Part shown: in pieces, positions 1-64,000 of the stretch | Numbering within the stretch: position 1 is the first letter of the stretch | Layout: each line of letters begins with the position of its first letter | IMG/VR virus record: IMGVR_UViG_3300022660_000062 | Coordinates: 1-64,000 of that record | DNA length: 64,000 bases | Reading direction: 5' to 3' (one strand) | From: a virus | Taxonomy: Duplodnaviria; Heunggongvirae; Uroviricota; Caudoviricetes | Program-made: the position numbers and the translations under genes | Notes under the pieces: model-generated | What the model saw: only the letters and a program-made list of their open reading frames with translations | Database searches by the model: none | What the model was told of the DNA's origin: nothing

Positions 1-8080: not shown

Positions 8081-8113
8081 GCTAACTGTAGAAATATAGT
8101 TAGCTTTTTTTAG

Positions 8114-8142
8114 TTGATTATTTAACTGTTATCATATATAAT
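8114..8142 (+). promoter_or_regulatory. Sigma-A-type promoter (family consensus)
   Basis: TAGTTGATTATTTAACTGTTATCATATATAAT; TTGATT-17-TATAAT. Confidence 0.6.
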
Positions 8143-8179
8143 GTTAGTATAATAAATAACAGTTAAGGAAGTGCATCTT

Positions 8180-8527
8180 ATGTTTAAGTTCCATACTTAT
8201 GTTCCCGCTTCTCAGATTTGGCCTACTGCTGAAAATCATGTTGACAAGGGAATGGCCCTTGGCTTAGTAAGAGGCTATTGTGTTGAGGTTAAGCTCAGTG
8301 ACGGTAGCACTGATTGGTGGTCTTGTGAGTGGATTCAAAGCGAGCCCGAAACTGAATTCAATGATGATTTTCATATTTGGTTGTGGAAGGAAAACTGTGT
8401 TGAACTCACCGGTAGAATCTGCTTCAGAGGTTATGGTTTTGAAGAATATGACTTTGAAGAGCGTGAACATGTAGTTCGGCCCATCGATGACGCCGAAGCA
8501 CTTAAAATCATTCAGAGTGTTGCTTGA
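8180..8527 (+). CDS. Hypothetical protein
   Basis: ORF; RBS TAAGGAAG, ATG at 8180. Confidence 0.55.
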   Translation: MFKFHTYVPASQIWPTAENHVDKGMALGLVRGYCVEVKLSDGSTDWWSCEWIQSEPETEFNDDFHIWLWKENCVELTGRICFRGYGFEEYDFEEREHVVRPIDDAEALKIIQSVA

Positions 8528-8540
8528 GGAGGTAACTGTT

Positions 8541-8744
8541 ATGTATGAAATGAATTTTGTTTGTAAGTGTATCAAGTCCTGTTGGGACTTCGATGTGGAC
8601 GCTGGAGAGGTTTACAACGGAACTGCTGTTTTCGACAAAAACGGATTTGTTACGTTTGTTATCCACATCTTTGATGACCCTCCTATCCGTTGTGTTCAAG
8701 AGTGGTTCGAAGAGTATTTTGAACTTGTACATACAAACAACTAG
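8541..8744 (+). CDS. Hypothetical small protein
   Basis: GAGGAGG RBS before the ATG at 8541. Confidence 0.5.
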   Translation: MYEMNFVCKCIKSCWDFDVDAGEVYNGTAVFDKNGFVTFVIHIFDDPPIRCVQEWFEEYFELVHTNN

Positions 8745-8761
8745 TTCAGGAGGTTACTAGA

Positions 8762-9172
8762 ATGAGGTTTAATATATTTGAAAGCACCGTTGGTGCATGT
8801 GTGGCGGTAGAAGATGCACTCACTGAAAGAGAGGCGTTGATTCAGTATCTTCTAAGACATGAAGAACTGGATGATATTATGTTGTGGAAGTTTACCGATC
8901 GTTCCAGCTCGTGGAAACTTGCTAAGTATGATCAGGAAGATGAATACTTGTATGCAAAGTTAGCTCCTCACGAGGATAACTTGTGGGAATTTTTCAATCA
9001 ACTACCTCAAGGATACGATATGCAGATTTTTGATGCCGAAGGTAAACTTTTGGTAGAAAGTTACAATAGCATCTCAAGTTCAATGGATGATTATAGAATT
9101 CAATCCGTAAAAAGATCAGAAACTGATCACACTGTTTTCATTGTAAAAGTTGAGAAGGGAGGGGATGTGTAA
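8762..9172 (+). CDS. Hypothetical protein
   Basis: ORF with AGGAGG RBS. Confidence 0.55.
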   Translation: MRFNIFESTVGACVAVEDALTEREALIQYLLRHEELDDIMLWKFTDRSSSWKLAKYDQEDEYLYAKLAPHEDNLWEFFNQLPQGYDMQIFDAEGKLLVESYNSISSSMDDYRIQSVKRSETDHTVFIVKVEKGGDV

Positions 9173-9175
9173 ACT

Positions 9176-9574
9176 ATGAAAGAATACACGCTTGAAAACA
9201 TCTCTGAATGGGTGAAGGATCTTGAATCTAAGTCAAAGTTTAGTCAATTCAGAGTATATTGCATTGTTTCGAGGCATGATGAAAATTGTGTAAAACAAAA
9301 TCATATCATTGAAGCTGCAGGATTGAACAACAGATTTGGTGGCAAACAGGTTCACTGCGTTGGCGAGGATATGGCTGTCATTGAATATCAAGATTCAAGA
9401 AGAGAAGAAACTTATTTCATACCTTATGTTAAAGATCATCCTCATTCTTCGGAATGGTTTTCATCTTTTGATTGTGCTCTTCTGGCTGCAATAAGTTTGA
9501 AATATACACATAGCGTTGATGGTGGTAAATTTGCTGCAAAAATGTTGGAAGTGAGAGACAAATGCGAGGATTAA
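9176..9574 (+). CDS. Hypothetical protein
   Basis: ORF with GGGAGGGG RBS. Confidence 0.55.
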   Translation: MKEYTLENISEWVKDLESKSKFSQFRVYCIVSRHDENCVKQNHIIEAAGLNNRFGGKQVHCVGEDMAVIEYQDSRREETYFIPYVKDHPHSSEWFSSFDCALLAAISLKYTHSVDGGKFAAKMLEVRDKCED

Positions 9575-9726
9575 CTTTGATGCTCGGAGCTATATATCTG
9601 TGGTATGTAGCTGCTAACATAAGTAACAAATATGAAAAAGCTAACTTTCTTAGAGGAATATTTGTATTCCTATCTTGGATGTCTTTCATAGCATCCATTA
9701 TACTAACATGTATCGGGGTATAACTA

Positions 9727-9939
9727 ATGAGTTATGTTCGTGAAAACACAATTCTAACTGATCTGTTGAAGGTTCCTGTTAATGTGCCATTTGGTTGTGG
9801 TGGCAGTATATATAGAGTTACAAACTACAACAATCTTCAAGTTAAGTACACACACGGTTGGTGTGAAGTTCATCCCGCAGAAGCTGTAGAGGTATACATC
9901 AACAGAAACAAAATAAAGATTTTGGAGGATTATGTATGA
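9727..9939 (+). CDS. Hypothetical small protein
   Basis: ORF with weak RBS. Confidence 0.45.
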   Translation: MSYVRENTILTDLLKVPVNVPFGCGGSIYRVTNYNNLQVKYTHGWCEVHPAEAVEVYINRNKIKILEDYV

Positions 9940-10095
9940 TTATCCGTAAGGGTTGGAGACGTAAAATATATCGCAGAGATAGCGATATCAGTAAGTACGT
10001 TTATGAAGGTTGGTTTTTGCTTGGAATCTTCCCTTTGTATATCCATCGAGTCACTGTATATAACAAGTGACATATACCAGAGAGGATAACTAACA

Positions 10096-10290
10096 ATGGC
10101 AACTAAACCTATTACAAATGACACTGAACAACGCTCTGCAACTATTCTACTAAATCATCATAGTTTAGCAATGTGCAACGACAAGACCATGGACAAACTT
10201 GTTGAAAATTTTGCACAAGCAAAAGATCTTCTGATTGAAATTTACAAGTACAACGCAAAACGTATTGTTGAGTCACAAGAAAAGAAATAA
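10096..10290 (+). CDS. Hypothetical small protein
   Basis: ORF with GAGAGGA RBS. Confidence 0.5.
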   Translation: MATKPITNDTEQRSATILLNHHSLAMCNDKTMDKLVENFAQAKDLLIEIYKYNAKRIVESQEKK

Positions 10291-10335
10291 CGCGCACAAC
10301 TGATTGTGCAAGGATGTGCATAGGAGATAACTACT

Positions 10336-10965
10336 TTGGGATTATTTACACCGGAACAAAATAAGAAGCTGATTGAAATCTATCCATATTTACAACCTCG
10401 CAATGTTTGGACAGATAAGATCCCAGAGGACTACGACTACAGTTACATTCGTGGTGACAGAGAGGTTCCTGATGGTTGGATGCGATTGTTCTTGCTATAT
10501 TGTAAAGCAATTCGTCCTGCTCTTGTTAACGATAACTATCTCGAGCAATTTCGTTTTTCTCAGGTAAAGGAAAAGTACGGATCAATGCGCTTATATGACT
10601 TTGGTGCACCGAAAGAAGTTCGAGATCAGGAATGGCTTTACAGTGGATATAGTGAGTTTGTTTGCCAGCGCTGCGGCAACTTCGCTAAGTATAGAACTTC
10701 ATACTGGGTGGAACAGCTATGTGAACAATGCTATGATCCGAAGGAGTGTAGCGAGTCTGTTGAAAAAGTTGTTAAACACAGATCTATAACCATTCGTTCC
10801 TATGGACGAGATGGAGATACGTCAAGGACTCTATCATACAAAGATGTAAACACTGAGTACCGTAAGTGTATGAAGATGACAGATCAGCAATTCTTCGATT
10901 ACATTACAAAGGAGGAGAACTATGCTCCAGAAAAACATCGACAAACAGGAACGCAAGAAGCGTGA
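10336..10965 (+). CDS. Hypothetical Cys-rich protein (TTG start)
   Basis: ORF with AGGAGA RBS 7 nt before the TTG start; multiple CxxC pairs. Confidence 0.5.
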   Translation: MGLFTPEQNKKLIEIYPYLQPRNVWTDKIPEDYDYSYIRGDREVPDGWMRLFLLYCKAIRPALVNDNYLEQFRFSQVKEKYGSMRLYDFGAPKEVRDQEWLYSGYSEFVCQRCGNFAKYRTSYWVEQLCEQCYDPKECSESVEKVVKHRSITIRSYGRDGDTSRTLSYKDVNTEYRKCMKMTDQQFFDYITKEENYAPEKHRQTGTQEA

Positions 10966-11308
10966 TACTTGGGTTGGATACTACCCTCGTAGAACTCCTA
11001 CCAAGAAGACGCTGATGGATCGTCAAGATAAAAAGCACAGGAATAAACAAGCCCTGCTATCTACTAAGTGGCGGGGTGATTTTTTGCCAGTTTTTTGGTA
11101 GTTTTTCTTAGTAGATCTTGTTACAACTAATCAAGTAGTATACATTATACTCTACAAGTTGATCGCGTTAAAACTTGTTGCACAAAGTGTAATAAATCAA
11201 GTTGAATTACAATAATATAATAAATATAATATGACCTGTGGTCATTAACTTGGTTAAAGTTATACAAAGTTGATTGTACGATTTAAGTAAAAGTATGAGG
11301 TCTACAAC

Positions 11309-11524
11309 ATGAAGATGATTACAGCAAAAGGCTACAAAGCATTCCACGGCAAGATGCTTATTCAGCTTGCTCCAAGTGTAAAAGATGTTGCTCCATTTAT
11401 CGAGGGCCCATATGATTGGATCTATGATCCTGAAACAAATATGTGGTATTCAGATCATCATTCCTATTCCGGCAACGTAACTACTCCGTTGTTTGATGAT
11501 TGGAAAGACGAAAAAACAAGTTGA
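11309..11524 (+). CDS. Hypothetical small protein
   Basis: ORF with GAGGT RBS. Confidence 0.5.
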   Translation: MKMITAKGYKAFHGKMLIQLAPSVKDVAPFIEGPYDWIYDPETNMWYSDHHSYSGNVTTPLFDDWKDEKTS

Positions 11525-11625
11525 TTGTTTTAACAGTTTACAATATAATGTAAGTGTAGATAATAAATTTACAAATGAATTCTCAATCAAGTTATTACAT
11601 ATCTTTTATGAGGAGGAGTTTGTAA

Positions 11626-11868
11626 ATGAGTGAACTACGATATGCTACTGTACGAAAGTATGCTTCTCGTGAGTTAGCAAACAACAACTGTCAACATGCA
11701 ATAATTGGAGCAAAGATTGTTCAAGAGGATGGTCAGGCTGTTCTAGTTCTTGCAAGTAATCCTGATAGGATTGTTTACATTGTTGATGATGTGTCCTTTG
11801 AGAATTACATTCAGATGTTGTTTGATAAGTATCCACAGATTAATTCAATTTGTGCAGTTCATAGATAG
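11626..11868 (+). CDS. Hypothetical protein
   Basis: ORF with GAGGAGGAG RBS. Confidence 0.55.
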   Translation: MSELRYATVRKYASRELANNNCQHAIIGAKIVQEDGQAVLVLASNPDRIVYIVDDVSFENYIQMLFDKYPQINSICAVHR

Positions 11869-11872
11869 AAAC

Positions 11873-11948
11873 GGGCCATTAGCTCAACTGGCAGAGCATC
11901 TGGCTCATAACCGGACGGTTCAGGGTTCAATCCCCTGGTGGCCCACCA
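11873..11948 (+). tRNA. tRNA with anticodon CAT (elongator Met or Ile2-lysidine type)
   Basis: Acceptor GGGCCAT/GTGGCCC, D-arm GCTCAACTGGCAGAGC, anticodon stem TCTGG/CCGGA with loop CTCATAA, T-arm CAGGG-TTCAATC-CCCTG, CCA encoded. Confidence 0.8.
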
Positions 11949-12052
11949 CTATGTATCCATAACATAGTACCTCCTTTCAAATTAAAAGCCTCAATGTGGC
12001 ACAAGGCTCCAGCTGCAACTGGTTCAGGAGTGCCACACTTCTACGAAATATA

Positions 12053-12130
12053 TCCTTCAATGGTGCAGTTGGTAGACACCGCCTTGCTATGGAAAGGCGT
12101 TGCGTTGGTTCGAGTCCAACTTGATGGACC
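12053..12130 (+). tRNA. Atypical tRNA-like gene with 8-nt anticodon loop (GCTATGGA) and one acceptor mismatch
   Basis: Acceptor CCTTCAA/TTGATGG (one T-T mismatch), D-loop AGTTGGTAGA, anticodon stem GCCTT/AAGGC around an 8-nt loop, T-arm GTTGG-TTCGAGT-CCAAC, discriminator A, CCA encoded. Confidence 0.4.
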
Positions 12131-12237
12131 AGAATGTCGTAGATCTGAATCTAGGCGGGGTGGCGAAGTGCCCAAAATCCTCGTGAGGGCAATTGCAGGG
12201 GAGCTGCTTCTAGGGCTGAAGGCTCCTTACGACATCT
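12131..12237 (+). other. Structured element closed by a long inverted repeat (ATGTCGTAG...CTACGACAT)
   Basis: A 9-bp inverted repeat at 12134-12142 and 12227-12235 encloses about 85 nt of GC-rich sequence with internal hairpins (GGAGC...GCTCC, GGCGGGG...). No credible ORF. Confidence 0.3.
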
Positions 12238-12664
12238 AAATATGATGAGAGCTGGTTACTCTGCTGAGCGGTGAAACGATATATCTGCAGGCGGTGCGTG
12301 CACCTACACGACATCATATTTAGCGTTAACCGAACTCTTTACGTGAAGTTGAGTGACTCATACACAGGTAGCATTTACATTAAATCTGCTTCTATAAAGT
12401 TATGTTCAAGAGTTGTTAAGAGGATCTGTATGAGAGATCCGTCGGGTTGCAGCGTTTATTTAACAACAAATGAGCAGCATCATAGGCCACTGGCTTGTTA
12501 CACGACCTCAAGGCGAACAGATAAGATGGATGACGGTGTGGCAACGCAGACCAACTTACGGCTCTGTAACAAACTTGTATAATTGTTACATCTATAGATA
12601 GTGTCTAGGCGTTGAGTAGAGGAAATGTAACAAGTTAGTGGTACTAGTTGTTTTCTTAAGATCT

Positions 12665-12751
12665 GCGGGATTGCATGGAATGGTAGACAGGGCAGACTCA
12701 AAATCTGTTGCTCATAAGAGCGTGAGGGTTCGAGTCCCTCATCCCGCACCA
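12665..12751 (+). tRNA. tRNA-Leu (anticodon CAA)
   Basis: Acceptor GCGGGAT/ATCCCGC, Leu-type D-loop GGAATGGTAGAC, anticodon loop CTCAAAA, variable-arm hairpin GCTCATAAGAGC, T-arm GAGGG-TTCGAGT-CCCTC, discriminator A, CCA encoded. Confidence 0.8.
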
Positions 12752-12763
12752 TACAAAAGATAG

Positions 12764-12792
12764 TTGATTTAACTGTTATCATAAATTATAAT
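12764..12792 (+). promoter_or_regulatory. Sigma-A-type promoter (family consensus)
   Basis: TAGTTGATTTAACTGTTATCATAAATTATAAT; TTGATT-17-TATAAT. Confidence 0.55.
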
Positions 12793-12809
12793 AAGAATGT
12801 AAATAATTC

Positions 12810-13022
12810 ATGGAGGTTGATGTTATGCCAAAGCCTGATGGAACTCTTTACAGATGGGAGCTTGCCGAATTGCGCCAAGCGGAAGCAAGTTATGAAAGAG
12901 CTGTTCACAGAACAAAGATGACACAAGGATCCTCCTCTCAGCCCTACAATGAGGCGGCAGAGAAAGTTGCGTTTGCTCGTTTGCTATCCGCAAATACAAA
13001 GTATGGCGGATACAGACGTTAA
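12810..13022 (+). CDS. Hypothetical small protein
   Basis: ORF with GGAGGT RBS. Confidence 0.5.
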   Translation: MEVDVMPKPDGTLYRWELAELRQAEASYERAVHRTKMTQGSSSQPYNEAAEKVAFARLLSANTKYGGYRR

Positions 13023-13251
13023 CAGTTTTCTGTTAGCTGTATAAAACAGTTTGATTAGACGCTAAGTTGCAAGTCGCTTAGCAGCGAGTGAAGGCTTGCC
13101 GAAGAGTACAACTTGCATGAATGATTTGAAGAGGTAATTGCACTTCTTGTTGTTCTATGTAAGCCAGTTAGTTGACTCCACACCATTGATGGACTAGATG
13201 GTATCAAGTTGATCATTTCGTAGTATAACTATATAATCACTTTATAGATAA

Positions 13252-13277
13252 GCCCGTGTGGTGGAATAGGTAGACAC
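13252..13277 (+). pseudogene. tRNA-Leu-like 5' fragment (acceptor + D-arm only)
   Basis: GCCCGTG-TG-GTGGAATAGGTAGACAC breaks off after the D-arm. It is preceded by a TTGATC-17-TATAAT promoter and followed by the junction motif TTGTATATATTACTATAA (13290-13307), which is shared with 1113-1130. Confidence 0.6.
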
Positions 13278-13316
13278 TTTAATCTTTCGTTGTATATATT
13301 ACTATAAAATAAATTT

Positions 13317-13453
13317 GGCCCAATGGTGGAATTGGTAGACACAAGGGACTTGTTGGATGCCAGTGCTAATCGAGTAGGGGCAGCACCTACATCCGACACC
13401 AAAAATCCCTCGCTGGAGACAGCGTACCGGTTCGAGTCCGGTTTGGGCCACCA
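13317..13453 (+). tRNA. tRNA-Leu-like gene (inferred anticodon TAA) carrying a ~50-nt insertion in the anticodon loop
   Basis: Acceptor GGCCCAA/TTGGGCC is a perfect match, with Leu-type D-arm GTGGAATTGGTAGACAC and variable-arm hairpin CGCTGGAGACAGCG. T-arm is ACCGG-TTCGAGT-CCGGT, discriminator A, CCA encoded. Anticodon stem halves AGGGA (13344-13348) and TCCCT (13406-13410) are separated by 57 nt. Removing 13352-13401 restores a CTTAAAA loop. Confidence 0.5.
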
Positions 13454-13467
13454 GAAAGATCAATAGT

Positions 13468-14388
13468 ATGAGTACAAAAGAAGATTATAACTTATCTAGA
13501 CCAAGAATTGCGTGTCCTCATTGTGGTCGAGGAATAACAAAAGCTTGTTATGATCGGCATGTTTCAGTTTGTTTGAAAAATCAGTCACAGATCCAAAGAG
13601 AGTCTTACAAGTTAGATCATGATGGTTTGAATTGTAAGTTCTGTGGAAAGTTGTGCAAGAGCACAAACAGTTTGATACAACACGAAATCCGATGTAAAGA
13701 TAATCCCCATAGGAATTGTCATACCGCTTTGCAAGATCATGTTGCTAACAATGTTAGAGGTCAAACAAAGCATACATCTTTGCAGATACGGAAACAAAGT
13801 GAGCGCTTACAAGATCTGTATGCAAGTGGTGAGCTTATTCCTGCAAGTAAAGGAAAGCCTGGAAGCTTTTCCGGATGTAAACACAGCATAGAAACAAAAC
13901 GCAAGATTGGAGAACATGTTTCTGCGTCACGAAAAGCAGGATATGCTTCAGGTAGAATAACACCAGCAAAGGGTGTTGGTTGTGGTAAGTATTCTTACAT
14001 ACAGTACAAAGACAGAACGTACATGTTGCGAAGCACATACGAGTTCATCTATGCGCTGTATCTTTTGAAGAACGGTATTGAATTTGAACTGGAAGCTATT
14101 CGAGTTCCAGCAACAAATTCTTCTACTGTTTCAAACTCAACATTCATTTCAGATTTTAGTTACGATAACAAGGTTGTAGAAATCAAGGGAATTCCAAGCG
14201 AAAAAGACTCATGTATAAAAGATGCATTTGAGTCCGCTGGATATACATTTGTAGAACTATTTGAATCTGATATCGCTATCTATAAAGAGTGGCTGAAATC
14301 AAACAATATTCCTATCGATGAATTACTAGTTAAAATCAAAGATCATCATGACAAGAAAGACTATTTTGTCTTCACATTTGATAACTAG
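13468..14388 (+). CDS. Homing-endonuclease-like protein (C2HC zinc fingers + NUMOD3-like motif + PD-(D/E)XK-like C-terminal domain)
   Basis: Motifs CPHCGRG...H and CKFCGKLCKSTNSLIQHEIRC, NUMOD3-like FSGCKHSIETKRKIGEHVS, and a C-terminal STYEFIYALYLL...VVEIKG nuclease-like domain. It is a paralog of the ORFs at 1152, 15055 and 21881. Confidence 0.7.
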   Translation: MSTKEDYNLSRPRIACPHCGRGITKACYDRHVSVCLKNQSQIQRESYKLDHDGLNCKFCGKLCKSTNSLIQHEIRCKDNPHRNCHTALQDHVANNVRGQTKHTSLQIRKQSERLQDLYASGELIPASKGKPGSFSGCKHSIETKRKIGEHVSASRKAGYASGRITPAKGVGCGKYSYIQYKDRTYMLRSTYEFIYALYLLKNGIEFELEAIRVPATNSSTVSNSTFISDFSYDNKVVEIKGIPSEKDSCIKDAFESAGYTFVELFESDIAIYKEWLKSNNIPIDELLVKIKDHHDKKDYFVFTFDN

Positions 14389-14656
14389 TTGTTTATACCA
14401 ATCGCTTGATTCCTGTAGCGTTTGAAACCGCCAATAATGCGACCCAGCGACTAATGTCGCTGCTAAGTGAGGCGTACGAGGAAAGAAGGGTTGAGCGATA
14501 CAAAGCGTCTTGCTTTTGTTACTTTTTCTTCTGGCGCAGAATACTAAAAGTATCCGTAACGATGCAATACTTCCTAAGACGTGACAGGGTTAGGGATAAG
14601 TAAAATCCGACGACAAATCATGGTTGACTGCTGGAATAGACAGCTATTTTTAACAT

Positions 14657-14747
14657 GGAGCGGTACCCAAGTGGTGAAGGGGGCAGTTTGCTAAACTGCT
14701 AGGCGGTTAACAGCCGTGCAAGGGTTCGAACCCCTCCCGCTCCGCCA
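14657..14747 (+). tRNA. tRNA-Ser (anticodon GCT)
   Basis: Acceptor GGAGCGG/CCGCTCC, discriminator G, 3-bp D-stem, anticodon loop TTGCTAA, long variable arm, T-loop GTTCGAA, CCA encoded. Confidence 0.8.
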
Positions 14748-15054
14748 ATTCATTCAAAGGCGGTAAGATGGAAAAGTTAACTCCCGAGATTGAAAACTTA
14801 CTAGCTGGAACATTCAAGCTCCGACAAACACTATCTTCTGTACTTCCTCCCGAAGCAGTTGATTACATTATTGAATTGATTGCAAAGGATGGCGCACATA
14901 GAAAATTCTTGGAGATTACAAATATGCAAGATTAAGTTGATTGTTTACATAGTACATTATATAATGTTGACGTGGTTACTAGATAGTTTATGCGGTTAGT
15001 CTTGTTTTATTCATTGTATAATATGTTATATAATTCTTCCGGAGTTTGTAACAT

Positions 15055-15726
15055 ATGTACATTTGCCCATTTTGTAACAAAGAATGCAAAAATCAAAACA
15101 GTTTAACAAATCATAAACGATTTTGTAAACTCAATCCAGACCATATTATTATGCCACCTCATAGGAAAGGCATTCCTTCATGGAATAGTGGCTTGACAAG
15201 CAAAGATGATTCTAGAATTCTTTGTGGTTCAGAATTATCAGATGCAGTTAAACAGGGAATGATGAATTCTAATTATATCCCAACAGGACGAGCTTCAACC
15301 GATGAGAAAGAACAACTAAGAAGACAAAAGTTGTCCGTGGTAGCAAAAGAAAGAAACTTGGGTGGATATGTTCCAGGCTCTGGAAGAGGCAAGAAGGGTT
15401 GGTATAAAGGATTTTTCTGCGATTCTACATATGAGTTAGTTTATGTAATCTTCAATCTTGATAACGGTATACCATTCAAGAAATGTCAGAAAGTTTATCA
15501 ATATCTGATTGATGGTGAAACTCATAACTATCATCCTGATTTTGAATTAGCAGATGGGACGCTTGTTGAGATAAAAGGTTATCATAACAGTCTTGTTGAT
15601 ATAAAAGCTGCATCTGTTGTAGATACAAAAATTGACATTCTTTATGAGTCAGACTTGAAGTATGCATTTGACTGGGTTGAAAGTCATTATGAATACAAAG
15701 AATTATCTGACTTATATGAAAAATAA
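15055..15726 (+). CDS. Homing-endonuclease-like protein (C2HC zinc finger + PD-(D/E)XK-like domain)
   Basis: Motif CPFCNKECKNQNSLTNHKRFC, then STYELVYVIF...PDFELADGTLVEIKG. Preceded by an ATTGTATAATATGTTATATAA junction-like motif. Paralog family. Confidence 0.7.
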   Translation: MYICPFCNKECKNQNSLTNHKRFCKLNPDHIIMPPHRKGIPSWNSGLTSKDDSRILCGSELSDAVKQGMMNSNYIPTGRASTDEKEQLRRQKLSVVAKERNLGGYVPGSGRGKKGWYKGFFCDSTYELVYVIFNLDNGIPFKKCQKVYQYLIDGETHNYHPDFELADGTLVEIKGYHNSLVDIKAASVVDTKIDILYESDLKYAFDWVESHYEYKELSDLYEK

Positions 15727-15731
15727 TATTT

Positions 15732-15826
15732 GGCGGGATACCGAAGCGGTCATAACGGCACGGTCTTGAAAACCGTTGTGTCGGCTCTGATCCGACCCGG
15801 GGGTTCGAGTCCCTCTCCCGCCGCCA
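15732..15826 (+). tRNA. tRNA-Ser (anticodon TGA)
   Basis: Acceptor GGCGGGA/TCCCGCC, discriminator G, anticodon stem ACGGT/ACCGT with loop CTTGAAA, about 21-nt variable arm, T-arm GGGGG-TTCGAGT-CCCTC, CCA encoded. Confidence 0.85.
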
Positions 15827-15927
15827 TAAACAATTTACTACTTGATTGAAAGTAGTTGAAGTTATTTACATTCTATCATATAATATGGATGTAAACGATA
15901 GATAAATTCTTAGATGATTACAAGGAG

Positions 15928-17598
15928 ATGACCTGTATGAGCAAATTGTCTAATGCAGCAATGGAAATGCGTGAAGAGGCAACTCTGCGCAGAGACGAAA
16001 CCGTCGTCAATTTTATGGGTGGTGACTCTTATGTTATCAACCCTCTGGACACCTTGAAGATGATTACCGCGTCTTCTATTTATGGTGAGCCTTCCTATTA
16101 TCGGGATAGTGCTAGCGCAAAGAAGACTTGCGGTAAATACACTCTGGATAGTCGGTATGTTACTGACTCTGTTATTCCTTCCGAGTATGAAGGTAAGCAG
16201 ACCAATGTGGTTATGGAGGAGGCAATTGATGCCGCTCTGAACTACGATTTTGCAGGAACTTTGCAGTGGGCAATTGAATTGCGTAATGAGTTCAATATGC
16301 GCTTGAATCCTCAGGTAATCATGGTTCGGGCTGCCCTGCATCCGAAGCGTGCTGAGTTTACTGCAGCAAATCCTGGTGAGTTTGATAAGATCAATCAGCA
16401 GGTGATGTCTCGTGCCGATGAGCCGATGACTCAGATGGCTTACTACTTGTACAAGAACAAGGGCAAGAAGAACAACATTCCTTCTGTTATTAAGCGCTCT
16501 TGGGCAACTAAGCTGAGTAAGCTCGGCAGATATCCTGTTGCTAAGTACAAGAATCATGAAATCGGCATGATCAATGCGGTTCGTTTGTGTCATGCAAACT
16601 CAGCTGTCATTGATGAACTGATGACTTCTGGCACTGTTGAGGTGTCTGAAGATAAGAAGACTTGGGAGAATCTTCGCTCCGAAGGCAAGTCTTGGAAGGA
16701 AATTTTCCAGACTGTTGATATGGGTCACATGGCTCTACTTCGTAACCTGCGCGGTGTATTCAGCGAGGTAGACGATGTAGCATTCTGTAAGGAATATCTG
16801 GATAAGCTGAAGGCTGGTGTTCTTACCGGCAAACAGTTCCCGTTCCGTTACTATGCAGCAATGAATGCTGTTAACAGCAGTAGCAAGTGCAATCATCGTT
16901 CTATGATCATTGATGCTCTGGAGGAGTGCTTTGACATTGCTCTTGAGAACTATCCTAAGTTAAAGGGCAAGACGATGTGTCTGTCTGATAACTCCGGGTC
17001 TGCTTGGGGCACAATGAACTCTGAGTATGGCACTGTTACAATTGCAGAAATTGACAACTTGTCTTCCGTTATTACTGCAGCTTGCTCCGAAGATGGTTAT
17101 GTTGGTGAATTTGGTGACAGACTCATTGTTCATCCTGTTAGCAAGCGTCAGGGCGTCCTGAATCAAGCCAAGCAGATCTCTATGGATCGCGGTCGTAAGG
17201 TTGGTGGTTCCACCGAGGGTGGTATCTGGGAGTTCTTCTACAATGCTATCCAGAACAAGGAACATTGGGATAACATCTTCATCTACTCTGACCAGCAAGC
17301 AGGCCATGGTGGTTTGTATGGTACTTCCACTCAGTCTGCTAAGTACTCCAAGGCAGGATTCGGCTGCGGTAGTGCATGGGGTGGCAACTACATCAACGTG
17401 TATAAGTTGATCCTGGAGTACCGTAAGAAGGTTAATCCTCATGTTAACGTCTTCTCTATTCAGACTGCAGGTTATGATAACATTGTAATTCCTGAAATGG
17501 CTTATCGTACTGCTATTCAGTATGGTTGGACCGGCAAGGAAGCGGTGTTTGCCTCTGAATACATTCGTCAGTGGAATGACATTGAAAACCGTAACTAA
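15928..17598 (+). CDS. rsr: Ro60 (Rsr) homolog: TROVE domain + vWA domain with MIDAS motif
   Basis: N-terminal TROVE signature NFMGGDSYVINPLDTLKMITASSIYGEPSYY; C-terminal vWA with MIDAS-like DNSGSAWG; AAGGAG RBS. The minus-strand ORF 15910-16593 is an antisense artefact. Confidence 0.85.
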   Translation: MTCMSKLSNAAMEMREEATLRRDETVVNFMGGDSYVINPLDTLKMITASSIYGEPSYYRDSASAKKTCGKYTLDSRYVTDSVIPSEYEGKQTNVVMEEAIDAALNYDFAGTLQWAIELRNEFNMRLNPQVIMVRAALHPKRAEFTAANPGEFDKINQQVMSRADEPMTQMAYYLYKNKGKKNNIPSVIKRSWATKLSKLGRYPVAKYKNHEIGMINAVRLCHANSAVIDELMTSGTVEVSEDKKTWENLRSEGKSWKEIFQTVDMGHMALLRNLRGVFSEVDDVAFCKEYLDKLKAGVLTGKQFPFRYYAAMNAVNSSSKCNHRSMIIDALEECFDIALENYPKLKGKTMCLSDNSGSAWGTMNSEYGTVTIAEIDNLSSVITAACSEDGYVGEFGDRLIVHPVSKRQGVLNQAKQISMDRGRKVGGSTEGGIWEFFYNAIQNKEHWDNIFIYSDQQAGHGGLYGTSTQSAKYSKAGFGCGSAWGGNYINVYKLILEYRKKVNPHVNVFSIQTAGYDNIVIPEMAYRTAIQYGWTGKEAVFASEYIRQWNDIENRN

Positions 17599-17769
17599 CT
17601 AAAGTAGATGGCTGAAGCGGCCGTAACAGTTCCTTCAAAAATAACATCTTACATACTCTACAAATGTTTTCTTTTGAACTCTTTTATAACTTCACCTCCT
17701 GTTATAAATCCATTTTTTCAAACTGTTACATTTCATTCTCAGCCTTTACATAGATAAACTAGATACTAC

Positions 17770-18005
17770 GATTGTTGATGCAGTTGGTCCAGTTACTTCG
17801 GATAATAAATTTTACTGTCAAACAAAATTTTAGTTGGTTCAAATCCAACAACGTCTATTGCGGGCGTAAGTGCTTATGCTGGAACAGTATTTCTCAACAA
17901 TCTTTGAAAACATAGTTTGCTGATGCAGCTGAAAGAGTTACTTCAAATTTGACTGTTAATCAAAAACTTGAGACCACATATCTCTTTCCTTTATTCTCAG
18001 CTTCT
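17770..18005 (+). ncRNA. Structured RNA elements B and C sharing the GATGCAG-N6-(C/G)AGTTACTTC motif
   Basis: Motif copies at 17777-17801 and 17922-17948. Copy B is followed by a perfect T-arm-like hairpin GTTGG-TTCAAAT-CCAAC (17836-17852). Long-range complementarity between GCAGCTGA (17927-17934) and TCAGCTTC (17996-18003). No ORF. Confidence 0.3.
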
Positions 18006-18026
18006 ATATAACAATAAAATATCATT

Positions 18027-18175
18027 TGTGATGCAGTCGAATCAGTTACTTCTTGCTTAGGGAGCACGGGGTCGTGGGTTCGAGTCCCACCTGTTCGTTT
18101 AAGCAGCGACAGTAGCTCAGTCGGGAGAGCACGTACAATAGTATTCACTGGTTCATTTATTCTCACAAATTGTTA
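18027..18175 (+). ncRNA. Y-RNA-like candidate (copy D) with circularly permuted tRNA-like module immediately downstream of the Ro60 homolog
   Basis: Motif GATGCAGTCGAATCAGTTACTTC is followed by a T-arm GTGGG-TTCGAGT-CCCAC and an acceptor-like hairpin CTGT(T)CG-TTTAAGCAG-CGACAG. Then come TA and a canonical D-arm GCTCAGTCGGGAGAGC. Outer helices ATTTGTGA/TCACAAAT and GAATCAGT/ACTGGTTC enclose the module. Confidence 0.45.
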
Positions 18176-18279
18176 TTGTATAATATATCATATGTTTCGA
18201 TGCGGTAGTTCGAGATACTTCAACATTGTTTTTCTGGATGTACTTAAGACCTTGAACAATTGTTCTCGAAACATCTTAT

Positions 18280-18357
18280 GGGCCCGTAGCTCAGTTTTGG
18301 GAGAGCATCTGATTTGCACTCAGAAGGTCAGGAGTTCGAGCCTCCTCGGGTCCACCA
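18280..18357 (+). tRNA. tRNA-Ala (anticodon TGC)
   Basis: Acceptor GGGCCCG/CGGGTCC with the G3:U70 Ala identity pair, anticodon loop TTTGCAC, T-arm AGGAG-TTCGAGC-CTCCT, discriminator A, CCA encoded. Preceded by a long imperfect hairpin (18196-18278) that carries a fifth motif variant, GATGCGGTAGTTCGAGATACTTC. Confidence 0.9.
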
Positions 18358-18656
18358 GCTTACTCGAGTAAGACGCTTGTCAGTCAAGTGGTGGAACATC
18401 TGATGGTTGACGCTGTAAAAGTTAAATGCGTTCGAGTGCGGAGCGAAGGTTGGTCGCCGCATAAACATAAATTGTATATAAAGATATAAGATATTATGAA
18501 AGGGTTATGCGCCATGTTTGAACTTAGATTTGAACTCAATATGGATAATGGTGGATACCCTCATTATGATATTTTTAACAATCGTTGTGAAAGAATAACA
18601 TCACATGTATTGCGAATAACTTGAATGTACAGTATATATAACTGATCAGCATTGAG

Positions 18657-18688
18657 TGTTCGCAAGAATATTCAATGCTTTTATTTTT
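18657..18688 (+). terminator. Rho-independent terminator
   Basis: CAGCATTGAGTGTTCGCAAGAATATTCAATGCT followed by TTTATTTTT. Confidence 0.55.
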
Positions 18689-18741
18689 AGTTGATAATTC
18701 CTTGTGCATATTATAACATATGTATATAGAATAATAGATAT

Positions 18742-18817
18742 TCCCCTATAGCTCAGTTGGTAGAGCGGCGGACTGTTAATCCGTGTGTCGCAGGTTCGAG
18801 CCCTGCTGGGGGAGCCA
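18742..18817 (+). tRNA. tRNA-Asn (anticodon GTT)
   Basis: Acceptor TCCCCTA/TGGGGGA, D-arm GCTCAGTTGGTAGAGC, anticodon stem GCGGA/TCCGT with loop CTGTTAA, T-arm GCAGG-TTCGAGC-CCTGC, CCA encoded. Confidence 0.85.
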
Positions 18818-18926
18818 TAAATCACGGTTTAGTTTAAGTGTAAAACATCCGAATCCCAGGAACAAGACCACATTTAATTATGTGAAGATATGTAAGGTCA
18901 AGACTTACAGCCGTGTCCAAAAATAA

Positions 18927-19013
18927 GGGTCGGTAGAGCGTAGTTGGTACCGCACCGGACTGTAAATCCGGTCCTTATTGGCAGCGCTGGTTCGAGTCCA
19001 GCCCGGCCCACCA
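18927..19013 (+). tRNA. tRNA-Tyr (anticodon GTA)
   Basis: Acceptor GGGTCGG/CCGGCCC, anticodon stem CCGGA/TCCGG with loop CTGTAAA, about 14-nt variable region, T-arm GCTGG-TTCGAGT-CCAGC, discriminator A, CCA encoded. Confidence 0.8.
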
Positions 19014-19155
19014 ATGCTTACTTTGATGAAGATGAATGTAGTCAAGTAGAAAACTTATGCCTAAGTGTACAGTTGATCATCCGGCTGTGCAGGGACAGGA
19101 TAAAACGTCGGGGAAGTTTAGATTAGTGTCACCTGTCATCCTACTTAATATATTT

Positions 19156-19233
19156 CCGGGTGTAGCTCAGTTTGGCTAGAGCGCGTGATTTGGGATCACG
19201 AGGCCGCGAGTTCGAGTCTCGCCACTCGGACCA
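19156..19233 (+). tRNA. tRNA-Pro (anticodon TGG)
   Basis: Acceptor CCGGGTG/CACTCGG, D-arm GCTCAGTTTGGCTAGAGC, anticodon stem CGTGA/TCACG with loop TTTGGGA, T-arm GCGAG-TTCGAGT-CTCGC, CCA encoded. Confidence 0.85.
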
Positions 19234-19236
19234 CAT

Positions 19237-19311
19237 GTCGTCATCATACAGCGGTTAGTATGCCAGACTGTCTCTCTGGTCACAGGGGTTCGAGTCCCCT
19301 TGACGGCGCCA
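19237..19311 (+). tRNA. tRNA-Asp (anticodon GTC)
   Basis: Acceptor GTCGTCA/TGACGGC, D-stem ATAC/GTAT, anticodon stem CCAGA/TCTGG with loop CTGTCTC, T-arm AGGGG-TTCGAGT-CCCCT, discriminator G, CCA encoded. Confidence 0.85.
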
Positions 19312-19689
19312 TTCTTTCATTATTGAGGAAACATTATGGCACTTGGTTTTAGTGATTTACTTGAGTCTATTGAAGATGCATCTGAAAGTTATGATTCTGG
19401 CTGTTCTCTTTTAGCAACTTCAGATGATCTTGAATATACAAATTCGACAAGTGACAAACATGATTCTTCTTGCTCTTTATTAAATCCAACAGATTGAGGT
19501 AACTAAGAGATGACTCAGTTTCAATTTGATATGATCTGTAAGATTATTCAGAATGGTGCTCCTGTTCTTGCAAATGAACTTTGTGGTGCATTGAATGATC
19601 TTGTTGTTGATTATAACAAACTAGTTGAGCGAATACAGAGTATTCAGGAAACAGATGTTGAATCTAAGGATGAAAATCCTTCCTGATAT

Positions 19690-19784
19690 GCTCCCGTAGC
19701 TCAATTGGTAGAGCGGCGGATTTATACTCCGTTTAGCACCAGATTAGTGCAAGGTTCTCGGTTCGAGTCCGAGTGGGAGTACCA
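19690..19784 (+). tRNA. tRNA with anticodon TAT (AUA-decoding, Ile-like) carrying a ~19-nt hairpin insertion between anticodon stem and variable loop
   Basis: Type-I body: acceptor GCTCCCG/TGGGAGT (GU pairs at both ends), D-arm GCTCAATTGGTAGAGC, anticodon stem GCGGA/TCCGT with loop TTTATAC. An extra TTAGCACCAGATTAGTGCA sits before AGGTT. T-arm CTCGG-TTCGAGT-CCGAG, CCA encoded. Confidence 0.5.
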
Positions 19785-19804
19785 CTCAATCTGATAACTA
19801 GGAG

Positions 19805-20089
19805 TTGATTTACTTGAGTTCTGAAAAGAAGTGCTCTGGAGTACAGCGCATAACATATGAGGAGTTTGATAAACTACATACAAAGCAGCTGATAGCTATG
19901 CGACATACGGTAACTGATCCTTATTTCTGTGATTATATTTGTCCTGGCTGTTGTGCAAGGTATGAATGTGAAGCAGCTCGAGAACATAATTATAAAACTC
20001 TTAGAGAGGTTCTTGCTACAAGACCTCATGTGCTTAACAAACAAGAAAGTAAAGCACTTCGTAAACAGCGCAAGAAACAAGGTAAATAA
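19805..20089 (+). CDS. Hypothetical Cys-rich protein (TTG start)
   Basis: ORF with CTAGGAG RBS; CDYICPGCCARYEC motif. Confidence 0.5.
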   Translation: MIYLSSEKKCSGVQRITYEEFDKLHTKQLIAMRHTVTDPYFCDYICPGCCARYECEAAREHNYKTLREVLATRPHVLNKQESKALRKQRKKQGK

Positions 20090-20209
20090 GTTGATACGGG
20101 CAGTTAAGTATGTTTACGATATAGCTTGTTTAGCTCATGACTGTACTAGCGTATGTGTAAAAACTTAGTCGGTGCGCAACGATGTTCTTCGGACGCTGTC
20201 CTTTGATTT

Positions 20210-20284
20210 GCCTCAGTCGCCAAGCGGTAAGGCACGGTCTTCATACGGCCGCTATCGTAAGTTCAAATCTTACCTGAGGCACCA
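20210..20284 (+). tRNA. tRNA with anticodon CAT (Met/Ile2 type), 3-bp D-stem
   Basis: Acceptor GCCTCAG/CTGAGGC, D-arm GCCAAGCGGTAAGGC, anticodon stem CGGTC/GGCCG with loop TTCATAC, T-arm GTAAG-TTCAAAT-CTTAC, CCA encoded. Confidence 0.8.
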
Positions 20285-20298
20285 AGAGGAGATAACTA

Positions 20299-20559
20299 AT
20301 GGTTGGTCAGAATTATACTTTTACAATGACTCCTGAAGAATACCATCTATATGAACAATGGTGCAAAGAAAATCATCTGGATGAATATTCAGGGGCAGCT
20401 GGTGGTAATGTGGGGTTTGAAATTATTCCTACATCACTTGGAGAAATTGTAACAGTTTTTGCTCATATTGTTGTTCGTGATGAACTTGGTGAAGTCAGTC
20501 ATGATAAGAATGGCGTTCCTAAGAGAAAGCGGATTGAATATGTGCTTCGTGATATCTAA
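20299..20559 (+). CDS. Hypothetical small protein
   Basis: ORF with AAGAGGAG RBS. Confidence 0.5.
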   Translation: MVGQNYTFTMTPEEYHLYEQWCKENHLDEYSGAAGGNVGFEIIPTSLGEIVTVFAHIVVRDELGEVSHDKNGVPKRKRIEYVLRDI

Positions 20560-20572
20560 TATGCTTCCGTAG

Positions 20573-20639
20573 CTCAGTTGGCTAGAGCACCTGACTCTTA
20601 ATCAGGGTGTCCTCGGTTCGAACCCGAGCGGGAGTACCA
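20573..20639 (+). tRNA. tRNA-Lys (anticodon CTT)
   Basis: Acceptor GCTTCCG/CGGGAGT, D-arm GCTCAGTTGGCTAGAGC, anticodon stem CCTGA/TCAGG with loop CTCTTAA, T-arm CTCGG-TTCGAAC-CCGAG, CCA encoded. Confidence 0.85.
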
Positions 20640-20645
20640 ATACAT

Positions 20646-20724
20646 ACATCCGTAGCTCAGTAGGAATTAGAGCGCTTGACTACGAATCAAGAGGTCGTGG
20701 GTTCGAGTCCAGCCGAGGACACCA
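20646..20724 (+). tRNA. tRNA-Arg (anticodon ACG)-like gene with non-complementary acceptor stem (probable pseudogene or chimeric 3' end)
   Basis: All arms have canonical lengths. The 5' acceptor ACATCCG resembles E. coli tRNA-Arg GCATCCG, with D-arm GCTCAGTAGGAATTAGAGC and anticodon stem CTTGA/TCAAG around loop CTACGAA. The 3' acceptor CGAGGAC cannot pair with the 5' strand, and the T-stem GTGGG/CCAGC has one mismatch. Confidence 0.5.
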
Positions 20725-20761
20725 AAACTTGTATATGATTTCATATAGAATTATATAGAGG

Positions 20762-21139
20762 TTGAATATGAAATTCAAACGTGTAAATGATATTGATGAG
20801 CGATTTACTAACGAGTATAGTAAAAAGGATCATCACTCTCGACATGTTGTTAAGAATCGAGAATATCCACCCATAACAGAAACAGAGTATGAAGCAATTG
20901 CGGACAAGCTTGCTCTCACACCTGTAGATCACAGAACTATCTTCGGTTATCAAACAACTGCTCCTGAAGGTGACTCAAGAGTTCGGTATGCAAAGTATAA
21001 CAAGGAAACCGGTGATTTTGTTGTATACGGATACAAAGGCTCGGAGCCAATGATTATATCTTTACACAAGAAAACATGGCGCCAATTCAATACTGATATG
21101 ACTGTTAAATATCAGGATGAAATTCCTGCAGGAAAATAA
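20762..21139 (+). CDS. Hypothetical protein
   Basis: ORF with AGAGGT RBS. Confidence 0.55.
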   Translation: MNMKFKRVNDIDERFTNEYSKKDHHSRHVVKNREYPPITETEYEAIADKLALTPVDHRTIFGYQTTAPEGDSRVRYAKYNKETGDFVVYGYKGSEPMIISLHKKTWRQFNTDMTVKYQDEIPAGK

Positions 21140-21199
21140 GTTGAATTATTTCCATACATATATTATAATTGTAGTATAATAATTGTGGAGGGAATAGTT

Positions 21200-21415
21200 A
21201 TGAAGAGAATCAACGAAGTTCTTGCTCAGGATATCATAGATGAACAGATTGCCTCAGGATATCAGTTGACAGTGTGTCCTGTTTGTGGTAATGAGACTTT
21301 TGATGATTATTCCATCTGCCCGCACTGTGGTTGGGAACAGGACGGAACAGTTGATCTAGATCAGTATTCTTCTGCAAATGGTTCCTCCATTCATGAATAT
21401 AGAAAATCCTTGTAA
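21200..21415 (+). CDS. Hypothetical zinc-ribbon protein (CPVCG...CPHCG)
   Basis: GGAGGGA RBS before the ATG at 21200. Confidence 0.5.
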   Translation: MKRINEVLAQDIIDEQIASGYQLTVCPVCGNETFDDYSICPHCGWEQDGTVDLDQYSSANGSSIHEYRKSL

Positions 21416-21463
21416 ATTTACACGATTTCAATGATTTTCCTTGTATACATTATATGTAAATAT

Positions 21464-21541
21464 TGCAGAGTAGAGAAGTGGCCTATCTCGCAAGCCTCAT
21501 AAGCTTGAGACCGTTGGTTCGAATCCAACCTCTTGCAACCA
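21464..21541 (+). tRNA. Third CAT-anticodon tRNA (irregular acceptor; candidate initiator/Met/Ile2 member)
   Basis: Acceptor TGCAGAG/TCTTGCA (one A-C mismatch, extra C after the T-stem), D-stem GAGA/TCTC, anticodon stem CAAGC/GCTTG with loop CTCATAA, T-arm GTTGG-TTCGAAT-CCAAC, CCA encoded. Confidence 0.55.
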
Positions 21542-21800
21542 TAAATCAGATGCTATTTGGTAGTAAAAGTACGATGCCGAAAGGTAAGAAAATAGCTATG
21601 TCCATTTCTTGCGACCTTTTAATGGTGAAGATATAGTGGTCTTCACGAATGGATGTCCTGCTTGGAGAATCGGGAGTGCAGGAGTAGCATCATAAGACCA
21701 CATCGGGAAGTATCCTCACGCTATATCACAAGACGGTATGGGATGACTTAATAGAAAGTAGAGGCTAGTGGTGTCTTTGTGTTTCGCTTCCCGCTCATTT

Positions 21801-21836
21801 GCCGGTATAGCTCAGTTGGTAGAGCAGCTGATTTGA
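21801..21836 (+). pseudogene. tRNA 5' fragment (acceptor, D-arm, 5' anticodon stem) truncated at insertion point of homing-endonuclease gene
   Basis: GCCGGTA-TA-GCTCAGTTGGTAGAGC-A-GCTGATTTG runs directly into ATTGTATATAAATATGC (junction-like motif) and then the ORF at 21881. No matching 3' half (TACCGGC) is found downstream. Confidence 0.6.
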
Positions 21837-21880
21837 TTATTGTATATAAATATGCATAAGTAATAATGGAGCATATTTAT

Positions 21881-22564
21881 ATGAGCGAAGAAACTAAGTT
21901 TCAGTGTGAATACTGTAATAAAATATGCAAAAATGCTAATAGTTTAGCACAGCATCAGATAAGATGTTCTTCAAATCCAAATAGAATTCACTCTTCCTTT
22001 GTTGCTGGTTTTAATACAAAAGGAAGACAAGCTTGGAATACTGGGCGTACAAAAGAAACAGATGAGCGTGTGGCAAAACAAGCGGAACAACAACGCAAGT
22101 TTTATGAAACACATCCTGGAACATTTACAGGAAAGACTCATACTGAAACATATAAGTTAATGATGAGTGAACTTGCTCATGAACGAGGCCTTGGTGGGTT
22201 CAATATGAGAAGCAAGGGCATTCATTATCATGGATCAAAATTAGATTCAACTTATGAGCTAGCTGTTGCTCAGTCTCTTGATGAAAACAGTATTGTTTGG
22301 GAGAGACCAAAATCATTTACATATGTTGGATTTGATAACAAACAACATAGATATGTCCCTGATTTCTATCTTCCAGATTATGACATTTATCTTGATCCGA
22401 AAAATGATTTTCTAATCAACAATGTTAATCCTGGTCTTGGTTACAATGACTGTGACAAGATTAAACTTGTTGAACATCAGTTGGGAATTAGAGTCTTAAT
22501 TCTTGATTCAGAGCATCTTACATGGGACAAGATAAAATCTAAGATTGATGCCGAAGTCCCATAG
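21881..22564 (+). CDS. Homing-endonuclease-like protein (C2HC zinc finger + NUMOD3-like + PD-(D/E)XK-like domain)
   Basis: Motifs CEYCNKICKNANSLAQHQIRC, FTGKTHTETYKLMMSELAHERGLGG, and STYELAVAQSL...YVPDFYLPDYDIYLDPKNDF. GGAG RBS before the ATG at 21881. The 3' end (stop at 22562-22564) overlaps the first 15 nt of the tRNA at 22550. Confidence 0.7.
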   Translation: MSEETKFQCEYCNKICKNANSLAQHQIRCSSNPNRIHSSFVAGFNTKGRQAWNTGRTKETDERVAKQAEQQRKFYETHPGTFTGKTHTETYKLMMSELAHERGLGGFNMRSKGIHYHGSKLDSTYELAVAQSLDENSIVWERPKSFTYVGFDNKQHRYVPDFYLPDYDIYLDPKNDFLINNVNPGLGYNDCDKIKLVEHQLGIRVLILDSEHLTWDKIKSKIDAEVP

Positions 22565-22635
22565 CGGCCGATTGGACCGGATTTGTAACCCGGTGGCTCC
22601 TGCCCGCGTCGGTTCGAATCCGACCTTCGGCTCCA
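22550..22635 (+). tRNA. tRNA-like gene with long variable region; anticodon loop TTTGTAA (TGT?), identity uncertain
   Basis: Perfect acceptor GCCGAAG/CTTCGGC, 3-bp D-stem CCA/TGG, anticodon stem CCGGA/CCCGG with a terminal A-C mismatch, 14-nt variable region, T-arm GTCGG-TTCGAAT-CCGAC, discriminator T, CCA encoded. Confidence 0.5.
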
Positions 22636-22648
22636 TAAAAATTGAATC

Positions 22649-22676
22649 TTGACAAGTGCATAGTAAAATATATAAT
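22649..22676 (+). promoter_or_regulatory. Strong consensus sigma-A promoter (TTGACA-16-TATAAT) driving a noncoding region
   Basis: CTTGACAAGTGCATAGTAAAATATATAATC. Confidence 0.6.
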
Positions 22677-22677
22677 C

Positions 22678-23430
22678 ATTGACAACTCAGTGCAGAACGA
22701 ATACCATCGTGCTGAGAACTCGATCCTGCCTGCGGGCGCCTGGAATGCGAAAAACATTCACGAACGATAGCTTGTGATAGCTAGAGGGTTTATGGAGTGA
22801 TTCATAGATTCCGCCTCTGAACTGAGGTCCAGGATGGAAGGGTGTGCTGACATAGTTGTAATCAAAGATACCGTCTTATCGCTCCCACAATAGACAGCTT
22901 GGTTAACAGCCGAGCCGAATCCAAGTTAGGTATTAGCTGGTGACTGTTACAAACCTTGGAAAGACCAACAAGGAAGTTTGCGTTGATCCCTCAGCAATGA
23001 GGAGTATAAGATAAGGTCGGAGGTGCGAGTAGCTCAAACGCAGTCGACTTAAGATGAAAAAATGCTATAAAGAGCTTGTAGATAGTAATAGAAAGTTACT
23101 AATATCAAATTTCTGAATGGCGAGTGAAAGTTGCAAGTAATCAGTCTTGTACAGGAATTATAATGGAGAACGGTGAGTGAGCCTTAAGGTCAAGCCGATG
23201 GCTCCTCAAGGAAGTTGGAAGGCTTCTGGGGCAAGAAGTTTATAGTGGACGCATTGTAAGCTCAGACTTGTCTCCCTGTTGATCGAATATGGTTGAAGGC
23301 TAAACAGTTGGTAAGGCGAAGGCCTGTTGATGAACTTATATATTTTACTATGTGCTTGTCGTGCGTTTTCATTCCTCCTTTCGTGATAACGAGCTTGTCG
23401 ATTATTCGGCGAGCTCGTTATTTGTTTGTT
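22678..23430 (+). ncRNA. About 750-nt promoter-to-terminator transcript with no credible ORF (unclassified structured RNA)
   Basis: It lies between the consensus promoter at 22649-22676 and the terminator at 23388-23430. GC is locally elevated with many short hairpins (CCTCTGAACTGAGG, GGCGCC, AGTCGACT). Only spurious short or antisense ORFs are present. Confidence 0.35.
23388..23430 (+). terminator. Rho-independent terminator
   Basis: AACGAGCTTGTCGATTATTCGGCGAGCTCGTT followed by ATTTGTTTGTTT. Confidence 0.55.
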
Positions 23431-23500
23431 TATTTCTACAATAACTGTTTGTTTATAGTTGATAGTTTCTTAGATCTACTATATAATAAGAATGTAAAAT

Positions 23501-23791
23501 ATGATATGGAGGCGTATTCATATGGATGAAATCAAATATGCAAAGTGTTCTTTTAACAAGGCAACAGGTCAAATTGAAGATTCTGATCTGGAATGGCTGG
23601 AAGGAACAGAGGAGTCCGCTTGTAAGTCTGTTCGAGATGACAGCACTACTTGTGTCCTATTTTTCCCCAAAGATGTTCCTGGTAAGGGTCATCCGGTTAT
23701 TCCAGAGGTGTCCAGAGCTATGTTTGAAGTAGATCCTGCTATCTATGGTGTCTGTTACTACAAGGGGTGGAGTGGCTATGTGTTTGAGTGA
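23501..23791 (+). CDS. Hypothetical protein
   Basis: ORF with GGAGG RBS. Confidence 0.5.
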   Translation: MIWRRIHMDEIKYAKCSFNKATGQIEDSDLEWLEGTEESACKSVRDDSTTCVLFFPKDVPGKGHPVIPEVSRAMFEVDPAIYGVCYYKGWSGYVFE

Positions 23792-24020
23792 TGAGAATGT
23801 TAATCTTCGTCATATCTTCAAGATTGAAATTTACAACAGCATTGGTCCTTTTGAACAGGACGAGGTAATTCTTTACAATGCGGATAAGATTGATGAAGAA
23901 ACTGCCCTTCAAGTTGTAAGTGCAGGAGCACATAGTAAGTATGTGCTGCACATGAGTAAGCGACATTTTGAAGCTCTATTTTTGAACAAGGAGTGTGACG
24001 ACAGATGTCTTTTGGTATGA
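23745..24020 (+). CDS. Hypothetical protein
   Basis: ORF with AGGGGTGGAG RBS; overlaps the upstream gene by 47 nt. Confidence 0.4.
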   Translation: MVSVTTRGGVAMCLSDENVNLRHIFKIEIYNSIGPFEQDEVILYNADKIDEETALQVVSAGAHSKYVLHMSKRHFEALFLNKECDDRCLLV

Positions 24021-24442
24021 TACAGTACAAGAGTCCTTTTAGACCTGTTCCTCGTGATCGTAATCATGTTTGCGGATTTTGTGGAACGCGTGTTGATGTC
24101 AAGTACTCTTACGATGTTGACTCGTCCGATAAATATCCTGAAGCGTCAAGGGAGACTGAAACATCTATCTACAGTTGCAGTTCATGCACTCTTAGACGGA
24201 TGTTTACTTTTCCAAACCATCAATTTGAATATGATTTCAATATTGCAGATCCGTACAAGTTCATGTCTACTCTTCAGCGCATGTACAAAGATCTAGAAAC
24301 TCAGAAAACTTTGTTTCACAAAACTTGGGTATACTGTTACGGCTGTAAAGCTTATGTTAGAGTTGAAGACTCTATTGTGACAAAAGATGAAGATCAGGAT
24401 GTACTGAAATGCGCTACATGTGATTCTATCTTGAGGGATTGA
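24005..24442 (+). CDS. Hypothetical zinc-ribbon protein
   Basis: ORF; CGFCG...CSSC...CYGC...CATC motifs. Confidence 0.5.
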   Translation: MSFGMIQYKSPFRPVPRDRNHVCGFCGTRVDVKYSYDVDSSDKYPEASRETETSIYSCSSCTLRRMFTFPNHQFEYDFNIADPYKFMSTLQRMYKDLETQKTLFHKTWVYCYGCKAYVRVEDSIVTKDEDQDVLKCATCDSILRD

Positions 24443-24750
24443 GAATGAAAAGAATTCTATTACTGAGTTTGCTGATACTGATTATGATGTTTCTGTGTGC
24501 GTGTGATTCTACAATGGATACCGTAACAACTGTTACTACTGGAAATATCCATGTGGAAAGACACTATCAAGATAACGGTGACTTGGTCTGCATCAAAGAG
24601 ACAAACACAGAAACTGGAGTTATTGTTACTACATATTTTTACTGGCAACATGATCAACACGGACGCCGTACTCTTTCTGGAACTGAATGTATTACTGTTG
24701 ATGGTGATGGTAAGATTGTAGCTCACGAGTTTAGTCCAGGGCATAGTTGA
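24439..24750 (+). CDS. Putative lipoprotein
   Basis: Signal peptide plus lipobox MRMKRILLLSLLILIMMFLCAC; GAGGGA RBS. Confidence 0.6.
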   Translation: MRMKRILLLSLLILIMMFLCACDSTMDTVTTVTTGNIHVERHYQDNGDLVCIKETNTETGVIVTTYFYWQHDQHGRRTLSGTECITVDGDGKIVAHEFSPGHS

Positions 24751-24812
24751 TAAAACAGTCCTGTTACTATAATATATGTAATGTCCAAAATAAATGAACG
24801 AAAGGATGATGT

Positions 24813-26312
24813 ATGTTAACTTATCTTATCCCCGCAGCGGTAGTCGTTGCCTTGCTGATTCTGTTGTTTATTACAGGTTATGTCAAGTCACCCCCTGATA
24901 CCGCTTATCTTATCAGTGGTGTTCGGAAGAAAACTGTCATTGGTAAGGCTGCTCTGAAGATTCCCTTCTTTGAGCGAATTGACAAGCTGACTCTAAAGTT
25001 GATTCCTATTGATGTGAAGACTTCAAGCACAGTTCCTACTGCAGATTACATTGACATCAGTGTTGATGCAATCGTAAACGTCAAGATTTCAAGTAAGCCT
25101 GAACTGCTTGCTCTGGCTGCTGAAAACTTCCTAAATCAGCCGATGGATTACATTGCTCGTGTTGCTAGAGAAGTGCTGGAAGGCAACATGCGTGAAATTG
25201 TTGGTCAGATGAAGTTGGAAGAGATGGTTACTGACCGTCAGCTGTTCTCAGAAAAGGTTAAGCAGAATGCTGCTCCCGATCTGGCTGCAATGGGTCTTGA
25301 AATCGTTGCATTCAATGTTCAGAATTTCGACGATCGCAACGGCGTAATTGAGAATCTGGGTGTTGACAATGTTGAGCAGATTCGTAAAAAGGCTGCTATC
25401 GCAAAGGCTGATGCTCACAAGGAAATTGCAATTGCCGAAGCAAATGCAAGTAAGGATGCAAATGATGCTCAGGTAGCATCCGATCTGGAGATTGCTCGTA
25501 AGCGGAATGAGCTTGCTTTGGAGCAGGCTGAACTTCAGAAGAAGGCTGACATCAAGTGGGCAGAAACCGAAGCTGCAAAGGGCATTCAGGCTGAGGAACA
25601 GCGTAAGATTCTTGAGATTTCTACTGCAAATGCAAATCTGGCTAAGCAGGAGAAGGAGATTGAGCTGAAAGCTCGTGAGGTTGAGATTACTGAGCGTAGA
25701 CTGGAAGCAGAAGTCAAGAAGACTGCTGATGCAAAGAAGTACGCAGCTCAGCAGGAAGCAGATGCTAAGTTGTATGCCACTCAGAAGCAAGCTGATGCAG
25801 ATCTCTTTAAGCGTCAGCGTGAAGCAGAAGCTGAGAAGTTCGAAGCAGAACAGAAGGCTGAAGCAACAAAGGCTGCATCTGATGCTCAGAAGGTTGCTAT
25901 GGAAAATGAGGCAGCAGGTATTGCAGCAAAAGGTCGTGCTGAAGCTGAAGCAATTCGAGCAAAAGCCGAAGCCGAAGCAGCTGGTATTCTGAAGAAGGCA
26001 GAAGCAATGGAACGCTATGGTGAAGCTGCAAAGATGGACATGCAGCTCCAGGCTCTCAAGGTTTACTTTGAGCAGCTTCCTGCAATGGCTCAGGCAATCG
26101 GTGAAGGCTATCAGGGTGTTGACAAGATTGTCATGATGGGATCTGATTCCAATCAGCTGGCAAACAACATCATGAATACTACCACTCAGTTGAGTGAGGG
26201 TATGGCAGCAAGCCTCGGAATTGATCTGAAGACTCTGCTGGCTGGTGTGCTGGGACACACTATCGGTAGTAAGTCAAGCTGCGACTGCGGCGGCAACTGC
26301 CACGAAAAGTAA
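24813..26312 (+). CDS. Flotillin-like protein (SPFH/band-7 domain + EA-rich coiled coil; FloT/YuaG family)
   Basis: N-terminal TM helix and SPFH domain (...YLISGVRKKTVIGKAALKIPFFERIDKLTLKLIPIDV...VDAIVNVKI...), then a long Ala/Glu/Lys-rich coiled coil. The minus-strand ORF 25248-26258 is an antisense artefact. Confidence 0.8.
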   Translation: MLTYLIPAAVVVALLILLFITGYVKSPPDTAYLISGVRKKTVIGKAALKIPFFERIDKLTLKLIPIDVKTSSTVPTADYIDISVDAIVNVKISSKPELLALAAENFLNQPMDYIARVAREVLEGNMREIVGQMKLEEMVTDRQLFSEKVKQNAAPDLAAMGLEIVAFNVQNFDDRNGVIENLGVDNVEQIRKKAAIAKADAHKEIAIAEANASKDANDAQVASDLEIARKRNELALEQAELQKKADIKWAETEAAKGIQAEEQRKILEISTANANLAKQEKEIELKAREVEITERRLEAEVKKTADAKKYAAQQEADAKLYATQKQADADLFKRQREAEAEKFEAEQKAEATKAASDAQKVAMENEAAGIAAKGRAEAEAIRAKAEAEAAGILKKAEAMERYGEAAKMDMQLQALKVYFEQLPAMAQAIGEGYQGVDKIVMMGSDSNQLANNIMNTTTQLSEGMAASLGIDLKTLLAGVLGHTIGSKSSCDCGGNCHEK

Positions 26313-26336
26313 AGCTCATCTTACATAGTAAAAATA

Positions 26337-26368
26337 AGCTCGAGATGAAACCTCGAGCTTATTTTTTA
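26337..26368 (+). terminator. Rho-independent terminator
   Basis: AAGCTCGAGATGAAACCTCGAGCTT followed by ATTTTTTAT. Confidence 0.6.
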
Positions 26369-26430
26369 TAGTTGATTAAACAACAGTTTCTAAATATAAT
26401 GTTAATATAAAAGTAATGGAGGAGTTCAAT

Positions 26431-26703
26431 ATGCCAACATTTTCTGTCTTCACACCCACTTCAAATTACAAAAATTTAACATTCCTGGAAACTTTGCACA
26501 CAGTAAATGAGTACATTGCAAAAACCGGCGACAATGAAATTCCAGTTATAATGTTAGAAGAAACTGGAGAAATGGTAAATCAGTATATTTTCTTCGTGGA
26601 TAATGTACCTTATCAAATCACGGACCTACTTGAATTACTTCCTTATATCCACAGATTTCACGAAATCAAAACTTGCTTCGGAATTCTGTGGTTCAATGAT
26701 TAA
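26431..26703 (+). CDS. Hypothetical protein
   Basis: GGAGGAG RBS before the ATG at 26431. Confidence 0.5.
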   Translation: MPTFSVFTPTSNYKNLTFLETLHTVNEYIAKTGDNEIPVIMLEETGEMVNQYIFFVDNVPYQITDLLELLPYIHRFHEIKTCFGILWFND

Positions 26704-26722
26704 CAGTTGGAGGTAGAGTAGA

Positions 26723-27343
26723 ATGAAACCTGAAGATTTTATCATTGGTTGTGACATGGATGACACTTTGACACATCTTGTCACACCTTGGATTCAGTAT
26801 CTGAACAATAGATACGGAACACATGTTGATCCGTACAAAGAACTTCATTGGGACATGAAAGTTCAATATCCTCAGCTGACATACGAGCAGATTTTTGAAC
26901 CTCTGTTTGAAAAAGAATTCTGGAAACACGTTACGCCACTTCCTGGTGCTGTTAACATTGTTAAGAAGCTTATCGATGAGGGATTTCAATTCTATATTGT
27001 TACATCTACACACTATCGTAGTTTAGCTGATAAACTTCCTGATGTACTTTTCAAATATTTTCCGTTCATCGATAGACACAATGTCATCATTACATACAAC
27101 AAACAGCTGATCAACTGTCATGTTCTGATTGATGATGGTACACATAACATTGTTGGTCCGTACAAAGGATTGCTGATGGACGCTCAGCACAACAAGTCTT
27201 TCAAAGAAACAGATTTTGACAATGTGAAACGAATTTACAGCTGGGCTGAAGCATACGAAGAAGTTCATAAAATCTATAATCAGTATAAGGAGAGTGTCTA
27301 TGACGATAAGCCAGATTATTCAGTTATGGATGAAGCACACTGA
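26723..27343 (+). CDS. 5'(3')-deoxyribonucleotidase-like HAD-family phosphatase
   Basis: N-terminal DMDDTL (DxDxT) motif plus a HAD-like core (...FYIVTSTHY...LIDDG). GGAGGT RBS. Confidence 0.65.
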   Translation: MKPEDFIIGCDMDDTLTHLVTPWIQYLNNRYGTHVDPYKELHWDMKVQYPQLTYEQIFEPLFEKEFWKHVTPLPGAVNIVKKLIDEGFQFYIVTSTHYRSLADKLPDVLFKYFPFIDRHNVIITYNKQLINCHVLIDDGTHNIVGPYKGLLMDAQHNKSFKETDFDNVKRIYSWAEAYEEVHKIYNQYKESVYDDKPDYSVMDEAH

Positions 27344-29285
27344 TTATGATCCTGATAGAAAATCTTTCTATCTCGGATCTATGATAAGCGAGGCTCATAC
27401 TTGCACTAAGCTCATGTCAGAACTGAGCAACGAATATGACAATTCAGGTATGCTTGCTGTTCTGTACGCTAAGAGCTGTTATGAAGATATGTTACACGGA
27501 TTCCGTATCAATCTTGAAGAGTTTGTTAAGGACAAAACTGTAATTCAAGAATACTGGAATATGTGGGATGCATTCAATTCCCCTGTTGTTAAGGAAGCTG
27601 AAGACCATCTGATTCAAATCTTCAATGCTCTTGTAGCTAAAGTGTCCGGATGTAAGCTTCTTGGAGCTGGTAATCGGGAAGAGGATCTTCAGCTGCTCTA
27701 CAGCAGTGTTTCTAAAGTAACAGAATCCTTGTGTAAATGCAAAGTGGAATCATTCCTGAAGGGCGCACCGTGTCTCGGCGAATTGAATCATGTAAGTGGA
27801 ATCATTGAGGTGTTCCCTACTCTTGCACAATGTCTAAGAACTGTTGAGTGCAGAGTTGATGGTGTGTATATTGCTTACATATCTCAGTACAACTCTGCTG
27901 GTGGTTATTTTACATTCATTCTCAAGAGTAACGGCAATATCATTTCTATCAATGATCGTATTGATGAAACATATATCGGTCAGCACGGAAACAGCCGTAA
28001 CGGTAGATGGACCGAAAAGGCTCTGTTTGATCTTTTTCCTTATGACGAGATCTTGAAGTTTAGCTCTTACGACTATAAGGGCTATGCCACTAAGTGGGAT
28101 GTTAAAGAAATTGAGGATGCTGGTTTCCCGCTGAAAAATCTCACGCAAGAATCTTACATGGCTGTTCTTCTTGCCATCATTCTTATTGTTAAAAAGTATG
28201 CAGGAAGAGACATTACCGATATTACGAGAAAGTTTGTTGACACACTGTTAACTCCGAATCTGAATCTTCTTGAAGCACATGTTGATACTACTGCACTAGT
28301 GCCTGTAACTAACAGCGCTATTGTTGCATACACCAATGAATGGAAGCCAACCATTGATACCGCGACTGTAATGAATCCTGATAGCGGAAAGAGATTTGAC
28401 TACGCCACCAACAAAGATTCAGGGAAGTCGTATGAAGAGATGGGGTGCTTCAAAGGTTTCAATCAAGAGTTTGTAGACTTGTATGGTGACGATTTTATTC
28501 TTGATCCTTCCAAAGTTTTCTATACTCCGGATAGATTAGCTATTACCGATGGAGGAGAAACCACAATGCGCTGTGCGGAGTTTGTAGGCACAAGAGAAAA
28601 ATTTGATCTTGAAGTGTTTCGTCAAAGTAGAAAACAACTGGCTGATCATATTAACAAGCGTATGGTCGAAGAGTACGAAGCATTCGGTGGTCACGAGGCA
28701 GTTATGAAGTGGTTCTATGGTCTTGTTATCTCAAACAAGGAAAAACTTACACAGCTTGCTCTTGATGAATGGACTGCAATCATGGTTGATAAAACAAAGC
28801 ATAACTATGAGTCTTCTCCTGGTTGGATACCTTGTTCTAGAGAACTTCATACAAGCATTCGAGAGACAGGTGAGTTCTACGGCATCATCGGTCGAATGGT
28901 GAACGAACCGCAAGACCACAAAACTCATCACAGATGGGACTGCGAATGGTCGGAACACTGGAAATGTCCTGTTACTGGAACTACTGCAAATGTTTGGTTT
29001 ACTTTCCTACCTTGCAGTTACACGGAGATTGAGAGAATTTTCGGCGTTGAGGTTCCGAAAGTTATGAAGGGCTATACCATCACAAGTAGCGTTGATGGAT
29101 TTGCAAAGGGTAACAGTATTCTGGATTCTACAGATGCAGTTGCTGACGTGGATCACATCTACTCCTCCAGAAGTAAGGCAGCAAGTATGTGCAAAGATCG
29201 TCCTAACAGCAGATTTGAGTTCAGCATCGGCTTCAGTAAGCGTGGATTAAATCGACTGTTGAAAGAACGTCAAAATAACAGTTGA
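27294..29285 (+). CDS. Large hypothetical protein (663 aa)
   Basis: Long ORF with AGGAG RBS; no recognised motif. Confidence 0.65.
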   Translation: MSMTISQIIQLWMKHTDYDPDRKSFYLGSMISEAHTCTKLMSELSNEYDNSGMLAVLYAKSCYEDMLHGFRINLEEFVKDKTVIQEYWNMWDAFNSPVVKEAEDHLIQIFNALVAKVSGCKLLGAGNREEDLQLLYSSVSKVTESLCKCKVESFLKGAPCLGELNHVSGIIEVFPTLAQCLRTVECRVDGVYIAYISQYNSAGGYFTFILKSNGNIISINDRIDETYIGQHGNSRNGRWTEKALFDLFPYDEILKFSSYDYKGYATKWDVKEIEDAGFPLKNLTQESYMAVLLAIILIVKKYAGRDITDITRKFVDTLLTPNLNLLEAHVDTTALVPVTNSAIVAYTNEWKPTIDTATVMNPDSGKRFDYATNKDSGKSYEEMGCFKGFNQEFVDLYGDDFILDPSKVFYTPDRLAITDGGETTMRCAEFVGTREKFDLEVFRQSRKQLADHINKRMVEEYEAFGGHEAVMKWFYGLVISNKEKLTQLALDEWTAIMVDKTKHNYESSPGWIPCSRELHTSIRETGEFYGIIGRMVNEPQDHKTHHRWDCEWSEHWKCPVTGTTANVWFTFLPCSYTEIERIFGVEVPKVMKGYTITSSVDGFAKGNSILDSTDAVADVDHIYSSRSKAASMCKDRPNSRFEFSIGFSKRGLNRLLKERQNNS

Positions 29286-29339
29286 TTATTCACTTCCAAT
29301 CCTTTATAATATAAACATAAAGGATTGGAGGTTTACATT

Positions 29340-29759
29340 ATGGCAATCAAAGACATCGTGAAGGATACAACTATCCTGACTCAAAAGAGTGTTCCTTTTG
29401 TTTTCGGTGAGGATGATGCAATCATTCAGGATCTGCAGGACACTGCAACTGCTCATGAAGATAACTGTGCAGGTCTTGCAGCTATTCAGCTCGGTATTCC
29501 AAAAAGAGTCATTGTGGTCAAGGAAGGCAGTAATTTTGTTACATACATAAATCCCGTCATTGTTAAGAGAAGTCGTGAATCCTACATGGCAACGGAAGGC
29601 TGCCTCAGCTTGGAAGGTCCTCGTACTGTTAAGAGATACCGATCTGTCATGGTAAGTTATACTACTGCCAATGGCAAGAAGAGGTCCAAAACATTTAACG
29701 GTTTTGTGGCAGAAATTTTGCAGCACGAGATTGATCATTGTAACGGTGTACTTATTTGA
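29340..29759 (+). CDS. def: Peptide deformylase
   Basis: Signature motifs GLAAIQLG, EGCLS and HEIDHCNG. GGAGGT RBS before the ATG at 29340. Confidence 0.85.
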   Translation: MAIKDIVKDTTILTQKSVPFVFGEDDAIIQDLQDTATAHEDNCAGLAAIQLGIPKRVIVVKEGSNFVTYINPVIVKRSRESYMATEGCLSLEGPRTVKRYRSVMVSYTTANGKKRSKTFNGFVAEILQHEIDHCNGVLI

Positions 29760-29775
29760 GAGGAGGAACTATTAC

Positions 29776-30117
29776 ATGACGTATGCGGAAGAGACAACAG
29801 CTGTTGTTAAGATCTGGATCGATGATGTTCGTCCTGCTCCTCCCGGATACAAGTGGATAAAATCCACAAATGAAGCCATTCGATATCTTCAAGAATGTCA
29901 GTGGTACGATCGCTATGTTGTTGATGTCTCTCTGATCATCGATATTGATCATGATGCAGGAGATTATGCAGCTGATGGTGGTGACTACATTAAGATACTC
30001 GATTGGATGGAAAGTGAGCGTCTTGGCGCTACATTCCACATTCACTCTATGAACCCTGTTGGAGTTCAAAATATGAGAAACATCATTCAGAAAAATGGTT
30101 GGAGGGAAATGAGATGA
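29776..30117 (+). CDS. Small receiver-like domain protein (possible cREC-type cyclic-phosphate-processing receiver domain)
   Basis: Pattern VVKIWIDDVRPAPPGYKW...A...L...DVSLIIDIDHDAGD...W is reminiscent of cREC domains linked to RNA-repair loci. GAGGAGG RBS. Confidence 0.45.
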   Translation: MTYAEETTAVVKIWIDDVRPAPPGYKWIKSTNEAIRYLQECQWYDRYVVDVSLIIDIDHDAGDYAADGGDYIKILDWMESERLGATFHIHSMNPVGVQNMRNIIQKNGWREMR

Positions 30118-30371
30118 TTATTTTCGTCATTGCTTGGCAATTTTTTGGTGCACTTCTACTGGTCTGTATTAGCTGTCTATCGAAGGAAGGCTTCATGCGT
30201 GAGTTCACCGGATGGGAATTTGTAAATCCGTACTGGTGCTACAAATTTAACAAGCATGTGAATGTTTTCGGAGCTCTGATGCTTGCACTGATGTTTACTG
30301 CAATCTGTCCTGCTGGCGCAGTTTGTTACTGGTTCTACAAGCTCTGCACCTTCGGCAGAAGAAAGCAGTAA
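30114..30371 (+). CDS. Small membrane protein
   Basis: GGAGGGA RBS before the ATG at 30114; two hydrophobic helices. Confidence 0.5.
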   Translation: MIIFVIAWQFFGALLLVCISCLSKEGFMREFTGWEFVNPYWCYKFNKHVNVFGALMLALMFTAICPAGAVCYWFYKLCTFGRRKQ

Positions 30372-30400
30372 TCAATACTGAAGATTAAAATTGGAAGGTT

Positions 30401-30592
30401 GTGGTAAGTATGTTACGAAAGTATTTTGAGAATACACGACACTATACTTGTCCAGAATGCGGTAAGGATTTCAGTTACAATTTCTTGCAGTGGTTCTGGA
30501 CAATGATGCATTTTGACATCACTCGTCACAGATATGTTAAATGTACACACTGTGGAAAGCGTCACTGGTTGCAAGCAAAGAAGGTGATGTAA
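30401..30592 (+). CDS. Small zinc-ribbon protein
   Basis: CPECG...CTHCG; GGAAGG RBS. Confidence 0.5.
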   Translation: MVSMLRKYFENTRHYTCPECGKDFSYNFLQWFWTMMHFDITRHRYVKCTHCGKRHWLQAKKVM

Positions 30593-30595
30593 ACT

Positions 30596-31072
30596 ATGCA
30601 GTTGTTTATTTTATTTACTGCATTAACAACTCTCAATGTCATTGTAAGCACTATCAAGTCTATTGTGACCATCAAGTCTGGAAAACTTGCTGCTGCACTT
30701 GTTAACGCGTTAGCATACGCGATAAATACAGTTGCAATCGTCTATACTGTATGTGACTTGCCTCTGTGGTTGAAGATGCTTGTTGTAGCTGTTACAAACT
30801 TCATCGGTGTGTTCATTGTAAAGTGGGCCGAAGAAAAGGCAAGAAAGGACAGACTCTGGAAAGTTGAAGCTACATTCAATCACGATGACAACCTGATCAG
30901 AGAGCTCAAAACTTGGTCAGAAAAATATGACATAAGCACTAAGTATTCAGATATTGTGAAGTACTATGAAGTGGATTTCTATGCTAAAACCAAACACGAA
31001 AGCTCGCTCATTCGTGAATTCATAAAGACTCACAATGGTAAGTATTTCGTTACAGAGAGTAAAGAGTTATGA
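30596..31072 (+). CDS. Membrane protein
   Basis: ORF with AGGTGATG RBS; multiple TM helices. Confidence 0.55.
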   Translation: MQLFILFTALTTLNVIVSTIKSIVTIKSGKLAAALVNALAYAINTVAIVYTVCDLPLWLKMLVVAVTNFIGVFIVKWAEEKARKDRLWKVEATFNHDDNLIRELKTWSEKYDISTKYSDIVKYYEVDFYAKTKHESSLIREFIKTHNGKYFVTESKEL

Positions 31073-31287
31073 TTGAAATTGGTAAAACTTACAGATACAG
31101 TTATGATGATCATCCAACAAATAGAAGTGCAGCAATTGTAGAGGTTGTTGGAATGTTGTCAGATGAAGTTGCAGTTGTTAAATTTCATAAGGTTTTGTGT
31201 GACCAAACTGGTAACGGTTATTTTGAGTACCTGCAACGAAGCGGTCACACAATGAATGTTACTGCAAGTAGATTAAAACAACTGTAA
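31069..31287 (+). CDS. Hypothetical small protein
   Basis: ORF, translationally coupled. Confidence 0.5.
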   Translation: MIEIGKTYRYSYDDHPTNRSAAIVEVVGMLSDEVAVVKFHKVLCDQTGNGYFEYLQRSGHTMNVTASRLKQL

Positions 31288-31295
31288 TTTTATAG

Positions 31296-31324
31296 TTGAA
31301 TGATTCTAACTGTTACTATATAAT
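31296..31324 (+). promoter_or_regulatory. Sigma-A-type promoter (family)
   Basis: TAGTTGAATGATTCTAACTGTTACTATATAAT. Confidence 0.55.
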
Positions 31325-31360
31325 GATAGTATAATAAATAACCTGATGGAGGTAACTATT

Positions 31361-32314
31361 ATGGCACATGAAGTTGAGTCTCTGATGTATACTTCTAACG
31401 ACAAGAACGGCCGCTTTGTTCCTTGGCATGGTCTGGGAACTCCTGTTCAGGAATCTCCTACGAGTGCTGATGCACTCAAGATTGCTGGTTTGGACTGGAG
31501 AGTTGAGGCTAAGCCGATCTATACAAACGATGGAATCAAGATTCCTGGCTATGTTGCAAATACCCGTGACAGCGACAACAGTGTTCTGGGTGTTGTTACT
31601 GAAAAGTACAAGATCGTCCAGAACGAAGATGCTTTCGCGTTTACCGATTCTTTGATCGGTGGCGATGTTCGATACGAGACCGCAGGTAGCCTCCGTAACG
31701 GTAAGAGCACATTCCTGTTGGCTAAGCTGCCTGATACAAAGATTCTGGATGATGCTTTCGGTCAGTACCTTTGCTTTACCAACACTCATGATGGTAGCGG
31801 TGCTGTTAAGGTCATGATGACTCCTGTTCGAGTTGTGTGCAACAATACGCTGAACCTTGCGCTCAATACTACAAAGCGCATGTGGACTTGTAAGCACATG
31901 GGCAGCATGAAAGACAAGCTGCACGAAGCTGAGGAGACTCTCGGCTTTGCTCACAAGTATATGGACAATCTGGCTGTGGTAGCAGAGCGTCTGGCAAATG
32001 TTTCTCTTCGTGATGAAGAGATTCAGGCAATTGTTGCTGAGCTCTTTCCGATGGACGAAAACAGCTCTGATCGCACAAAGGCAAACATGCAAAAGGCGAA
32101 GCAGGAATTCATGGTGGCTTACTACATGCCTGATATCGCGAAGTTCCGCAATACTGCATGGGGCTTGCTCAATGCAACAAGTGACTGGATGAGTCACACT
32201 TCTCCTCAGCGTAACACTCCTACCTATCAGGAACGTAACTTCGAGCGCATCATTTGCGGTCATCCTATTCTTGATGCTATCATGAAGAAGGTTGGCGCAG
32301 GAGTTGAGACCTAA
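31361..32314 (+). CDS. Phage/plasmid DUF932-like protein
   Basis: MAHEVESLMYTSNDKNGRFVPWHGLGT... resembles the DUF932 N-terminus. GGAGGT RBS. The minus-strand ORF 31316-32263 is an antisense artefact. Confidence 0.55.
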   Translation: MAHEVESLMYTSNDKNGRFVPWHGLGTPVQESPTSADALKIAGLDWRVEAKPIYTNDGIKIPGYVANTRDSDNSVLGVVTEKYKIVQNEDAFAFTDSLIGGDVRYETAGSLRNGKSTFLLAKLPDTKILDDAFGQYLCFTNTHDGSGAVKVMMTPVRVVCNNTLNLALNTTKRMWTCKHMGSMKDKLHEAEETLGFAHKYMDNLAVVAERLANVSLRDEEIQAIVAELFPMDENSSDRTKANMQKAKQEFMVAYYMPDIAKFRNTAWGLLNATSDWMSHTSPQRNTPTYQERNFERIICGHPILDAIMKKVGAGVET

Positions 32315-32395
32315 TCCAAATAAACAGTTGATTATCTGTCAACAGGAATCTATAATATAACTGTTGACAGATATTCTTTGTAAAGGAGAATCATT

Positions 32396-34264
32396 GTGAG
32401 TAAGGAATATACTTCCGAATCAATTCAAGTGCTTGACGACATTGCACACATGCAATTGCGTAGAGGCATGTATATCGGTGAAGCTAATGATCCTCGTCAG
32501 CTGTTGTCTGAAGTTTTTGACAACGCGATTGATGAAGTGCAGGCAGGCTTCAGCGACGAGCTGGTAGTTACAATTGACACAACTGCAAACAAGTACAGTG
32601 TAAGAGACTTCGGTCGAGGTATTCCTCACGGCAAGAAGACTCTTGAGAATGGAACTCAGAAAGAAATTCTGGAAATTCTGATTACAAAAGCTAACAGTGG
32701 TGGTAAGTTTGATAACTCTTCTTACAACTACTCCTCTGGCTTGAATGGTCTAGGACTGACGATTACCAATGCGCTTTCAAATGAAATCCATCTTGCATCC
32801 TATCGTGATGGTAAGGTTGTAGAAGCAAGAGCTTATGGCAGTACTGTTGTGGATCTTGCTTATGAGTGCGGCAGCACTGAGCGCAATGGTACGCTGGTTG
32901 AGTTCATTCCCAATCCTAAAATGTTCCACAGTAAGAAAATTCCGATCGACTTCATTCGTGATCGTTGTCGAGTAGCAAGTGCTCTTGGATTTAGAGCACG
33001 ACTCGTTGTCGATGGTGTTGAGCAGAAAACTGATGCAAGTATGTTTGACCTCATCAAAGAAGAGAATGACAAGGTTAGCGTCTATGTTAACATTCAGCCG
33101 ATCGAAGTCATTGCGAGTACTGCAGAAAAGATGAAAGTAGCCCTGCGCTATACTTCAGAAACAAATGATCGGTACTTCGGTTATACTAATCTGTTGAGCA
33201 ACTATCTTGGTGGCACTCATGTTCAAGAGCTGTCTAAAACAATCATTGCAACTTGGAAGGAATTCATTGATAGTCACAAGAATATCAAGCCTTCCATTGA
33301 ACTTCATAACAACGACTTCCTGATTGGTCTCCGTGGCGTATGTGCAGTGTTTATTGCACATCCTGAATTCTCTTCTCAGACAAAAGAAAAGCTCGTTGTT
33401 AACAAGAAGTACTTTGAGGAATTGATGGGCTTGTTCAAGTCTCAGTTCTCTCGTTATCTTGAAGAGAATGTTCTCATCGCACAGCAGCTTATTAAGCGCT
33501 TCGAAGAGTATCGAGTTGCTCAAAATAATCTATTGTCCAGAAAAGAGATTAGTTCTTTGATCAAAGTGAACAACGATGGTGAAGATAACATCCGTAGACG
33601 ATCCGTTGTGTCAAAGTTGGTTGAATGTACTTCTCGTAAGAGAAAGAACACAGAGTTGTTTATCGTTGAGGGTGACTCTGCAAAAGGACCTTATATGTTT
33701 ACTCGTAACAGAGAACTGCAAGCTGTGCTGCCTCTGAGAGGTAAGATTCTGAATGTGACTTACAAGTCTATCAAGGATGCAATTAAGAACTCTGAAATTT
33801 GTGATATTGCAAACAGTATGGGTTGTGGTATCGGTGGCGCTTGCGATGCTAACAAGTCACGATATGAGCGAGTGATTATCTCGGCTGATGCTGACCCAGA
33901 TGGTTTGCAGATCAATTGTCTGGTTCTATCTGTGTTCATCAATCTATTCCCTGATATGGTAAAGCAAGGTCGAGTGTATGTATCTATGCCTCCTCTGTAT
34001 TGTTGGGGAGATAATCCTAAGAATTACGGTTGGTGCAACCGAGTGGAAGATATTCCTGCTGGTGTAAAGAATGTTCATCGCTTCAAGGGCTTGGGCGAAA
34101 TGAATGATGATCAGCTTGAGTACTTCTTAGTTAATCCTGAAACTAGAAACTTGATGCAGATTCAGTACCCTAGTGATGTTGAAGAGTTTAACAGAATTCT
34201 TGGAACCTCTGCTGGTAAGAATGATCTTCTGAAAGAGCTCGGAATTGTTGAGAAAGGTGAGTAA
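32396..34264 (+). CDS. Type II DNA topoisomerase ATPase/toprim subunit (GyrB-like; T4 gp39-type)
   Basis: GHKL ATPase N-terminus (LDDIAHMQLRRGMYIG, DNAIDE), transducer region, and toprim (ELFIVEGDSA, DADPDG). GTG start with AAGGAG RBS. Confidence 0.9.
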   Translation: MSKEYTSESIQVLDDIAHMQLRRGMYIGEANDPRQLLSEVFDNAIDEVQAGFSDELVVTIDTTANKYSVRDFGRGIPHGKKTLENGTQKEILEILITKANSGGKFDNSSYNYSSGLNGLGLTITNALSNEIHLASYRDGKVVEARAYGSTVVDLAYECGSTERNGTLVEFIPNPKMFHSKKIPIDFIRDRCRVASALGFRARLVVDGVEQKTDASMFDLIKEENDKVSVYVNIQPIEVIASTAEKMKVALRYTSETNDRYFGYTNLLSNYLGGTHVQELSKTIIATWKEFIDSHKNIKPSIELHNNDFLIGLRGVCAVFIAHPEFSSQTKEKLVVNKKYFEELMGLFKSQFSRYLEENVLIAQQLIKRFEEYRVAQNNLLSRKEISSLIKVNNDGEDNIRRRSVVSKLVECTSRKRKNTELFIVEGDSAKGPYMFTRNRELQAVLPLRGKILNVTYKSIKDAIKNSEICDIANSMGCGIGGACDANKSRYERVIISADADPDGLQINCLVLSVFINLFPDMVKQGRVYVSMPPLYCWGDNPKNYGWCNRVEDIPAGVKNVHRFKGLGEMNDDQLEYFLVNPETRNLMQIQYPSDVEEFNRILGTSAGKNDLLKELGIVEKGE

Positions 34265-34265
34265 G

Positions 34266-35654
34266 ATGAAAGAATTTATTTCTATGGATGCTTGTGAACT
34301 TGCAAAGACCAACTATACCGAGTATTCTCAGTATGTTGCTCAAGGTCGTAGTTATCCTTCTATCTATGATGGTGCAAAGAGTAGCTACAAGAGAGCAATC
34401 TACGGTATGTATACCAACAAGACAAGCAAGACTGTTAAGGTTGCGGAGCTGGCTGCTCATGCACTACCTTATCACCCTCATCCCACTTCCGTGGCAGGAG
34501 TCATCATTCAGCTCGGTGATGGTGGTAACAAGCTCAAGCTGATGGATACTCAAGGTAACTGGGGTAACAGTGCTCGACATATTGAAGCTTCTGCAGAGAG
34601 ATATATTGGCGGTAAACTGTCTACTCTGGCGGAACATCTACTGTGTGACTCTATTGAATACTGCAAGTTCGTTCCTGGTGAGATTGATAAGGATGAGCCT
34701 CTTGCTCTTCCTGCTCTCATTCCTCTGTGCTTTATCAATGGTAACAGTGGTATTCCTTCTGGATTGCCTACTTTGAATATTCCAACAATTGACATCATGG
34801 GAATGATTGATTACTATCTTGATATTCTTGCTCACAAGGATGTTGAGTACAAGCCGAAGAAGTATCCGAAGCCCAATCTGGAAATCAATGTGCTGTCCTC
34901 TGTTGAGGATTGGAATAATGTCTTGGAGACTGGTAAAGGAAGCATCCGCACTGCTCCTATCATGAGCATTGACGCTGCTAATGTAATCACGATTACTGGT
35001 TTACCGAAGACTAAAACAGTTGATCATGTTCGTAAGATTGTCGAGAAGGAAATCTTGCTCGACAAGATCGATATTCGAGATGAGACAGCTGAGACTATTC
35101 GTATTGTTATTGAGAAAGTTCCTCATAAGCAGTGCGATATGAAAGAACTGTTCAAGAGACTGTACACTAAATTGCAGTCCTCCGAGACTTACAACCTTGC
35201 ATTCTTCGATGAAGATAAGATCTATGTACCTTGTAGCTTCCACAAAGTCATTAGAACTAATCTTCAGTATGTCATTGACACTCAGCGCAATCGTCTAGCT
35301 AAGGAGCTGGAACAGCTGAAGATTCGCCTGCGTGTTCTGGAAATCATTGAGGACATGAAGAAAAAGAACAGTCTGAAGAGCTTGTTTGACCTGGATAGTA
35401 AGGCTGCGCTTAGTCACATCTGTGCCACATATAAATGTGATCAGGATATTGCAAGCAAGGTGTTGCAGAAGCCTATTTCTTACCTGACAAAGGAACATGG
35501 TCAGGAGTTGATTGATCTTCGTAATGATATTGAAGCAAACGAAGCCGATCAGAGTGACATCTATGAGTTCATGACTCGTAAGTACAAAGCTCTGAAGAAG
35601 GAGCTAACTCCCGTTCTTAAAAATAAGTTTGCTCCTACAACTTTCATCAAGTAA
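34266..35654 (+). CDS. Type II DNA topoisomerase breakage-reunion subunit (GyrA N-terminal-like; T4 gp52-type)
   Basis: Immediately follows the ATPase subunit. GyrA-like N-terminal domain (SYPSIYDGAKSSYKRAIYGM..., GNWGN). RBS AAAGGTGAG before the ATG at 34266. Confidence 0.8.
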   Translation: MKEFISMDACELAKTNYTEYSQYVAQGRSYPSIYDGAKSSYKRAIYGMYTNKTSKTVKVAELAAHALPYHPHPTSVAGVIIQLGDGGNKLKLMDTQGNWGNSARHIEASAERYIGGKLSTLAEHLLCDSIEYCKFVPGEIDKDEPLALPALIPLCFINGNSGIPSGLPTLNIPTIDIMGMIDYYLDILAHKDVEYKPKKYPKPNLEINVLSSVEDWNNVLETGKGSIRTAPIMSIDAANVITITGLPKTKTVDHVRKIVEKEILLDKIDIRDETAETIRIVIEKVPHKQCDMKELFKRLYTKLQSSETYNLAFFDEDKIYVPCSFHKVIRTNLQYVIDTQRNRLAKELEQLKIRLRVLEIIEDMKKKNSLKSLFDLDSKAALSHICATYKCDQDIASKVLQKPISYLTKEHGQELIDLRNDIEANEADQSDIYEFMTRKYKALKKELTPVLKNKFAPTTFIK

Positions 35655-35667
35655 GCGGAGGAGTGTA

Positions 35668-36108
35668 ATGCATAGTATCAACATCCAGAAAGTAAACTTG
35701 AATGCAGTAGTACCGACTTACGGTAGCGAGGGTGCGGCAGGCGCAGATCTGTATGCTTGCTTAGAGACTCCCGTTCGAATTGATCCAGGTGAGGATGGAA
35801 TCATTCCTACTGGCATTGCTGTTGAAATCCCGAAAGGCTTTGCGGGACTTATCTATGCTCGTAGTGGTATGGCTTGTAAGAGAGGTTTAGCTCCTGCAAA
35901 CAAAGTTGGAGTTATTGACAGTGACTATCGTGGAGAAATGATTGTGGTGTTGCACAACCACAGCAATGAAACAGAATATATCTATGATAAGGACAGGATT
36001 GCGCAGTTTGTGCTAACACCTGTTTGGACTCCTAGCTTCAATGTTTGTAAAGAACTTTCTGACACAGCCAGAGCTTCTGGAGGATTCGGTTCAACAGGCA
36101 CACGATAA
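35668..36108 (+). CDS. dut: dUTP diphosphatase (dUTPase)
   Basis: Motifs GAAGADL, ARSGMACKRGL, IDSDYRGE and GGFGSTG. GGAGGAG RBS before the ATG at 35668. Confidence 0.85.
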   Translation: MHSINIQKVNLNAVVPTYGSEGAAGADLYACLETPVRIDPGEDGIIPTGIAVEIPKGFAGLIYARSGMACKRGLAPANKVGVIDSDYRGEMIVVLHNHSNETEYIYDKDRIAQFVLTPVWTPSFNVCKELSDTARASGGFGSTGTR

Positions 36109-36109
36109 G

Positions 36110-36138
36110 TTGATTAAATAACTGTTATCATATATAAT
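36110..36138 (+). promoter_or_regulatory. Sigma-A-type promoter (family)
   Basis: AAGTTGATTAAATAACTGTTATCATATATAAT. Confidence 0.55.
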
Positions 36139-36167
36139 AAGAGCATAAAGGATAGGAGGTAGCTTAT

Positions 36168-36584
36168 ATGACTATCAAACATGCTCTTGTTGCTGGTGAG
36201 ATCTGCGCATATGTTGAGGGAACTGTTACTCGTATTCCTAACCAGTGGGTTCCCGGCGTAGTAGATATTCAATGGAAGGATCCTCGTGGCGTTACAAATG
36301 TTGTTGCTGGTGAGGAGAACTTCATTCCTGGAGCTTACAATGATCTAGTTGACATGGTCCGTAAAGCTAAAGAAGCTATCGAGCGTGATGTTCGAGTTGT
36401 TCTGAATCAGTCTTTCTTCCGTCCTTCAGATACAGAAAAGGCAATCGTCCGTCTCATGGTGCAAGATGGCGAGGACCTTAACAGCATCACTCCTCGTAGA
36501 GTGAAGAAGGTTTGGGAAGGTATGCTACGACTCTACGATGTGTGCAACACGATGGAAGAAGCATACATGTGCTACATGCACTAA
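36168..36584 (+). CDS. Hypothetical protein
   Basis: ORF with GGAGGT RBS. Confidence 0.55.
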   Translation: MTIKHALVAGEICAYVEGTVTRIPNQWVPGVVDIQWKDPRGVTNVVAGEENFIPGAYNDLVDMVRKAKEAIERDVRVVLNQSFFRPSDTEKAIVRLMVQDGEDLNSITPRRVKKVWEGMLRLYDVCNTMEEAYMCYMH

Positions 36585-36649
36585 GATCAAGTTGATTATC
36601 CAACAGTTATCTATTATAATAAGCACATAATAGATAAGGAGATGGTTGT

Positions 36650-36829
36650 ATGAAACAGCTCAAAGTTAATATCGTGTGCGATGAAAAAGCACGCACAGTC
36701 GCCATTGCAGTTGACGACGGTGAGTACATGGTCTACAACAATGACAATCCAGTCATTGATCGTCTGCTGAAGTATCTGGATTGGCCCGAACGATATCATA
36801 CCATCATTGATGTCGTTGATAATAAATAA
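36650..36829 (+). CDS. Hypothetical small protein (59 aa)
   Basis: AAGGAG RBS, downstream of a family promoter at about 36590-36625. Confidence 0.4.
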   Translation: MKQLKVNIVCDEKARTVAIAVDDGEYMVYNNDNPVIDRLLKYLDWPERYHTIIDVVDNK

Positions 36830-36849
36830 ACATACTGGAGGTAAATGTT

Positions 36850-37320
36850 ATGAAGCCTGAGAAGATTCTCGAAGCCATCAAGGCGATTCCTGGTGGCAGA
36901 TTTTTCCGCGTCCGTTACATGACCAAGGTCAAGATGAATGCCGAGTCCGTCAAGAACGGCATTACGGTTATCAAGATCGTGGACACCACCACTCGTACTG
37001 GTGTCAAGTACAAGAACATTGCTGGCGTTGTGCTGAACGAGTACCCCGACAGCTATGTCCCCAAGGTCTCCAACTGGGAGTGGGTTATTCCTCAGCGAGT
37101 CAAGCACAACAGCAAGACTGGTAAGGATTACCTGGTCATCGCTCCCATCGCGAAGGGTCACAACACTCATGTGTCCTATGTCCTGACCGATGGTGACGGC
37201 AACAGCCGAGTCATCACGAAGGAAGAGGCAAAGGAGTACTCTGTTCCCTCCTACTGGAAGGAAGGCGACAAGCCTGCTATCATGAACGTTACTCTGGAGA
37301 ATGTTCTGATGGTTAAGTAA
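36850..37320 (+). CDS. Hypothetical protein; compositionally foreign (GC about 52%, C/G-ending codons)
   Basis: ORF with GGAGGT RBS. Codon usage (AAG, GTC, ATC, GGC) contrasts with the AT-rich neighbours. Followed by an 11-bp perfect inverted repeat AGGCGCTAACG...CGTTAGCGCCT (37348-37413). Confidence 0.6.
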   Translation: MKPEKILEAIKAIPGGRFFRVRYMTKVKMNAESVKNGITVIKIVDTTTRTGVKYKNIAGVVLNEYPDSYVPKVSNWEWVIPQRVKHNSKTGKDYLVIAPIAKGHNTHVSYVLTDGDGNSRVITKEEAKEYSVPSYWKEGDKPAIMNVTLENVLMVK

Positions 37321-37449
37321 CTTCCAGAGTTACAACTAAAAGTTATAGGCGCTAACGGGAAGATTGGAGCCACTTAATAATAGTGACTAGTTACTAATCA
37401 ACTCGTTAGCGCCTAAAGCACAAGGGAGGAATGTTGCGGAGAATCTTGA

Positions 37450-37815
37450 ATGAAAACCGCTTCAGAATACATTATGTCAACAGAAAAAATCTACATAACA
37501 GCAGACCAGATCAAGAATACTTGCACGGATAGAGACTCGCAAGAAACAAATATCAACTGGCTCCGAGATGATGAAATATTGTCGATAGAAACAAGCGACA
37601 ATACATTCTTAACTAAGATGAAACACATCATGGAAAGAGATCCAGATAACTACAAATGCTACTACTATGCAAGCAATGTAGATAAAAAGACCGGCAAAGT
37701 ATGTGCATATGTATTTGAAGTAAGCAAGAAGCTCCTCAACTTTAGAGTCAACAGCGGCAGAAGAGAATTAACTGAGGATGAAAAAATAGCACTTAAACAA
37801 CGGTTGAAAAAATAA
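37450..37815 (+). CDS. Hypothetical protein
   Basis: ORF with GGGAGGAATG RBS. Confidence 0.5.
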   Translation: MKTASEYIMSTEKIYITADQIKNTCTDRDSQETNINWLRDDEILSIETSDNTFLTKMKHIMERDPDNYKCYYYASNVDKKTGKVCAYVFEVSKKLLNFRVNSGRRELTEDEKIALKQRLKK

Positions 37816-37886
37816 ATCAGATCAATAAAACTGTTTGTTTATTGACCATAATTAGTGCTAAATTGTTCGTTCAAAGATACAAAACA

Positions 37887-37922
37887 AAGCACTACAGCAC
37901 ATAACGCGTTGTAGTGCTTTTT
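37887..37922 (+). terminator. Rho-independent terminator
   Basis: AGCACTACAGCACATAACGCGTTGTAGTGCT followed by TTTTGTT. Confidence 0.55.
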
Positions 37923-37990
37923 GTTATATGCACATGTAGCTCTTGTATATAGTAATGTAAGTTAACTTATAACAAAGAGGTAGATAAGAA

Positions 37991-39517
37991 ATGAGAGATA
38001 TATTTGTTTATGATACAAGTAAGAAGGTTCCAAAGGATGTAACACATGTTAGAGTTGCAGATGGCGTTGAGATAATTCCATTCAATGCATTCAAAAATTG
38101 CAAACATCTTGAATCAATCGAGATTCCGTCAAGTGTAAGAGCAATCGGTATAAATGCTTTTGAGGGATGTGGTAACATAACTGATGTGTATGTTACTAAC
38201 GACTCAGTATGGAACAATATGAGCTTCATGGGTGGTTGGTGTGATCCTGTTAAAGAGCGTGGAGCTAGTTTGCATATAGTTGACAAGCTAACAGATTGTG
38301 AAGTTACAGCTACACAAGATGATACAGAGGAAGAAGATGAGCTAGATGATCTTTCTTGGAGCGACATGCTTGATGAACTCGATGGTGATGAGGATTGGAT
38401 GGATTCCCTCTATCAAGAGTTTTGTGATGAAGCTTATGCTCTTGTTGAGAAAGAAGGCTTTACTGACGTGTTTACTGAGCCTTCAACACAGATGGGACGT
38501 GGTGGTGATTTCTTCTGGGCCAAGAAAAATGGCGTAAATTATCGTGGTAACTATGATTTTGAATCTGAACAAGATATGTTCTGGAATTGTTGTTATGAAG
38601 CGGATTCAAGAGAAGAAGCTATTGAACTGTGTGCAAAGAAATATGCAAGTATTATCTTGAGTTCATTGAAGCCTGTAGTTGATGATCTTGATGAAGCTGC
38701 TTTCAGTGGCGGTATGGCTGGTGACAACAGTGCTAGCGGTGGCACTATTCGTGGTAGAGGTGCTTCTACGCAGCCTGGAAAGAACAACTACTTGAACAGA
38801 ATGAAGAGCAAGAATCCTGATCTTGTTGATACTATGGTAATCAAAGTTAGTGACATCAAGCCTGGAATGATTACTCAAGCTGGTCAAGTTAAGGAAGCTG
38901 AGGCTCGTAATCATGTTAGCGGTGGCAAGAAGATGTACATCATGCACACTAATGGTTATGATGGATTCTGGGGTCTTGATGAAACAATGGATGTTATGGT
39001 TGATCCTGAGAACAAGTCAAAGCCCTTTGCTGGTGATTACAGAGCTCTGCTGAAGATGGGCTTAAAGGAATCTAAATCTATCAAAGAGAAAATAGGAGAT
39101 AATTATTCTAACAATATCGAATATTGTCCTAGTTGTGGTGAATACTTAGATGGTAGTGATATCTCCGATGAACGTGACAATTCAGTAAGGTATACTTGTT
39201 ATCATTGCGGTAACTCATTTGACCGCACTAAATACTATAATGAATCTAAATCTATTGATGAAGCTCTTGTTACTGATTACATGGACAGTGAAACACTTCA
39301 TAGAGCGATGCAACATTTGATGTTTGGAACCTTCAATGCATATAATCAAGAAGAGAACATGATTGTTAAGACTACTACAAATCATGGTGCATTTGGAGGC
39401 GTAAATCAATTACATAGATATTTCAAATTTGTACATGGTGAGGATGGATGGGAAGCATACGAAGTTTCTTCTACAGGTGATAAAGTAGGGGACGCATTCT
39501 TGATTGACAACATCTAA
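37991..39517 (+). CDS. BspA-type leucine-rich-repeat protein with acidic linker and C-terminal zinc ribbon
   Basis: BspA-like LRR (...IIPFNAFKNCKHLESIEIPSSVRAIGINAFEGCGNITDVYV...), a D/E-rich region, and CPSCG...CYHCG. Confidence 0.6.
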   Translation: MRDIFVYDTSKKVPKDVTHVRVADGVEIIPFNAFKNCKHLESIEIPSSVRAIGINAFEGCGNITDVYVTNDSVWNNMSFMGGWCDPVKERGASLHIVDKLTDCEVTATQDDTEEEDELDDLSWSDMLDELDGDEDWMDSLYQEFCDEAYALVEKEGFTDVFTEPSTQMGRGGDFFWAKKNGVNYRGNYDFESEQDMFWNCCYEADSREEAIELCAKKYASIILSSLKPVVDDLDEAAFSGGMAGDNSASGGTIRGRGASTQPGKNNYLNRMKSKNPDLVDTMVIKVSDIKPGMITQAGQVKEAEARNHVSGGKKMYIMHTNGYDGFWGLDETMDVMVDPENKSKPFAGDYRALLKMGLKESKSIKEKIGDNYSNNIEYCPSCGEYLDGSDISDERDNSVRYTCYHCGNSFDRTKYYNESKSIDEALVTDYMDSETLHRAMQHLMFGTFNAYNQEENMIVKTTTNHGAFGGVNQLHRYFKFVHGEDGWEAYEVSSTGDKVGDAFLIDNI

Positions 39518-39530
39518 CAAGATACTATTC

Positions 39531-39569
39531 ATAGCGCAGTTGCACTTAGTTGTAGCTGCGCTATTTTAG
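39531..39569 (+). terminator. Rho-independent terminator
   Basis: ATAGCGCAGTTGCACTTAGTTGTAGCTGCGCTAT followed by TTTAGTT. Confidence 0.5.
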
Positions 39570-39628
39570 TTGTATGTTTTAACTGTTTATTATATAATAT
39601 GTATATAATGAGACAGGAGGTCTTCTAT

Positions 39629-39913
39629 ATGGAAATGTACACACTGAAGGATCTGAATACTGGTACCACCGTTGCAATCATTGATCAAACTGAGATGTCT
39701 CTGGAAGAGGCATTTGACTACATACGGAAAGAGAACAAGGAGCTGAATAGACAGTTGGCTACTGCCGTTGAATGTATTGAAATGTTTATCAAGTCTTGTG
39801 GTTCTTGTGCTCTTTGTGTCAAGCAAGATTGTAAGCTTCGTGACAAGCATCGTGAGTGGGGCAGCCCTTGTAAGCCTATCTGGTCTGGTGGTATGGATGC
39901 GGCAGCTGGTTGA
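39629..39913 (+). CDS. Hypothetical Cys-rich small protein
   Basis: CAGGAGG RBS before the ATG at 39629. Confidence 0.5.
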   Translation: MEMYTLKDLNTGTTVAIIDQTEMSLEEAFDYIRKENKELNRQLATAVECIEMFIKSCGSCALCVKQDCKLRDKHREWGSPCKPIWSGGMDAAAG

Positions 39914-39968
39914 TCTTGTATATACTGTTATGAGCTATTTTGAGAATGAATAGAAAGGTGCTTAGTGT

Positions 39969-40220
39969 ATGAAAGGTTTGATTGAGTTATTGAACAGAGC
40001 ACATGAACTCGATGAAGCAGCTAACAAAGAAGTAGTTGGATCTGATGTTGTTATCAGTCAAGACGCAGAAGATTATTTCTGCGAAGGTGAGGATGATTGT
40101 GGTTACATTGGTTCATGTGGTACGCTGATTTCTCACGATACTACAACAGATATGTGTGAAGTTGAATTCAGTGATGGCTGTATCATAACAATTCCGTTTG
40201 AGTACTTAGAATTGAATTGA
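39969..40220 (+). CDS. Hypothetical small protein
   Basis: ORF with AAAGGTG RBS. Confidence 0.5.
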   Translation: MKGLIELLNRAHELDEAANKEVVGSDVVISQDAEDYFCEGEDDCGYIGSCGTLISHDTTTDMCEVEFSDGCIITIPFEYLELN

Positions 40221-40272
40221 ACATGAAATTCAAATGAGAGAATTACAAACAGTATAAGAGGTTTAACTATAT

Positions 40273-43005
40273 ATGAATGAACATGATGTAAAAAGTCTTG
40301 TAAGTGATCTATCTAGCATCGATGGAATCTTTGTTTCGGAAACATTTCCTGTTCGAACTAGAAAGTATGCTCAAGGATACCGAGTATATGCAAAATACAT
40401 CTTTGATGATCAACAGTATGCACAGAATCTTGAAACTCTTGTTAAGAATGGTTGTGACAAAAACACTGTTCTTGAGGACCGTGGAGAGTGCGTGAAAAAG
40501 TTCATGGACAGTGCTATTCGGTCAATCATTGATAAATATTCTAACTTGAATATTGCTGTTAACCACAAGCTGTGGGGAATAGCTGGTCATGATGTTTGGG
40601 ATGAAGTTACATTGACTGTCAAACCTGCTTCAGGCATTGCAGAGGATCTAGAAACTGAACTCGAAATTCCTGCTCCATACAATCAGTACTACGAGTTTTC
40701 TCCCAACGAAGTAAACTTTGATGAGTTGCCTGATGCTTTTGATCATTACAAAGATCTGAAAGTTATTGCTGAGTTGTATGCAAAAGAGCAGTATGAAGAT
40801 GCACTTGCTGATAACTGTCTTGACTTCTGCTGGCTTGTTGAAGATGAGATTGGTAAGCTGTTGTTAGTCACCACAGCTGGTTTGCGTGTGTATCCGATTA
40901 CACTTGAAGAGATTCAGAATTGTGTTGGTGATGGATCCAGTGACAACTACTTTGATTTTGATGAGGGGTACACTGGTGAGCCGTCCTCTACTGAGTACGG
41001 TGATGCAGTGTCTCGTTACTTTAGAGAGATGACTGATGCTATCGAAAAGTACAACATCCGTAAAATCGGTCGTAAGCGTTCTATCGAGTATGATGGTGTT
41101 GTTAACGGACACAAGTTCTTCTTTGTTGAAGGTAATACTGGAACAGGACATTATGCTAAAGAACTTTACATTGATGGTAAAGAAGTAAATCTATATCAAT
41201 CAAAAGAGTCAGAAAGATCTTTTGCATATCTGAATGAAATGAATCAGTTTGGTATTCTGTCACTTGTTAAGATGTTAGAGAATGATAATCTTAGCGGAAT
41301 TGTTTATCGTGATGTTGATACTCTTGACGACTATGAAGAGGGTCTGGTTGAAGATGTTGAAATGTCTGATGCTCAGAGACTTGCCCTCCAGGAATTGGAT
41401 TCCTGTTTAGAATGTGGCGAGCTTACTGCAGAGAAACATGCTCTTGCTTATCAGATTCAGTGGGATATCAACTTTGAGGATGTACTGCTGTTTATCAACG
41501 GTATTGATGCTGATTTGAAAGATATCAAACATGTGGAGTACGGCGACTGCGATGAAACAAAATTTGATGGTTGCTACTCTGTAACATTCCACAACGGTGA
41601 TGTTAAGAATTATGGCTGGCACGATTTTGATATGACTGGTTCATTGACCTGCATTGATTGTAATGAAGGTATTCTAAGTGCCATTACTGGGATGACTCCA
41701 GTTGGTTTGACTGAAGATGTTGATGACGGTTGGGAGAAGCCTTTTGACTGGACTGAACGTTATGTTAAAGATGGTTTCGTGATCTACAACAATTATCAAG
41801 GCGCTTGGCATCTAGAACAAACAAGACCTAAGACCAAGCACTTCGGTAACTACAAAACTCTTGAAGCTGCAAAAGCAGCTGGTGACAAAGAGATTGCTGC
41901 AAGAGAGAACAAGAATAGAGGCAAGAAACCTCAGTTTGGCGTTCATCGTTTCTCTACTGATTCAATCATCTTCAGAGGCACTGAAGCAGAGTGTGGTAAA
42001 TACATTGACGATAGAGAAGAGCTGTGGGACGACGCAGAAGTTTACATGATGACTCCTTCTGATCCACATTATCTACAAGAGGGAACTGGCTCTGACACTG
42101 CTCATGTTATTCGTGATGTACTTACTACTGCATCAAAAGAAGATAAGGATGGTTGGACAAAAACTATTGCTGATATCATTGATGTTATTCCCGACCAATA
42201 CATTGATGATTTGTATGACATTACATCCGAGAAGCTGAAGGATGTTAAAGTCACAGACGCAGAAAAGAAAAAGATTCTTGATGCATCTGGCTCCGACATC
42301 GACTTGAATAACGACTTTGACACAGTCGGAAAGATTCTTGCACTGTTCGATGTACAGTCTTGGGATGCAGCAACATTGAAGAAGTTTGTTCTTGTTGTTC
42401 TGGGAATTGTGGCTGTTATTGAACCTACTCCGATTTTAGAAATTGTAACAGCGGTTGTTTCTCTGCTTCCTGCTGATATTGTTAAGACTATTCTTTCCAT
42501 TACAAACACGATCGGCAATCCTGTAGGTGCAATCGGCACTATTGCAAACCGTGCTTATCAAAGCAGTAAAAATGAAGATTATGCTCGTGTTGATGCAAAA
42601 GACTTTGTAAAACATCCTATGAACTATGATGTGACTAGTATGCTTGAATTTGAAGTTCAGGATGATGTTAAGGTCTACATTCATAGAGGTCCTGGAAGAC
42701 AGCGTGAGTTCTACATTATTATCGGCGACGCATATGTTCAGCACGCATTCAACAAGCTTGAAACTGTTGAGAAGTATCTCAGAAGAAACAATCTTGTTAA
42801 AGAAGTTATCTCAGAAAGTTTCAAGCCAGGTGATGTTGTTTATGTTACCGTTTGTAACAGACAAGGTCGTGTTCGTAAGATGATTTCTCCTGATGTTGTG
42901 GAAGTAGAGCTGCATGACAACGGCGTCTATCCCGAAAGAATTGATCGGTACTATGTAGACGAAGTGGAACTACAGTACAGTGATGATCTGGACGATGAGT
43001 TCTAA
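40273..43005 (+). CDS. Large hypothetical protein (910 aa), acidic, with C-terminal hydrophobic segment
   Basis: Long uninterrupted ORF with AAGAGGT RBS. Confidence 0.7.
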   Translation: MNEHDVKSLVSDLSSIDGIFVSETFPVRTRKYAQGYRVYAKYIFDDQQYAQNLETLVKNGCDKNTVLEDRGECVKKFMDSAIRSIIDKYSNLNIAVNHKLWGIAGHDVWDEVTLTVKPASGIAEDLETELEIPAPYNQYYEFSPNEVNFDELPDAFDHYKDLKVIAELYAKEQYEDALADNCLDFCWLVEDEIGKLLLVTTAGLRVYPITLEEIQNCVGDGSSDNYFDFDEGYTGEPSSTEYGDAVSRYFREMTDAIEKYNIRKIGRKRSIEYDGVVNGHKFFFVEGNTGTGHYAKELYIDGKEVNLYQSKESERSFAYLNEMNQFGILSLVKMLENDNLSGIVYRDVDTLDDYEEGLVEDVEMSDAQRLALQELDSCLECGELTAEKHALAYQIQWDINFEDVLLFINGIDADLKDIKHVEYGDCDETKFDGCYSVTFHNGDVKNYGWHDFDMTGSLTCIDCNEGILSAITGMTPVGLTEDVDDGWEKPFDWTERYVKDGFVIYNNYQGAWHLEQTRPKTKHFGNYKTLEAAKAAGDKEIAARENKNRGKKPQFGVHRFSTDSIIFRGTEAECGKYIDDREELWDDAEVYMMTPSDPHYLQEGTGSDTAHVIRDVLTTASKEDKDGWTKTIADIIDVIPDQYIDDLYDITSEKLKDVKVTDAEKKKILDASGSDIDLNNDFDTVGKILALFDVQSWDAATLKKFVLVVLGIVAVIEPTPILEIVTAVVSLLPADIVKTILSITNTIGNPVGAIGTIANRAYQSSKNEDYARVDAKDFVKHPMNYDVTSMLEFEVQDDVKVYIHRGPGRQREFYIIIGDAYVQHAFNKLETVEKYLRRNNLVKEVISESFKPGDVVYVTVCNRQGRVRKMISPDVVEVELHDNGVYPERIDRYYVDEVELQYSDDLDDEF

Positions 43006-43029
43006 GCAATAATATATAACAGTTATAAT

Positions 43030-43062
43030 GAGCTACTGACTTCGGTTGGTAGCTCATTTTTA
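43030..43062 (+). terminator. Rho-independent terminator
   Basis: GAGCTACTGACTTCGGTTGGTAGCTC followed by ATTTTTAT. Confidence 0.6.
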
Positions 43063-43138
43063 TGTTTATTAGTTGATTAAACTGTTATGTACATATATAA
43101 TATGTATGTAGTTAGTAATGGATTGGAGGTGTATTCCA

Positions 43139-43369
43139 GTGGACTACGGTAAGATCTATATCGCGACGAAGAACTGGCAGACTGGTACAGATATTCTTGA
43201 TTACAGTGACGGCACTGCATATTTCAATCTCTTTGGTGAGAAGTGCAAGTGCAATCTGTTTGAGCGTGTTGTGTATCATGAAGTAAACGGCGAATGGAAG
43301 CCTTATGAGAGGGCAGCCGAGGTTGTTGACGTTCGTACTCCTGAAATCTCTGTTAAGGGAGGCAAGTAA
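43139..43369 (+). CDS. Hypothetical small protein (GTG start)
   Basis: GGAGGTG RBS before the GTG at 43139; the track ATG at 43118 lies inside the RBS. Confidence 0.45.
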   Translation: MDYGKIYIATKNWQTGTDILDYSDGTAYFNLFGEKCKCNLFERVVYHEVNGEWKPYERAAEVVDVRTPEISVKGGK

Positions 43370-43375
43370 GTACAT

Positions 43376-43660
43376 ATGAAATCATTGATTCGGAGCATCG
43401 TTATCAAGATAGCAGTAGCAGTTATTCTCTGCACAGTGCTATCATTGGTACTAAGTGCAATCATGCCAACATTCGGCAATGATATTGCAATGGGACAGCT
43501 GGAACATGATGATGTAAGTTTCATGCAGATGGAAATGTGGAACCGAATTCAGAATGGTGTTACAACTGTTCAGTACATTATCACAGTCATTTGTGGTGTC
43601 TTAGTCGGCACCGATGTATACAAACTTATCAAAACAAGAAAGAAGGAAATTGACAAATGA
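43376..43660 (+). CDS. Small membrane protein
   Basis: ORF with GGGAGG RBS; two TM helices. Confidence 0.5.
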   Translation: MKSLIRSIVIKIAVAVILCTVLSLVLSAIMPTFGNDIAMGQLEHDDVSFMQMEMWNRIQNGVTTVQYIITVICGVLVGTDVYKLIKTRKKEIDK

Positions 43661-44607
43661 AGAAGCATATCAAGAAGTTCTTGCTGCTTGCAGTTCTGGT
43701 AGTCCTGGTGTGTTCTCTGGCTGGTTGTCGTAGACCTTATGACACTCCTGAGTTCGTGACCATTGAAGCATCTCAGACTGCATTCCTGATCCCTCTGGTA
43801 GGTGACACTACTGATCAGGGTGTATTTGAATCTGAAGAGTTGCTGTTGCAGGCAAAGGTTGCAACAAAGGAAATTCAGATTCCGCACCGTTGGGTACAGA
43901 CTGGACGCAGAGATTATACCGGTGAGTGGCGTCCGAGTGCAACTTTGATTGTTGTCGAACGTAAGCCTGTATCTCGTTCCTGGGAATCTGGTGAGTCTAC
44001 TGCAACATCTGCAAACAAAGCAATCTTCGGCGAGACTTCAGATAACATCGGCATCTATGTTGGTATGAACTGCACTGCAATGATTGAAGAAAAGGATGCA
44101 GCAAAGTTCTTGTATCGTTACAACAACACGCCTCTGGAAACGATTATCGATACTGACATCAAGAAGATGGTGGAAGATCGTTTCAATATTGAGACAGCAA
44201 AGTATACTTCTACAGAGCTCGGTGCAAAGAAGGGTGACATCATGGAAGCCGTCAAGGAGTATGTTGTCACATATTTCAAGGATTATGGCATCACGATTAC
44301 TGTGCTTGGTCTGAAGGAGGGTATCAGTTTTGAAAACCCCGCAATTCAGGAAGCTATTGATGCAAAGTTTGCTTCCGAACAAGAACTGGTAATTCAGCAG
44401 AACAAGAATGAGGCAAATCTGGCTAAGGCAGAAGCAGAGGCGAAGGCAATGATCATGCTGGCAGAAGCTGAGGCAGAAGCTAATCGTCTGCTTGCCGAAT
44501 CTTTGACTGACGAAATTCTGGCACAGCTCTACTACGAGAAGTGGGATGGTAAGCTGCCTACTTACTACGGTGGTGGCGATGAAGTTCCTGTAATTCAGGT
44601 TCCCTGA
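43657..44607 (+). CDS. SPFH/band-7 domain lipoprotein (prohibitin/HflC-like)
   Basis: Lipobox LVCSLAGC; SPFH-like core; C-terminal LAKAEAEAKAMIMLAEAEAEANRLLAESL coiled coil. Confidence 0.65.
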   Translation: MKKHIKKFLLLAVLVVLVCSLAGCRRPYDTPEFVTIEASQTAFLIPLVGDTTDQGVFESEELLLQAKVATKEIQIPHRWVQTGRRDYTGEWRPSATLIVVERKPVSRSWESGESTATSANKAIFGETSDNIGIYVGMNCTAMIEEKDAAKFLYRYNNTPLETIIDTDIKKMVEDRFNIETAKYTSTELGAKKGDIMEAVKEYVVTYFKDYGITITVLGLKEGISFENPAIQEAIDAKFASEQELVIQQNKNEANLAKAEAEAKAMIMLAEAEAEANRLLAESLTDEILAQLYYEKWDGKLPTYYGGGDEVPVIQVP

Positions 44608-44626
44608 TAACTAACAATTAACAATA

Positions 44627-44669
44627 CTAGCGCAGCCGCATAAAGTGGCTGCGCTAGTATTATTTTTAC
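44627..44669 (+). terminator. Rho-independent terminator
   Basis: CTAGCGCAGCCGCATAAAGTGGCTGCGCTAG followed by TATTATTTTT. Confidence 0.6.
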
Positions 44670-44702
44670 AGTTGAATAAAATATCAAACTACTTTATAAT
44701 AT

Positions 44703-44930
44703 ATGTATAATAAGAGACTTGTTGAGGTGAGTTCTTTGACTAAACAGCAGTTACAATCAGAGCTCGATCGGATGACTGCAGGCAAGTACAGCCCTTACAG
44801 TATCTGTGACTTAACTGACAAGATTTCTTGGATGTGGAAGTGGCGTAAGATTACTGAAGAGGAAAAGAACTCAATGGTTGAACAAGCCATCAGTATTATG
44901 CAGTCTGGTGAGTATTCTGTTTATCGTTGA
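44703..44930 (+). CDS. Hypothetical small protein (start uncertain; TTG at 44736 has the better RBS)
   Basis: ORF downstream of a family promoter; GAGGTGAG RBS precedes the TTG. Confidence 0.4.
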   Translation: MYNKRLVEVSSLTKQQLQSELDRMTAGKYSPYSICDLTDKISWMWKWRKITEEEKNSMVEQAISIMQSGEYSVYR

Positions 44931-44945
44931 ATTGGAGGAACAGTT

Positions 44946-45305
44946 ATGAAGAAGTTTGTTACCCTTGTTGATTTCGGTGTGGAGTTTGGTAAGGCTACTT
45001 ATGGTCACGGCAGTATGCGTCTGATGTCCATTGGAACTACCAGCGACGGTTACTATACTTTCCGTTGTCGTGATGATGAGGGCAATGAGAAGGTCTTCAA
45101 AGTTTCCTGTTGGGACCAGACTGCTCCTGCGCTGATTGATCGTGTTGCTATTCTGGAACATGCAATTCAGTATGGTAAGGATGCCGCCGTTGAGCTATTG
45201 AAGTGCTACGGTCCTGACAACTATCTGCAGACCAAAGATAACTACAATGATCTTCTGTATCTCCTCACTGGTGGCAAGGAAGGTTCTCCTATGGAGGATT
45301 TCTGA
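44946..45305 (+). CDS. Hypothetical protein
   Basis: ORF with GGAGGAA RBS. Confidence 0.55.
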   Translation: MKKFVTLVDFGVEFGKATYGHGSMRLMSIGTTSDGYYTFRCRDDEGNEKVFKVSCWDQTAPALIDRVAILEHAIQYGKDAAVELLKCYGPDNYLQTKDNYNDLLYLLTGGKEGSPMEDF

Positions 45306-45511
45306 TGTTAACAATCTTGAAACCTTGTCCCTTCTGTAAAGGAAAGGCAAAGCGTAAGCACGGCAAGTACAATCTTCTTGGAGCGTATGGTACTCCAGAA
45401 CAAGATAGAACTTGGTATGCTGTTTATTGCACAAAGTGTCACATAAGTCAGTGGCCTAAGACTTATCATTCAAGAGAAGAGTCGGACGCCGCTTGGAATG
45501 AACGGAGTTGA
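45305..45511 (+). CDS. Small zinc-ribbon protein
   Basis: CPFC...CTKCH; GGAGGA RBS. Confidence 0.5.
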   Translation: MLTILKPCPFCKGKAKRKHGKYNLLGAYGTPEQDRTWYAVYCTKCHISQWPKTYHSREESDAAWNERS

Positions 45512-45515
45512 TTTT

Positions 45516-46181
45516 ATGGCAAATGTTGATAAGATGTATACATATTTGAGAGGTTATCTGATTGGTGCAAACATGACTGAGTCTATCAAGGCTCTGAGTT
45601 TTGCTCGACAGCAGCATTCTCTACAAACTCGTAAGGATGGCACACCTTACATTGTTCATCCACTGTCTATGGCTTGTTATGCTGTAGCCCTTGGTTTGCG
45701 TGATGACAACATCATTGCAACTATCCTACTTCATGATGTTCCTGAGGACTGTGGTGTTCCTGTTGACTACATTCCCGTTAATAGTGTTATTCGTGACGCT
45801 GTTAAGCATATGACGATTACAAAGTTTGACACCGATGTCGATAAGATTGAAACAAAGTGTCGGTATTTCAATGAACTCCTCGAGAGTAGAGAAGCTCTTA
45901 TTTGTAAAGCTCTGGATCGGTATAACAATCTTTCCGATGCACCGTTGTCTCTTTCTCCCGATGCTGTGGCAAAGAACGTTGCTGAAACCGAAGTACTTCT
46001 GCTTCCTGTTTTGAAGTCTGCAAAAGCGATCTATGCTGATCTTGCCGATGCACTTTTCATCATGAGAACTAATCTTGAGGTCCTCGTCGGTATTTTGAAG
46101 CAACAGCACTGGGATCAGTACACTAAGTGGAAGTGCATCTATGAGCGGCAAACTTCCGTTACTTCCTTAAATAAGGAATGA
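45516..46181 (+). CDS. Small alarmone hydrolase: HD-domain (p)ppGpp pyrophosphohydrolase (SpoT/Mesh1-like)
   Basis: HD motif HSLQTRKDGTPYIVHPLSMACYAVALGLRDDNIIATILLHDVPED; AACGGAG RBS before the ATG at 45516. Confidence 0.75.
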   Translation: MANVDKMYTYLRGYLIGANMTESIKALSFARQQHSLQTRKDGTPYIVHPLSMACYAVALGLRDDNIIATILLHDVPEDCGVPVDYIPVNSVIRDAVKHMTITKFDTDVDKIETKCRYFNELLESREALICKALDRYNNLSDAPLSLSPDAVAKNVAETEVLLLPVLKSAKAIYADLADALFIMRTNLEVLVGILKQQHWDQYTKWKCIYERQTSVTSLNKE

Positions 46182-46191
46182 GGTGAGGTAG

Positions 46192-46425
46192 TTGGAACAC
46201 TGGGTAAAACGTGTTGGAGACAGAGTATTCCTTGTTGGTGAACATGCTGACGACGGCTTGTATGAGATTCTGCGTCGTATTGAACAATTAGAGAATGATT
46301 TGGATCTTCAAAAAACTATGTATCGCAATCTAGAGCGTAAGTATGAGATTGCTAAACAATGGAACAAATGCACAGAGGAGGAAGTAACTGATGCCTTGTT
46401 ACAAACTATTCAACAAGTGTCCTGA
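46192..46425 (+). CDS. Hypothetical small protein (TTG start)
   Basis: GAGGTGAGG RBS. Confidence 0.45.
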   Translation: MEHWVKRVGDRVFLVGEHADDGLYEILRRIEQLENDLDLQKTMYRNLERKYEIAKQWNKCTEEEVTDALLQTIQQVS

Positions 46426-46621
46426 TACTGCAATCAGGTTACGATTTGCTTGGACACCGTTAAGTGACATGAATGGAAAAACAATCTGGCTACAAAGATA
46501 CTGGGAGTTTGGAGAGTGGTGGGAATTCGGCTTCTTTGTCCTTCGTGGTAGCAAGAAACAGTTTCCTACTAAACAGTTGTTCTGGGACTACATCAAATAT
46601 CGAGTTGCATCGATGTACTAA
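46391..46621 (+). CDS. Hypothetical small protein
   Basis: ORF overlapping the upstream gene. Confidence 0.4.
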   Translation: MPCYKLFNKCPDTAIRLRFAWTPLSDMNGKTIWLQRYWEFGEWWEFGFFVLRGSKKQFPTKQLFWDYIKYRVASMY

Positions 46622-46636
46622 GGGGGAATACATACT

Positions 46637-47239
46637 ATGGATTGGATGCATAACAAAGCATATTACAGATTTGTCTACATCATGATTAACATCTTTTCTG
46701 CGTTGATCACAGTTTCTCCTGCGATTCTTGTTCTGTTGTTACCTGAAAATCTGCAGTGGATCGCATTTATTCTTATTCCGTTCACTATCAGTCAGATCTT
46801 CTTTGTTGCAACTCCTGTTCTCAGTGTGCTGGAAGCTTACAAGAATGCTTCAAGCAAGAGAGGCCTTATTCATGAAAAAGATATCTATGCTTTGTTCAAG
46901 GAAGATGGCACTGCAAAACTTCATGTTGGTGACATTGATACACTGCCTCGTTATAATGTAGAAATTCCTGAAACGAAAGTTACAATGGTACCGACAGAGG
47001 GCTTCTGGATTCAAGACAGTGAGATCTGGCAGCAGACTGGTGAGCCTACTAAACATTTGCTACCCGTCTGTAACAGTTGCGGTAAAGAGTTAGGAATGAA
47101 ATTCATGGAAGACTCCACATTCAAGCATTGTCCTGGATGTGGCAAAAGAATCACACTTGCTCGTATTCCGAATAACTGGTTAGAAGAAATGCAAGCACAA
47201 GAAGAGTTAAGAACGAAACTGAAGGATAAAGCTGAATGA
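46637..47239 (+). CDS. Membrane protein with C-terminal zinc ribbon
   Basis: TM helices; CNSCG...CPGCG; AAGGGGGA RBS. Confidence 0.55.
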   Translation: MDWMHNKAYYRFVYIMINIFSALITVSPAILVLLLPENLQWIAFILIPFTISQIFFVATPVLSVLEAYKNASSKRGLIHEKDIYALFKEDGTAKLHVGDIDTLPRYNVEIPETKVTMVPTEGFWIQDSEIWQQTGEPTKHLLPVCNSCGKELGMKFMEDSTFKHCPGCGKRITLARIPNNWLEEMQAQEELRTKLKDKAE

Positions 47240-47505
47240 CGTATGTACATTACTGGCATTTTCAAAAAGCTTGGTATGTAAGACTTACAGACTGCTCGAC
47301 TCCAGAAAGAGTCTATTGGCACGACAGCGCTAGGATTCAAGAGTTCTGGAATCAACATTATCTTATTGCTGGCTCTGAATGGATGACAGAACGAGAAGTC
47401 AGAACTAAGTTGAAAGAAGCTAATCCTGACTTTATAATAATTAAAGATAAGCCCTTCCATGAGGGAAGACGATGGTTCGGTTACAAAGATGGCTCAAGGA
47501 GATAA
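47236..47505 (+). CDS. Hypothetical small protein
   Basis: ORF, translationally coupled. Confidence 0.45.
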   Translation: MTYVHYWHFQKAWYVRLTDCSTPERVYWHDSARIQEFWNQHYLIAGSEWMTEREVRTKLKEANPDFIIIKDKPFHEGRRWFGYKDGSRR

Positions 47506-47507
47506 CA

Positions 47508-47837
47508 ATGCCAACTATTCATGATTGTGAAAGATGTACTCAAGAATGTCCTCAAAGACAACTTGCAAGAGAGAATGCGGAAAAGCGTATGTATGCAACT
47601 CATGAATTTGTTGCACTACAGAAGGAAATTGAAGCAGGAAATCTAACTTACATTGTACATTCCCACTGGATGTGGAATAAGTATAACGGTGAAGTTAGAT
47701 GTAGGAACTGCAAAGCTCTTATCGGTGTGTGTTTTTCTGAAACATCACTAAACGAACTCAAGAACGAACAACACTACTGTTACAACTGCGGTGCAAGGAT
47801 GGTGGAGGTAACGAATGCCAGATCAACTGATTCGTAA
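47508..47837 (+). CDS. Zinc-finger protein (CERC...CRNC...CYNCG)
   Basis: CAAGGAG RBS before the ATG at 47508. Confidence 0.5.
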   Translation: MPTIHDCERCTQECPQRQLARENAEKRMYATHEFVALQKEIEAGNLTYIVHSHWMWNKYNGEVRCRNCKALIGVCFSETSLNELKNEQHYCYNCGARMVEVTNARSTDS

Positions 47838-48174
47838 ATGTGATGCACGCAGAGCGGTACTTAGAGAATGTCCTTCTGCAGCTCATGTAATTGATTCTAT
47901 CAAAACTGTGGATGCTATGCCAGTAGTTCATGCACATCTTGTTGAAAGAATTGTAGATCATGAAGTTCCCAGTTACACTGTATTTGAATGCAGTGCTTGT
48001 TTTAATAGATGCGACAACTGGGTAAGATACTGCTCTTACTGTGGAGCAAGATTGGATGGTGAAACAGAATTTGTCAGAACTATTACCACACCCGGATTTT
48101 CTCTGGACAATCAGCACAACAAGAATTATGAGGAGAAGAGCAAAGATGTTAACTCTGAGGAGTACATATGGTAG
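47815..48174 (+). CDS. Zinc-ribbon protein
   Basis: CSAC...CSYCG; GGAGGT RBS. Confidence 0.5.
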   Translation: MPDQLIRKCDARRAVLRECPSAAHVIDSIKTVDAMPVVHAHLVERIVDHEVPSYTVFECSACFNRCDNWVRYCSYCGARLDGETEFVRTITTPGFSLDNQHNKNYEEKSKDVNSEEYIW

Positions 48175-48368
48175 TCGACGAAAAAACATGTAAGTTCGCA
48201 AAGAATCGAGAATGCATAATTACTGGTCGTCTATGTATTCATTCTGATCCATATGTGTGCGAGTACATTCATAAAGCATATGAGCAGGGCTACAAAGAGG
48301 GTTACAATGCTTGTCAAGCAGATGATCTATTTGAGGGATCTGGCATAGGAGGTTTTCATGACTACTGA
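48168..48368 (+). CDS. Hypothetical small protein
   Basis: ORF with GAGGAG RBS. Confidence 0.45.
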   Translation: MVVDEKTCKFAKNRECIITGRLCIHSDPYVCEYIHKAYEQGYKEGYNACQADDLFEGSGIGGFHDY

Positions 48369-48633
48369 TAATGAGAAGAAGTACAAGAGCATTATTCACA
48401 AGCCTCCTGTTAGTATTGATGATACTTTGTATTTCATCATCAATGGTGATGTATATAAAGCAACAGTTTGTTTAATTTCGTATACTGAATATAGAAATCA
48501 CATAGTTACGGAGATTCGTGGAGAGGTACATCCTTTTCACACTGTTAGCGTTACATGGGATGATTGGAAAATCAAAGTATTCCGTACAGAAGAAGAGGCT
48601 TATGCCAAACTGTACAACAAATGTGGAGAATGA
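48358..48633 (+). CDS. Hypothetical protein
   Basis: ORF with GGAGGT RBS. Confidence 0.5.
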   Translation: MTTDNEKKYKSIIHKPPVSIDDTLYFIINGDVYKATVCLISYTEYRNHIVTEIRGEVHPFHTVSVTWDDWKIKVFRTEEEAYAKLYNKCGE

Positions 48634-48635
48634 AT

Positions 48636-48821
48636 ATGCCTAAGTATGTACTGCTGGATTGCCTGTGGACTTGTAACACTTGTTTGAATCGTGTTAATGG
48701 AATGTGTCGTCCTGATGTTTGGTGTGAGTGTGGAGAAGCATATCGTCCTGCTTATGATAAGTTAACAATTGTGGAAGGCACTATTGTAAAGGATAAACAT
48801 GAAGACCATCGACAAGATTAG
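48636..48821 (+). CDS. Small Cys-rich protein
   Basis: GGAGAA RBS before the ATG at 48636. Confidence 0.4.
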   Translation: MPKYVLLDCLWTCNTCLNRVNGMCRPDVWCECGEAYRPAYDKLTIVEGTIVKDKHEDHRQD

Positions 48822-48990
48822 AAATTACATTAGATCCATTTCTTCAACTGAGGATCAATATAACAAACTGTTAGATAAGATTTGGATAAATCCTGAACAA
48901 AGAAACAAGGAGTGTAAACATCCCGAACAAGAAACATGTGCTGGATGCCCTCTGAACTATTTCAGAAAGGAATCATATGTTCTGGAATAA
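48799..48990 (+). CDS. Hypothetical small protein
   Basis: ORF. Confidence 0.4.
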   Translation: MKTIDKIRNYIRSISSTEDQYNKLLDKIWINPEQRNKECKHPEQETCAGCPLNYFRKESYVLE

Positions 48991-49339
48991 ACATAAAAAT
49001 AGTAACAGTTATTCTACTGTTACTGTAAATGGTAAGACAATTCGTGTAAAGGGAAACAACATTGCAATTATCGGTGACAAGATAATTGTTGATGGTAAAC
49101 CACTCGATGAGTCAATGGATGCTAAAAACATTACTGTTATAGTTGAAGGTAGTTGTAATCAACTTGACGCTTGTGGTAATGTAGAAGTCCACGGAGATTG
49201 CAACTATGTGGATTGCGGCGGCAACTGCACTATCAGAGGATCTGTCATAGGAGATGTTGATGCGGGTGGCGCTGTTAACTGTGGTGATGTTGGAGGCAGT
49301 ATTGACGCTGGTGGTACTGTTTGGTCTTTAAGGAGCTAA
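48977..49339 (+). CDS. Beta-helix-type repeat protein (bactofilin-like repeats?)
   Basis: Repetitive G-x-V/I-x-V-x-G-D/N pattern (NVEVHGDCNYVDCGGNCTIRGSVIGDVDAGGAVNCGDVGGSIDAGG). Confidence 0.5.
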   Translation: MFWNKHKNSNSYSTVTVNGKTIRVKGNNIAIIGDKIIVDGKPLDESMDAKNITVIVEGSCNQLDACGNVEVHGDCNYVDCGGNCTIRGSVIGDVDAGGAVNCGDVGGSIDAGGTVWSLRS

Positions 49340-49343
49340 AAAT

Positions 49344-49664
49344 ATGAAGCAAACTGAAATGACACTCGATGCAGCTCTTAAGATTGTTGATGAGTTTTGT
49401 CCCATCAAAGTTATCTTCAACAACTGCATTCTATATAACGACTACGATGATGAAATCCCTCGTGGCAAGGATGTGGATGATACTGTTATGTACGGTGAAA
49501 CTCAACCTCCTATGAAAGTTATTCCGCATCGTCTTTACATGTATCATAGCTATGTTGTAACTACAATCAAAGTTGAAATTGTGCAGCATCATCATAGTAT
49601 TGTAACTATTACTGGTCACTATGATCCGAAGGCTGCTGAAAGAGGTACTGATCATGATAGTTGA
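49344..49664 (+). CDS. Hypothetical protein
   Basis: ORF with TAAGGAG RBS. Confidence 0.5.
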   Translation: MKQTEMTLDAALKIVDEFCPIKVIFNNCILYNDYDDEIPRGKDVDDTVMYGETQPPMKVIPHRLYMYHSYVVTTIKVEIVQHHHSIVTITGHYDPKAAERGTDHDS

Positions 49665-50100
49665 TGTTCGTACTAAGCAAGTTCCTGCAAGAACTATTAC
49701 TGAGACCTGGTATATTGCTTCAGATGGCAGAGAGTTCTTGAGTCAATCTGCATGTGAGGACTGGGAACGATGGCTCGAGATTCAAGAACAGCCTGTGTTC
49801 AAAACATGTATCACAAATGTTTGGACACTCGATGATGAAGCCGCCATTCTTTACAATATCAGAAACAATGAAGATCATCAAACTTTGATGTCTACTTTCT
49901 CAGACAGACAAAAGCGTAACTTTAGTGACGAGTACATGAAATATGGCCCTGGCTGGTACATCTATTTCAGTATTGATGGTGGAGATGGTCCTGACTTCTA
50001 TCATCTGTGGCAGTACGATGCTTACTTGAAAGAGCATGAAGACGACTTCAATCGTTGGAAGAATGAGATGGCATCAAAGATGGCTTCAACTTTCAACTAA
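49654..50100 (+). CDS. Hypothetical protein
   Basis: GAAAGAGG RBS before the ATG at 49654. Confidence 0.5.
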   Translation: MIVDVRTKQVPARTITETWYIASDGREFLSQSACEDWERWLEIQEQPVFKTCITNVWTLDDEAAILYNIRNNEDHQTLMSTFSDRQKRNFSDEYMKYGPGWYIYFSIDGGDGPDFYHLWQYDAYLKEHEDDFNRWKNEMASKMASTFN

Positions 50101-50224
50101 GAATGTGAACCGAGTAGAAATCTTTATAGCTAGTTTCGTTGTAGATATGAATGCTGATCAGGAATTCTTACTTAGTTTACTGATTGGCAGATGATACAAG
50201 AAGATCCAGAATCATATTATTCCT

Positions 50225-50258
50225 GACGCTGCAGAAATGCAGCGTCATGTTTTGTTTC
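50225..50258 (+). terminator. Rho-independent terminator
   Basis: GACGCTGCAGAAATGCAGCGTC followed by ATGTTTTGTTTC. Confidence 0.6.
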
Positions 50259-50348
50259 TCCTGTTGTAAAATTATGATAGAGAATTCTTCACATTTCCGT
50301 CATTCTTGTATATAATATAGAATAGCAAACACGAAAGGAGAATAATCA

Positions 50349-51332
50349 ATGTATCTGGCTCTACCAACAAGTATCCATGTAGATACAGTAAATCCACCTA
50401 CAAGGACGAACTGCTTGTGGCTATGTACAACTCCGATACGAGTGATTCCTGTAACAGGAACATTCATCGAAGAATCTACAATGAATGCTGAATCTTTTAC
50501 TTCGTTTATTACTAATGACTCTTTTCAAGTATATGAGTTCAACACATACCCTGTTATCAAATTTTATGTTCAAACAAGTAATAGTTGGGAAGACGTTATT
50601 ACAAATAATACATACAACATCACCATGAATATGTCAGGATGCTTCGGATACTCTACCAACCCAACAGAGATTGATGAAGGCGATAGTGCAACGCTTTACT
50701 TCCAGGCAAATGCAGGGTATTCCTTGCCGACTAGTATCTATGTAAGTGGGGCGGAATATGACTGGAACTGGTCTGTCGGGGAATTGATCCTTCGTAATCC
50801 CACAGGCCCGGTGTATGTAAGTATAAGTTGTGTGGGGAATTGCTGTTTTGCGGCAGGGACACCTGTATTGATGAGTAACGGTACTTTCAAAAACATTGAA
50901 AACATTGTAGCTGGCGACATCGTTATAACATTCAATGAAGAATCCGAGGTATATGAGCCTGGAACGGTTATATACTTCTTTGTTAAGCCAAACACGCAGG
51001 ATATGGCGAAGCTGATATTTGAAGACGGCACAGAAATAACTATGAACGCATATCACCCGATGTATACGACTGACGGCTGGAAATCGCTGACAGGAAGCGG
51101 AGGTCTGCCGATCCTGACGAAGGAGGACACAATTCTTTCGACCGACAAGAAGTGGGTGAAAATATCGGACATTGTGCGGTGGTTCAGCGATGAATATATC
51201 ACAACTTACAACCTTGATGTCGAGAATAACGACAACTACTTTGTAGGAAAGACACCAGTAATGGCAAGCAATGTCGAATCCTGCTTTGTTCCTTCGCCTG
51301 GCATAAAACCTGCACCTGAGATAACAGTATGA
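50349..51332 (+). CDS. Bacterial intein-like (BIL)/Hint-domain protein with about 165-aa N-terminal domain
   Basis: Hint block A (CCFAAGTPVLMSNG...IENIVAGDIVITF) and C-terminal intein-like block (YNLDVENNDNYFVGKTPVMASN) followed by a short extension. AAAGGAG RBS. GC higher than neighbours. Confidence 0.6.
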   Translation: MYLALPTSIHVDTVNPPTRTNCLWLCTTPIRVIPVTGTFIEESTMNAESFTSFITNDSFQVYEFNTYPVIKFYVQTSNSWEDVITNNTYNITMNMSGCFGYSTNPTEIDEGDSATLYFQANAGYSLPTSIYVSGAEYDWNWSVGELILRNPTGPVYVSISCVGNCCFAAGTPVLMSNGTFKNIENIVAGDIVITFNEESEVYEPGTVIYFFVKPNTQDMAKLIFEDGTEITMNAYHPMYTTDGWKSLTGSGGLPILTKEDTILSTDKKWVKISDIVRWFSDEYITTYNLDVENNDNYFVGKTPVMASNVESCFVPSPGIKPAPEITV

Positions 51333-51745
51333 TATTCGATACATCGAATCAAGAATGGGGATATTACAAAAATATCTTGAACGCACCAGACTTGACTGTT
51401 CCCGAATACGGAGTATACGGTAGGATCGTGTATATGACTGCCGAGCAGTATATTCGTGAGTGTGCAAGGATAACGCACACTCAATACGAATCGCATATGC
51501 GAATACTGAAACATGAAAAAGCAGATAGGAATAACATCGAGTATCTGAAAACGCTGGACTTCCCTATTGCCATTCCGGTAATCAACTATTCCTGCCGGGC
51601 GCAGGAGGGCAGACACCGGGCAGTCGCATTCGCGGAACTTCACGGGGATGATGCTACCTTCCCATGTTTGGCGGTGTACTGGATCGATGAACAAAAGAAA
51701 GGCCTTAGCTTCTGGCAATGGATGCGCAAGCGGAGAAAAGAATAG
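51329..51745 (+). CDS. ParB/sulfiredoxin-like nuclease domain protein
   Basis: ParB-like catalytic motif ...CRAQEGRHRAVAFAE...; translationally coupled to the BIL gene. Confidence 0.5.
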   Translation: MIFDTSNQEWGYYKNILNAPDLTVPEYGVYGRIVYMTAEQYIRECARITHTQYESHMRILKHEKADRNNIEYLKTLDFPIAIPVINYSCRAQEGRHRAVAFAELHGDDATFPCLAVYWIDEQKKGLSFWQWMRKRRKE

Positions 51746-51805
51746 CTGGAGCATTCAACGCAATAATGAGCTGAGAGTTAGTTTGAACTAATATACAACC
51801 TGAAT

Positions 51806-51836
51806 GACGCTGTAATCTTTACAGCGTCATTTTTGT
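51806..51836 (+). terminator. Rho-independent terminator
   Basis: GACGCTGTAATCTTTACAGCGTC followed by ATTTTTG. Confidence 0.6.
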
Positions 51837-51898
51837 AGTTGATCAAAGAAGAATTTTACTATATCATATTATCGACAAACTATATAAACGGAGTAACT

Positions 51899-52150
51899 AT
51901 GAGTAAACAGAAGAAACCAACTGATGGTAAGATTTATCTTTACGGCGCACGAGATACTACTACAGGTAAGCTAGTCTCTGATATTACAAATCCTCGTCGT
52001 AAGTACTGGGACAAAGAAGGCAATGCAAGAAGTGCTATTGACTACTATAACCGTAGTTATGCAAACAGACCGCTGAAGCCCTTTGACAACAAAGGCGAAC
52101 ACGGAACTATCGAGCTTGTTAAGTTTGAGCTTGTAGAGGTGAAAGAATGA
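51899..52150 (+). CDS. Hypothetical small protein
   Basis: GGAG RBS before the ATG at 51899. Confidence 0.45.
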   Translation: MSKQKKPTDGKIYLYGARDTTTGKLVSDITNPRRKYWDKEGNARSAIDYYNRSYANRPLKPFDNKGEHGTIELVKFELVEVKE

Positions 52151-52581
52151 AACATCTGATAGGCTCAAGCTATTTCTTTTCTTGTTATGATGATTTCACT
52201 CCGCATGATGTAGATCATATTGAAATCATTGAAACAAACGAATTCAACCATAAGCGACAAATTACAGGAAGAGGTAGCTGTTTATTTCAGCTAAAGAAAA
52301 AAGATTCCTTCAAAGAGTATCTTGATTGGGACATCACTGAGTCGGTGGGAATGTGTCTTGGTAAATGGCTTATTCCTGAATTCTGTGAAGAAGTTGGTTT
52401 TACTGTAGATGATCTTCCTCAACTGTTGCCATTTATTGACCTTCTTGATCCTAAACATAGATATGAAGCAATCATCTACAACGCGTATGTTGAGAATGGC
52501 TCGCTCACTTTAACGGATAAACAGAGACTTGAGGCATACAAGAGCTACCAAGAGTCTCGTAATCTCTCTACAGTTGAATAA
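52147..52581 (+). CDS. Hypothetical protein
   Basis: ORF with GAGGTG RBS. Confidence 0.5.
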   Translation: MKHLIGSSYFFSCYDDFTPHDVDHIEIIETNEFNHKRQITGRGSCLFQLKKKDSFKEYLDWDITESVGMCLGKWLIPEFCEEVGFTVDDLPQLLPFIDLLDPKHRYEAIIYNAYVENGSLTLTDKQRLEAYKSYQESRNLSTVE

Positions 52582-52632
52582 ACTGTTAGTATACATTATA
52601 ATAACAATATAAGATAACTGGAGGTTGTTACT

Positions 52633-52953
52633 ATGCTGGATTTTGAACTGTTTTCTGAGATGGTTACTCGTTGGAAGAGTGGTCGTGAGGAAGTTGATAA
52701 GTTTGAAGAAGCTATGAAGCCTTTCTTTGATCGTTCTCCCCTCATGACTATGGGACAGGATGTTCGGGATGCATTGTCTGAACTGATCTGTGTGTCCTGT
52801 GGACTGGAGAAAGACAGCGACCTGCTCTGGTGGTGGGCTTTCGAGAATGTCGACAAGGTTATCGAAGTCAGCGGCGGCAAGAAGTATGACGTAACAACTC
52901 TGGAAGGTTTGTATCAATATATTCTGGATGGAAATGAGGCGGCTAAGAAATGA
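52633..52953 (+). CDS. Hypothetical protein
   Basis: ORF with GGAGGT RBS. Confidence 0.5.
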   Translation: MLDFELFSEMVTRWKSGREEVDKFEEAMKPFFDRSPLMTMGQDVRDALSELICVSCGLEKDSDLLWWWAFENVDKVIEVSGGKKYDVTTLEGLYQYILDGNEAAKK

Positions 52954-53210
52954 CTTGGGAAAACTGCAGACTCTGTGAGCACTGCTGTGCTTGCTGTGAG
53001 AACAGTCAGTACAAATCCGACTGTGATCTTTGCTTCGAAAACGATAACTTTGTTCCGAAGAAACATTTCAAGTATTGTCCCGCTAGTGGAGTGCCTCTTA
53101 ATAGACCGAAACCGAATAGGCCAGTTGTTATCATGGGAGGTGGTTCTCCTACTAAACAAGAAATGGAACAGGCAGTTGCAAAATATTTCAAGGAGCATAA
53201 GTTTCTGTGA
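52950..53210 (+). CDS. Small Cys-rich protein
   Basis: CRLCEHCCACC...C motifs; coupled ORF. Confidence 0.45.
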   Translation: MTWENCRLCEHCCACCENSQYKSDCDLCFENDNFVPKKHFKYCPASGVPLNRPKPNRPVVIMGGGSPTKQEMEQAVAKYFKEHKFL

Positions 53211-53479
53211 AACGGATAGATTTTGAATACAGTGGCAACAAATATGTTGCATTCATACATAAGAAATACGACGCATTCTGTAAAGCAAATATCTTCTATG
53301 TTCGTCCAACAAGGAAGTGGTATCAGTTCACACTGATGTATCTTGATACCATTCATTTCTTCTTGGTGGATGTGGAAACAAAAGAAGACATCATTGAGAA
53401 GTTTTGTTGGAAGATTCAGCAGGAGTTAGACAGATGTGACAGAATTGATTCTGCAACAAAGTTATGGAGATCTTTATGA
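53207..53479 (+). CDS. Hypothetical small protein (GTG start)
   Basis: ORF. Confidence 0.4.
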   Translation: MKRIDFEYSGNKYVAFIHKKYDAFCKANIFYVRPTRKWYQFTLMYLDTIHFFLVDVETKEDIIEKFCWKIQQELDRCDRIDSATKLWRSL

Positions 53480-53757
53480 AACAGTTAACAGTGGATCATG
53501 CAAGTGAGGAATGGTATGTCACTATGACTGTTGATGGTCACGGAGTGTGCGACACGACGATTTACCGTAAACGGAAAACAAAGAAGTGGTGGCAGCCTTA
53601 TTACGTATTCTTTGCGGACTTTGTTACATGCCCTGAAAGCATGGAGGAGCAGATGGAGAATATTAGAACCGTCATTGATAAGAAACTCCTAGAAGAGAAA
53701 ACAAGAAACAACTTTCTTACTGAATATCAGAAGCTGGAGGATGTTCCTTACATATGA
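53476..53757 (+). CDS. Hypothetical protein
   Basis: GGAG RBS before the ATG at 53476. Confidence 0.45.
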   Translation: MKQLTVDHASEEWYVTMTVDGHGVCDTTIYRKRKTKKWWQPYYVFFADFVTCPESMEEQMENIRTVIDKKLLEEKTRNNFLTEYQKLEDVPYI

Positions 53758-54200
53758 GAAGAGTTACAGTATACCGAAAGAAACCAACACGACAGTCTCT
53801 TGAAGTAGATCTTGTTGTTCACAAGGAGATGCTTGAACAAGCTGAAATTGAGATCTGTCGCCATAAAGACACTATCGACACGCTTCAGAAAGAACTTGTA
53901 GAAGCTCATGACAAGCTGCATCAACTGGAGAGGGCTGTTGTAACTCAATCTTGTTGTTGGATGTGTGCTAACAATCTAATGTGTCACCAAGGACGAGAGT
54001 TGCCTCAAAGTCCAGATGTTGCTTGTGGTAATTTCAAGTTCGGTTACAAAACATCAGAAAAACACAGTGACACTGTTTGTGATTACAAACATGGAAAAGT
54101 ATGTTGGGCTCAGAAGGGTGCCCCTTTGTGTGATCCGGTGTTCTGTCCAGTAAAGGAGAAACGTCCAAGTGAAAACATTAACTTCGTGGCTACAAAATGA
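53754..54200 (+). CDS. Hypothetical coiled-coil/Cys-rich protein
   Basis: ORF. Confidence 0.5.
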   Translation: MRRVTVYRKKPTRQSLEVDLVVHKEMLEQAEIEICRHKDTIDTLQKELVEAHDKLHQLERAVVTQSCCWMCANNLMCHQGRELPQSPDVACGNFKFGYKTSEKHSDTVCDYKHGKVCWAQKGAPLCDPVFCPVKEKRPSENINFVATK

Positions 54201-54432
54201 CGCAAAAGATTGTGGTTTGTGCGACCCTCCGATGAAAGCTCAAGAAGCTGTTGACTTCCTAAAGAACTATCTTCTCGGAGAGAACTGGTATGTTACAATG
54301 CCACAGAATGCAGAACAGTGTAATACTGCAATTGTAATTGAAATCTTATGCAAGTATTCTCCGAAATTCCGTAAGGAATTGAAAGAGGCAAAGAAGGAGA
54401 AGAAACGTCGTGAGAAGAATAAGCACATATAA
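54169..54432 (+). CDS. Hypothetical small protein
   Basis: ORF (GTG start). Confidence 0.4.
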   Translation: MKTLTSWLQNDAKDCGLCDPPMKAQEAVDFLKNYLLGENWYVTMPQNAEQCNTAIVIEILCKYSPKFRKELKEAKKEKKRREKNKHI

Positions 54433-54667
54433 GAGCTGGGTCTATGTGGCTGTAACAAAAGATGGTCTTATTGAGTGTATGTTTGAAGAACTTTCTGATG
54501 CGGAAGAATACATTTTTAGTATCTGGGAAGCTGAAGCATATGAAATCTTCTGTAGAAGAGGCTGCAATGAGCTTGGACCCGATATGCGTCCGTTAACTTA
54601 TCTCGACTACATGCACAAAGTTCCGAGCTGTTTGTTGCCTCATATTGAGCCTTACAGAGTGTGGTGA
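54410..54667 (+). CDS. Hypothetical small protein
   Basis: ORF (GTG start). Confidence 0.4.
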   Translation: MRRISTYKSWVYVAVTKDGLIECMFEELSDAEEYIFSIWEAEAYEIFCRRGCNELGPDMRPLTYLDYMHKVPSCLLPHIEPYRVW

Positions 54668-54670
54668 GTT

Positions 54671-54886
54671 ATGAAACTGTACATAAAAGAAGTCAAGTAC
54701 GACTTGTGGGAGGCAGTACCAGCTTACGGATTCAACTGCGACGGATATGATGATAGAATTGTTGACACCACAGGCTGGATAACGGAAGAGGAAGAAAACT
54801 TCAGATATAAATTCGATGGTCCATTCAGAGTAAGCAAGGGTCAGTGGATTTCTAGACAAGAACGTTACATACAATTCATAGATTAA
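54671..54886 (+). CDS. Hypothetical small protein
   Basis: ORF with GGTGAG RBS. Confidence 0.45.
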   Translation: MKLYIKEVKYDLWEAVPAYGFNCDGYDDRIVDTTGWITEEEENFRYKFDGPFRVSKGQWISRQERYIQFID

Positions 54887-55049
54887 AAGAGGAATGATAT
54901 ATGCAAGACAAGCAAACTATTATCATTGAGCTTGTTAAAAGCTTGAATGCTGGAAACACTAGCTACTCTCAAGATAGAGTGAAGATAGCTATTCAGCAAT
55001 ACAACCAGTTGGTTGATTACGAAATTGTGAAAGGACCGAAGGTGAAAGT

Positions 55050-55520
55050 ATGACAATTGAAATCCTAAACAGAGACATGATCATGTGCTGGAAGCAAGGT
55101 GACATCTTTATGAAGAATGTTCTTGCAAACATGATTGATGCAGTTAAGAAAGCAAGTATGACTGCAAAGGGTCGTGTAGAGATTACTGAGCAGTTAGTAA
55201 ATGAAACCCTACAGAAGTATCAGAAGACTGTTCAGGAACAGTATGATTCTTGCCCTGACTCTGCAGCTGATCCTGATCGTGATGCAGAGCTGAAGCAGCG
55301 TAAAGCTGATTACTTGAGAGAGCTGCGCATTGTTAAGGAGTATACTCCTCAGCTGTTAACTGATCCTGAGGAGATCAAGAAGACAATCATGTCACTTGTT
55401 GGTGACTTGCCTCTTGTTAAATCCAATAGAGGTAACATCATGAAGCTGATTGCTCCTGAGTTCAAGGGCAAGGCTGATATGAGCGTCGTCAATAAAGTTG
55501 TTGGAGAATTGCTGGCATGA
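55050..55520 (+). CDS. YqeY/GatB-like domain protein (tentative)
   Basis: Pattern ...KNVLANMIDAVKKA...EITEQLVNETLQKYQK... resembles YqeY-like helical domains. Confidence 0.45.
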   Translation: MTIEILNRDMIMCWKQGDIFMKNVLANMIDAVKKASMTAKGRVEITEQLVNETLQKYQKTVQEQYDSCPDSAADPDRDAELKQRKADYLRELRIVKEYTPQLLTDPEEIKKTIMSLVGDLPLVKSNRGNIMKLIAPEFKGKADMSVVNKVVGELLA

Positions 55521-55816
55521 TGATTCATGGAATTACAAATTCAGATCTTCTAGCTGCTTACATTGATAAGTATCATCGTAACATGAATGTTATGGTTGTT
55601 TATATCAATGTTACAAGTGGATGTCAGAGACTCCTTGGTGACATCAAAGATCAGCTGTTGTTGCCTATTCCAGATAGAATTGAACTTGACTCCGATTATA
55701 TCATGATTGGTTCTCATAGAGAAGAGTTAACCAAGTTCATCAACGCACACGATCATCTAATCTACGATACTAGATTAGAGCTGTATATTGATGGTTGTCT
55801 GTACATGACCAACTAA
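55517..55816 (+). CDS. Hypothetical protein
   Basis: ORF, coupled. Confidence 0.45.
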   Translation: MMIHGITNSDLLAAYIDKYHRNMNVMVVYINVTSGCQRLLGDIKDQLLLPIPDRIELDSDYIMIGSHREELTKFINAHDHLIYDTRLELYIDGCLYMTN

Positions 55817-55875
55817 GTTGATATGTTTCAACAGTTACTATATAATATATGTATAACGTGTAGGAGGTAGTTACA

Positions 55876-56076
55876 ATGTTGAATGATCTGAAGGTTTTCT
55901 TGGATAACAAGCTGAAGCAGTGCGAGGGGATCTATGACAGATATCAACTGCAGCTCATCAAAAGTGAAGCTTTTGGAGCATGTAACTTTCTCCTCACTGT
56001 AACTAAAGATAATTCTGTTGTTGAACTGTGGGAAGAATATAGACCGAAGTTCGATGACTGCATGGAGGGCTTTTGA
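55876..56076 (+). CDS. Hypothetical small protein
   Basis: ORF with AGGAGGT RBS. Confidence 0.45.
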   Translation: MLNDLKVFLDNKLKQCEGIYDRYQLQLIKSEAFGACNFLLTVTKDNSVVELWEEYRPKFDDCMEGF

Positions 56077-56456
56077 TGTTTGACAGTAAAACTACTGGTG
56101 AAGAATATACTCTCACCATTGCGAACGAAACTATTCTAATCGGTTGTAATGTACATGCATACGGCAATGAAGTTGTTGTGAAGATTCCTGAAGGTGTCAA
56201 AGAAATTGCAGGGTATGCAATGCAGGGTTGTTCTGGTGTGAAGAGAATCATTCTTCCGAAGTCACTGAGAAAAATCGGACAAGCTGCTTTTATCAGCTGT
56301 ACTGATCTGGAAGCAGTTTACATTCCGGACACTGTAACTGAAATTGGTGTTGGAGTCTTCCGGAATTGTCCTAAACTGAAACGAGTACATGTCCCTCCAA
56401 AGATCATGGAAAGTGCATTTGCAAAAGATCGTGGTTTACCGAGTTATATGTGGTAA
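56073..56456 (+). CDS. BspA-type leucine-rich-repeat protein
   Basis: ...IPEGVKEIAGYAMQGCSGVKRIILPKSLRKIGQAAFISCTDLEAVYIPDTVTEIGVGVFRNCPKLKRVHVP. Confidence 0.6.
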   Translation: MMFDSKTTGEEYTLTIANETILIGCNVHAYGNEVVVKIPEGVKEIAGYAMQGCSGVKRIILPKSLRKIGQAAFISCTDLEAVYIPDTVTEIGVGVFRNCPKLKRVHVPPKIMESAFAKDRGLPSYMW

Positions 56457-56469
56457 ATAAAATATGTCG

Positions 56470-56504
56470 AGAGCAGCCAGAAGGAACTGGCTGCTCTCTT
56501 TTTA
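56470..56504 (+). terminator. Rho-independent terminator
   Basis: GAGAGCAGCCAGAAGGAACTGGCTGCTCTC followed by TTTTT. Confidence 0.65.
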
Positions 56505-56576
56505 TGTTTTTACTATCTTGTATAATTATTATATAGAATTATTATCTAAACTTCTTTCAAAGGAGATTACATATCT

Positions 56577-57113
56577 ATGGCTTATGATTATATTCGACAA
56601 GTAGAACTTACAGACGGAACTACCAAACCAGTAGGACCTGAAACTTTCTTTAAGAGAACAGTTACCACAAGCAATCTGCTTGTAATCGGTATCAAAGCAA
56701 ATGAGTCAGGAATAGTACATATGTATACAACTTGTGACTCTGAAACTAATGAGTATGCATTCAAGTATCTTCATGAATCAGCCAGTGTACAACCTACATT
56801 TGTTGCAGGTAATCCTCACACAAGTATGAAGATGGTTGTGAGTATACCGAACGCTTCAACAGCTCAACTGTTTCCTGATTTTGATTTCTACACAGTACAA
56901 TTCGGCACGTCTGTCGATGTTGTTGAGTTGAGAACTCTTCTCCCTAACGTTGATATTGTTTGTTTGAACGATACTTACTCTAAGGCACAGCTGAACACAA
57001 TGTTCACAGCTGGTTATGAGGCTTATCCCCAAACCTTGCTTAACGTGAAGGATTTCGGTGACACGTTACCCAGTGCAGGCACTCCTGGTCGCATATTCTT
57101 CAAGAAAATATGA
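56577..57113 (+). CDS. Hypothetical protein (possible virion/structural)
   Basis: ORF with AAAGGAG RBS. Confidence 0.55.
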   Translation: MAYDYIRQVELTDGTTKPVGPETFFKRTVTTSNLLVIGIKANESGIVHMYTTCDSETNEYAFKYLHESASVQPTFVAGNPHTSMKMVVSIPNASTAQLFPDFDFYTVQFGTSVDVVELRTLLPNVDIVCLNDTYSKAQLNTMFTAGYEAYPQTLLNVKDFGDTLPSAGTPGRIFFKKI

Positions 57114-57149
57114 TAATCATGATACACTCTTGAGGAAGGAGATTGATCC

Positions 57150-58574
57150 ATGTCACAACAAACATTTAACGCGGCGATGCGATATGGTGGACTACGTAAT
57201 GGAGCTTCATACGAGTCTTGGCCTACCAATGCCGTGGCTTATCAAGGATGTTACAATGGTCTACACTACCCTAACGTTGAAGAGGCAGGCTACATAGGTG
57301 GAACTCGTTACGGTATCATTCAATTTGATGGCATAAGTGAACTGTGTAGTACAAAAAAGATTACTGCTCTTGAAATGACGATTGATTTTCCTACAGCTGG
57401 TAACAACACTAAGAAAACAATCAAATTCTGGAAGTCAAATTATACTTCAGTTGATACAAGTAAAAATCCAAGTTCCTACATTGGTGCATCACTGGGTGAC
57501 TATGCAACAACTGTTGTTGCATACAACAAGTCAGAAACTATAACTCTGAACGAGACAACAAACTCAGAGTTATTCAACTCTTTTGTTAACTACTTTTCTA
57601 CATCTGGTAATGATCTAATTTGTATCTATAATGGTGAAGATACCGACGATCTTATTGGAAAAGGTAATGAATCTACTAGTACACAGTGTTACAGCCCAAA
57701 CTATCTTCAGTTCAAAACATGCACACTAAAAGTTACTTACAAAGAAAAGTATACAGTAACTTACGTTGCTAATGGAGGCTCAGGAGCTCCTGCAGCACAA
57801 GCAAAGATAGAGGGTGAAGATTTAACTCTAAGCTCAACTGTTCCAACTTACACTGGAAGAACTTTTAAGGGCTGGGGAACTTCAGCAACTGATACAACTG
57901 TAGATTATGCAGCTGGCGGAACATATAGTACGGATGGAAACATCACACTGTATGCAATCTGGGAACTCAATGAATACACAATCTCCTACAATCGTAACGG
58001 ATATACAGTTGCTTCAGGATTTCCTAGTCCCTCCACGCAAACCAAAACTTACGGAACAGCATTAACTCTATCCTCTAGCAAACCTGTTTTAGACCCCACA
58101 CAATTGACTGCGTATACAGTCACATTGAACGCGAATGGGGGAACTTGTACATCAAGTAGTTTAACAGCAGCTCGAACAAAAACAAATACATTTACGAGCT
58201 GGAATACAAAAGCTGATGGCACTGGAGTAAACTACAATGTAGGAGCATCCTACACAGCAGAATCCAATGCAACACTATATATAAAAGCAGATAGCTCAAC
58301 TGTTACAAACAACGTTGACCTACCTACTGCAACAAAAACAGGTTACAAGTTTTTAGGCTGGGCAACTAGCCCTACAGCAATCGGTGGAACAACAGGAAGT
58401 TACACACCTACAGGAAATGTAACGTTGTACGCAATCTGGGAAGCTCAGGGTCTTGTTTATATTGACAATGGAACAACTCTTGAACCTTATTCTATCTGGA
58501 TCGACAACGGCACAAGCTGGGACCAGTACATGGCATACGTGGATAACGGCACAAGTTGGGATCCTTGTGGTTAA
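57150..58574 (+). CDS. Listeria-Bacteroides repeat (InlB B-repeat type) surface/receptor-binding-like protein
   Basis: Three repeats of the YTVTYVANGGSG...GW(G/A)TS...G(T/S)Y...N(I/V)TLYAIWE type, plus C-terminal DNGTSWD repeats. GAAGGAG RBS. Confidence 0.7.
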   Translation: MSQQTFNAAMRYGGLRNGASYESWPTNAVAYQGCYNGLHYPNVEEAGYIGGTRYGIIQFDGISELCSTKKITALEMTIDFPTAGNNTKKTIKFWKSNYTSVDTSKNPSSYIGASLGDYATTVVAYNKSETITLNETTNSELFNSFVNYFSTSGNDLICIYNGEDTDDLIGKGNESTSTQCYSPNYLQFKTCTLKVTYKEKYTVTYVANGGSGAPAAQAKIEGEDLTLSSTVPTYTGRTFKGWGTSATDTTVDYAAGGTYSTDGNITLYAIWELNEYTISYNRNGYTVASGFPSPSTQTKTYGTALTLSSSKPVLDPTQLTAYTVTLNANGGTCTSSSLTAARTKTNTFTSWNTKADGTGVNYNVGASYTAESNATLYIKADSSTVTNNVDLPTATKTGYKFLGWATSPTAIGGTTGSYTPTGNVTLYAIWEAQGLVYIDNGTTLEPYSIWIDNGTSWDQYMAYVDNGTSWDPCG

Positions 58575-58595
58575 CTGAATACACGTTGAACTAAT

Positions 58596-58626
58596 AAGCT
58601 ACCGATTCTTCGGTAGCTTATTTTTG
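58596..58626 (+). terminator. Rho-independent terminator
   Basis: AAGCTACCGATTCTTCGGTAGCTT followed by ATTTTTG. Confidence 0.65.
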
Positions 58627-58694
58627 TAGTTGATAGTTACTTAACTGTTTATTATAATATGTATGTAAACTAACTAAACTGAAGGAGGCATCAG

Positions 58695-59048
58695 ATGGCA
58701 GGATATACTCAGACGTATGTTTCTCTCGTCGATAAAGAAATTCCTAGCACTTATGAAGTGGAAAAGTGCAAACTCCTAAACAAGATTGAAACCGAACTTG
58801 GGCAGCACTACATGATCAGCTACAGTAAGGAGCCGATTGACAGTTATCCTTACATCATCAACACGTTGCTGGATCACTTCAAACGTGAGGATGGGGAATA
58901 TTCTTACAGAGGAAATCTTGTCGATCGAGAAAAAGTTCTATCCACTATTAAAGAACGCTACTATGCCCTTGTGCTAACGTGTGTAACAATGGAAACCGTT
59001 CCAGCTAGTTACAAAGTATTGGAGTTCGGTAAGGAGACAGATGAATGA
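58695..59048 (+). CDS. Hypothetical protein
   Basis: ORF with GAAGGAGG RBS. Confidence 0.5.
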   Translation: MAGYTQTYVSLVDKEIPSTYEVEKCKLLNKIETELGQHYMISYSKEPIDSYPYIINTLLDHFKREDGEYSYRGNLVDREKVLSTIKERYYALVLTCVTMETVPASYKVLEFGKETDE

Positions 59049-59383
59049 AAAAGAATATCAAGAATCTAAATCATGTGTGGATGATCTATCTGTATGATGT
59101 TGTTGTAGTCCTTGCATTTGTAGGACTTGCTATCTCGTTCACTAAGTGGTGGATTGCTCTTTTCGGGTTGCTGTTCATTATGACACCTTCCTATAAGAAA
59201 ACAGAGTACTATCGTCTATGTGACAACTGTGGTAAGCGCAGCCCTGGTGCAGAAACTTACAATGATGCAATCGACAAGGCTGTTAGTTCTGGATGGCTTC
59301 ATAGACCGAAAAAGCGCATTGATGGTTCAGATAATTTCGAAGACTTCTGTCCGGACTGTAGACGAAAGTTGGGGTTATACTAA
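59045..59383 (+). CDS. Membrane-anchored zinc-ribbon protein
   Basis: Two TM helices; CDNCG...CPDC. Confidence 0.5.
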   Translation: MKKNIKNLNHVWMIYLYDVVVVLAFVGLAISFTKWWIALFGLLFIMTPSYKKTEYYRLCDNCGKRSPGAETYNDAIDKAVSSGWLHRPKKRIDGSDNFEDFCPDCRRKLGLY

Positions 59384-59586
59384 TGAAATCAGCTCGAGTA
59401 AGAAGTGACTACAGCACATCAAAGCTCAACATGCTACAAACAGACGATGGAGACATCATTCTGCAAGTTTACGGTAAGGATGAATTCCGTATTGCAACTT
59501 CTGGTGGTCAATATCATGGAGAACAACTAGCTAAGATTTGTAACAAGTTTAGTGAACTGATTGATTTGTTGAATGGAGATGCATAA
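59383..59586 (+). CDS. Hypothetical small protein
   Basis: ORF. Confidence 0.4.
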   Translation: MKSARVRSDYSTSKLNMLQTDDGDIILQVYGKDEFRIATSGGQYHGEQLAKICNKFSELIDLLNGDA

Positions 59587-59814
59587 ATGGACAGAATAAG
59601 AGACATCACAGTTAGGGGCAGATTTCATCCTGAGTGTCAAGGTTGTAAGAAACTTGTTCTAGAGCGAAACGGTTACGATGATGTCTGGAACTGTTGTTTT
59701 TATTTCCAGTGTGGTAATCAGTTAGCTCATTCTGGAAAATGCATCGGAACTGATAATCATGAAGAACCATTACCGCTGTTAAAGCAGGAGAGTGAATATG
59801 TCGGACACGCATGA
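59587..59814 (+). CDS. Small Cys-rich protein
   Basis: ORF. Confidence 0.4.
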   Translation: MDRIRDITVRGRFHPECQGCKKLVLERNGYDDVWNCCFYFQCGNQLAHSGKCIGTDNHEEPLPLLKQESEYVGHA

Positions 59815-60064
59815 ATTGAAAATACTACCGCAATACTTTCAAGCTGTTTGGGATGGTAACAAAAACTTTGAATTACGAAAGAACGATCGAGATTACAAAG
59901 TTGGTGATTATCTTGTTCTACGAGAGTATTCAGGCGCTGGATATACGGGTTCATTCCTGAAAGTGGTTATTACATACATCTTGAAAGATTGTCCTGAATA
60001 TGGATTAAACAAGGATTACTGTATACTTGGTATCAGACGTACTAGTGGGTATGTAGTTGATTAA
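59798..60064 (+). CDS. ASCH/DUF3850-like small protein
   Basis: ...ELRKNDRDYKVGDYLVLREY... pattern; AGGAGAG RBS before the ATG at 59798. Confidence 0.5.
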   Translation: MSDTHELKILPQYFQAVWDGNKNFELRKNDRDYKVGDYLVLREYSGAGYTGSFLKVVITYILKDCPEYGLNKDYCILGIRRTSGYVVD

Positions 60065-60085
60065 ACAACAGTTATCTATTATAAT
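60057..60085 (+). promoter_or_regulatory. Sigma-A-type promoter (family)
   Basis: AGTTGATTAAACAACAGTTATCTATTATAAT. Confidence 0.55.
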
Positions 60086-60117
60086 GTAAGTATAATAAAT
60101 GACTGGAGGCACTACAT

Positions 60118-60300
60118 ATGCAACGCAGTGACATCATCTACCTCAGCATTCTGGACGGAACATGGCTCCTCCTTCTGTTGGAACACATTGTCCTCAATCT
60201 CGAGCTTGCTCTCCCTCTAGCAATCATCTGGGGCATCGGAACAATGCTATTCAACATCAAGGTCATTGCTAAGTATGCAATATCAGTTACATATGAATAA
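60118..60300 (+). CDS. Small membrane protein
   Basis: ORF with GGAGG RBS. Confidence 0.4.
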   Translation: MQRSDIIYLSILDGTWLLLLLEHIVLNLELALPLAIIWGIGTMLFNIKVIAKYAISVTYE

Positions 60301-60391
60301 ACAACAGTAAGATAAGAAGGCTGCAGTACAAGTTGCTGCAGCCTTTAACTGTATATAAAATTATCAATAGAAAATAAAGAGGATTAAGAAG

Positions 60392-61009
60392 ATGAAAAAA
60401 TTACAGTTTGAATCTACTGTACATAAACAAAGATTCAGTCTTGGAATACTGTGTGGATTACTTCCAATACTTTGTGTGCTGTTCGGTTTCATGTCTTGCA
60501 CTTGGGGAGGAAATCCTTGGGAGCTCCTGAACTCAATTTCTGAAACATACTATAGTAACCACAATGCCATTATGTTGATTGCTCTAGGACTTTGTGGATT
60601 CTTTCTATTTACATATGAAGGATACGATCTTGGAGACAGAGTTCTAACAATCATTGCTGGAGCTGGAGCTCTCGGAGTTGCTTTCTTTCCTTGTGAATCC
60701 GTGGTGTCATCAACTCATGTTGGATTGTTAAGTTTACCTCTTTCTATCTCCAACATTCTCCACTTTACAAGTGCAGGAATGGTGTTCGGTGGATTTGCTC
60801 TAATGACTCTCACACAGTTTACAAAAGGTAAAGATAGTAAAAGAAACAACCTCTATGTGATTTGTGGTGTCGTGATGTTGATTGCACTAATACTAGTTCC
60901 CATTAAGAGTATATTCAACTGGCCGGATTGGACTATGATGCTACTAGAGTTCTTCATGTTAGAAGCTTTCAGTGTTGCTTGGATTGTTAAGAGTAAAGTT
61001 AATCTGTAA
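60392..61009 (+). CDS. Integral membrane protein (about 6 TM)
   Basis: ORF with AAAGAGGA RBS. Confidence 0.55.
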   Translation: MKKLQFESTVHKQRFSLGILCGLLPILCVLFGFMSCTWGGNPWELLNSISETYYSNHNAIMLIALGLCGFFLFTYEGYDLGDRVLTIIAGAGALGVAFFPCESVVSSTHVGLLSLPLSISNILHFTSAGMVFGGFALMTLTQFTKGKDSKRNNLYVICGVVMLIALILVPIKSIFNWPDWTMMLLEFFMLEAFSVAWIVKSKVNL

Positions 61010-61029
61010 AATTGATTTTGAATAATAGG

Positions 61030-61062
61030 ATGCACTCTCTGTTTCGAGAGTGCATTTTTTAT
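61030..61062 (+). terminator. Rho-independent terminator
   Basis: GCACTCTCTGTTTCGAGAGTGC followed by ATTTTTT. Confidence 0.65.
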
Positions 61063-61121
61063 TTTACAGTTGAATAATCTTACCTCATCATTTATAATAA
61101 CAGTATAAATAAGAGGAGGTT

Positions 61122-62327
61122 ATGATCATGACCTACACTATTCACTCTGTTCTTCTTGAGCGTTTCGAGAATAAGCTGAAGAGCTTCCAGCGTAAGTTCG
61201 CCAAGTATGGAGACGGAAAGCTCGTGTACTCCGTTTCCGAGCCATACATCTACGAGTTCGATGCTAACGTTGATGGCTCTATTGAGGCATTTGATGGCCG
61301 TGAAGTTATCGACATTACTGTCGAGGGTGAATACAAGATCAACGATTATGAGTTCGTTGCAGCTCTTCAGTTTGATTCTGAGTCTGGTCGTAACATCGTC
61401 AATGGCGGCAACGTTCCTGAGGAGTTCCTGACTCGGTGCGCTTGTGATCATTGTAAGACGAGTCGTGCTCGAGTTCGGACAATCATTCTTCGCAATGGCG
61501 ATGAATACATCCAGGTCGGTAATTCCTGTGTGAAGGATTACCTCGGTGTCAACATTGAGCGATATGCAAGTTATCTGAGCTTCTGGCATGATCTGGAGGA
61601 GTTGGAAGAGGACAACAAGATGATGATTGTCTCCGCTCGTCCTGCTTATCTTGTTGAAGATGTGCTGTTGGAAACTGCGTGGCGTGTTGCTAAGTCTGGC
61701 TATGTCAGTAAGGAGAAGGCCTGGGAGTGGGAAGTTGATGCAACTTCTAGCGCTGTTTGGAATGCTCTCCATTCTCATATCAATCATGAGTACACCGATG
61801 AGCACAGAGCCGCTGTTGCAGCTGTTGTTGAATTTGTCAACAGTCAGGATGAAGACTTCGGTTATGTTTCTAATCTGAAGTCTCTGATCAACAACAAGTA
61901 TGTTACTAACAAGAACTTCGGATTGCTGGTTAGTTCCTTTGGATACTATGCTGCAGAGATGCGTAAACTGGAAAGAGAAAAGGCTGAACAAGTTACTGCT
62001 AATAGCCAGTGGATTAAATCTGTTGGTGAAAAGATTAAATTTGTTGCACAGCCTACTCTGATCTTCTCTATGGAAACTCAGTGGGGTTACTCTTACTTGT
62101 ATAGATTCATCTTGGATGGCAACGAGCTGATTTGGAAAACCGGAACTTGGCTGGACACTGACATCGAGTATGAAGTTTCTGGAACCATCAAAGCTCACAA
62201 TGAATATCGTGGCAAGAAGCAGACTGAACTCACTCGTTGCAGAGTTAAAGAAATTGCTCGCAAGTTCAAGGAAGAGAAAGTTGACACTGATGTTTCTGAA
62301 ACTCCTGATTGGTGGAACATGATTTAA
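61122..62327 (+). CDS. Hypothetical protein (401 aa)
   Basis: ORF with AAGAGGAGGT RBS. The overlapping 465-aa minus-strand ORF (61092-62489) is judged an antisense artefact. Confidence 0.65.
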   Translation: MIMTYTIHSVLLERFENKLKSFQRKFAKYGDGKLVYSVSEPYIYEFDANVDGSIEAFDGREVIDITVEGEYKINDYEFVAALQFDSESGRNIVNGGNVPEEFLTRCACDHCKTSRARVRTIILRNGDEYIQVGNSCVKDYLGVNIERYASYLSFWHDLEELEEDNKMMIVSARPAYLVEDVLLETAWRVAKSGYVSKEKAWEWEVDATSSAVWNALHSHINHEYTDEHRAAVAAVVEFVNSQDEDFGYVSNLKSLINNKYVTNKNFGLLVSSFGYYAAEMRKLEREKAEQVTANSQWIKSVGEKIKFVAQPTLIFSMETQWGYSYLYRFILDGNELIWKTGTWLDTDIEYEVSGTIKAHNEYRGKKQTELTRCRVKEIARKFKEEKVDTDVSETPDWWNMI

Positions 62328-62390
62328 GTTGAACTTTCTTTCAGGATAAACAATAATTATATTGATAACATACTTAGGAGGCAACAAATC

Positions 62391-64000: not shown

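What the first reader, a model, noticed from the sequence alone, without database searches (positions are those of the whole stretch)
13252..13453. tRNA-Leu gene with a 50-nt insertion in the anticodon loop, preceded by a promoter-driven 5' tRNA fragment
The tRNA at 13317-13453 has a perfect acceptor, Leu-type D-arm, variable hairpin, T-arm and encoded CCA. Its anticodon stem halves AGGGA and TCCCT are separated by 57 nt instead of 7. Deleting 13352-13401 yields the loop CTTAAAA, which is tRNA-Leu(UAA). The insertion lies between positions 34 and 35, the site used by group I introns in cyanobacterial and plastid tRNA-Leu(UAA), but 50 nt is far too small for a group I intron. The insert forms an extended hairpin (GGATG...CATCC enclosing GTGCT...AGCAC). 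Twenty-five nt upstream, a promoter drives a 26-nt duplicate of a tRNA-Leu 5' end (acceptor plus D-arm only). This could be a new type of small bacterial/phage tRNA intervening sequence, a split-tRNA arrangement, or a disabled gene.
Basis: partly seen in the sequence, partly recalled or inferred. Interest (0 to 1): 0.8.

Follow-up and report, generated by a model that had tools for sequence, protein, structure and literature searches.

The report
Miniature tRNA nested inside phage tRNA
A jumbo-phage tRNA-Leu gene is interrupted in its anticodon loop by a conserved 50-nt element that is itself shaped like the top half of a tRNA and ends in CCA, which points to a previously undescribed kind of tRNA intron that the cell's ordinary tRNA-trimming enzymes may cut out.

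Summary
Window 13317-13453 is a tRNA-Leu(UAA) with a 50-nt insert (13352-13401) after U34 (Rfam 42.8 bits; ARAGORN intron mode).

The insert is not a random indel, a group I intron or a bulge-helix-bulge intron. I found about 37 distinct relatives in phage and metagenome contigs, all in tRNA anticodon loops, after position 32, 34 or 35. Hosts are Leu-UAA, Gln-UUG, Ile-UAU and amber-suppressor CUA tRNAs.

All share one covariation-supported fold:
- a 7-bp stem whose first base is the 5' junction;
- a 3-bp arm with a CAGU loop;
- a 5-bp arm with a 7-nt GGCAGCA loop;
- a tail NCCA whose last A is the 3' junction.

This is an anticodon-arm-less mini-tRNA. Related contigs even carry complete tRNAs nested the same way. 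Closely related phages have the orthologous gene with or without the insert, and the indel matches these boundaries exactly. Removing it in silico restores a canonical tRNA in 36 of 37 cases.

My inferred mechanism is RNase P cutting at the 5' junction, a CCA-respecting 3' endonuclease, and sealing by a phage RNA ligase. This is untested. The upstream 26-nt tRNA fragment is a relic of another allele, and the promoter claim is at chance level.

The parts
13317..13351 (+). 5' exon of tRNA-Leu(UAA): acceptor 5' strand, D-arm, anticodon-stem 5' strand and loop nucleotides C32 U33 U34
   Evidence: Rfam tRNA match. ARAGORN intron mode. The sequence itself.
13352..13401 (+). 50-nt mini-tRNA-like intervening element. 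P1 5' strand 13352-13358. P2 13359-13366 (G-C and C-G pairs closing the CAGU loop 13361-13364). Linker 13367-13373. P3 stem 13374-13378 with 13386-13390, loop GGCAGCA 13379-13385. P1 3' strand 13391-13397. Tail ACCA 13398-13401.
   Evidence: Covariance model R1 hit of 46.8 bits, E 1.9e-10. On 35 distinct relatives, 96.7% of cells are paired against 32-41% in the slid controls, and 13 of 15 pairs change on both sides. The indel boundaries at an orthologous locus are the same kind, from the first base of P1 to the last base of CCA.
13402..13453 (+). 3' exon of tRNA-Leu(UAA): loop nucleotides A35 A36 A37 A38, anticodon-stem 3' strand, long variable hairpin, T-arm, acceptor 3' strand, and the encoded ACCA
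   Evidence: The joined exons are called tRNA-Leu(taa), 87 nt, by ARAGORN.
13252..13277 (+). Relic 5' fragment (acceptor strand plus D-arm) of a different tRNA-Leu(UAA) allele. It is not part of the functional unit.
   Evidence: It is 24/26 identical to the 5' ends of tRNA-Leu(UAA) genes of related phages (L102, L011, L347) but only 21/26 to the resident gene. No matching T-arm or 3' remnant lies downstream.

Best explanation
The 50 nt at 13352-13401 are a member of a previously undescribed family of tRNA-shaped intervening sequences in the anticodon loops of tRNAs of large gut and rumen-type phages.

The element folds as the 'top half' of a tRNA. It has a 7-bp acceptor-like stem, a small D-like arm (CAGU loop), a 5-bp T-like arm with a 7-nt loop (GGCAGCA), and a 3' tail ACCA. 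It has no anticodon arm. Its first nucleotide is the 5' junction and the A of CCA is the 3' junction.

Shown here: the family, its fold, its exact boundaries, its presence or absence at orthologous loci, and a size continuum from mini elements up to complete tRNAs nested in the same way.

Inferred, not shown:
1. The primary transcript is processed like a tRNA inside a tRNA. RNase P cuts 5' of the element's +1 nucleotide, leaving 3'-OH on U34.
2. A 3' tRNA-processing endonuclease that respects CCA (RNase Z/BN-like) cuts right after A76 of the element, leaving 5'-phosphate on A35.
3. The nicked anticodon loop, held together by the outer tRNA body, is sealed by a phage 3'-OH/5'-P RNA ligase of the Rnl1 or Rnl2 type.
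4. The products are mature tRNA-Leu(UAA) plus a free 50-nt mini-tRNA.

Mini elements are most simply degenerate nested tRNAs that kept only the parts RNase P and the 3' enzymes recognise.
For: - Real tRNA with the insert.
- About 37 distinct relatives were found with sequence patterns and a covariance model. All lie in anticodon loops of phage tRNAs, after position 32, 34 or 35.
- The three-helix fold has strong covariation: 96.7% paired, 13 of 15 pairs with compensatory changes, covariation score 0.924 against about 0.1 for the slid controls. G-U pairs show the structure is on this RNA strand.
- Removing the element from P1 nucleotide 1 to the A of CCA gives a standard tRNA with a 7-nt loop in 36 of 37 cases.
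- Orthologous tRNA-Leu genes in closely related contigs differ by exactly this element.
- Three complete tRNAs are nested in the anticodon loops of other complete tRNAs under the same end rule. Intermediates of 56-77 nt exist.
- In an ARAGORN intron-mode census, 103 unique intron calls had a terminal stem of at least 6 of 7 pairs followed by a 4-nt tail. The tails were ACCA 58, GCCA 11, TCCA 6, ACAA 4 and CCCA 1.
- The same GGCAGCA-type T-loop occurs in free-standing complete tRNAs of these phages.
- Related intron-bearing contigs encode T4 Rnl1-family and PF09414 RNA ligases within about 10 kb of the tRNA arrays.
- Precedent: RNase P cleaves an internal tRNA-like module with a 7-bp acceptor stem in M. 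smegmatis YrlA (PMC4201824).
- No Rfam ribozyme or intron family matches the insert.
Against: - There are no RNA data, so neither splicing nor any cleavage site has been observed.
- No RNA ligase was found in the 64-kb window or in the roughly 20 kb I could add.
- The phage encodes a Tpt1/KptA RNA 2'-phosphotransferase just past the window end. That fits a cyclic-phosphate 'heal-and-seal' pathway with a 2'-phosphate junction better than RNase P/Z ends.
- An endonuclease that cuts exactly after an encoded CCA is documented for only some bacteria (my own knowledge), and the host is unknown.
- Loop sequences (CAGU, GGCAGCA) are more conserved than RNase P recognition alone would need. That could mean a dedicated protein.
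- A few family members end in ACAA rather than CCA.
- Invariance of CCAGTG, GGGCAGCAC and CCA in the main set is partly forced by the search pattern.
Confidence: 0.55

Rival explanations
1. It is a protein-spliced intron that uses a dedicated (phage or host) metal-independent endonuclease. That enzyme recognises the conserved CAGU and GGCAGCA loops and leaves 2',3'-cyclic phosphate and 5'-OH ends. The ends are then healed and sealed (cyclic phosphodiesterase, kinase, Rnl-type ligase), and the junction 2'-phosphate is removed by the phage Tpt1/KptA.
For: - Tpt1/KptA (PF01885; phrog_5470, E 9e-73) is encoded about 1.2 kb past the window end.
- Jumbo phages are known to carry such RNA-repair kits (PMC7824862).
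- Loop sequences are strongly conserved.
- Four paralogous zinc-finger plus PD-(D/E)XK-like nuclease ORFs lie in the tRNA island. One is directly downstream of this tRNA, and its homologue is directly downstream of the intron-bearing tRNA in L135.
Against: - This does not explain why the element mimics an acceptor stem with NCCA.
- It does not explain why complete, ordinary tRNAs with canonical T-loops are nested under the same end rule.
- The nuclease paralogues are present or absent independently of the intron and look like free-standing homing endonucleases.
- KptA and ligases are general anti-defence RNA-repair genes.
Confidence: 0.2
2. The element's main purpose is the released (or embedded) mini-tRNA itself. 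It could be a Y-RNA-like partner of the neighbouring Ro60/TROVE-like protein, or a decoy for tRNA-directed host defences. The outer tRNA would then serve mainly as carrier and processing scaffold.
For: - A phrog_850 'RNA-binding protein' (Pfam DUF2828+DUF7788, MIDAS motif DxSxS; weak TROVE match in the window copy) lies within the held DNA in 23 of 61 related loci.
- In eight of those loci its stop codon is only about 70-125 nt upstream of the intron-bearing tRNA-Leu. In the window it lies 2.5 kb downstream.
- Bacterial Y RNAs are tRNA-like and are encoded next to Ro60 genes (PMC4201824).
Against: - Of the 80 closest relatives of this protein in viral contigs, the covariance model finds the mini element only in the closest 15. 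ARAGORN adds a few divergent copies, and most loci have plain tRNAs instead.
- There is no Rfam Y RNA or YrlA match in the window.
- The topology differs from YrlA.
- The exons stay perfect tRNAs with covarying anticodon stems, so the outer tRNA is under selection.
- No solved Ro structure matches the protein by sequence.
Confidence: 0.12
3. It is not removed at all. The gene is a disabled tRNA or a selfish DNA insertion tolerated in a redundant tRNA gene. Alternatively, the 50 nt form a small self-cleaving or self-splicing ribozyme.
For: - The insert is present or absent between close relatives, as expected for a mobile insertion.
- The phage has a second Leu tRNA, Leu(CAA), at 12665-12751.
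- No expression data exist.
Against: - RNA-level covariation with G-U pairs in three helices across deep divergence.
- The exons always rebuild a canonical 7-nt loop whose anticodon fits the tRNA body.
- Anticodon-stem strands in the two exons covary between lineages: AGGGA/UCCCU, ACAGA/UCUGU, GCGGA/UCCGC and others.
- The locus is identical in 8 other contigs from several samples.
- No Rfam ribozyme matches at E up to 1.
- Nested full tRNAs lack any shared ribozyme core.
Confidence: 0.08

Closest known systems
Group I intron of tRNA-Leu(UAA) (cyanobacteria, plastids, some phages)
   Same: Same host tRNA and, in the window, the same insertion site (U34|A35). A real group I intron with an HNH ORF occupies exactly this site in the orthologous gene of contig L389.
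   Different: The element is 50 nt rather than more than 200. It has no P1-P9 core and no Rfam Intron_gpI match. Relatives insert at positions 32, 34 and 35. The fold is tRNA-like and ends in NCCA.
Archaeal and eukaryal bulge-helix-bulge tRNA introns (EndA/TSEN plus RtcB or Trl1/Tpt1)
   Same: It is a short, protein-dependent-looking intron in the anticodon loop. Its position varies and recognition seems to depend on intron structure. A Tpt1 homologue is encoded by the phage.
   Different: No bulge-helix-bulge can form, because only 1-4 exon nucleotides precede the 5' junction. The junctions lie at the base of a 7-bp stem and after a 4-nt 3' tail. The element is found in phages of bacteria, where no splicing endonuclease is known.
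tRNA-like modules excised by RNase P and RNase Z from longer RNAs (mascRNA from MALAT1, mitochondrial tRNA punctuation, the tRNA-like domain of M. smegmatis YrlA)
   Same: An embedded tRNA-shaped module with a 7-bp acceptor stem defines the cleavage sites. RNase P cleavage of such an internal module is documented for YrlA (PMC4201824).
   Different: Here the module sits inside another tRNA's anticodon loop. The flanks would therefore have to be religated to make a functional product, and that is not known for any of these systems. CCA is encoded, not added.
T4-type anticodon-loop repair (PrrC nick, Pnkp, Rnl1)
   Same: The proposed last step is the sealing of a nick in a tRNA anticodon loop by a phage RNA ligase. 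Rnl1-family and Rnl2-like ligases are encoded near the tRNA arrays of related intron-bearing contigs.
   Different: In T4 the break is damage inflicted by a host nuclease. Here it would be a programmed processing step, with a whole RNA module removed.
Theta (minimal HDV-like) ribozymes next to phage tRNAs
   Same: These are small (about 50-60 nt) structured RNAs associated with tRNAs, including suppressor tRNAs, of gut phages (PMC10879173, listed).
   Different: Theta ribozymes flank tRNAs and have a double-pseudoknot fold. This element is inside the anticodon loop, has a three-helix tRNA-like fold, and gives no ribozyme match in Rfam.

Membership tests
tRNA (Rfam RF00005), outer gene | Cloverleaf with acceptor, D, anticodon and T arms, scoring above the family threshold | tested here: met
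   42.8 bits against gathering score 29, with the insert treated as a loop insertion. The joined exons are called tRNA-Leu(taa), 87 nt.
Group I intron | Conserved catalytic core P3-P9, usually more than 200 nt, matching Rfam Intron_gpI | tested here: not met
   The insert is 50 nt. There is no Intron_gpI match at E up to 1 in 11500-15000. As a positive control, L389 gives Intron_gpI at 35.4 bits, E 6e-7.
Group I intron | Insertion after U34 of tRNA-Leu(UAA) | tested here: met
   The window insert lies between U34 and A35. Relatives, however, also insert after positions 32 and 35.
Bulge-helix-bulge (archaeal/eukaryal) tRNA intron | Two 3-nt bulges carrying the splice sites, separated by a 4-bp helix | tested here: not met
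   Read directly from the sequences. Only 3 exon nucleotides (CUU) in the window, and 1 in the L102 type, separate the anticodon stem from the 5' junction. The 5' junction is the first base of a 7-bp stem, and the 3' junction follows a 4-nt single-stranded tail.
Bulge-helix-bulge (archaeal/eukaryal) tRNA intron | Presence of an EndA/Sen-type splicing endonuclease | not tested
   No Pfam hit to a splicing endonuclease appeared among the window ORFs scanned or in the top-25 family list for neighbour ORFs. Most of the roughly 223-kb genome and the host could not be examined.
RNase P / tRNA 3'-end processing substrate (tRNA minihelix mimic) | 7-bp acceptor-like stem continuous on its 3' strand with a 5-bp stem and 7-nt loop (12-bp stack), followed by N73-CCA | tested here: met
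   P1 (7 bp) and P3 (5 bp plus 7-nt loop) are supported by covariation, and the P3 3' strand runs directly into the P1 3' strand. The tail is ACCA in 34 of 35 and CCCA in 1.
RNase P / tRNA 3'-end processing substrate (tRNA minihelix mimic) | Actual cleavage by RNase P at +1 and by a 3' endonuclease after CCA | not testable with these tools
   This needs biochemistry or RNA-end sequencing.
Y RNA / YrlA | Encoded next to a Ro60 (TROVE) gene | tested here: inconclusive
   A phrog_850 protein lies near the element in 23 of 61 loci and in the window. Most loci of that protein family lack the element. The TROVE assignment is itself weak: Pfam E 5e-4, below threshold, and no match to solved structures.
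Y RNA / YrlA | Ro-binding stem formed by the RNA's 5' and 3' ends, with the conserved motif GNCGAAN0-1G; match to the Rfam Y RNA models | tested here: not met
   There is no Y RNA family match in the window. The motif is not present in the 50 nt (read from the sequence; motif as given in PMC4201824).
Small self-cleaving ribozymes (hammerhead, twister, pistol, hatchet, HDV-like) | Match to the family covariance model | tested here: not met
   No such match at E up to 1 in 11500-15000.

The most novel reading that the evidence does not exclude
A third route of tRNA splicing exists in phages of bacteria. The intron is itself a tRNA, complete or reduced to its acceptor/T/D 'top half'. The universal tRNA end-processing enzymes (RNase P and a CCA-respecting 3' nuclease) release it, and a phage RNA ligase reseals the host tRNA's anticodon loop. 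One gene therefore yields two tRNA-shaped RNAs. Maturation of the outer tRNA, including amber suppressors, becomes dependent on phage-encoded repair enzymes, which could time decoding capacity or recoding during infection.
Probability: 0.45. Interest if true: 0.95.

Novelty: categorically new. Interest (0 to 1): 0.88.

Why it matters
Bacterial and phage tRNA introns are thought to be group I ribozymes only, and enzyme-spliced tRNA introns are considered an archaeal and eukaryal trait.

A family of tRNA-shaped introns, with complete tRNAs nested in the anticodon loops of other tRNAs, would add a new gene architecture and probably a new splicing pathway built from RNase P, 3' processing and RNA-repair ligases.

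- It gives phage RNA ligases and Tpt1/KptA a possible housekeeping substrate beyond damage repair.
- It explains why standard annotation misses these tRNAs. ARAGORN's default mode skipped this one.
- Some hosts are amber-suppressor tRNAs, so it may bear on how recoded phages control suppressor maturation.
- The hypothesis can be tested directly with a 137-nt transcript and commercially available enzymes.

Tried and rejected
- Megablast and blastn of the locus against 50,697 phage records found no insert-bearing relative. The one promising partial hit, MT840028, had no element.
- The first degenerate pattern (15 specified bases) returned mostly chance hits.
Presence in bacterial genomes therefore remains unknown.
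- ARAGORN mitochondrial mode does not call the 35 mini elements as tRNAs, because they have no anticodon arm.
- The HDV-like idea was rejected. The apparent P2 partner CGCUGG in the variable arm is specific to the window.
- A pseudoknot between the CCAGUG segment and the GGCAGCA loop was rejected. There is no conserved complementarity.
- Walking the rest of the roughly 223-kb genome to find a ligase failed, because look-ups are limited to window proteins. The 401-aa ORF at 61122-62327 near Tpt1 has no ligase motifs.
- A specific link between the Ro-like gene and the element was tested and weakened.
- Eight literature searches found no description of tRNA-like or nested tRNA introns in phages. 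The library is incomplete, so prior description cannot be excluded.

Full report
**1. The observation.**
The window is part of a roughly 223-kb phage genome. It has a dense tRNA island: 21 tRNAs by default ARAGORN, all on the + strand between positions 396 and 22635. Default ARAGORN does not report anything at 13317-13453.

Rfam's tRNA model does, at 42.8 bits (gathering score 29), with an insertion in the anticodon loop. ARAGORN in intron mode calls tRNA-Leu(taa) at 13317-13453 with a 50-nt intron, 13352-13401, after U34. The anticodon-stem halves AGGGA (13344-13348) and TCCCT (13406-13410) are 57 nt apart.

The precursor folds better than shuffles (z = -3.5).

**2. It is a family, not an accident.**
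A pattern made from the exons plus a gap found a second phage contig (L001). It has a 49-nt insert at the same place, a conserved core and a covarying outer stem. A refined pattern, CCAGTG-N9-13-GGGCAGCAC-N12-CCA, was then used:
- 30 stretches in viral contigs and 109 in metagenome contigs (that scan used the stricter ...N11-ACCA ending).
- After a simple stem filter these collapse to 43 distinct sequences.
- About 37 of them lie in tRNA anticodon loops. The remainder are GC-rich coding-sequence chance hits.

No cultured-phage record contains the element. No Rfam family other than tRNA matches the region at E up to 1.

**3. Anatomy.**
All copies share this layout:
- a 7-nt strand;
- 0-1 nt of spacer;
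- a 3-bp arm closing the tetraloop CAGU;
- a 3-7 nt linker;
- a 5-bp stem with the 7-nt loop GGCAGCA;
- the 3' strand of that stem running directly into the 7-nt partner of the first strand;
- a 4-nt tail, ACCA in 34 of 35 and CCCA in 1.

I tested this on an N-padded structural alignment of 35 distinct copies (A2). Results were 96.7% of cells paired, against 32-41% when partners are slid by 1-3 columns. Thirteen of 15 pairs changed on both sides. The covariation score was 0.924 against about 0.1, and 0 of 500 shuffles reached the observed values. G-U pairs are frequent, so the structure belongs to this RNA strand.

Caveat: the invariance of CCAGTG, GGGCAGCAC and CCA in this set is imposed by the search pattern. 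A covariance model (R1) found divergent copies with other loop sequences:
- AAGU and GGCAGUA;
- CAGA and GUCAUCA.

ARAGORN intron mode found still others, with loops CAAA and GUUAUCA and the tail ACAA. The fold is what is conserved. In the window:

| Part | Coordinates |
|---|---|
| P1 | 13352-13358 with 13391-13397 |
| P2 | 13359-13360 with 13365-13366 |
| P2 loop CAGU | 13361-13364 |
| P3 | 13374-13378 with 13386-13390 |
| P3 loop | 13379-13385 |
| Tail ACCA | 13398-13401 |

**4. The boundaries are exact.**
I cut each element from the first base of P1 to the A of CCA and joined the flanks. This gives an ARAGORN-callable tRNA with a 7-nt anticodon loop in 36 of 37 cases. They are mostly Leu(UAA), plus Gln(UUG), Ile(UAU) and amber-suppressor CUA.

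The junction falls after position 32, 34 or 35. So the position within the loop varies, but the element's own ends always define the cut. The two strands of the anticodon stem, which lie in different exons, covary between lineages.

The strongest evidence comes from contigs whose neighbouring Ro-like protein is about 90% identical. There the orthologous tRNA-Leu(UAA) gene occurs with the 47-nt element (L380, L384, L391) or without it (L383, L387). The flanks are otherwise near-identical, and the indel is exactly 'P1 base 1 ... CCA' between CTT and AAAA.

The insert is an indel between relatives, but it is a conserved, structured one.

**5. What the fold is: a tRNA without an anticodon arm.**
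Seven base pairs stacked on five base pairs plus a 7-nt loop, followed by N-CCA, is the acceptor/T-arm minihelix of a tRNA. The small CAGU arm sits where a D-arm would. Three observations make this more than an analogy:
- (a) **Complete tRNAs nested the same way.** I deleted every ARAGORN-called tRNA from the related loci and re-ran ARAGORN on the joined flanks. This revealed three cases in which a complete tRNA sits in the anticodon loop of another complete tRNA, again from acceptor base 1 to CCA. They are suppressor CUA inside Ile(UAU) in L137, an unassigned tRNA inside Lys(UUU) in L289, and Lys(UUU) inside Gln(UUG) in L128.
- (b) **Intermediates.** Inserts of 56-77 nt with degenerate middle hairpins exist. 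In a census of ARAGORN intron calls, 103 unique cases have a terminal stem of at least 6 of 7 pairs followed by a 4-nt tail. The tails were ACCA 58, GCCA 11, TCCA 6, ACAA 4 and CCCA 1.
- (c) **Shared T-loop.** Free-standing complete tRNAs of these phages sometimes use the same unusual T-loop. Examples are GGCAGCA in a Cys tRNA of L303 and a Pro tRNA of L128, and GUCAGUA in a Gly tRNA of L050.

The mini element is most simply a nested tRNA that has lost everything except the acceptor, T and D parts.

**6. Mechanism (inference).**
The retained parts are exactly those that RNase P and the tRNA 3'-end enzymes use to recognise a substrate (established knowledge). RNase P cuts 5' of the first acceptor base. 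This has been shown for a tRNA-like module with a 7-bp acceptor stem embedded in M. smegmatis YrlA (PMC4201824).

A cut right after an encoded CCA by an RNase Z/BN-type enzyme would release the element with a mature 3' end. Such a cut is reported for some bacteria; that statement rests on my own knowledge and was not checked here. Both enzymes leave 3'-OH and 5'-phosphate ends. The result would be an outer tRNA with a clean nick in its anticodon loop, which is the preferred substrate of T4 Rnl1-type ligases.

Related element-bearing contigs encode RNA ligases within about 10 kb of their tRNA arrays:
- an Rnl1-family ligase at L140 712-1812 (PF09511, E 2e-19);
- a PF09414 ligase at L102 12560-13735.

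I therefore favour RNase P, then a 3' endonuclease, then ligase. None of these steps is shown.

Several points count against this or leave it open:
- No ligase was found in the window or in the roughly 20 kb I could add.
- The phage encodes Tpt1/KptA just beyond the window (L376 11048-11665). That hints at junction 2'-phosphates, meaning a cyclic-phosphate route. Such genes are also known as general RNA-repair equipment of jumbo phages (PMC7824862).
- The conserved loops might be read by a dedicated protein.

**7. Rivals.**
- **Bulge-helix-bulge intron.** This is excluded by geometry (section 4).
- **Group I intron.** This is excluded by size and by Rfam. Instructively, contig L389 carries a genuine group I intron with an HNH ORF at the very same U34|A35 site of the orthologous gene. 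This tRNA therefore exists in three states: uninterrupted, with the mini-tRNA element, and with a group I intron.
- **Ribozyme.** Nothing supports this, and the nested ordinary tRNAs argue against it.
- **Dead gene.** This is contradicted by covariation, by exon conservation, and by identity of the locus in eight further contigs from several samples.
- **Y-RNA-like partner of the Ro-like protein.** A role for the released mini-tRNA remains possible as an addition. That protein (phrog_850; DUF2828+DUF7788) is the commonest neighbour and sometimes ends only 70-125 nt upstream. However, most loci of that protein family lack the element.

**8. The upstream fragment.**
13252-13277 is a genuine piece of a tRNA-Leu(UAA) 5' end, with the acceptor strand and D-arm. 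It is 24/26 identical to the genes of related phages but 21/26 to the resident gene 39 nt downstream. It has no 3' counterpart.

It looks like the stump of an older allele. The rest was probably replaced when the present gene arrived, perhaps together with the endonuclease-like ORF at 13468-14388, whose homologue also follows the tRNA in L135. The 'promoter' hexamers are at chance frequency. One of them is simply the TAGACA of the relic's D-loop.

**9. Novelty and limits.**
Rfam 15 has no model for the element. Eight full-text searches found no description of tRNA-like or nested tRNA introns in phages. The library is incomplete, so an existing report cannot be ruled out.

Everything about expression and processing is inference from sequence. 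The comparative facts are solid:
- the family exists;
- the fold is supported by covariation;
- the boundaries are exact;
- complete tRNAs are nested under the same rule;
- the element is present or absent at orthologous loci.

Noticed in passing
window 22662-23344 (+): Full-length ROOL RNA (Rfam RF03087, 281.9 bits, E 1.5e-63) at the end of the tRNA island.
   Followed up: no
window 15928-17598 (+): 556-aa ORF matching phrog_850 'RNA-binding protein' (E 7.8e-44) with a weak Pfam TROVE match and a vWA MIDAS motif, so Ro60-like. The same protein family (DUF2828+DUF7788) is the commonest neighbour of element-bearing tRNAs in related contigs, sometimes ending 70-125 nt upstream of them. Most loci of the family nevertheless lack the element.
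   Followed up: yes
L376 11048-11665 (about 1.2 kb beyond window position 63858): The phage encodes a Tpt1/KptA RNA 2'-phosphotransferase (PF01885; phrog_5470, E 9e-73). This is the enzyme that removes the junction 2'-phosphate in yeast- and plant-type tRNA splicing.
   Followed up: partly
L137 2702-2855 (-), L289 295-445 (-), L128 13625-13775 (+): Complete tRNAs nested in the anticodon loops of other complete tRNAs. Inner and outer are each callable by ARAGORN on their own: suppressor CUA inside Ile-UAU, an unassigned tRNA inside Lys-UUU, and Lys-UUU inside Gln-UUG.
   Followed up: yes
L389 6621-7500 (+): The orthologous tRNA-Leu(UAA) carries an insertion of about 870 nt after U34, with an HNH endonuclease ORF and a group I intron core (Intron_gpI 35.4 bits, E 6e-7). 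It sits at the same site where relatives have the mini-tRNA element or nothing.
   Followed up: partly
L395-L459 (e.g. L419 4467-4582, L412 4269-4386, L123 651-769): A second, unrelated class of insertions of about 34-55 nt occurs in tRNAs of related phages. It consists of a short GC-rich hairpin followed by (U/A)ACAGCAA. In the examples inspected it lies between the D-arm and an intact anticodon arm (around position 26), and those tRNAs lack an encoded CCA. A similar 'hairpin + CACAGCAA' stretch lies at window ~490-530, between tRNA-Gln and tRNA-Asn.
   Followed up: partly
L303 (- strand, 76 nt), L128 13165-13238, L050 (- strand, 74 nt), L126 outer tRNA: Free-standing complete tRNAs (Cys-GCA, Pro-UGG, Gly-UCC, suppressor CUA) have non-canonical T-loops (GGCAGCA, GGCAGUA or GUCAGUA) instead of UUCRANY. 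ARAGORN does not call them.
   Followed up: partly
window 1152-1700, 13468-14388, 15055-15726, 21866-22564 (+): Four paralogous ORFs with an N-terminal C2H2-type zinc finger and a PD-(D/E)XK / phage endonuclease I-like C-terminal part (phrog_15137, phrog_22215) are scattered among the tRNA genes. They look like free-standing homing endonucleases. The one after the interrupted tRNA has a 53%-identical homologue after the interrupted tRNA of L135 but is absent from L102, L129 and L133.
   Followed up: partly
window 2697-2788, 19690-19784, 12054-12131, 20651-20715: Several odd tRNAs: tRNA-Trp(CCA) of 92 nt with a long class-II-like variable arm; tRNA-Ile(UAU) of 95 nt with a very long variable region; a tRNA with a 6-nt anticodon loop left unassigned by ARAGORN; and a partial tRNA match covering model positions 6-65.
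   Followed up: no
window 50349-51332 (+): An ORF with Hint/intein-like domain matches (PT-HINT, Vint, Hom_end_hint), seen in the Pfam scan.
   Followed up: no

What the first reader, a model, noticed from the sequence alone, without database searches (positions are those of the whole stretch)
15928..18280. Phage-encoded Ro60 (TROVE+vWA) gene followed by a cluster of candidate Y RNAs with permuted tRNA-like modules
The ORF at 15928-17598 has a clear TROVE signature and a vWA MIDAS motif. The next 680 nt are noncoding and contain three copies of a conserved ~23-nt motif GATGCAG-N6-CAGTTACTTC (17777, 17922, 18033), plus a diverged fourth copy at 18206. Copy D (18027-18175) has the linear order T-arm (GTGGGTTCGAGTCCCAC), acceptor-like hairpin (CTGTTCG-TTTAAGCAG-CGACAG), TA, then D-arm (GCTCAGTCGGGAGAGC). 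That is a tRNA circularly permuted at the anticodon loop, the same architecture reported for bacterial YrlA-type Y RNAs encoded next to rsr. Outer helices (ATTTGTGA/TCACAAAT and GAATCAGT/ACTGGTTC) could form the Ro-binding stem. A Ro60/Y-RNA module inside a phage tRNA island points to phage manipulation of structured-RNA quality control or tRNA/rRNA processing.
Basis: partly seen in the sequence, partly recalled or inferred. Interest (0 to 1): 0.85.

Follow-up and report, generated by a model that had tools for sequence, protein, structure and literature searches.

The report
Phage Ro60 gene with Y-RNA array
A large phage carries its own copy of the ring-shaped RNA-binding protein Ro60 and, next to it, six small partner RNAs ("Y RNAs"), two of which imitate a rearranged tRNA. 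The pairing is real and well conserved, but it is a kind already described in bacteria and phages.

Summary
The gene (probable start 15937, end 17598) encodes a Ro60-fold protein with a TROVE ring, a vWA domain and a DxSxS MIDAS motif. Its AlphaFold model matches only Ro60 structures over its full length.

Downstream lie five Y-RNA-like elements, not four: Y1 to Y5, 17610-18274. A sixth, Y0, lies at 2532-2689. All share one module:
- an outer stem ending GA/UC
- a 5' loop WGCRG
- a covarying inner stem, followed by UUACUUC
- a 3' loop ending AUUC

Y4 and Y0 also carry a T arm, a closed acceptor stem and a D arm in the permuted YrlA order. Compensatory changes in relatives support this. Rfam YrlA scores Y4 at 30.5 bits, below the family cut-off of 69.

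A model of the shared module finds 129 further copies in related phage and MAG loci. All 129 are on the Ro60 strand and close to the gene.

Chen et al. (2014) already reported YrlA-like RNAs beside TROVE genes in 22 phages. A later paper lists Bacillus phage G among them, and phage G is the closest isolate here (54% identity). I therefore call this a new member of a known kind. The size and modularity of the array is a modest extension. Expression, Ro60 binding and function remain untested.

The parts
15937..17598 (+). Ro60 (TROVE + vWA/MIDAS) gene. The mechanical ORF starts at 15928. The likely start is the ATG at 15937, downstream of AAGGAG at 15922-15927.
   Evidence: The AF2 model (pLDDT 78.7, pTM 0.80) matches phiLo Ro60, human and Xenopus Ro60 and D. 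radiodurans Rsr (E 2e-15 to 2e-9). DxSxS is invariant.
17610..17744 (+). Y1: Y-RNA-like element. Outer stem GGCUGA/UCAGCC, 5' loop AGCGGCC, inner stem GUAACAGUU/AACUGUUAC, 3' loop AUUUCAUUC. The apical part has two hairpins, one with loop UUCACCUCCU. No tRNA-like part.
   Evidence: MFE recovers both stems; z -5.24, 0 of 200 shuffles. Orthologues in L002, L004 and L005.
17770..17902 (+). Y2: Y-RNA-like element. Outer stem GAUUGUUGA/UCAACAAUC, 5' loop UGCAGUU, inner stem GGUCCAGU/GCUGGAAC (7 of 8 pairs, with one G-A mismatch that is kept in relatives), 3' loop AGUAUUUC. The apical part has a T-arm-like hairpin GUUGGUUCAAAUCCAAC and a short hairpin, but no D arm.
   Evidence: My strict closure script missed it because of the single mismatch.
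17919..18001 (+). Y3: short Y-RNA-like element. Outer stem GCUGA/UCAGC, 5' loop UGCAGCU, inner stem GAAAGAG/CUCUUUC, 3' loop CUUUAUUC.
   Evidence: model R1 40.2 bits, E 4e-7.
18024..18170 (+). Y4: YrlA-type Y RNA. It has the shared module (AUUUGUGA/UCACAAAU; GAAUCAGU/ACUGGUUC) and then, in order, a V hairpin, a T arm, a closed acceptor stem, UA and a D arm. This is a tRNA permuted at the anticodon position.
   Evidence: Rfam YrlA 30.5 bits, E 2e-4; R1 54 bits. U8:A14, G15:C48, G18/G19 with U55/C56 and U54:A58 can all form, read directly from the sequence.
18192..18274 (+). Y5: short Y-RNA-like element. Outer stem AUGUUUCGA/UCGAAACAU, 5' loop UGCGGUA, inner stem GUUCGAG/CUUGAAC, 3' loop AAUUGUUC. 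It ends 5 nt before tRNA-Ala (18280-18357).
   Evidence: z -3.41, 0 of 200 shuffles; R1 47.7 bits.
2532..2689 (+). Y0: second YrlA-type element, 13 kb upstream, starting 2 nt after tRNA-Pro. It has the shared module (AUGAUUGA/UCAAUCAU; AUAUCAGU/ACUGAUAU), a long V hairpin, T arm GAAGGUUCAAGUCCUUC, an 8-bp closed acceptor stem and a degenerate D arm. Its A15:U48 is compensatory to Y4's G15:C48.
   Evidence: MFE recovers the module, the T arm and the acceptor stem; z -2.79.

Best explanation
This is a phage-encoded Ro60 ribonucleoprotein system: one Ro60 gene plus six genes for Y RNAs.

Shown computationally:
- The protein has the Ro60 ring plus vWA fold.
- Each RNA closes its 5' and 3' ends into two covarying helices around a conserved asymmetric internal loop (5' GA-WGCRG, 3' ..AUUC-UC).
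- Two of the RNAs carry a YrlA-type permuted tRNA mimic.
- The shared module travels with this Ro60 subfamily across many phages, always on the same strand.

Inferred from the Ro60/Y-RNA literature (Xenopus, D. radiodurans, Salmonella, Thermus phage phiLo):
- The conserved stem-loop-stem is the Ro60 docking site.
- The variable apical part of each paralogue is the effector or specificity end.
- One Ro60 ring could therefore be loaded with different adaptors that gate its cavity or tether it to host RNA enzymes, such as PNPase or other 3'-5' exonucleases, or to tRNA-recognising enzymes.

The elements sit inside a tRNA island and abut tRNA genes. This suggests co-transcription with the tRNAs, with the ends generated by RNase P and 3'-end processing. 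The likely purpose is remodelling or quality control of structured RNA (tRNA, rRNA, the phage's own many small RNAs) during infection. That last step is the least certain.
For: Protein:
- Foldseek top 13 hits are all Ro60 structures, full length.
- Profile hit to phiLo Ro60, E 3e-10.
- PHROG 850 'RNA-binding protein', E 8e-44.
- MIDAS DxSxS invariant.

RNA module:
- 6 motif hits against 0.13 expected.
- Closure found for 82 of 104 real motif hits, against 23 of 520 with the downstream sequence shuffled. A 3' TTC that the search did not impose is present in 72 of 95 real closures, against 11 of 284 shuffled.
- 70 elements: 95.5% of cells paired, all 16 pairs show compensatory changes, 0 of 500 shuffles reach this, slid controls give 33-48%.

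tRNA-like class:
- RNAalifold recovers 6 helices, with compensatory changes at 27 of 35 pairs. 95.1% of cells are paired against 36-48% when slid.
- Rfam YrlA hits of 26-37 bits in relatives and 30.5 bits here.

Linkage to Ro60:
- Model R1 gives 78 of 78 hits (IMG/VR loci) and 51 of 51 hits (independent MAG loci) on the Ro60 strand, mostly within about 2 kb of the gene.
- In a pattern scan of IMG/VR that did not select for Ro60, 17 of 19 well-formed elements lay on Ro60-encoding contigs, against 6 of 112 ill-formed matches.
- Bacillus phage G (54% identity Ro60) has at least 7 copies around gp540.

Precedent: YrlA beside TROVE in 254 bacteria and 22 phages (PMC4201824). phiLo Ro60 binds two phage Y-like RNAs and forms a complex with host PNPase in vitro (PMC12135203).
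Against: - There is no expression or binding evidence of any kind.
- Rfam YrlA is below its gathering score (30.5 against 69), and there is no hit to metazoan Y_RNA.
- The published 5' motif GNCGAAN0-1G is only approximated in the window copies (UGAUGCAG, UGAAGCGG, CGAUGCGG).
- No RtcB or PNPase was found among the roughly 20 larger ORFs of the window that I scanned, so any effector would have to be host-encoded.
- A search for a fixed -10 box upstream of the elements was inconclusive.
- The A4 alignment uses closures that were selected by pairing, so its pair counts are partly circular. The shuffle control and the independent model hits offset this only in part.
Confidence: 0.8

Rival explanations
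1. The stem/internal-loop/stem module is an RNA-processing cassette, for example an RNase III-type site like those of T7 early transcripts. It would cut small RNAs and tRNAs out of a polycistronic tRNA-island transcript, and Ro60 would play no part in recognising it.
For: Two helices around a conserved asymmetric internal loop is also the layout of phage RNase III sites (my own knowledge). The elements abut tRNA genes: Y0 starts 2 nt after tRNA-Pro and Y5 ends 5 nt before tRNA-Ala. No clear individual promoters were found.
Against: The window has at least 21 tRNAs spread over 22 kb, yet 5 of 6 elements sit directly behind the Ro60 gene. 129 of 129 model hits are next to and co-oriented with Ro60. 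In the unselected scan, well-formed elements were almost confined to Ro60 contigs. The tRNA-like members match YrlA, a proven Ro60 ligand class.
Confidence: 0.07
2. The elements are Ro60 cargo rather than Ro60 regulators. The module would be a leader-trailer duplex that hands tRNA-shaped precursors to Ro60 for chaperoning or maturation, not an adaptor that tethers effectors.
For: In related phages the same stems flank a complete normal-order cloverleaf. One example is L025 5701-5773, called tRNA-Lys(UUU), 58.9 bits with the Rfam tRNA model, with 7 of 7 acceptor pairs. M. smegmatis YrlA is cut by RNase P and receives CCA (PMC4201824).
Against: The window's own tRNA-like copies (Y4, Y0) are permuted, have closed acceptor stems and lack an anticodon arm, so no functional tRNA can be released. 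Four of the six copies have no tRNA-like part at all. Most normal-order relatives have only 3-5 acceptor pairs.
Confidence: 0.08
3. The elements are decaying tRNA genes or a tRNA-derived mobile repeat that happens to accumulate in the tRNA island, with no function.
For: T-arm and D-arm sequences are present, and the setting is a tRNA island with probable homing endonuclease genes.
Against: The conserved part is not tRNA-like. Both helices and all tRNA-like helices keep pairing through many compensatory changes across loci whose Ro60 proteins are only 40-98% identical. The order Y1 to Y5 is collinear in relatives. All copies are on one strand.
Confidence: 0.03

Closest known systems
Bacillus phage G gp540 (TROVE protein) and its YrlA-like RNA (Chen et al. 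2014, RNA 20:1715, PMC4201824; phage G is named in PMC12135203)
   Same: It is the closest isolated relative of the protein (54% identity over 99% of the length). The gene also sits in a tRNA/tmRNA island. It has the same module, GAWGCGG-N6-CAGTTACTTC ... AAATAATC-TC, in at least 7 copies. One copy (L001 1783-1938) has the T arm, acceptor stem and D arm order, with an Rfam YrlA score of 36.2 bits.
   Different: In phage G most copies lie upstream of the gene, whereas here they lie downstream. The apical modules are unrelated in sequence. I could not read the 2014 supplementary table, so I do not know how many of the phage G copies were reported.
Salmonella Typhimurium Rsr with YrlA and YrlB; Rfam RF02553 YrlA
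   Same: One Ro60 gene with adjacent same-strand Y RNAs. One RNA is a permuted tRNA mimic (V, T, acceptor stem-loop, D), and another lacks that domain. The YUAY at the start of the V region is present (UUAC here). A 5' motif containing GA-A/U-G is present.
   Different: Here there are six RNAs rather than two. There is no rtcBA operon. Both strands of the docking region are conserved here, whereas in YrlA only the 5' strand is recognisable. The score is below the Rfam gathering cut-off.
Thermus phage phiLo Ro60 with Yrl1 and Yrl2 (NAR 2025, PMC12135203; PDB 9KOP, 9L5Y)
   Same: It is the best structural and sequence match in the PDB. It is phage-encoded and has adjacent Y-like RNAs with a stem-bulge-stem layout and a CGAA-type motif. 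Binding to Ro60 and a ternary complex with host PNPase were shown in vitro.
   Different: Only about 17% identity. It has two RNAs, upstream of the gene, and no tRNA-like domain is described (0 occurrences of 'tRNA-like' in that paper).
Deinococcus radiodurans Rsr with Yrn1 (the RYPER complex with PNPase)
   Same: The mechanistic model I adopt comes from here: the Y RNA stem docks on Ro60 and the distal module tethers an exonuclease. Yrn1 has its tRNA-like parts in the normal D-to-T order, as do the 'class N' elements in phages related to this one.
   Different: The window's own tRNA-like copies are of the YrlA (permuted) type. No PNPase link has been tested here.

Membership tests
Ro60 / Rsr (TROVE + vWA) proteins | HEAT-repeat TROVE ring | tested here: met
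   Foldseek top 13 hits are all Ro60/Rsr, E 2e-15 to 2e-9, 499-613 aligned columns. Profile hit to phiLo Ro60, E 3e-10. Pfam PF05731 alone is below its cut-off for this sequence (19.7 against 23 bits), but it is precomputed for many 71-80% identical homologues.
Ro60 / Rsr (TROVE + vWA) proteins | C-terminal vWA domain with a MIDAS DxSxS motif | tested here: met
   D354-N-S356-G-S358 is invariant in 33 homologues. The model is alpha/beta over residues 345-554. Secondary Foldseek hits are to vWA domains.
Ro60 / Rsr (TROVE + vWA) proteins | Binds Y RNA on the outer surface and misfolded RNA ends in the cavity | not testable with these tools
   Needs EMSA, CLIP or a structure.
YrlA-type bacterial/phage Y RNA (Chen et al. 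2014; Rfam RF02553) | Encoded within 4 kb of the Ro60 gene on the same strand | tested here: met
   Y1 to Y5 lie 12-676 nt downstream on the same strand. Y0 is the exception, at 13 kb. 129 of 129 model hits in relatives are on the same strand.
YrlA-type bacterial/phage Y RNA (Chen et al. 2014; Rfam RF02553) | Reaches the Rfam gathering score | tested here: not met
   30.5 bits against 69 (E 2e-4 in a 1-kb search, full model 1-114). Relatives, including phage G, score 26-37 bits. Y0 gives no YrlA hit.
YrlA-type bacterial/phage Y RNA (Chen et al. 2014; Rfam RF02553) | V hairpin, T arm, closed acceptor stem-loop and D arm, in that order | tested here: met
   Y4 and Y0. RNAalifold on 11 elements recovers all of these helices, with compensatory changes at 27 of 35 pairs and 0 of 500 shuffles reaching this. 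Not met by Y1, Y2, Y3 and Y5, which correspond to YrlB-like partners.
YrlA-type bacterial/phage Y RNA (Chen et al. 2014; Rfam RF02553) | 5' motif GNCGAAN0-1G | tested here: inconclusive
   The window copies read xUGAUGCAG, xUGAAGCGG and UCGAUGCGG, so the GA-W-G core is kept but C3 is often U and A6 is often U. Exact GGCGAAG occurs in relatives L025, L027 and L028.
YrlA-type bacterial/phage Y RNA (Chen et al. 2014; Rfam RF02553) | YUAY at the start of the V region, and nucleotides for tRNA tertiary pairs including a covarying 15:48 Levitt pair | tested here: met
   UUAC is present in five of the six copies; Y1 has UUCC, which lacks the A. Y4 has U8, A14, G15:C48, G18, G19, U54, U55, C56 and A58. 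Y0 has A15:U48. These were read from the sequence.
YrlA-type bacterial/phage Y RNA (Chen et al. 2014; Rfam RF02553) | Expressed, bound by Ro60, and modified by TruB/DusA | not testable with these tools
   Needs experiments.
Functional tRNA | Open acceptor stem with a free 3' end, and an anticodon arm | tested here: not met
   ARAGORN and the Rfam tRNA model do not call Y4 or Y0. The acceptor stem is closed by a loop and there is no anticodon arm.
Metazoan Y RNA (Rfam Y_RNA) | Match to the family model | tested here: not met
   No hit at E up to 10 in 17500-18500. Only the general layout is shared: terminal stem, internal loop, variable distal part.

The most novel reading that the evidence does not exclude
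This phage lineage may use the Ro60 docking module as a portable handle, fitting it onto interchangeable RNA heads. The heads seen are permuted tRNA mimics, short hairpins, an anti-Shine-Dalgarno-like loop (Y1) and, in related phages, whole normal-order cloverleaves with real anticodon loops such as Lys-UUU. One Ro60 ring could then be directed to several different host targets. Alternatively, it could display tRNA decoys to host tRNA-targeting defence nucleases, which would make the array a counter-defence device rather than a housekeeping quality-control system.
Probability: 0.12. Interest if true: 0.75.

Novelty: new member of a known kind. Interest (0 to 1): 0.4.

Why it matters
The system gives a compact natural test of the adaptor model for Y RNAs. 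There is one Ro60 and six paralogous RNAs that share a sharply defined docking module but differ in their distal parts. More than a hundred related elements are available for comparison.

The conserved loops (GAWGCRG and AUUC) are precise targets for mutagenesis. The two covarying helices allow disrupt-and-restore designs.

The result also shows that the curated YrlA model misses this whole gut and rumen phage lineage, including the copies in phage G. A lineage-specific model would improve annotation of large phages.

It does not change what is known in principle. Phage Ro60 with tRNA-like Y RNAs was described in 2014, and a phage Ro60-Y RNA structure was published in 2025.

Tried and rejected
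- A single-protein scan of IMG/VR found nothing. The alignment-based scan worked.
- Pfam and NCBIfam on the single protein were uninformative or sub-threshold.
- Rfam at gathering thresholds finds no Y RNA. Y0 gets no YrlA hit even at E up to 10.
- My strict closure script missed Y2 and some relatives that have one mismatch in the inner stem.
- My first structure string for alignment A4 was one column out of register. It was corrected.
- Model R1 was built from spliced mini-constructs (stems plus a GAAA loop). It spans long apical inserts only with default filters. With filters off it breaks Y4, Y0, Y1 and Y2 into partial hits. For those elements the evidence is therefore the folds and the manual or script closure.
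- The test for a fixed-position -10 box upstream of the elements was inconclusive. The apparent enrichment lies inside the AT-rich outer stem itself.
- CCUCC in apical loops is not a general feature. It appears only in the Y1 orthologues, plus chance cases.
- No element was found in the Desulfovibrio phage locus, whose Ro60 is 36% identical (L008). The module is therefore specific to this Ro60 subfamily.
- The supplementary tables of Chen et al. 2014 and the 2020 Annual Review article are not held in the library.
- I considered and rejected reading Y4 or Y0 as split or permuted functional tRNA genes, because the acceptor stem is closed and there is no anticodon arm.
Full report
**1. What is in the sequence**

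The window is part of a large phage genome. It carries 21 ARAGORN-called tRNA genes, all on the + strand between 396 and 22635. It also carries a ROOL RNA and topoisomerase II subunits.

The ORF 15928-17598 exists. Its homologues begin MSKLSNA. The Shine-Dalgarno-like AAGGAG at 15922-15927 is correctly spaced for the ATG at 15937, so I take 15937 as the start.

The 680 nt that follow contain no convincing ORF. Only 0.13 matches are expected, and 0 of 100 shuffles reach six. The positions are 17614, 17777, 17922, 18030, 18199 and 2538.

**2. The protein is a Ro60**

Taken alone, the sequence only grazes Pfam TROVE (19.7 bits against a cut-off of 23). Other evidence is much stronger:
- PHROG 850 'RNA-binding protein' matches at E 8e-44.
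- A 9-sequence profile matches the Ro60 of Thermus phage phiLo (PDB 9KOP, 9L5Y) at E 3e-10.
- An AlphaFold2 model built on 33 homologues (pLDDT 78.7, pTM 0.80) gives Ro60 structures as its 13 best PDB matches. These are phiLo, human, Xenopus and D. radiodurans Rsr, with E 2e-15 to 2e-9 and about 500-610 aligned columns.
- The next hits are isolated vWA domains.
- The MIDAS DxSxS (D354, S356, S358) is invariant.

The family is large. There are 3773 hits among the 8000 candidates scored. Close relatives lie on contigs of up to about 230 kb, and more distant ones on contigs of up to about 390 kb.

The closest isolated phage is Bacillus phage G, gp540, at 54% identity. It is annotated as a TROVE ribonucleoprotein and also sits in a tRNA/tmRNA island. 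MAG contigs carrying 40-66% identical copies come mostly from rumen and gut Clostridia, with some from Synergistaceae. That suggests the kind of host.

**3. The RNAs share one module**

Each motif copy is the 5' half of a larger element (and direct reading). The layout is:
- an outer stem of 5-12 bp whose last two pairs are G-C and A-U (5' ..GA, 3' UC..)
- a 6-8-nt 5' loop, WGCRGNN
- an inner stem of 7-10 bp, usually ending ..AGU/ACU..
- UUACUUC
- a variable apical insert of 22-120 nt
- on the way back, a 7-9-nt 3' loop that ends AUUC

The window elements are:

| Element | Coordinates |
|---|---|
| Y0 | 2532-2689 |
| Y1 | 17610-17744 |
| Y2 | 17770-17902 |
| Y3 | 17919-18001 |
| Y4 | 18024-18170 |
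| Y5 | 18192-18274 |

Thermodynamic folds recover the two stems for Y0, Y1, Y2, Y4 and Y5. The z-scores are -5.2 (Y1), -3.4 (Y5), -2.8 (Y0), -2.4 (Y4) and -2.0 (Y2). For Y3 the fold of a slightly wider stretch (17912-18026) also recovers both stems, but it is not distinguishable from shuffles (z -0.84, 33 of 200 shuffles fold at least as well).

**4. The module is conserved, covaries and travels with Ro60**

The same motif occurs 1-7 times, always on the Ro60 strand, in most of 39 IMG/VR loci and in phage G.

A closure search succeeds (score at least 13) for 82 of 104 real motif hits. It succeeds for only 23 of 520 hits when the downstream sequence is shuffled. A 3' TTC that the search did not require precedes the outer stem in 72 of 95 real closures, against 11 of 284 shuffled ones.

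In an alignment of 70 distinct elements, with the apical inserts replaced by GAAA, 95.5% of cells pair. All 16 pairs show compensatory changes, no shuffle out of 500 reaches the observed values, and slid registers give 33-48%. These closures were chosen by pairing, so this count is partly circular.

Independent support comes from a covariance model of the module (R1). It finds 78 hits in 32 IMG/VR loci and 51 hits in 80 MAG loci that played no part in building it. All 129 hits are on the Ro60 strand, and most lie within about 2 kb of the gene. In the window the model gives only one weak hit elsewhere (E 0.54).

A pattern scan of IMG/VR that did not select for Ro60 returned mostly single chance matches. 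Of the 19 matches with a good closure and the TTC, 15 had a Ro60 homologue in the fetched stretch, and 2 more lie on a known Ro60 contig. Among the 112 ill-formed matches, only 6 had a Ro60 homologue.

A phage whose Ro60 is only 36% identical has no such element.

**5. The tRNA-like class**

After UUACUUC, Y4 has the following, in order:
- a small hairpin, in the V position
- the T arm GUGGG-UUCGAGU-CCCAC
- an acceptor-like stem closed by a loop
- UA
- the D arm GCUC-AGUCGGGA-GAGC

Rfam's YrlA model aligns over its full length, but at 30.5 bits. The cut-off is 69, and the E-value is 2e-4 in a 1-kb search.

I aligned eleven such elements: Y4, Y0, phage G and eight from other loci. RNAalifold, given no hint, returns all six helices, with 27 of 35 pairs showing compensatory changes. 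For that structure 95.1% of cells pair, against 36-48% in slid registers, and 0 of 500 shuffles reach it.

Close relatives with 94-98% identical proteins keep the array collinear, Y1 to Y5 followed by the tRNA. Over the same distance they completely exchange the T-stem and acceptor-stem sequences of Y4.

Read on tRNA numbering, Y4 has U8, A14, G15:C48, G18, G19, U54, U55, C56 and A58. Y0 has A15:U48. This is the same compensatory Levitt pair that Chen et al. stressed for YrlA.

The UUAC of the conserved UUACUUC is the YUAY that begins the V region in YrlA.

Only Y4 and Y0 have the full domain. Y2 has a T-arm-like hairpin and a short hairpin. Y1, Y3 and Y5 have none. In that respect they resemble YrlB and the extra Y RNAs of other species.

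**6. Comparison with what is known**

Chen et al. 2014 (PMC4201824) reported YrlA-like RNAs within 4 kb of, and co-oriented with, TROVE genes in 254 bacteria and 22 phages. A later paper names mycobacteriophages, CcrColossus and Bacillus phage G among them (PMC12135203).

That later paper also shows a phage Ro60 binding two phage Y-like RNAs and forming a complex with host PNPase. A jumbo-phage survey lists TROVE proteins 'with a tRNA-like partner' (PMC7824862).

The kind is therefore known, and the closest isolate is already in the literature.

What this window and its relatives add:
- The array is large: five adjacent elements plus one distal one here, and at least seven in phage G.
- The docking module is sharply defined on both strands. 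In YrlA only the 5' strand is recognisable.
- The whole lineage, phage G included, scores 26-37 bits with Rfam YrlA and so escapes standard annotation.
- In some related phages the same stems flank a normal-order cloverleaf. One of these is a tRNA-Lys(UUU) with seven acceptor pairs. This recalls the D-to-T orientation of D. radiodurans Yrn1.

**7. Mechanism**

Shown by computation:
- the Ro60 fold
- the conserved, structured RNA elements
- their genomic coupling to Ro60

Inferred from the Ro60 literature:
- The stem-loop-stem docks on Ro60.
- The apical parts confer specificity or tether effectors.
- The tRNA-like domain engages tRNA-recognising enzymes or stabilises the RNA.

No RtcB or PNPase appeared among the window ORFs I scanned, so partners would be host proteins.

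Y0 starts 2 nt after tRNA-Pro, and Y5 ends 5 nt before tRNA-Ala. This suggests co-transcription with the tRNAs and end formation by tRNA-processing enzymes. A test for dedicated promoters was inconclusive.

**8. Rivals**

I considered three rivals, all with low probability:
- a Ro60-independent processing cassette
- Ro60 cargo rather than Ro60 regulator
- decaying tRNA genes

None of them explains the strict coupling to Ro60 together with the YrlA-type domain and the pervasive compensatory change.

**9. Verdict**

The function is untested. I rate this a new member of a known kind, of moderate interest.

Noticed in passing
window 22662-23344 (+); also L014 1881-2524: A full-length ROOL RNA (281.9 bits, Rfam RF03087) lies about 4.4 kb downstream of the Y-RNA array, at the end of the tRNA island. 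A ROOL (284 bits) also lies beside the Ro60/Y locus in a related phage contig. I did not measure whether ROOL and Ro60 co-occur more often than chance.
   Followed up: partly
L025 5672-5804, L026 1953-2083, L027 1798-1928, L028 5715-5850, L040 3831-3966, L047 1544-1681: In related phages the same Y-RNA stems flank a normal-order cloverleaf with a real anticodon arm. ARAGORN calls Lys-UUU, Cys-GCA, 'Stop'-UUA and Ser-GCU. L025 5701-5773 scores 58.9 bits as tRNA and has 7 of 7 acceptor pairs, while the others have 3-5. These could be Ro60-handled pre-tRNAs or tRNA decoys.
   Followed up: partly
window 17680-17702: The second apical hairpin of Y1 (UUAUAAC-UUCACCUCCU-GUUAUAA) shows CACCUCCU in its loop, which resembles the anti-Shine-Dalgarno end of 16S rRNA. 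CCUCC is kept in three close relatives while the flanks change. It is not a general feature of the family.
   Followed up: partly
window 12054-12131 (+); L025 7064-7136; L028 3094-3165: ARAGORN reports a 'tRNA-???' with a two-base anticodon 'at', that is, an abnormal anticodon loop. The same oddity recurs in two related phages, so it looks like a conserved unusual tRNA-like gene rather than noise.
   Followed up: no
window 13317-13450 (+): The Rfam tRNA model matches a 134-nt stretch end to end (42.8 bits). ARAGORN does not call it. It may be a tRNA gene with an insert of about 60 nt.
   Followed up: no
window 1152-1700, 13468-14388, 15055-15726, 21866-22564 (+): Four ORFs between the tRNA genes. 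Three give weak C2H2 zinc-finger hits, one of them also a weak Phage_endo_I hit, all but one (the C2H2_jaz hit of 15055-15726, exactly at its cut-off of 22.6 bits) below Pfam cut-offs. The fourth (13468-14388) has no Pfam hit and shares a C-terminal ..VEIKG motif with 15055-15726. They are probably homing endonucleases seeded through the tRNA island. Two of them flank the Ro60 gene region.
   Followed up: partly
window 2530-2532 and 18274-18280: Y0 begins 2 nt after the 3' end of tRNA-Pro(CGG). Y5 ends 5 nt before the 5' end of tRNA-Ala(UGC). The Y RNAs and tRNAs are therefore probably cut from common precursors.
   Followed up: partly
window 24813-26312 (+): A 499-aa SPFH/Band 7 (flotillin-like) protein (PF01145, E 4e-23) is encoded just after the RNA island. 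This is unusual cargo for a phage.
   Followed up: no

Follow-up and report, generated by a model that had tools for sequence, protein, structure and literature searches.

The stretch of DNA analysed here (the window; 64 000 nt of IMG/VR record IMGVR_UViG_3300022660_000062) is a part of a large phage, and all its long ORFs are located on the + strand. Its first 23 kb contain 21–23 tRNA genes, followed by a ROOL RNA, as identified by ARAGORN and Rfam. A Ro60/TROVE-like protein is also encoded in the window, with a weak match to YrlA-like RNA downstream of its gene. Megablast of the segment 18000..23000 against deposited phages produced two short tRNA matches only; thus, the phage has no close isolated relative. 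The codon AUA is used in the phage with a frequency of 7.3 per 1000 codons and makes up 11% of its Ile codons. That the tRNA supplies AUA decoding for the phage, as proposed in the original prediction, is plausible.

At positions 19690..19784 ARAGORN called a gene of tRNA-Ile(tat), 95 nt long with encoded CCA; the gene starts 2 nt past the stop codon of the upstream ORF (Table 1). The Rfam tRNA model RF00005 matched 19690..19781 with a score of 58.7 bits versus a gathering score of 29. The lowest-energy fold of the gene is a cloverleaf with an extra hairpin (−32 kcal/mol, z = −2.1 in comparison with shuffles). A UAU-anticodon tRNA with an extra hairpin in the variable region, as predicted earlier from the sequence, is borne out by these three results, and the conservation and covariation observed in its relatives (see below) indicate that we deal with more than a chance fold. 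The earlier description, a 19-nt hairpin followed by the 5-nt loop AGGUU in a gene of 92 nt without CCA, refers to the same structure in different terms.

Table 1. Coordinates of the tRNA-Ile(UAU) gene and its parts in the window
Feature	Position	Strand	Basis or remark
Whole tRNA-Ile(UAU) gene, 95 nt	19690..19784	+	ARAGORN, Rfam, sequence
Acceptor stem, 5′ strand GCUCCCG	19690..19696	+	Pairs with UGGGAGU, 19774..19780
U8, A9, D arm and G26	19697..19715	+	Sequence, ARAGORN
Anticodon arm GCGGA-UUUAUAC-UCCGU	19716..19732	+	Sequence, ARAGORN
Anticodon UAU	19723..19725	+	With A37 and C38
Variable region, 24 nt, UUA-GCAC-CAGAUUA-GUGC-AAGGUU	19733..19756	+	Sequence
Extra-arm hairpin	19736..19750	+	Stem GCAC 19736..19739 with GUGC 19747..19750
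Extra-arm 7-nt loop CAGAUUA	19740..19746	+	Family consensus YAGAUWA
T arm CUCGG-UUCGAGU-CCGAG	19757..19773	+	Sequence, ARAGORN
A73	19781	+	Sequence
Encoded CCA	19782..19784	+	Sequence

The acceptor stem includes the pairs C4-G69, G1.U72 and G7.U66. The D stem of 4 bp (GCUC/GAGC), with the U12-A23 pair present, closes an 8-nt D loop AAUUGGUA, and the pair 29-41 is G-C. In the variable region the hairpin is flanked by a 5′ linker UUA and a 3′ linker AAGGUU. One trait of class II tRNAs is thus present, a variable region of at least 10 nt that forms a stem-loop (here 24 nt with a 4-bp stem), but the body does not follow: the D stem is of 4 bp, while class II D stems have 3 bp, the discriminator is A73 rather than G73, and position 35 is A. 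In a comparison of tRNA bodies made with the acceptor stem, the anticodon and the variable region masked, the closest were class I tRNAs for ANN codons, with mean identity of 0.60–0.63 versus 0.47–0.57 to tRNAs of Leu, Ser and Tyr; the nearest bodies were those of Lys, Arg-UCU, Phe, Val, Asn, Thr, Ile-GAU and Met/Ile2. These features agree with the class I-type body proposed originally; we deal with a class I tRNA that carries an additional arm rather than with a class II tRNA whose anticodon was altered.

Relatives of the phage were found via homologs of the Ro-like protein. Within IMG/VR, neither a look for loci akin to the neighbouring Ro-like protein nor an exact pattern derived from the anticodon stem of the tRNA in the window gave a match. 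Comparison with orthologs in related phages, a check suggested together with the original prediction, showed that the arm is kept in the close relatives L005 and L015. In the 174-kb contig L005, which encodes a Ro-like protein 94% identical to the one in the window, the orthologous gene has 95 nt; its arm stem is GCGC/GCGC in place of GCAC/GUGC, a compensatory change from A-U to G-C, and the loop CAGAUUA is identical. The ortholog in L015 has 96 nt. More distant relatives, L011 and L013, carry unrelated UAU tRNAs with no arm.

To sample UAU tRNAs in IMG/VR irrespective of the arm, we used a pattern with three fixed parts (the D-arm word, the anticodon loop with UAU and the beginning of the T arm) and a variable region left free within 3 to ∼31 nt. 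All our scans of sequence collections required the D-arm word GGTAGAGC, and the sampled members are limited to that D arm. The arm-free scan yielded 81 UAU tRNAs with a bimodal distribution of length, 36 of them of 72–78 nt and 45 of 89–96 nt. Four hits of a separate pattern search were all of 92–96 nt by ARAGORN. The loop was unconstrained in the arm-free scan, and 29 of the 32 distinct long UAU tRNAs had a loop YAGAUWR over a short stem. Since the 36 short tRNAs are phage UAU tRNAs with no arm, the arm is not obligatory.

With isolated phages, plasmids, chromosomal mobile elements and tRNA arrays added to the IMG/VR phage contigs, the family of arm-bearing tRNAs includes at least 143 distinct sequences. 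The hairpin is a conserved extra arm common to a large family of UAU tRNAs residing on phages, plasmids and other mobile DNA; the defining trait of the family is a stem-loop with a stem of 3–5 bp placed between the anticodon stem and a normal class I-type variable loop. The tRNA of the window shows every trait of the family (the UAU anticodon, A73, the class I body, the arm, the YAGAUWA loop and a 3′ linker containing G) and can be aligned end to end with 50 other diverse arm-bearing members.

The association of the arm with the anticodon was assessed in reverse scans, with the arm loop fixed as CAGATWA and the anticodon left free. Among the IMG/VR matches listed, the anticodon was UAU in 122 of 122 tRNAs; one further partial tRNA copy also had UAU, and the other pattern matches were not tRNA genes. 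Among bacterial genomes, taken one per species, we observed UAU in 66 of 69 tRNAs, GAU in two and UCU in one; in these three exceptions the arm loop carried no compensating change. In the same loci the D-arm word of the pattern is shared by tRNAs of over 20 further anticodon types, tRNA-Ile(GAU) being the most frequent, and the link to UAU is therefore not an artefact of the search pattern. The arm is tied, near-exclusively, to the UAU anticodon.

The carriers are diverse. The arm-bearing tRNA was found in uncultured phage contigs of widely differing sizes (IMG/VR), in ∼40 isolated Vibrio phages of the genus Thalassavirus, and in Vibrio phage henriette 12B8, Aeromonas phage 1233 and Acinetobacter phage qsb1; the records of isolated phages label the gene as plain tRNA-Ile. 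In phage Thalassa, which infects Vibrio harveyi/campbellii, it occupies 78904..78996 of MG649967. Plasmid carriers include conjugative and mobilizable plasmids of Xanthomonas, among them pXCV19 and pXCV183 of Xanthomonas euvesicatoria 85-10, and megaplasmids of Alteromonas. Chromosomal arm-bearing tRNAs are spread over many phyla. Solitary copies reside in chromosomes of Xanthomonas, Stenotrophomonas, Pseudoxanthomonas, Microbulbifer, Marinobacter and several alphaproteobacteria, one of the Xanthomonas loci having a Mob_Pre relaxase nearby, and other copies are members of large tRNA arrays in Pyrinomonadaceae, Acidithiobacillus and others. No partner gene common across phyla was found beside the solitary chromosomal copies, where a Xanthomonadaceae-specific neighbour alone recurs, and no family member was found in 5426 E. 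coli genomes. The arm-bearing tRNA is a cargo of mobile elements in general.

Anchoring the 143 distinct sequences on the arm loop gives an alignment independent of pairing. In this alignment the three stem levels next to the loop are paired in 100, 99 and 93% of sequences, with four to five pair types at each level; a shift of the partner by one or two positions lowers the pairing to 2–66%. At the fourth level 41% of sequences are paired, and a large subgroup regains pairing through a G bulged out on the 3′ side. In a MAFFT alignment of 51 sequences 97% of the cells were paired, and none of 500 shuffles reached the covariation score. Two-sided changes were seen in all four pairs of the arm, as well as in all seven acceptor pairs and all five pairs of the anticodon stem; the D stem is invariant in this alignment, although the search pattern had fixed part of it. 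Selection acts on the arm at the RNA level. The stem, along with the body, has diverged freely while the loop has not, which points to sequence-specific recognition of the loop.

On average the arm is 22.6 nt long, with a loop of 7–8 nt and linkers of 2.8 and 4.4 nt, the 3′ linker being class I-like with a conserved G. A base-paired arm in the variable region is also a property of class II tRNAs (Leu, Ser, bacterial Tyr and Sec); however, in the same loci the class II arms have 14–18 nt, 4-nt loops and linkers of ∼1 nt, with no conservation of the loop sequence.

At the places matching positions 34–38 of an anticodon loop the arm loop bears G-A-U-W-A. Its variant CAGAUAA is one base (A in place of U33) away from CUGAUAA, the anticodon loop of tRNA-Ile(GAU). 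Among 1477 distinct tRNAs the arm loop is within Hamming distance 1–2 of anticodon loops of tRNA-Ile(GAU) only, and for CAGAUAA the tRNA-Ile(GAU) loops are the only ones at distance 1. The mimicry of an anticodon loop is imperfect, as position 33′ of the arm loop is never U but A (in rare members G), and roughly half of the members have U at 37′. Read differently, the same loop spells the codon AUA or AUU followed by A; inside it GAU overlaps AUA/AUU, and both the arm loop and the anticodon loop are nearly invariant. The match to GAU could be a by-product of another constraint.

Arms of other kinds occur in this group of phages. Related phages have other long-armed class I tRNAs with assorted arms unrelated to the arm of the tRNA-Ile. 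In the window, the tRNA-Trp has an arm loop CUGAUCA, also centred on GAU. We considered a GAU-centred loop of the variable arm as a general module and rejected the idea, as the tRNA-Trp arm was refound as an identical copy only.

Features of isoleucine identity are present in the family in part. Among 81 long-arm tRNAs we observed A73 in 80, C4-G69 in 49, C5-G68 in 57 and G27.U43 in 56; the latter three are what we take to be features of tRNA-Ile2. The pair U12-A23 is invariant and CCA is mostly encoded. Position 38 is mostly C or U, with a mismatch A31.C39 in 20 of 81; A38 is present in 14 of the 81 long-arm tRNAs versus 17 of 27 arm-less UAU tRNAs (Fisher P = 1.6e-5, kinship ignored). For E. 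coli IleRS the identity set was described as A73, G34 or lysidine-34, A35, U36, A37 (t6A) and A38, along with the stem determinants C4-G69, U12-A23 and C29-G41 (PMC9976931). The tRNA of the window has A73, A35 and U36 of this set, while position 34 is U in place of the required G or lysidine; at positions 37 and 38 it has A and C. Departures from the E. coli determinants are thus U34, C38 and G29-C41, the pair C29-G41 being present in 10 of 81 long-arm tRNAs.

Taken jointly, these data make it likely that the gene codes for a functional elongator tRNA for the rare isoleucine codon AUA, a decoder that would work independently of TilS, be charged with isoleucine by the host IleRS and keep the arm when mature. 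The UAU anticodon, being of the unmodified type, implies no dependence on the host TilS. Charging with isoleucine by the host IleRS is the most likely outcome given the anticodon, A73 and the partial set of identity elements. The arm is probably a part of the mature tRNA and not an intron. The family would then be a widespread lineage of AUA decoders that travels on phages, plasmids, integrative elements and tRNA arrays.

The original prediction regarded the hairpin as an unusual insertion which the phage tolerates or removes in tRNA maturation, in parallel with the insertion in a tRNA-Leu gene. Several observations fit this idea: the hairpin adjoins an intact-looking 5-nt variable loop, the anticodon loop of the tRNA-Leu(UAA) in the window is indeed interrupted, between U34 and A35, by an exact insertion of 50 nt, and other class I tRNAs of these phages have assorted expanded variable arms. 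Yet a recent insertion or an intervening sequence would hardly be present in at least 143 distinct sequences of unrelated elements with a covarying stem, a near-constant loop and a link to UAU. The hairpin lies 3′ of the anticodon stem, outside the anticodon loop; it measures 15 nt with 4 bp in the stem, much less than a group I intron, it has no bulge-helix-bulge motif, and the intron families of Rfam have no match at the locus. We know of no bacterial pathway that excises and religates RNA inside the variable region. Given this position, the lack of intron-like features and a conservation unlike that of introns, excision is very unlikely, and we hold the whole interpretation as an insertion to be highly improbable. 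The parallel with tRNA-Leu does not hold either. The Leu insertion is missing in the orthologs from L005 and L009, whereas the Ile arm is kept in close relatives; the former is recent and lineage-specific, and the two have in common only the lengthening of the gene. A retained arm in a known class II isotype, named in the original prediction as the outcome contrary to an insertion, is not what we see either: retention of the arm is probable, yet in a tRNA that does not belong to Leu, Ser or Tyr.

A long arm might instead turn the tRNA into a substrate of LeuRS or SerRS, with AUA reassigned to Leu or Ser, as in nev-tRNAs or allo-tRNAs. A pair A15-U48 like that of tRNA-Leu, which is presumably linked to recognition by LeuRS, is possible in the tRNA of the window. 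On the other hand, the pairs C4-G69, C5-G68 and G27.U43 are tRNA-Ile2-like, and both the shape and the loop of the arm are unlike those of Leu, Ser and Tyr arms. The combination of UAU, A73 and a long variable arm is shared with the nematode nev-tRNA-Ile(UAU), which is charged with Leu (PMC3333845); however, nev-tRNAs are eukaryotic and have Leu-like D and variable arms (PMC3333845), while here the D stem has 4 bp and class I tRNAs resemble the body more closely than the co-resident tRNAs of Leu, Ser and Tyr do, the opposite of what is seen in nev-tRNAs. Among allo-tRNAs UAU is the commonest anticodon, but in allo-tRNAs the acceptor/T stems are 8/4 or 9/3 bp, a tetraloop caps the long D stem and position 73 is G or U, which points to serine identity (PMC5389517). 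The tRNA of the window has 7/5 stems, backed by covariation in the family, its D stem of 4 bp carries an 8-nt loop, and position 73 is A in place of the G of tRNA-Ser. In addition, the commonest 2-71 pair in the long-arm tRNAs is C2-G71, a pair that reportedly works as a negative element toward SerRS in E. coli tRNA-Leu (PMC9976931). We regard the reassignment of AUA as quite improbable.

We also considered that the molecule may be a tRNA-like RNA acting outside translation, as a decoy or sponge for a toxin or nuclease, as a regulator, or as a self-masked tRNA in which the loop sequence AUAA or AUUA would pair with U33–U36 of its own anticodon loop or that of another copy. The presence of the tRNA in many kinds of mobile element, a loop in which an A follows the cognate codon AUA or the codon AUU for Ile, and the fact that some allo-tRNA(UAU) species were judged to be unused in translation (PMC5389517) are compatible with such a role. 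It is, nevertheless, improbable for a molecule with a canonical cloverleaf maintained by covariation, A73, encoded CCA and canonical T and D loops; the tRNA arrays around it otherwise supply standard decoders, and the two GAU and one UCU variants have retained the loop with no compensating change.

The question of what the arm does is related to a specific difficulty of AUA decoding. AUA is the hardest codon for bacteria to read, and most of them rely on the essential enzyme TilS, which converts a CAU anticodon; the Vibrio and Xanthomonas hosts have TilS. Chromosomal UAU tRNA-Ile species known so far are ordinary tRNAs of ∼76 nt with a short variable loop. Like the family described here, they have UAU and A73 and decode AUA with no need of TilS (PMC3575796; PMC8450103). 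E. coli IleRS charges a UAU tRNA-Ile poorly unless its Trp905 is changed to Arg or Lys, and E. coli ribosomes let such a tRNA bind AUG in addition to AUA (PMC3575796). The small number of species that rely on a UAU tRNA have changed IleRS, which has a basic residue at the wobble-reading site, and, in Mycoplasma mobile, apparently the ribosome (PMC3575796). The residue at this site is Trp905 in E. coli and Arg865 in M. mobile. The family described here differs from these tRNAs in being borne by mobile elements and in having a variable region of 20–25 nt with a conserved hairpin. A mobile element cannot alter IleRS or the ribosome of its host; therefore, a remedy must sit in the tRNA itself, and the arm, found near-exclusively with the UAU anticodon, is a natural candidate. 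It may thus serve as a built-in sequence-specific recognition element that would relieve the handicaps of UAU tRNAs in ordinary hosts, poor charging and AUA/AUG confusion.

Our preferred suggestion, a tentative one, is mimicry: the arm loop would imitate the GAU anticodon loop of the major tRNA-Ile and assist IleRS in binding or accepting the tRNA. The long single-stranded linkers would let the arm swing, and the arm loop would offer an A at the place equivalent to 38, while the true anticodon loop of the family mostly lacks A38. As IleRS is a class I synthetase, its expected approach is to the face of the tRNA opposite the variable region; to be read directly, the arm would have to swing round or the tRNA to adopt another conformation. 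A more specific version, which we find rather doubtful, is that the arm is a portable module of isoleucine identity, with the signature G34-A35-U36-N37-A38 displayed on a flexibly tethered hairpin, such that the Trp-type IleRS of a host, which rejects UAU, could still bind and charge the tRNA. Next in likelihood after a role in IleRS identity we place a role in decoding fidelity, where the arm would act on decoding rather than charging, by stiffening or shielding the hinge, blocking modification of U34 or limiting misreading of AUG; this we see as possible but unlikely. The binding of AUG by a UAU tRNA on E. coli ribosomes (PMC3575796) is in line with such a role, as are the tie of the arm to UAU, the unusual anticodon loop with C/U38 and A31.C39 (the latter in 20 of 81), and the exit point of the arm, at the hinge that joins the anticodon stem to the core. 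Steric or stiffening effects alone would, however, leave the near-invariant loop unexplained, and we found no docking partner for the loop.

The supply of a decoder for a rare codon is shared with other phage AUA decoders, such as the tRNA-Ile of T4 and the arm-less UAU tRNAs, which have no extra arm; the arm-less phage UAU tRNAs mostly keep A37-A38 (UUUAUAA), in contrast to the arm-bearing family with mostly C or U at 38. UAU tRNA-Ile, phage AUA decoders and long variable arms are each already known separately, and members of the family are public as plain tRNA-Ile. A full-text literature search, with most subscription journals outside its coverage, found no description of the arm, of its conserved loop or of the link to UAU, and the family is apparently undescribed. 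The gene of the window is an ordinary member; what is notable is the family as a whole, together with the testable idea of the arm as a remedy for the known handicaps of a UAU anticodon.

As to annotation, these genes are correctly called tRNA-Ile(UAU), with the structural oddity left unflagged. Isolated Vibrio phages (Thalassa and its relatives) and Xanthomonas plasmids are among the carriers, and the idea is testable now. If the arm is retained and functional, bacteria would have a further kind of long-arm tRNA beyond those of Leu, Ser, Tyr and Sec, in which identity or decoding fidelity is supplied from outside the anticodon, and engineering would gain a ready-made orthogonal or host-independent AUA decoder. 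If the arm is indeed a module of isoleucine identity, mobile elements would be able to bring a TilS-independent AUA decoder into almost any bacterium, and the family would be the first natural case of a tRNA with a second, non-decoding mimic of an anticodon that gives it synthetase identity.

Besides the arm-bearing tRNA-Ile(UAU), the window carries a tRNA-Leu(UAA) gene in which U34 is separated from A35 by a precise 50-nt insertion that could fold into a long hairpin. The insertion is absent from the tRNA-Leu orthologs of two close phage relatives (L005:9080-9166 and L009:9082-9167). The U34/A35 position is also the site of the group I intron in cyanobacterial tRNA-Leu; at 50 nt, the present insertion is far too short for such an intron.

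The variable arm of the window tRNA-Trp(CCA) resembles a complete anticodon arm in shape: its 5-bp stem closes a 7-nt loop, CUGAUCA, which reads as U33 followed by G-A-U. Its sole other occurrence in IMG/VR is an identical copy in one contig (L268:1..~95, minus strand); in related, more distant phages (L011 and L013) tRNA-Trp is normal, with a length of 74 nt. We observed that variable arms, unrelated in sequence, are expanded in further class I isotypes of the window phage and the other phages as well: Thr (86 nt), Gln (97 nt), Met (84-86 nt), Gly (87 nt) and Asn (85 nt). Several of these arms have GAAA-type loops. Variable-arm expansion seems to be generally permitted in phage tRNAs.

One tRNA-like gene in the window, whose anticodon loop is 6 nt long, has an Rfam score of only 33 bits and is kept at the same position in close relatives (L009:7983-8059 and L015:6793-6869). 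A partial tRNA match, situated directly 3′ of tRNA-Lys(CUU), received no tRNA call from ARAGORN; as the close relative L005 has a tRNA-Arg(ACG) at the equivalent position, the match may come from a tRNA that is either degraded or unusual.

Furthermore, a gene for a Ro60/TROVE-like protein is located within the tRNA array; PF05731 was precomputed for many of the 3771 homologs of its product. The ORF-free stretch 3′ of this gene contains three copies of the motif TGATGCAG...AGTTACTTC as well as the YrlA-like match. Together, the gene and this stretch look like a phage Ro/Y-RNA module. The array ends with tRNA-Thr(UGU), immediately followed by a ROOL RNA; an SPFH/Band 7 gene sits shortly 3′ of this tRNA/ROOL region, and L013 has a homolog in a similar position.

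Coordinates of features in the window and in other contigs (L-numbers)
Feature	Location	Strand	Remarks
tRNA-Trp(CCA)	2697..2788	+	92 nt, A1-U72, G73
tRNA-like gene, 6-nt anticodon loop	12054..12131	+	ARAGORN, 2-base "anticodon"
tRNA-Leu(UAA) with insertion	13317..13453	+	
Ro60/TROVE-like protein	15928..17598	+	weak Pfam hit
Stretch without ORFs	17600..18280		
YrlA (Y RNA-like) match	18039..18157		full-length, sub-threshold; 30.5 bits vs gathering score 69, E = 0.0026
Partial tRNA match	20651..20715	+	39 bits, model positions 6-65
ROOL RNA, full-length	22662..23344	+	RF03087, 281.9 bits vs gathering score 99.1
SPFH/Band 7 (flotillin-like) protein	24813..26312	+	499 aa
Arm-expanded class I tRNAs	22550..22635	+	
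	L011:1512-1608; L013:2048-2144; L003:3577-3662; L076:2260-2346; L019:881-965		
Anticodon-switched family members	L210:7859-7950; L238:1236-1331		Pyrinomonadaceae
	L223:170-261		Rhodocyclaceae

Within the arm-bearing tRNA-Ile(UAU) family, some members have G37 in place of A37 (anticodon loop UUUAUGC): L005:13600-13694 and three more distinct sequences, with L097, L135 and L154 as examples besides L005. Since t6A37 is usual in tRNAs for codons starting with A, G37 is unexpected. In rare members the anticodon itself is changed, to GAU (two cases) or UCU (one case), with the CAGAUWA arm kept; such natural anticodon-switch variants could aid testing of arm function.

Follow-up and report, generated by a model that had tools for sequence, protein, structure and literature searches.

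The ROOL RNA family (RF03087) was reported by Weinberg et al. (2017, PMC5737381), and its members belong to the small number of natural RNAs for which protein-free cages exceeding the ribosome in size are known. The env-120 ROOL forms an octamer according to cryo-EM (Kretsch et al. 2025, PMC12286853), and structures of the Efa octamer and the Lsa hexamer have been summarised as well (PMC12990946). The lncRNA of the L. salivarius megaplasmid is also a ROOL. It yields a mature RNA of 520 nt, with ends determined by circular RACE, and its promoter was mapped 225–450 nt upstream; this ROOL is therefore processed from a longer transcript (Cousin et al. 2017, PMC5643018).

We analysed a window of 64,000 nt (64 kb) of viral DNA, in which a first-pass annotation had singled out positions 22640–23430 as a noncoding transcription unit. 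It had listed a large structured RNA, a degenerate intron or ribozyme remnant and a decoy or antisense regulator as candidates, and suggested an Rfam scan and a comparison with relatives. The scan spoke for the first candidate: RF03087 matched positions 22662–23344 of the + strand with 281.9 bits (gathering threshold 99.1, E=1.5e-63), and the match covered model positions 1–574 of 574, that is, it runs end to end and is not truncated. Judged by its sequence, region 22650–23361 encodes a phage ROOL RNA, a member of a family already described and structurally solved. This RNA measures 683 nt by the model match and about 710 nt (22650–23361) with the full closing helix P1. It is longer than the family mean (581 nt), and the excess consists of a 60-nt peripheral insertion and the 35-bp P1. 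The main features of the locus are:

22550 to 22635, + strand: tRNA of 86 nt whose variable arm is long, called as tRNA-Thr (UGU) (ARAGORN; Rfam tRNA, 47.5 bits)
22649 to 22676, + strand: promoter TTGACA-16-TATAAT of the sigma-70/sigma-A type (12/12 match; −35 at 22649–22654, −10 at 22671–22676)
22650 to 22684, + strand: P1 5' strand (inverted repeat, MFE fold, pair table)
22662 to 23344, + strand: ROOL RNA (RF03087 match, RNAalifold covariation)
23325 to 23361, + strand: P1 3' strand (inverted repeat, MFE fold, pair table)
23385 to 23432, + strand: intrinsic terminator (17-bp stem and 4-nt loop at 23385–23422, then a T-rich tail), which ends the tRNA/ROOL unit
23459 to 23487, + strand: next promoter, TTGATA-17-TATAAT (11/12), with which a separate unit begins; it serves the protein genes that follow

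Conservation of the structure was observed directly in an alignment of our own, independent of the Rfam model and comprising 18 ROOLs with the window's RNA counted in n=18. Using MAFFT and RNAalifold, compensatory changes were found at 83 of the 100 predicted pairs. The long-range helices covaried in this alignment, the window's copy included, and hairpin changes between the window and its close relative L138 were compensated. In addition, the conserved ROOL blocks were all found in the window (ACAAUAGAC, UAUAAGA, UUCUGAAUG..GUGAAAGUU, GCUCAGACUU and GGCGAAGGCC). The blocks CACAAUAGAC, GUAUAAGAUAAGG, UUCUGAAUGG..GUGAAAGUU, GCUCAGACUUGUCUCC and GGCGAAGGCC align to the upper-case Rfam consensus and were invariant in our own alignments.

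A large, highly structured RNA that adjoins tRNAs and a homing-endonuclease-like ORF might also represent a degenerate intron of group I or II, a ribozyme of some other kind or an RNA of the GOLLD or OLE type, and in the relative L012 a GOLLD is located a few kb from the ROOL. However, ROOL was the sole Rfam family to match 22640–23430 even at E≤0.5, and it matched end to end. Group I and II introns, known self-cleaving ribozymes, GOLLD, OLE and 6S RNA gave no match in this region, either at gathering thresholds or at E≤0.5. We consider such an origin extremely improbable, which applies to the proposed intron or ribozyme remnant as well. Nothing points to a role as decoy or antisense regulator.

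The absence of any ORF above noise was confirmed. The longest + strand ORFs inside the region comprise 42 and 32 aa, with TTG starts, and a 78-aa ORF (23293–23529) runs through the terminator. If the locus were a decayed protein gene or encoded small peptides, the 42-aa ORF (22642–22770) would be a candidate next to the 78-aa ORF, since L138 holds a 40-aa ORF at the equivalent place. But 7/7 substitutions between the 42-aa and the 40-aa ORF, read from the translations, are nonsynonymous and are accompanied by a 6-nt indel, and the 42-aa ORF has its start ahead of the promoter and within the helix. Furthermore, indels among the relatives are mostly not multiples of three, and substitutions track base-pair covariation. 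The relatives carry the same RNA at this locus and no intact protein gene (0 of roughly 50), which leaves frameshift decay, the objection named in the first-pass annotation, without footing. A coding origin has next to no probability in our view.

Contacts B1, B4 and B6 between subunits have been mapped in the env-120 cryo-EM octamer, with residues listed in Supplementary Table 2 of Kretsch et al. (2025, PMC12286853). Our copy of the env-120 sequence has 650 nt, not 659, and contact residues were therefore located by local motif and not by number. Within the window's RNA, we found the following elements:

22686 to 22716, + strand: P2 hairpin (Rfam alignment); its loop CCA at 22704–22706 is the L2 side of contact B1
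22938 to 22966, + strand: both sides of kissing interaction B4, the loop UGGUGA (GGU at 22939–22941) and the downstream ACC (22964–22966)
23040 to 23110, + strand: variable A-rich linker, unaligned and insertion-rich in the Rfam alignment and our own, unconserved among relatives
23118 to 23120, + strand: UGG, which closes the conserved UUCUGAAUG block on its 3' side and takes in the next base; it pairs with the L2 loop in B1
23164 to 23223, + strand: extended peripheral stem, formed by an insertion of 60 nt that is absent from the family consensus (insert [60] of the Rfam alignment; own alignments)
23247 to 23253, + strand: hairpin loop GGACGCA, positionally equivalent to the symmetric kissing loop B6 (L18), with self-complementary CG/GC dinucleotides

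For B1, the CCA of the L2 loop pairs with the UGG in the window, and homologues display CCA/UGG, UCA/UGA and GCA/UGC, i.e. covariation. B4 covaries across homologues as well, and here the window differs from L138 by a double change: the pairs are GGU/ACC in the window, GGAG/UUCC in L138, and GGCA/UGCC or GACA/UGUC in others. In the window, B4 comprises three Watson-Crick pairs followed by a G-G mismatch at the fourth position. At B6, the window has a GACGC variant, whereas UCGCU is common in the ROOL family. The 60-nt insertion is present in L122 and L012, partly in L138, and absent from L025 and L035.

The short palindromes and the raised GC content that had drawn attention to the region are real. 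GC amounts to 0.47–0.50 across 22550–23000 versus about 0.33–0.40 in the flanks. The palindrome CCTCTGAACTGAGG is a ROOL hairpin, which occurs in the compensated form CCCTCGAACGAGGG in L138; GGCGCC lies within a local stem conserved in the clade; and AGTCGACT falls into the variable linker, with the palindrome lost in L138 (AGTTGACT). We rejected GGCGCC and AGTCGACT as protein sites, the former being part of a stem and the latter unconserved.

The first-pass annotation had counted the promoter, as a near-consensus match, among the best in the window. With both strands scanned, it is the sole 12/12 site in 64 kb, and any 12/12 site appears in just 9% of block-shuffled windows. Sites of at least 11/12 number seven, all on the gene strand. 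We estimate that a 12/12 match would fall by chance at exactly the P1 spot with a probability on the order of 1e-4 at most. Direct inspection of the coordinates placed the whole promoter site within the P1 5' strand. Applying the rule of −10 plus 7 nt, and not mapped ends, the predicted start is at about 22682–22685, which is the P1/P2 junction at the inner end of P1 (+22 from the Rfam start). This lies 33–35 nt inside the RNA, downstream of the 5' terminus of the functional molecule. Since the hexamers are within the P1 5' strand, a transcript started there would lack that strand. Thus, the proposed unit bounded by promoter and terminator holds at one end only: the terminator, with its stem retained in L122, where two G·U pairs become Watson-Crick, ends the unit, but the promoter is located inside P1 and does not bound the RNA.

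P1 itself comprises 35 bp with a ΔG of −41.7 kcal/mol, versus −12.6±2.8 kcal/mol with a shuffled partner, and its five G·U pairs are functional in + strand RNA alone. The Rfam model includes the inner 16 bp as its P1, and the inner pairs show AU, UA, GC and CG types, and hence covariation, in the 18-ROOL alignment. A 2-nt bulge in the 3' strand (A23334, C23335) faces the end of the −10 hexamer, and according to the pair table the imperfections of P1 are found at the TT of the −35 and beside the last base of the −10. Because of where these imperfections fall, the minus-strand mirror of the promoter is crippled (ACGACA-16-TATAAG) and the + copy is perfect. The mirror, crippled at key positions, was dropped as a candidate promoter. 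RNA 22683–23432, the promoter-initiated form, folds at −225 kcal/mol (z −2.3), and with the 5' strand −253.5 kcal/mol (z −5.3) is reached. Much of the stability signal therefore comes from P1; at a length of 750 nt, MFE folding is too unreliable to predict the behaviour of a free 3' arm.

Across 33 ROOLs, the median length of P1 was 27 bp (range 4–47), with extents obtained by walking outward from the innermost pair and stopping at loops >3 nt; RNAduplex with 70-nt flanks over-extended the helix. Among about 50 ROOL loci checked, only the window and L138 have a strong promoter inside P1. The 11 other ROOLs with a promoter of at least 10/12 have their predicted start ≤2 nt from, or 5–16 nt upstream of, the outer end of P1.

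As is typical of the family, this ROOL resides in a phage tRNA island, of which it forms the 3' end. The island comprises 21–23 tRNA genes upstream, on the same strand as the ROOL (ARAGORN/Rfam), and its last tRNA (22550–22635) ends 14 nt before the first P1 pair. Between this tRNA and P1 we found no terminator-like site, and the tRNA is a likely source of read-through transcripts. The other ROOL loci that we located were in viral contigs throughout (33/33), most of them among tRNAs, and a dedicated promoter is missing from most tRNA-embedded ROOLs. The ROOLs of L075 and L002 have tRNAs on both sides without a spacer, and the ROOL of L010 contains a tRNA; in these cases, co-transcription and processing are therefore unavoidable.

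A conserved pseudoknotted element was observed just upstream of many ROOLs. In relatives without a dedicated promoter, it may be the signal for processing. The Rfam E-value scan revealed no family for this element, nor for a 143-nt block at 21549–21691 of the window, and an exact-word scan of viral contigs for the latter returned nothing.

The gene content of the window is phage-like, and the large subunit of a topoisomerase II is 44% identical to the versions of Bacillus and Listeria phages. The source is a large phage, whose hosts are probably Bacillota. A blastn search with the ROOL region in distant mode against 50,697 phage records gave no match, and megablast, run with 25 kb from the window, yielded nothing beyond a tRNA-sized match of 56 nt among phage records; the phage is without a close sequenced relative within this collection of 50,697 records. 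In viral contigs, we found no relatives of the neighbouring 145-aa protein (24005–24442) and no copy of the exact 28-nt promoter/P1 word, and a subclade-specific 20-mer detected one distant ROOL. Among genome contigs, the same 20-mer had two matches (a Bacteroidota MAG and a Saprospiraceae MAG), neither of which was a ROOL by nhmmer, and no host was indicated.

The pattern of conservation was read directly from the comparison with L138. The promoter and P1 5' arm are identical at 40/41 positions and the P1 3' arm at 35/35, versus 66–81% identity in the interior and 35% in the upstream flank; the P1 3' strand is also identical to that of L122 (36/36). Both hexamers and the 16-nt spacer are unchanged in L138. 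The identity of the P1 arms between the window and L138, the single informative relative for the 5' arm, exceeds what promoter function or pairing alone would need.

One might follow the first-pass annotation and regard the locus as an independent unit, with all or most of the RNA arising from the 12/12 promoter. The functional ROOL would then begin at the P1/P2 junction and be missing the 5' strand of P1, and the 3' strand of P1 would be left as a tail, either free or trimmed. This would fit a perfect promoter that has no equal in the window, lies on the gene strand and is 100% kept in L138 despite an unrelated upstream flank. It would also fit the homology between the window and L138, which begins 3–4 nt upstream of the −35 as if at the start of a module, and the strong terminator, a feature that sets this ROOL apart from tRNA-embedded ones. 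However, P1 belongs to the family consensus and covaries, both in the Rfam model and our own alignment and in Supplementary Table 3 of Kretsch et al. (PMC12286853). The fully kept 3' arm and the + strand-only G·U pairs would be purposeless if the 5' strand were never transcribed. Moreover, the 11 other promoter-bearing ROOLs are predicted to start near or upstream of the outer end of P1, and a same-strand tRNA lies directly upstream with no terminator in between. We regard an independent unit as rather unlikely.

The opposite reading takes the promoter match as non-working, either as a by-product of an AT-rich helix or as a site silent during infection, with the ROOL arising by read-through of the tRNA operon and processing alone. 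ROOL P1 5' strands are generally AT-rich and often contain TATAAT-like words, and the lack of an own promoter in most tRNA-embedded ROOLs agrees with this reading as well. It conflicts with the rarity of 12/12 matches in shuffled windows and at a particular spot, with the restriction of strong promoters inside P1 to the window and L138, where the site is perfectly conserved, and with imperfections that cripple the mirror and leave the + copy intact. A non-working match seems unlikely to us; the promoter embedded in P1 is probably active.

Taken together, we consider the following account very probable: this ROOL RNA ends a tRNA island, would be made by read-through and P1 processing and would form a cage as its homologues do, and the promoter inside P1 is probably active. 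As the promoter sits inside the P1 5' strand, RNA containing P1 would have to come from tRNA-operon read-through, i.e. from transcription entering from upstream through the adjoining tRNA and nowhere else. The ROOL would be cut from this precursor with the 35-bp P1 as processing stem, for which RNase III is plausible, and the strong terminator at 23385–23422 would close the unit. The embedded promoter would add transcripts with a start at the P1/P2 junction; these would be missing the 5' strand, and their P1 3' strand would be left as a free tail. An embedded promoter acting as the main source would leave the conserved P1 unformed, which is hard to reconcile with the perfectly conserved 3' arm.

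By homology, the ROOL monomer should be flat and multi-junction and self-assemble without protein into a closed homo-oligomeric cage. For the window's ROOL, this extrapolates from homologues at roughly 50–60% sequence similarity. The region equivalent to the linker is disordered in the env-120 structure and points into the cage (PMC12286853), and the variable linker of the window's RNA would likewise face the cage interior.

There is a bolder reading, to which we give little credence: the embedded promoter could be functional and selected together with its complementary 3' strand, and two forms of the ROOL would result. With read-through, P1 would be closed over 35 bp; a transcript initiated by the promoter would start exactly at the P1/P2 junction and have a single-stranded 3' tail of 35 nt. 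This is suggested because the promoter and both arms are perfectly conserved in L138, versus a diverged interior, and because the helix imperfections leave only the + strand copy as a promoter. If true, the choice of start site would be a structural switch in a cage-forming RNA and could affect processing, stability or assembly. A cage could display up to eight tails, and these could pair with the 5' strand of the precursor or, at the promoter of the RNA itself, with the non-template strand.

The window's copy adds little to the definition of the ROOL family, and it illustrates that such an RNA can be picked from raw sequence unaided. It also provides a compact test case for biogenesis, with a conserved perfect promoter in the closing helix, a tRNA just upstream and a strong terminator downstream. 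This case bears on the excision of ROOLs from tRNA-operon transcripts, on P1 as a processing stem and on the existence of a form without the 5' strand.

How does the locus compare with known systems? GOLLD (RF02032) resembles ROOL as a large ornate phage RNA found in tRNA islands and forming RNA-only cages, and its linker can hold a tRNA. It differs from ROOL in that sequence and fold are unrelated, and the window contains no GOLLD match. Other stable RNAs, such as rRNA and those of the phage T4 tRNA cluster, are processed from polycistronic precursors, and a long terminal helix that flanks a structured RNA beside tRNAs is the classical layout of a substrate for excision by RNase III and RNase P. 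The arrangement of P1 and tRNA in the window resembles this layout, as an analogy for mechanism only. The L. salivarius ROOL is plasmid-borne in a bacterium and not part of the tRNA island of a lytic phage, and a promoter inside P1 is not reported for it. Prophage-type ROOLs with a dedicated promoter (L008, L020, L045, L047, L061 and similar; 570 nt) share with the window a sigma-70-type promoter near the RNA. Their P1 comprises 26–28 bp, and their predicted start is no more than about 2 nt away from the first P1 pair. The whole helix is therefore transcribed in these loci, in contrast to the window, whose predicted start falls at the last P1 pair. With the ROOL family in general, the window's RNA shares covarying long-range helices, a variable linker, B1/B4/B6 complementarity and a same-strand phage tRNA island. 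Unlike a typical ROOL, it has a strong terminator of its own and a perfect sigma-70-type promoter inside the P1 5' strand. This promoter inside its own closing helix is the unusual point of the window's ROOL and a locally odd arrangement for its biogenesis.

The whole window was scanned with Rfam at the gathering threshold and again at E<=0.5. The interval 22662-23344 (+) scored 281.9 bits (E 1.5e-63; threshold 99.1) with the ROOL RNA model (RF03087), untruncated over model positions 1-574. No other Rfam family was found in the region, even at E<=0.5. Thus, the large structured noncoding RNA that the first-pass annotation had put forward, together with an Rfam search, is borne out by a full-length match, while none of the models for another of its candidates, an intron or ribozyme remnant, matched at E<=0.5. 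GOLLD, OLE and 6S were likewise rejected for want of a model match in the region. A 2017 study described ROOL (Rumen-Originating, Ornate, Large) as an RNA of roughly 580 nt with six multistem junctions and pseudoknots, found in prophages and beside tRNAs (PMC5737381). In Lactobacillus salivarius it equals 16S rRNA in abundance and is non-essential (PMC5643018; PMC12286853).

For comparison, ROOL loci were gathered from viral and metagenome contigs by conserved-block patterns, and 33 were confirmed by a full-length Rfam match. An alignment of 18 ROOLs including that of the window (MAFFT and RNAalifold) predicted 100 pairs, 83 of which showed at least one compensatory double change. These changes, the covariation that the first-pass annotation had proposed to look for among relatives, reach the inner part of the closing helix P1 and all long-range helices. 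We consider it very likely that the locus encodes a ROOL RNA and is expressed from the + strand. As far as sequence can test, every defining feature of this known, curated and structurally solved family was found, and with Rfam the identification is routine.

The locus has the following features:
22649-22676 (+), promoter TTGACA-16-TATAAT, 12/12 consensus match
22650-22684 with 23325-23361 (+), P1, 35 bp with 5 G.U pairs and a 2-nt bulge at 23334-23335
23385-23432 (+), terminator hairpin, 17-bp stem and T-rich tail

No + strand ORF longer than 42 aa lies between promoter and terminator, and GC is 0.47-0.50 over 22550-23000 versus about 0.33-0.40 in the surroundings; promoter, terminator, missing ORF and raised GC are thus all present as first annotated. 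The 42-aa ORF (22642-22770) has a 40-aa counterpart in the close relative L138, and all 7 substitutions between them are nonsynonymous (7/7, both translations read by eye). It starts 5' of the promoter, within the helix, and indels among relatives are mostly non-multiples of three. On these three grounds we rejected a coding reading of the region.

P1 has a predicted dG of -41.7 kcal/mol versus -12.6+-2.8 with a shuffled 3' arm. The P1 of the Rfam model corresponds to its inner 16 bp, and covariation was seen both in the 18-ROOL alignment and in the published ROOL R-scape table. Among the 33 ROOLs, P1 length ranges from 4 to 47 bp (median 27 bp), so that the 35-bp helix is long, but not exceptional. 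The position of the promoter is one point of departure from the family norm. Both hexamers lie within the P1 5' strand, and with the customary offset of about 7 nt from the -10, the predicted start falls at 22682-22685, on the last pair of P1 and the conserved AAC that joins it to the next hairpin, P2. As a control, we analysed eight prophage-type ROOLs with a conserved TTGAAA/TTGATT/TTGAAT-17-TATAAT promoter (one copy with a 16-nt spacer); their predicted start is at most 2 nt from the first P1 pair. At three further loci (L021, L046, L062) it precedes P1 by 5-16 nt. Of about 50 ROOL loci checked for promoter position, only L138, beyond the window itself, has a promoter of at least 10/12 set to start at the P1/P2 junction.

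The 12/12 site occurs once in the window (both strands scanned), and only 9% of block-shuffled windows held any such site. All sites of at least 11/12 (7/7) are on the strand that bears every gene, most of them just 5' of ORFs according to the ORF table. Since P1 is imperfect at the TT of the -35 and next to the final base of the -10, the minus-strand mirror reads ACGACA-16-TATAAG and is not a promoter. Its perfect match, its uniqueness, its conservation and its place on the gene strand make it probable that the embedded promoter is real.

Only two close relatives were found, the metagenome contigs L138 (JAEIGA010581666.1) and L122 (JAEIGA011350792.1). L138 is syntenic with the window, with homologues of two small upstream proteins followed by tRNA-Met, an intact tRNA-Thr, a 150-nt spacer and ROOL. 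Its identity to the window is distributed as follows:
85 nt upstream of the promoter, 30/85
promoter plus P1 5' arm, 40/41
P2, 32/33
interior in three parts, 139/176, 154/189 and 127/191
P1 3' arm, 35/35

Homology starts 3-4 nt before the -35 hexamer. At an interior identity near 75%, we estimate the chance of 75/76 matches over both arms at ~1e-8, and in ROOLs P1 usually varies more in sequence than any other part. On this comparison, both the promoter-bearing strand and its partner strand are under extra constraint here. L122 covers the 3' half of the locus and keeps the terminator stem, with two G.U pairs changed to Watson-Crick pairs.

ROOL is the final RNA gene of a tRNA island of 21-23 genes on the + strand (window 396 to 22635), and all ORFs of substance in the window are on the same strand. 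No close relative of the phage was found among 50,697 phage records; its topoisomerase II large subunit shares 41-45% identity with those of large Bacillus, Listeria and Streptococcus phages. The locus is flanked by:
21866-22564, endonuclease-like ORF (phrog_15137, E 7.6e-11), directly upstream
22550-22635 (+), 86-nt tRNA with UGU anticodon and unusually long variable arm, overlapped by the 3' end of that ORF
24813-26312, SPFH/Band 7 (flotillin-like) protein, 499 aa (Pfam PF01145, E 3.7e-23)

Past the terminator, an 11/12 promoter at 23459 precedes a block of small genes. The flotillin-like gene, an unusual phage cargo, belongs to the following transcription unit, 1.4 kb past ROOL. Upstream, only the 5' half of a tRNA-Thr(UGU) is left at 21803-21837; it breaks off within the anticodon and is in register with the intact tRNA-Thr of L138 (855-930). 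A homing-endonuclease cassette seems to have displaced the 3' half and supplied a replacement tRNA; its right-hand breakpoint is 3-4 nt 5' of the ROOL promoter. Between tRNA-Met and the broken tRNA-Thr, a noncoding block of ~143 nt (21549-21691) shares about 88% identity with L138:697-839, more than its surroundings. Its predicted fold is a closed multi-hairpin structure with five compensatory pair changes (window and L138 only). Rfam gave no match, and an exact 20-mer from the block was absent from viral contigs. The block is possibly a small structured RNA of phage tRNA islands that has yet to be described. The island also holds a weak Y RNA-like match (YrlA, RF02553, 18039-18157; 30.5 bits versus gathering 69, E 0.014), a 134-nt tRNA match (13317-13450) whose length suggests an intervening sequence, a tRNA call without assigned anticodon (12054-12131), and two 95-nt tRNAs, tRNA-Ser(UGA) at 15732-15826 (as tRNA-Sec 44.5 bits, just below the threshold of 47) and tRNA-Ile(UAU) at 19690-19784.

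Because selection on the helix needs both strands in one RNA, part of the transcription must come in from upstream. On the + strand, the 3' end of the nearest upstream tRNA is 14 nt from P1, and no terminator lies in the gap. At two other loci, L075 and L002, tRNAs abut ROOL on both sides with no spacer; in L075 (ROOL 2554-3250) these are tRNA-Glu and tRNA-Asn with overlapping boundaries. A third, L010 (1600-2195), has a tRNA-Phe gene (1954-2027) inside, as reported for some GOLLDs. Since tRNAs abut or lie within them, these three ROOLs must be cut from polycistronic precursors. In L. salivarius, the promoter is 225-450 nt upstream of the mature 5' end (PMC5643018). Given these three lines of evidence, P1-containing RNA would arise by read-through of the tRNA operon and subsequent excision. 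The long P1 would then be the likely processing stem, and by analogy with rRNA we infer RNase III as the cutter. Initiation at the embedded promoter would yield additional RNAs that begin at the P1/P2 junction and lack the P1 5' strand; these may be functional, regulatory or waste. The terminator would end both kinds of transcript alike. The division among these routes is much less certain than the identity as ROOL.

Most members of the wider clade carry a conserved element of ~65 nt immediately 5' of a shorter P1 (among them L009, L012, L025, L035, L083, L120, L125, L127, L128, L131, L133, L137, L139, L141 and L143). Examples are:
L025:3770-3836
L009 (- strand), ~6480-6545
L132:~130-200
L128:~420-486
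L143:~570-640

It comprises two interleaved covarying stems around AACCCUCC-GCUGAAUAAGC-CUGG and CGAUUUCGACUAA, in the order A5' < B5' < A3' < B3', a pseudoknot topology. Compensatory changes affect 9/12 alifold pairs of stem A; for stem B, covariation was judged by eye. Rfam gave no match for the element at E<=0.5; from its position it may define the ROOL 5' end, as a candidate processing signal or small ribozyme. It is absent from the window and L138, which carry the promoter-bearing long P1 in its place.

Other ROOL-bearing contigs held further oddities. L012 (IMGVR_UViG_3300022753_000048, 122.5 kb) has ROOL (7558-8229) and GOLLD (12269-12780) about 4 kb apart in one tRNA array; Rfam found no GOLLD in the window. 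In L067 (1796-3521), about 1.7 kb separate the ROOL 5' and 3' anchors, a distance suggestive of a large insertion. Matches to the 3' part of the OLE model (positions about 436-595) just exceed the threshold (52.9-53.5 bits versus 50) in tRNA arrays of three phage contigs:
L009:187-276 (-)
L025:10084-10167
L071:507-590 (-)

By length and position, these are more likely tRNA-like or partial elements than true OLE.

ROOL assembles without protein into closed cages, as revealed by cryo-EM in 2025, with octamers for env-120 and E. faecalis, a hexamer for L. salivarius and a disordered linker pointing into the cavity (PMC12286853; PMC12990946). We compared the inter-subunit contact residues of env-120 (Supplementary Table 2, PMC12286853). 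For B1, CCA 22704-22706 pairs with UGG 23118-23120 (L2 loop with the bases after CUGAAU), and the collected ROOLs vary between CCA/UGG, UCA/UGA and GCA/UGC. For B4, GGU 22939-22941 faces ACC 22964-22966; L138 has GGAG with UUCC, the third pair being doubly changed, and other relatives GGCA/UGCC or GACA/UGUC. The symmetric B6 kissing loop retains a self-complementary CG/GC (loop 23247-23253). With complementarity kept at all three contacts, the window ROOL therefore has what the cage requires, at least at the level of sequence. The promoter within the helix is a minor but genuine oddity, through which ROOL maturation could become testable. Compared with a typical ROOL, the window copy is longer, through a 60-nt peripheral insertion and the long P1, has its own strong terminator and a variant B6 loop, and carries a promoter inside P1.
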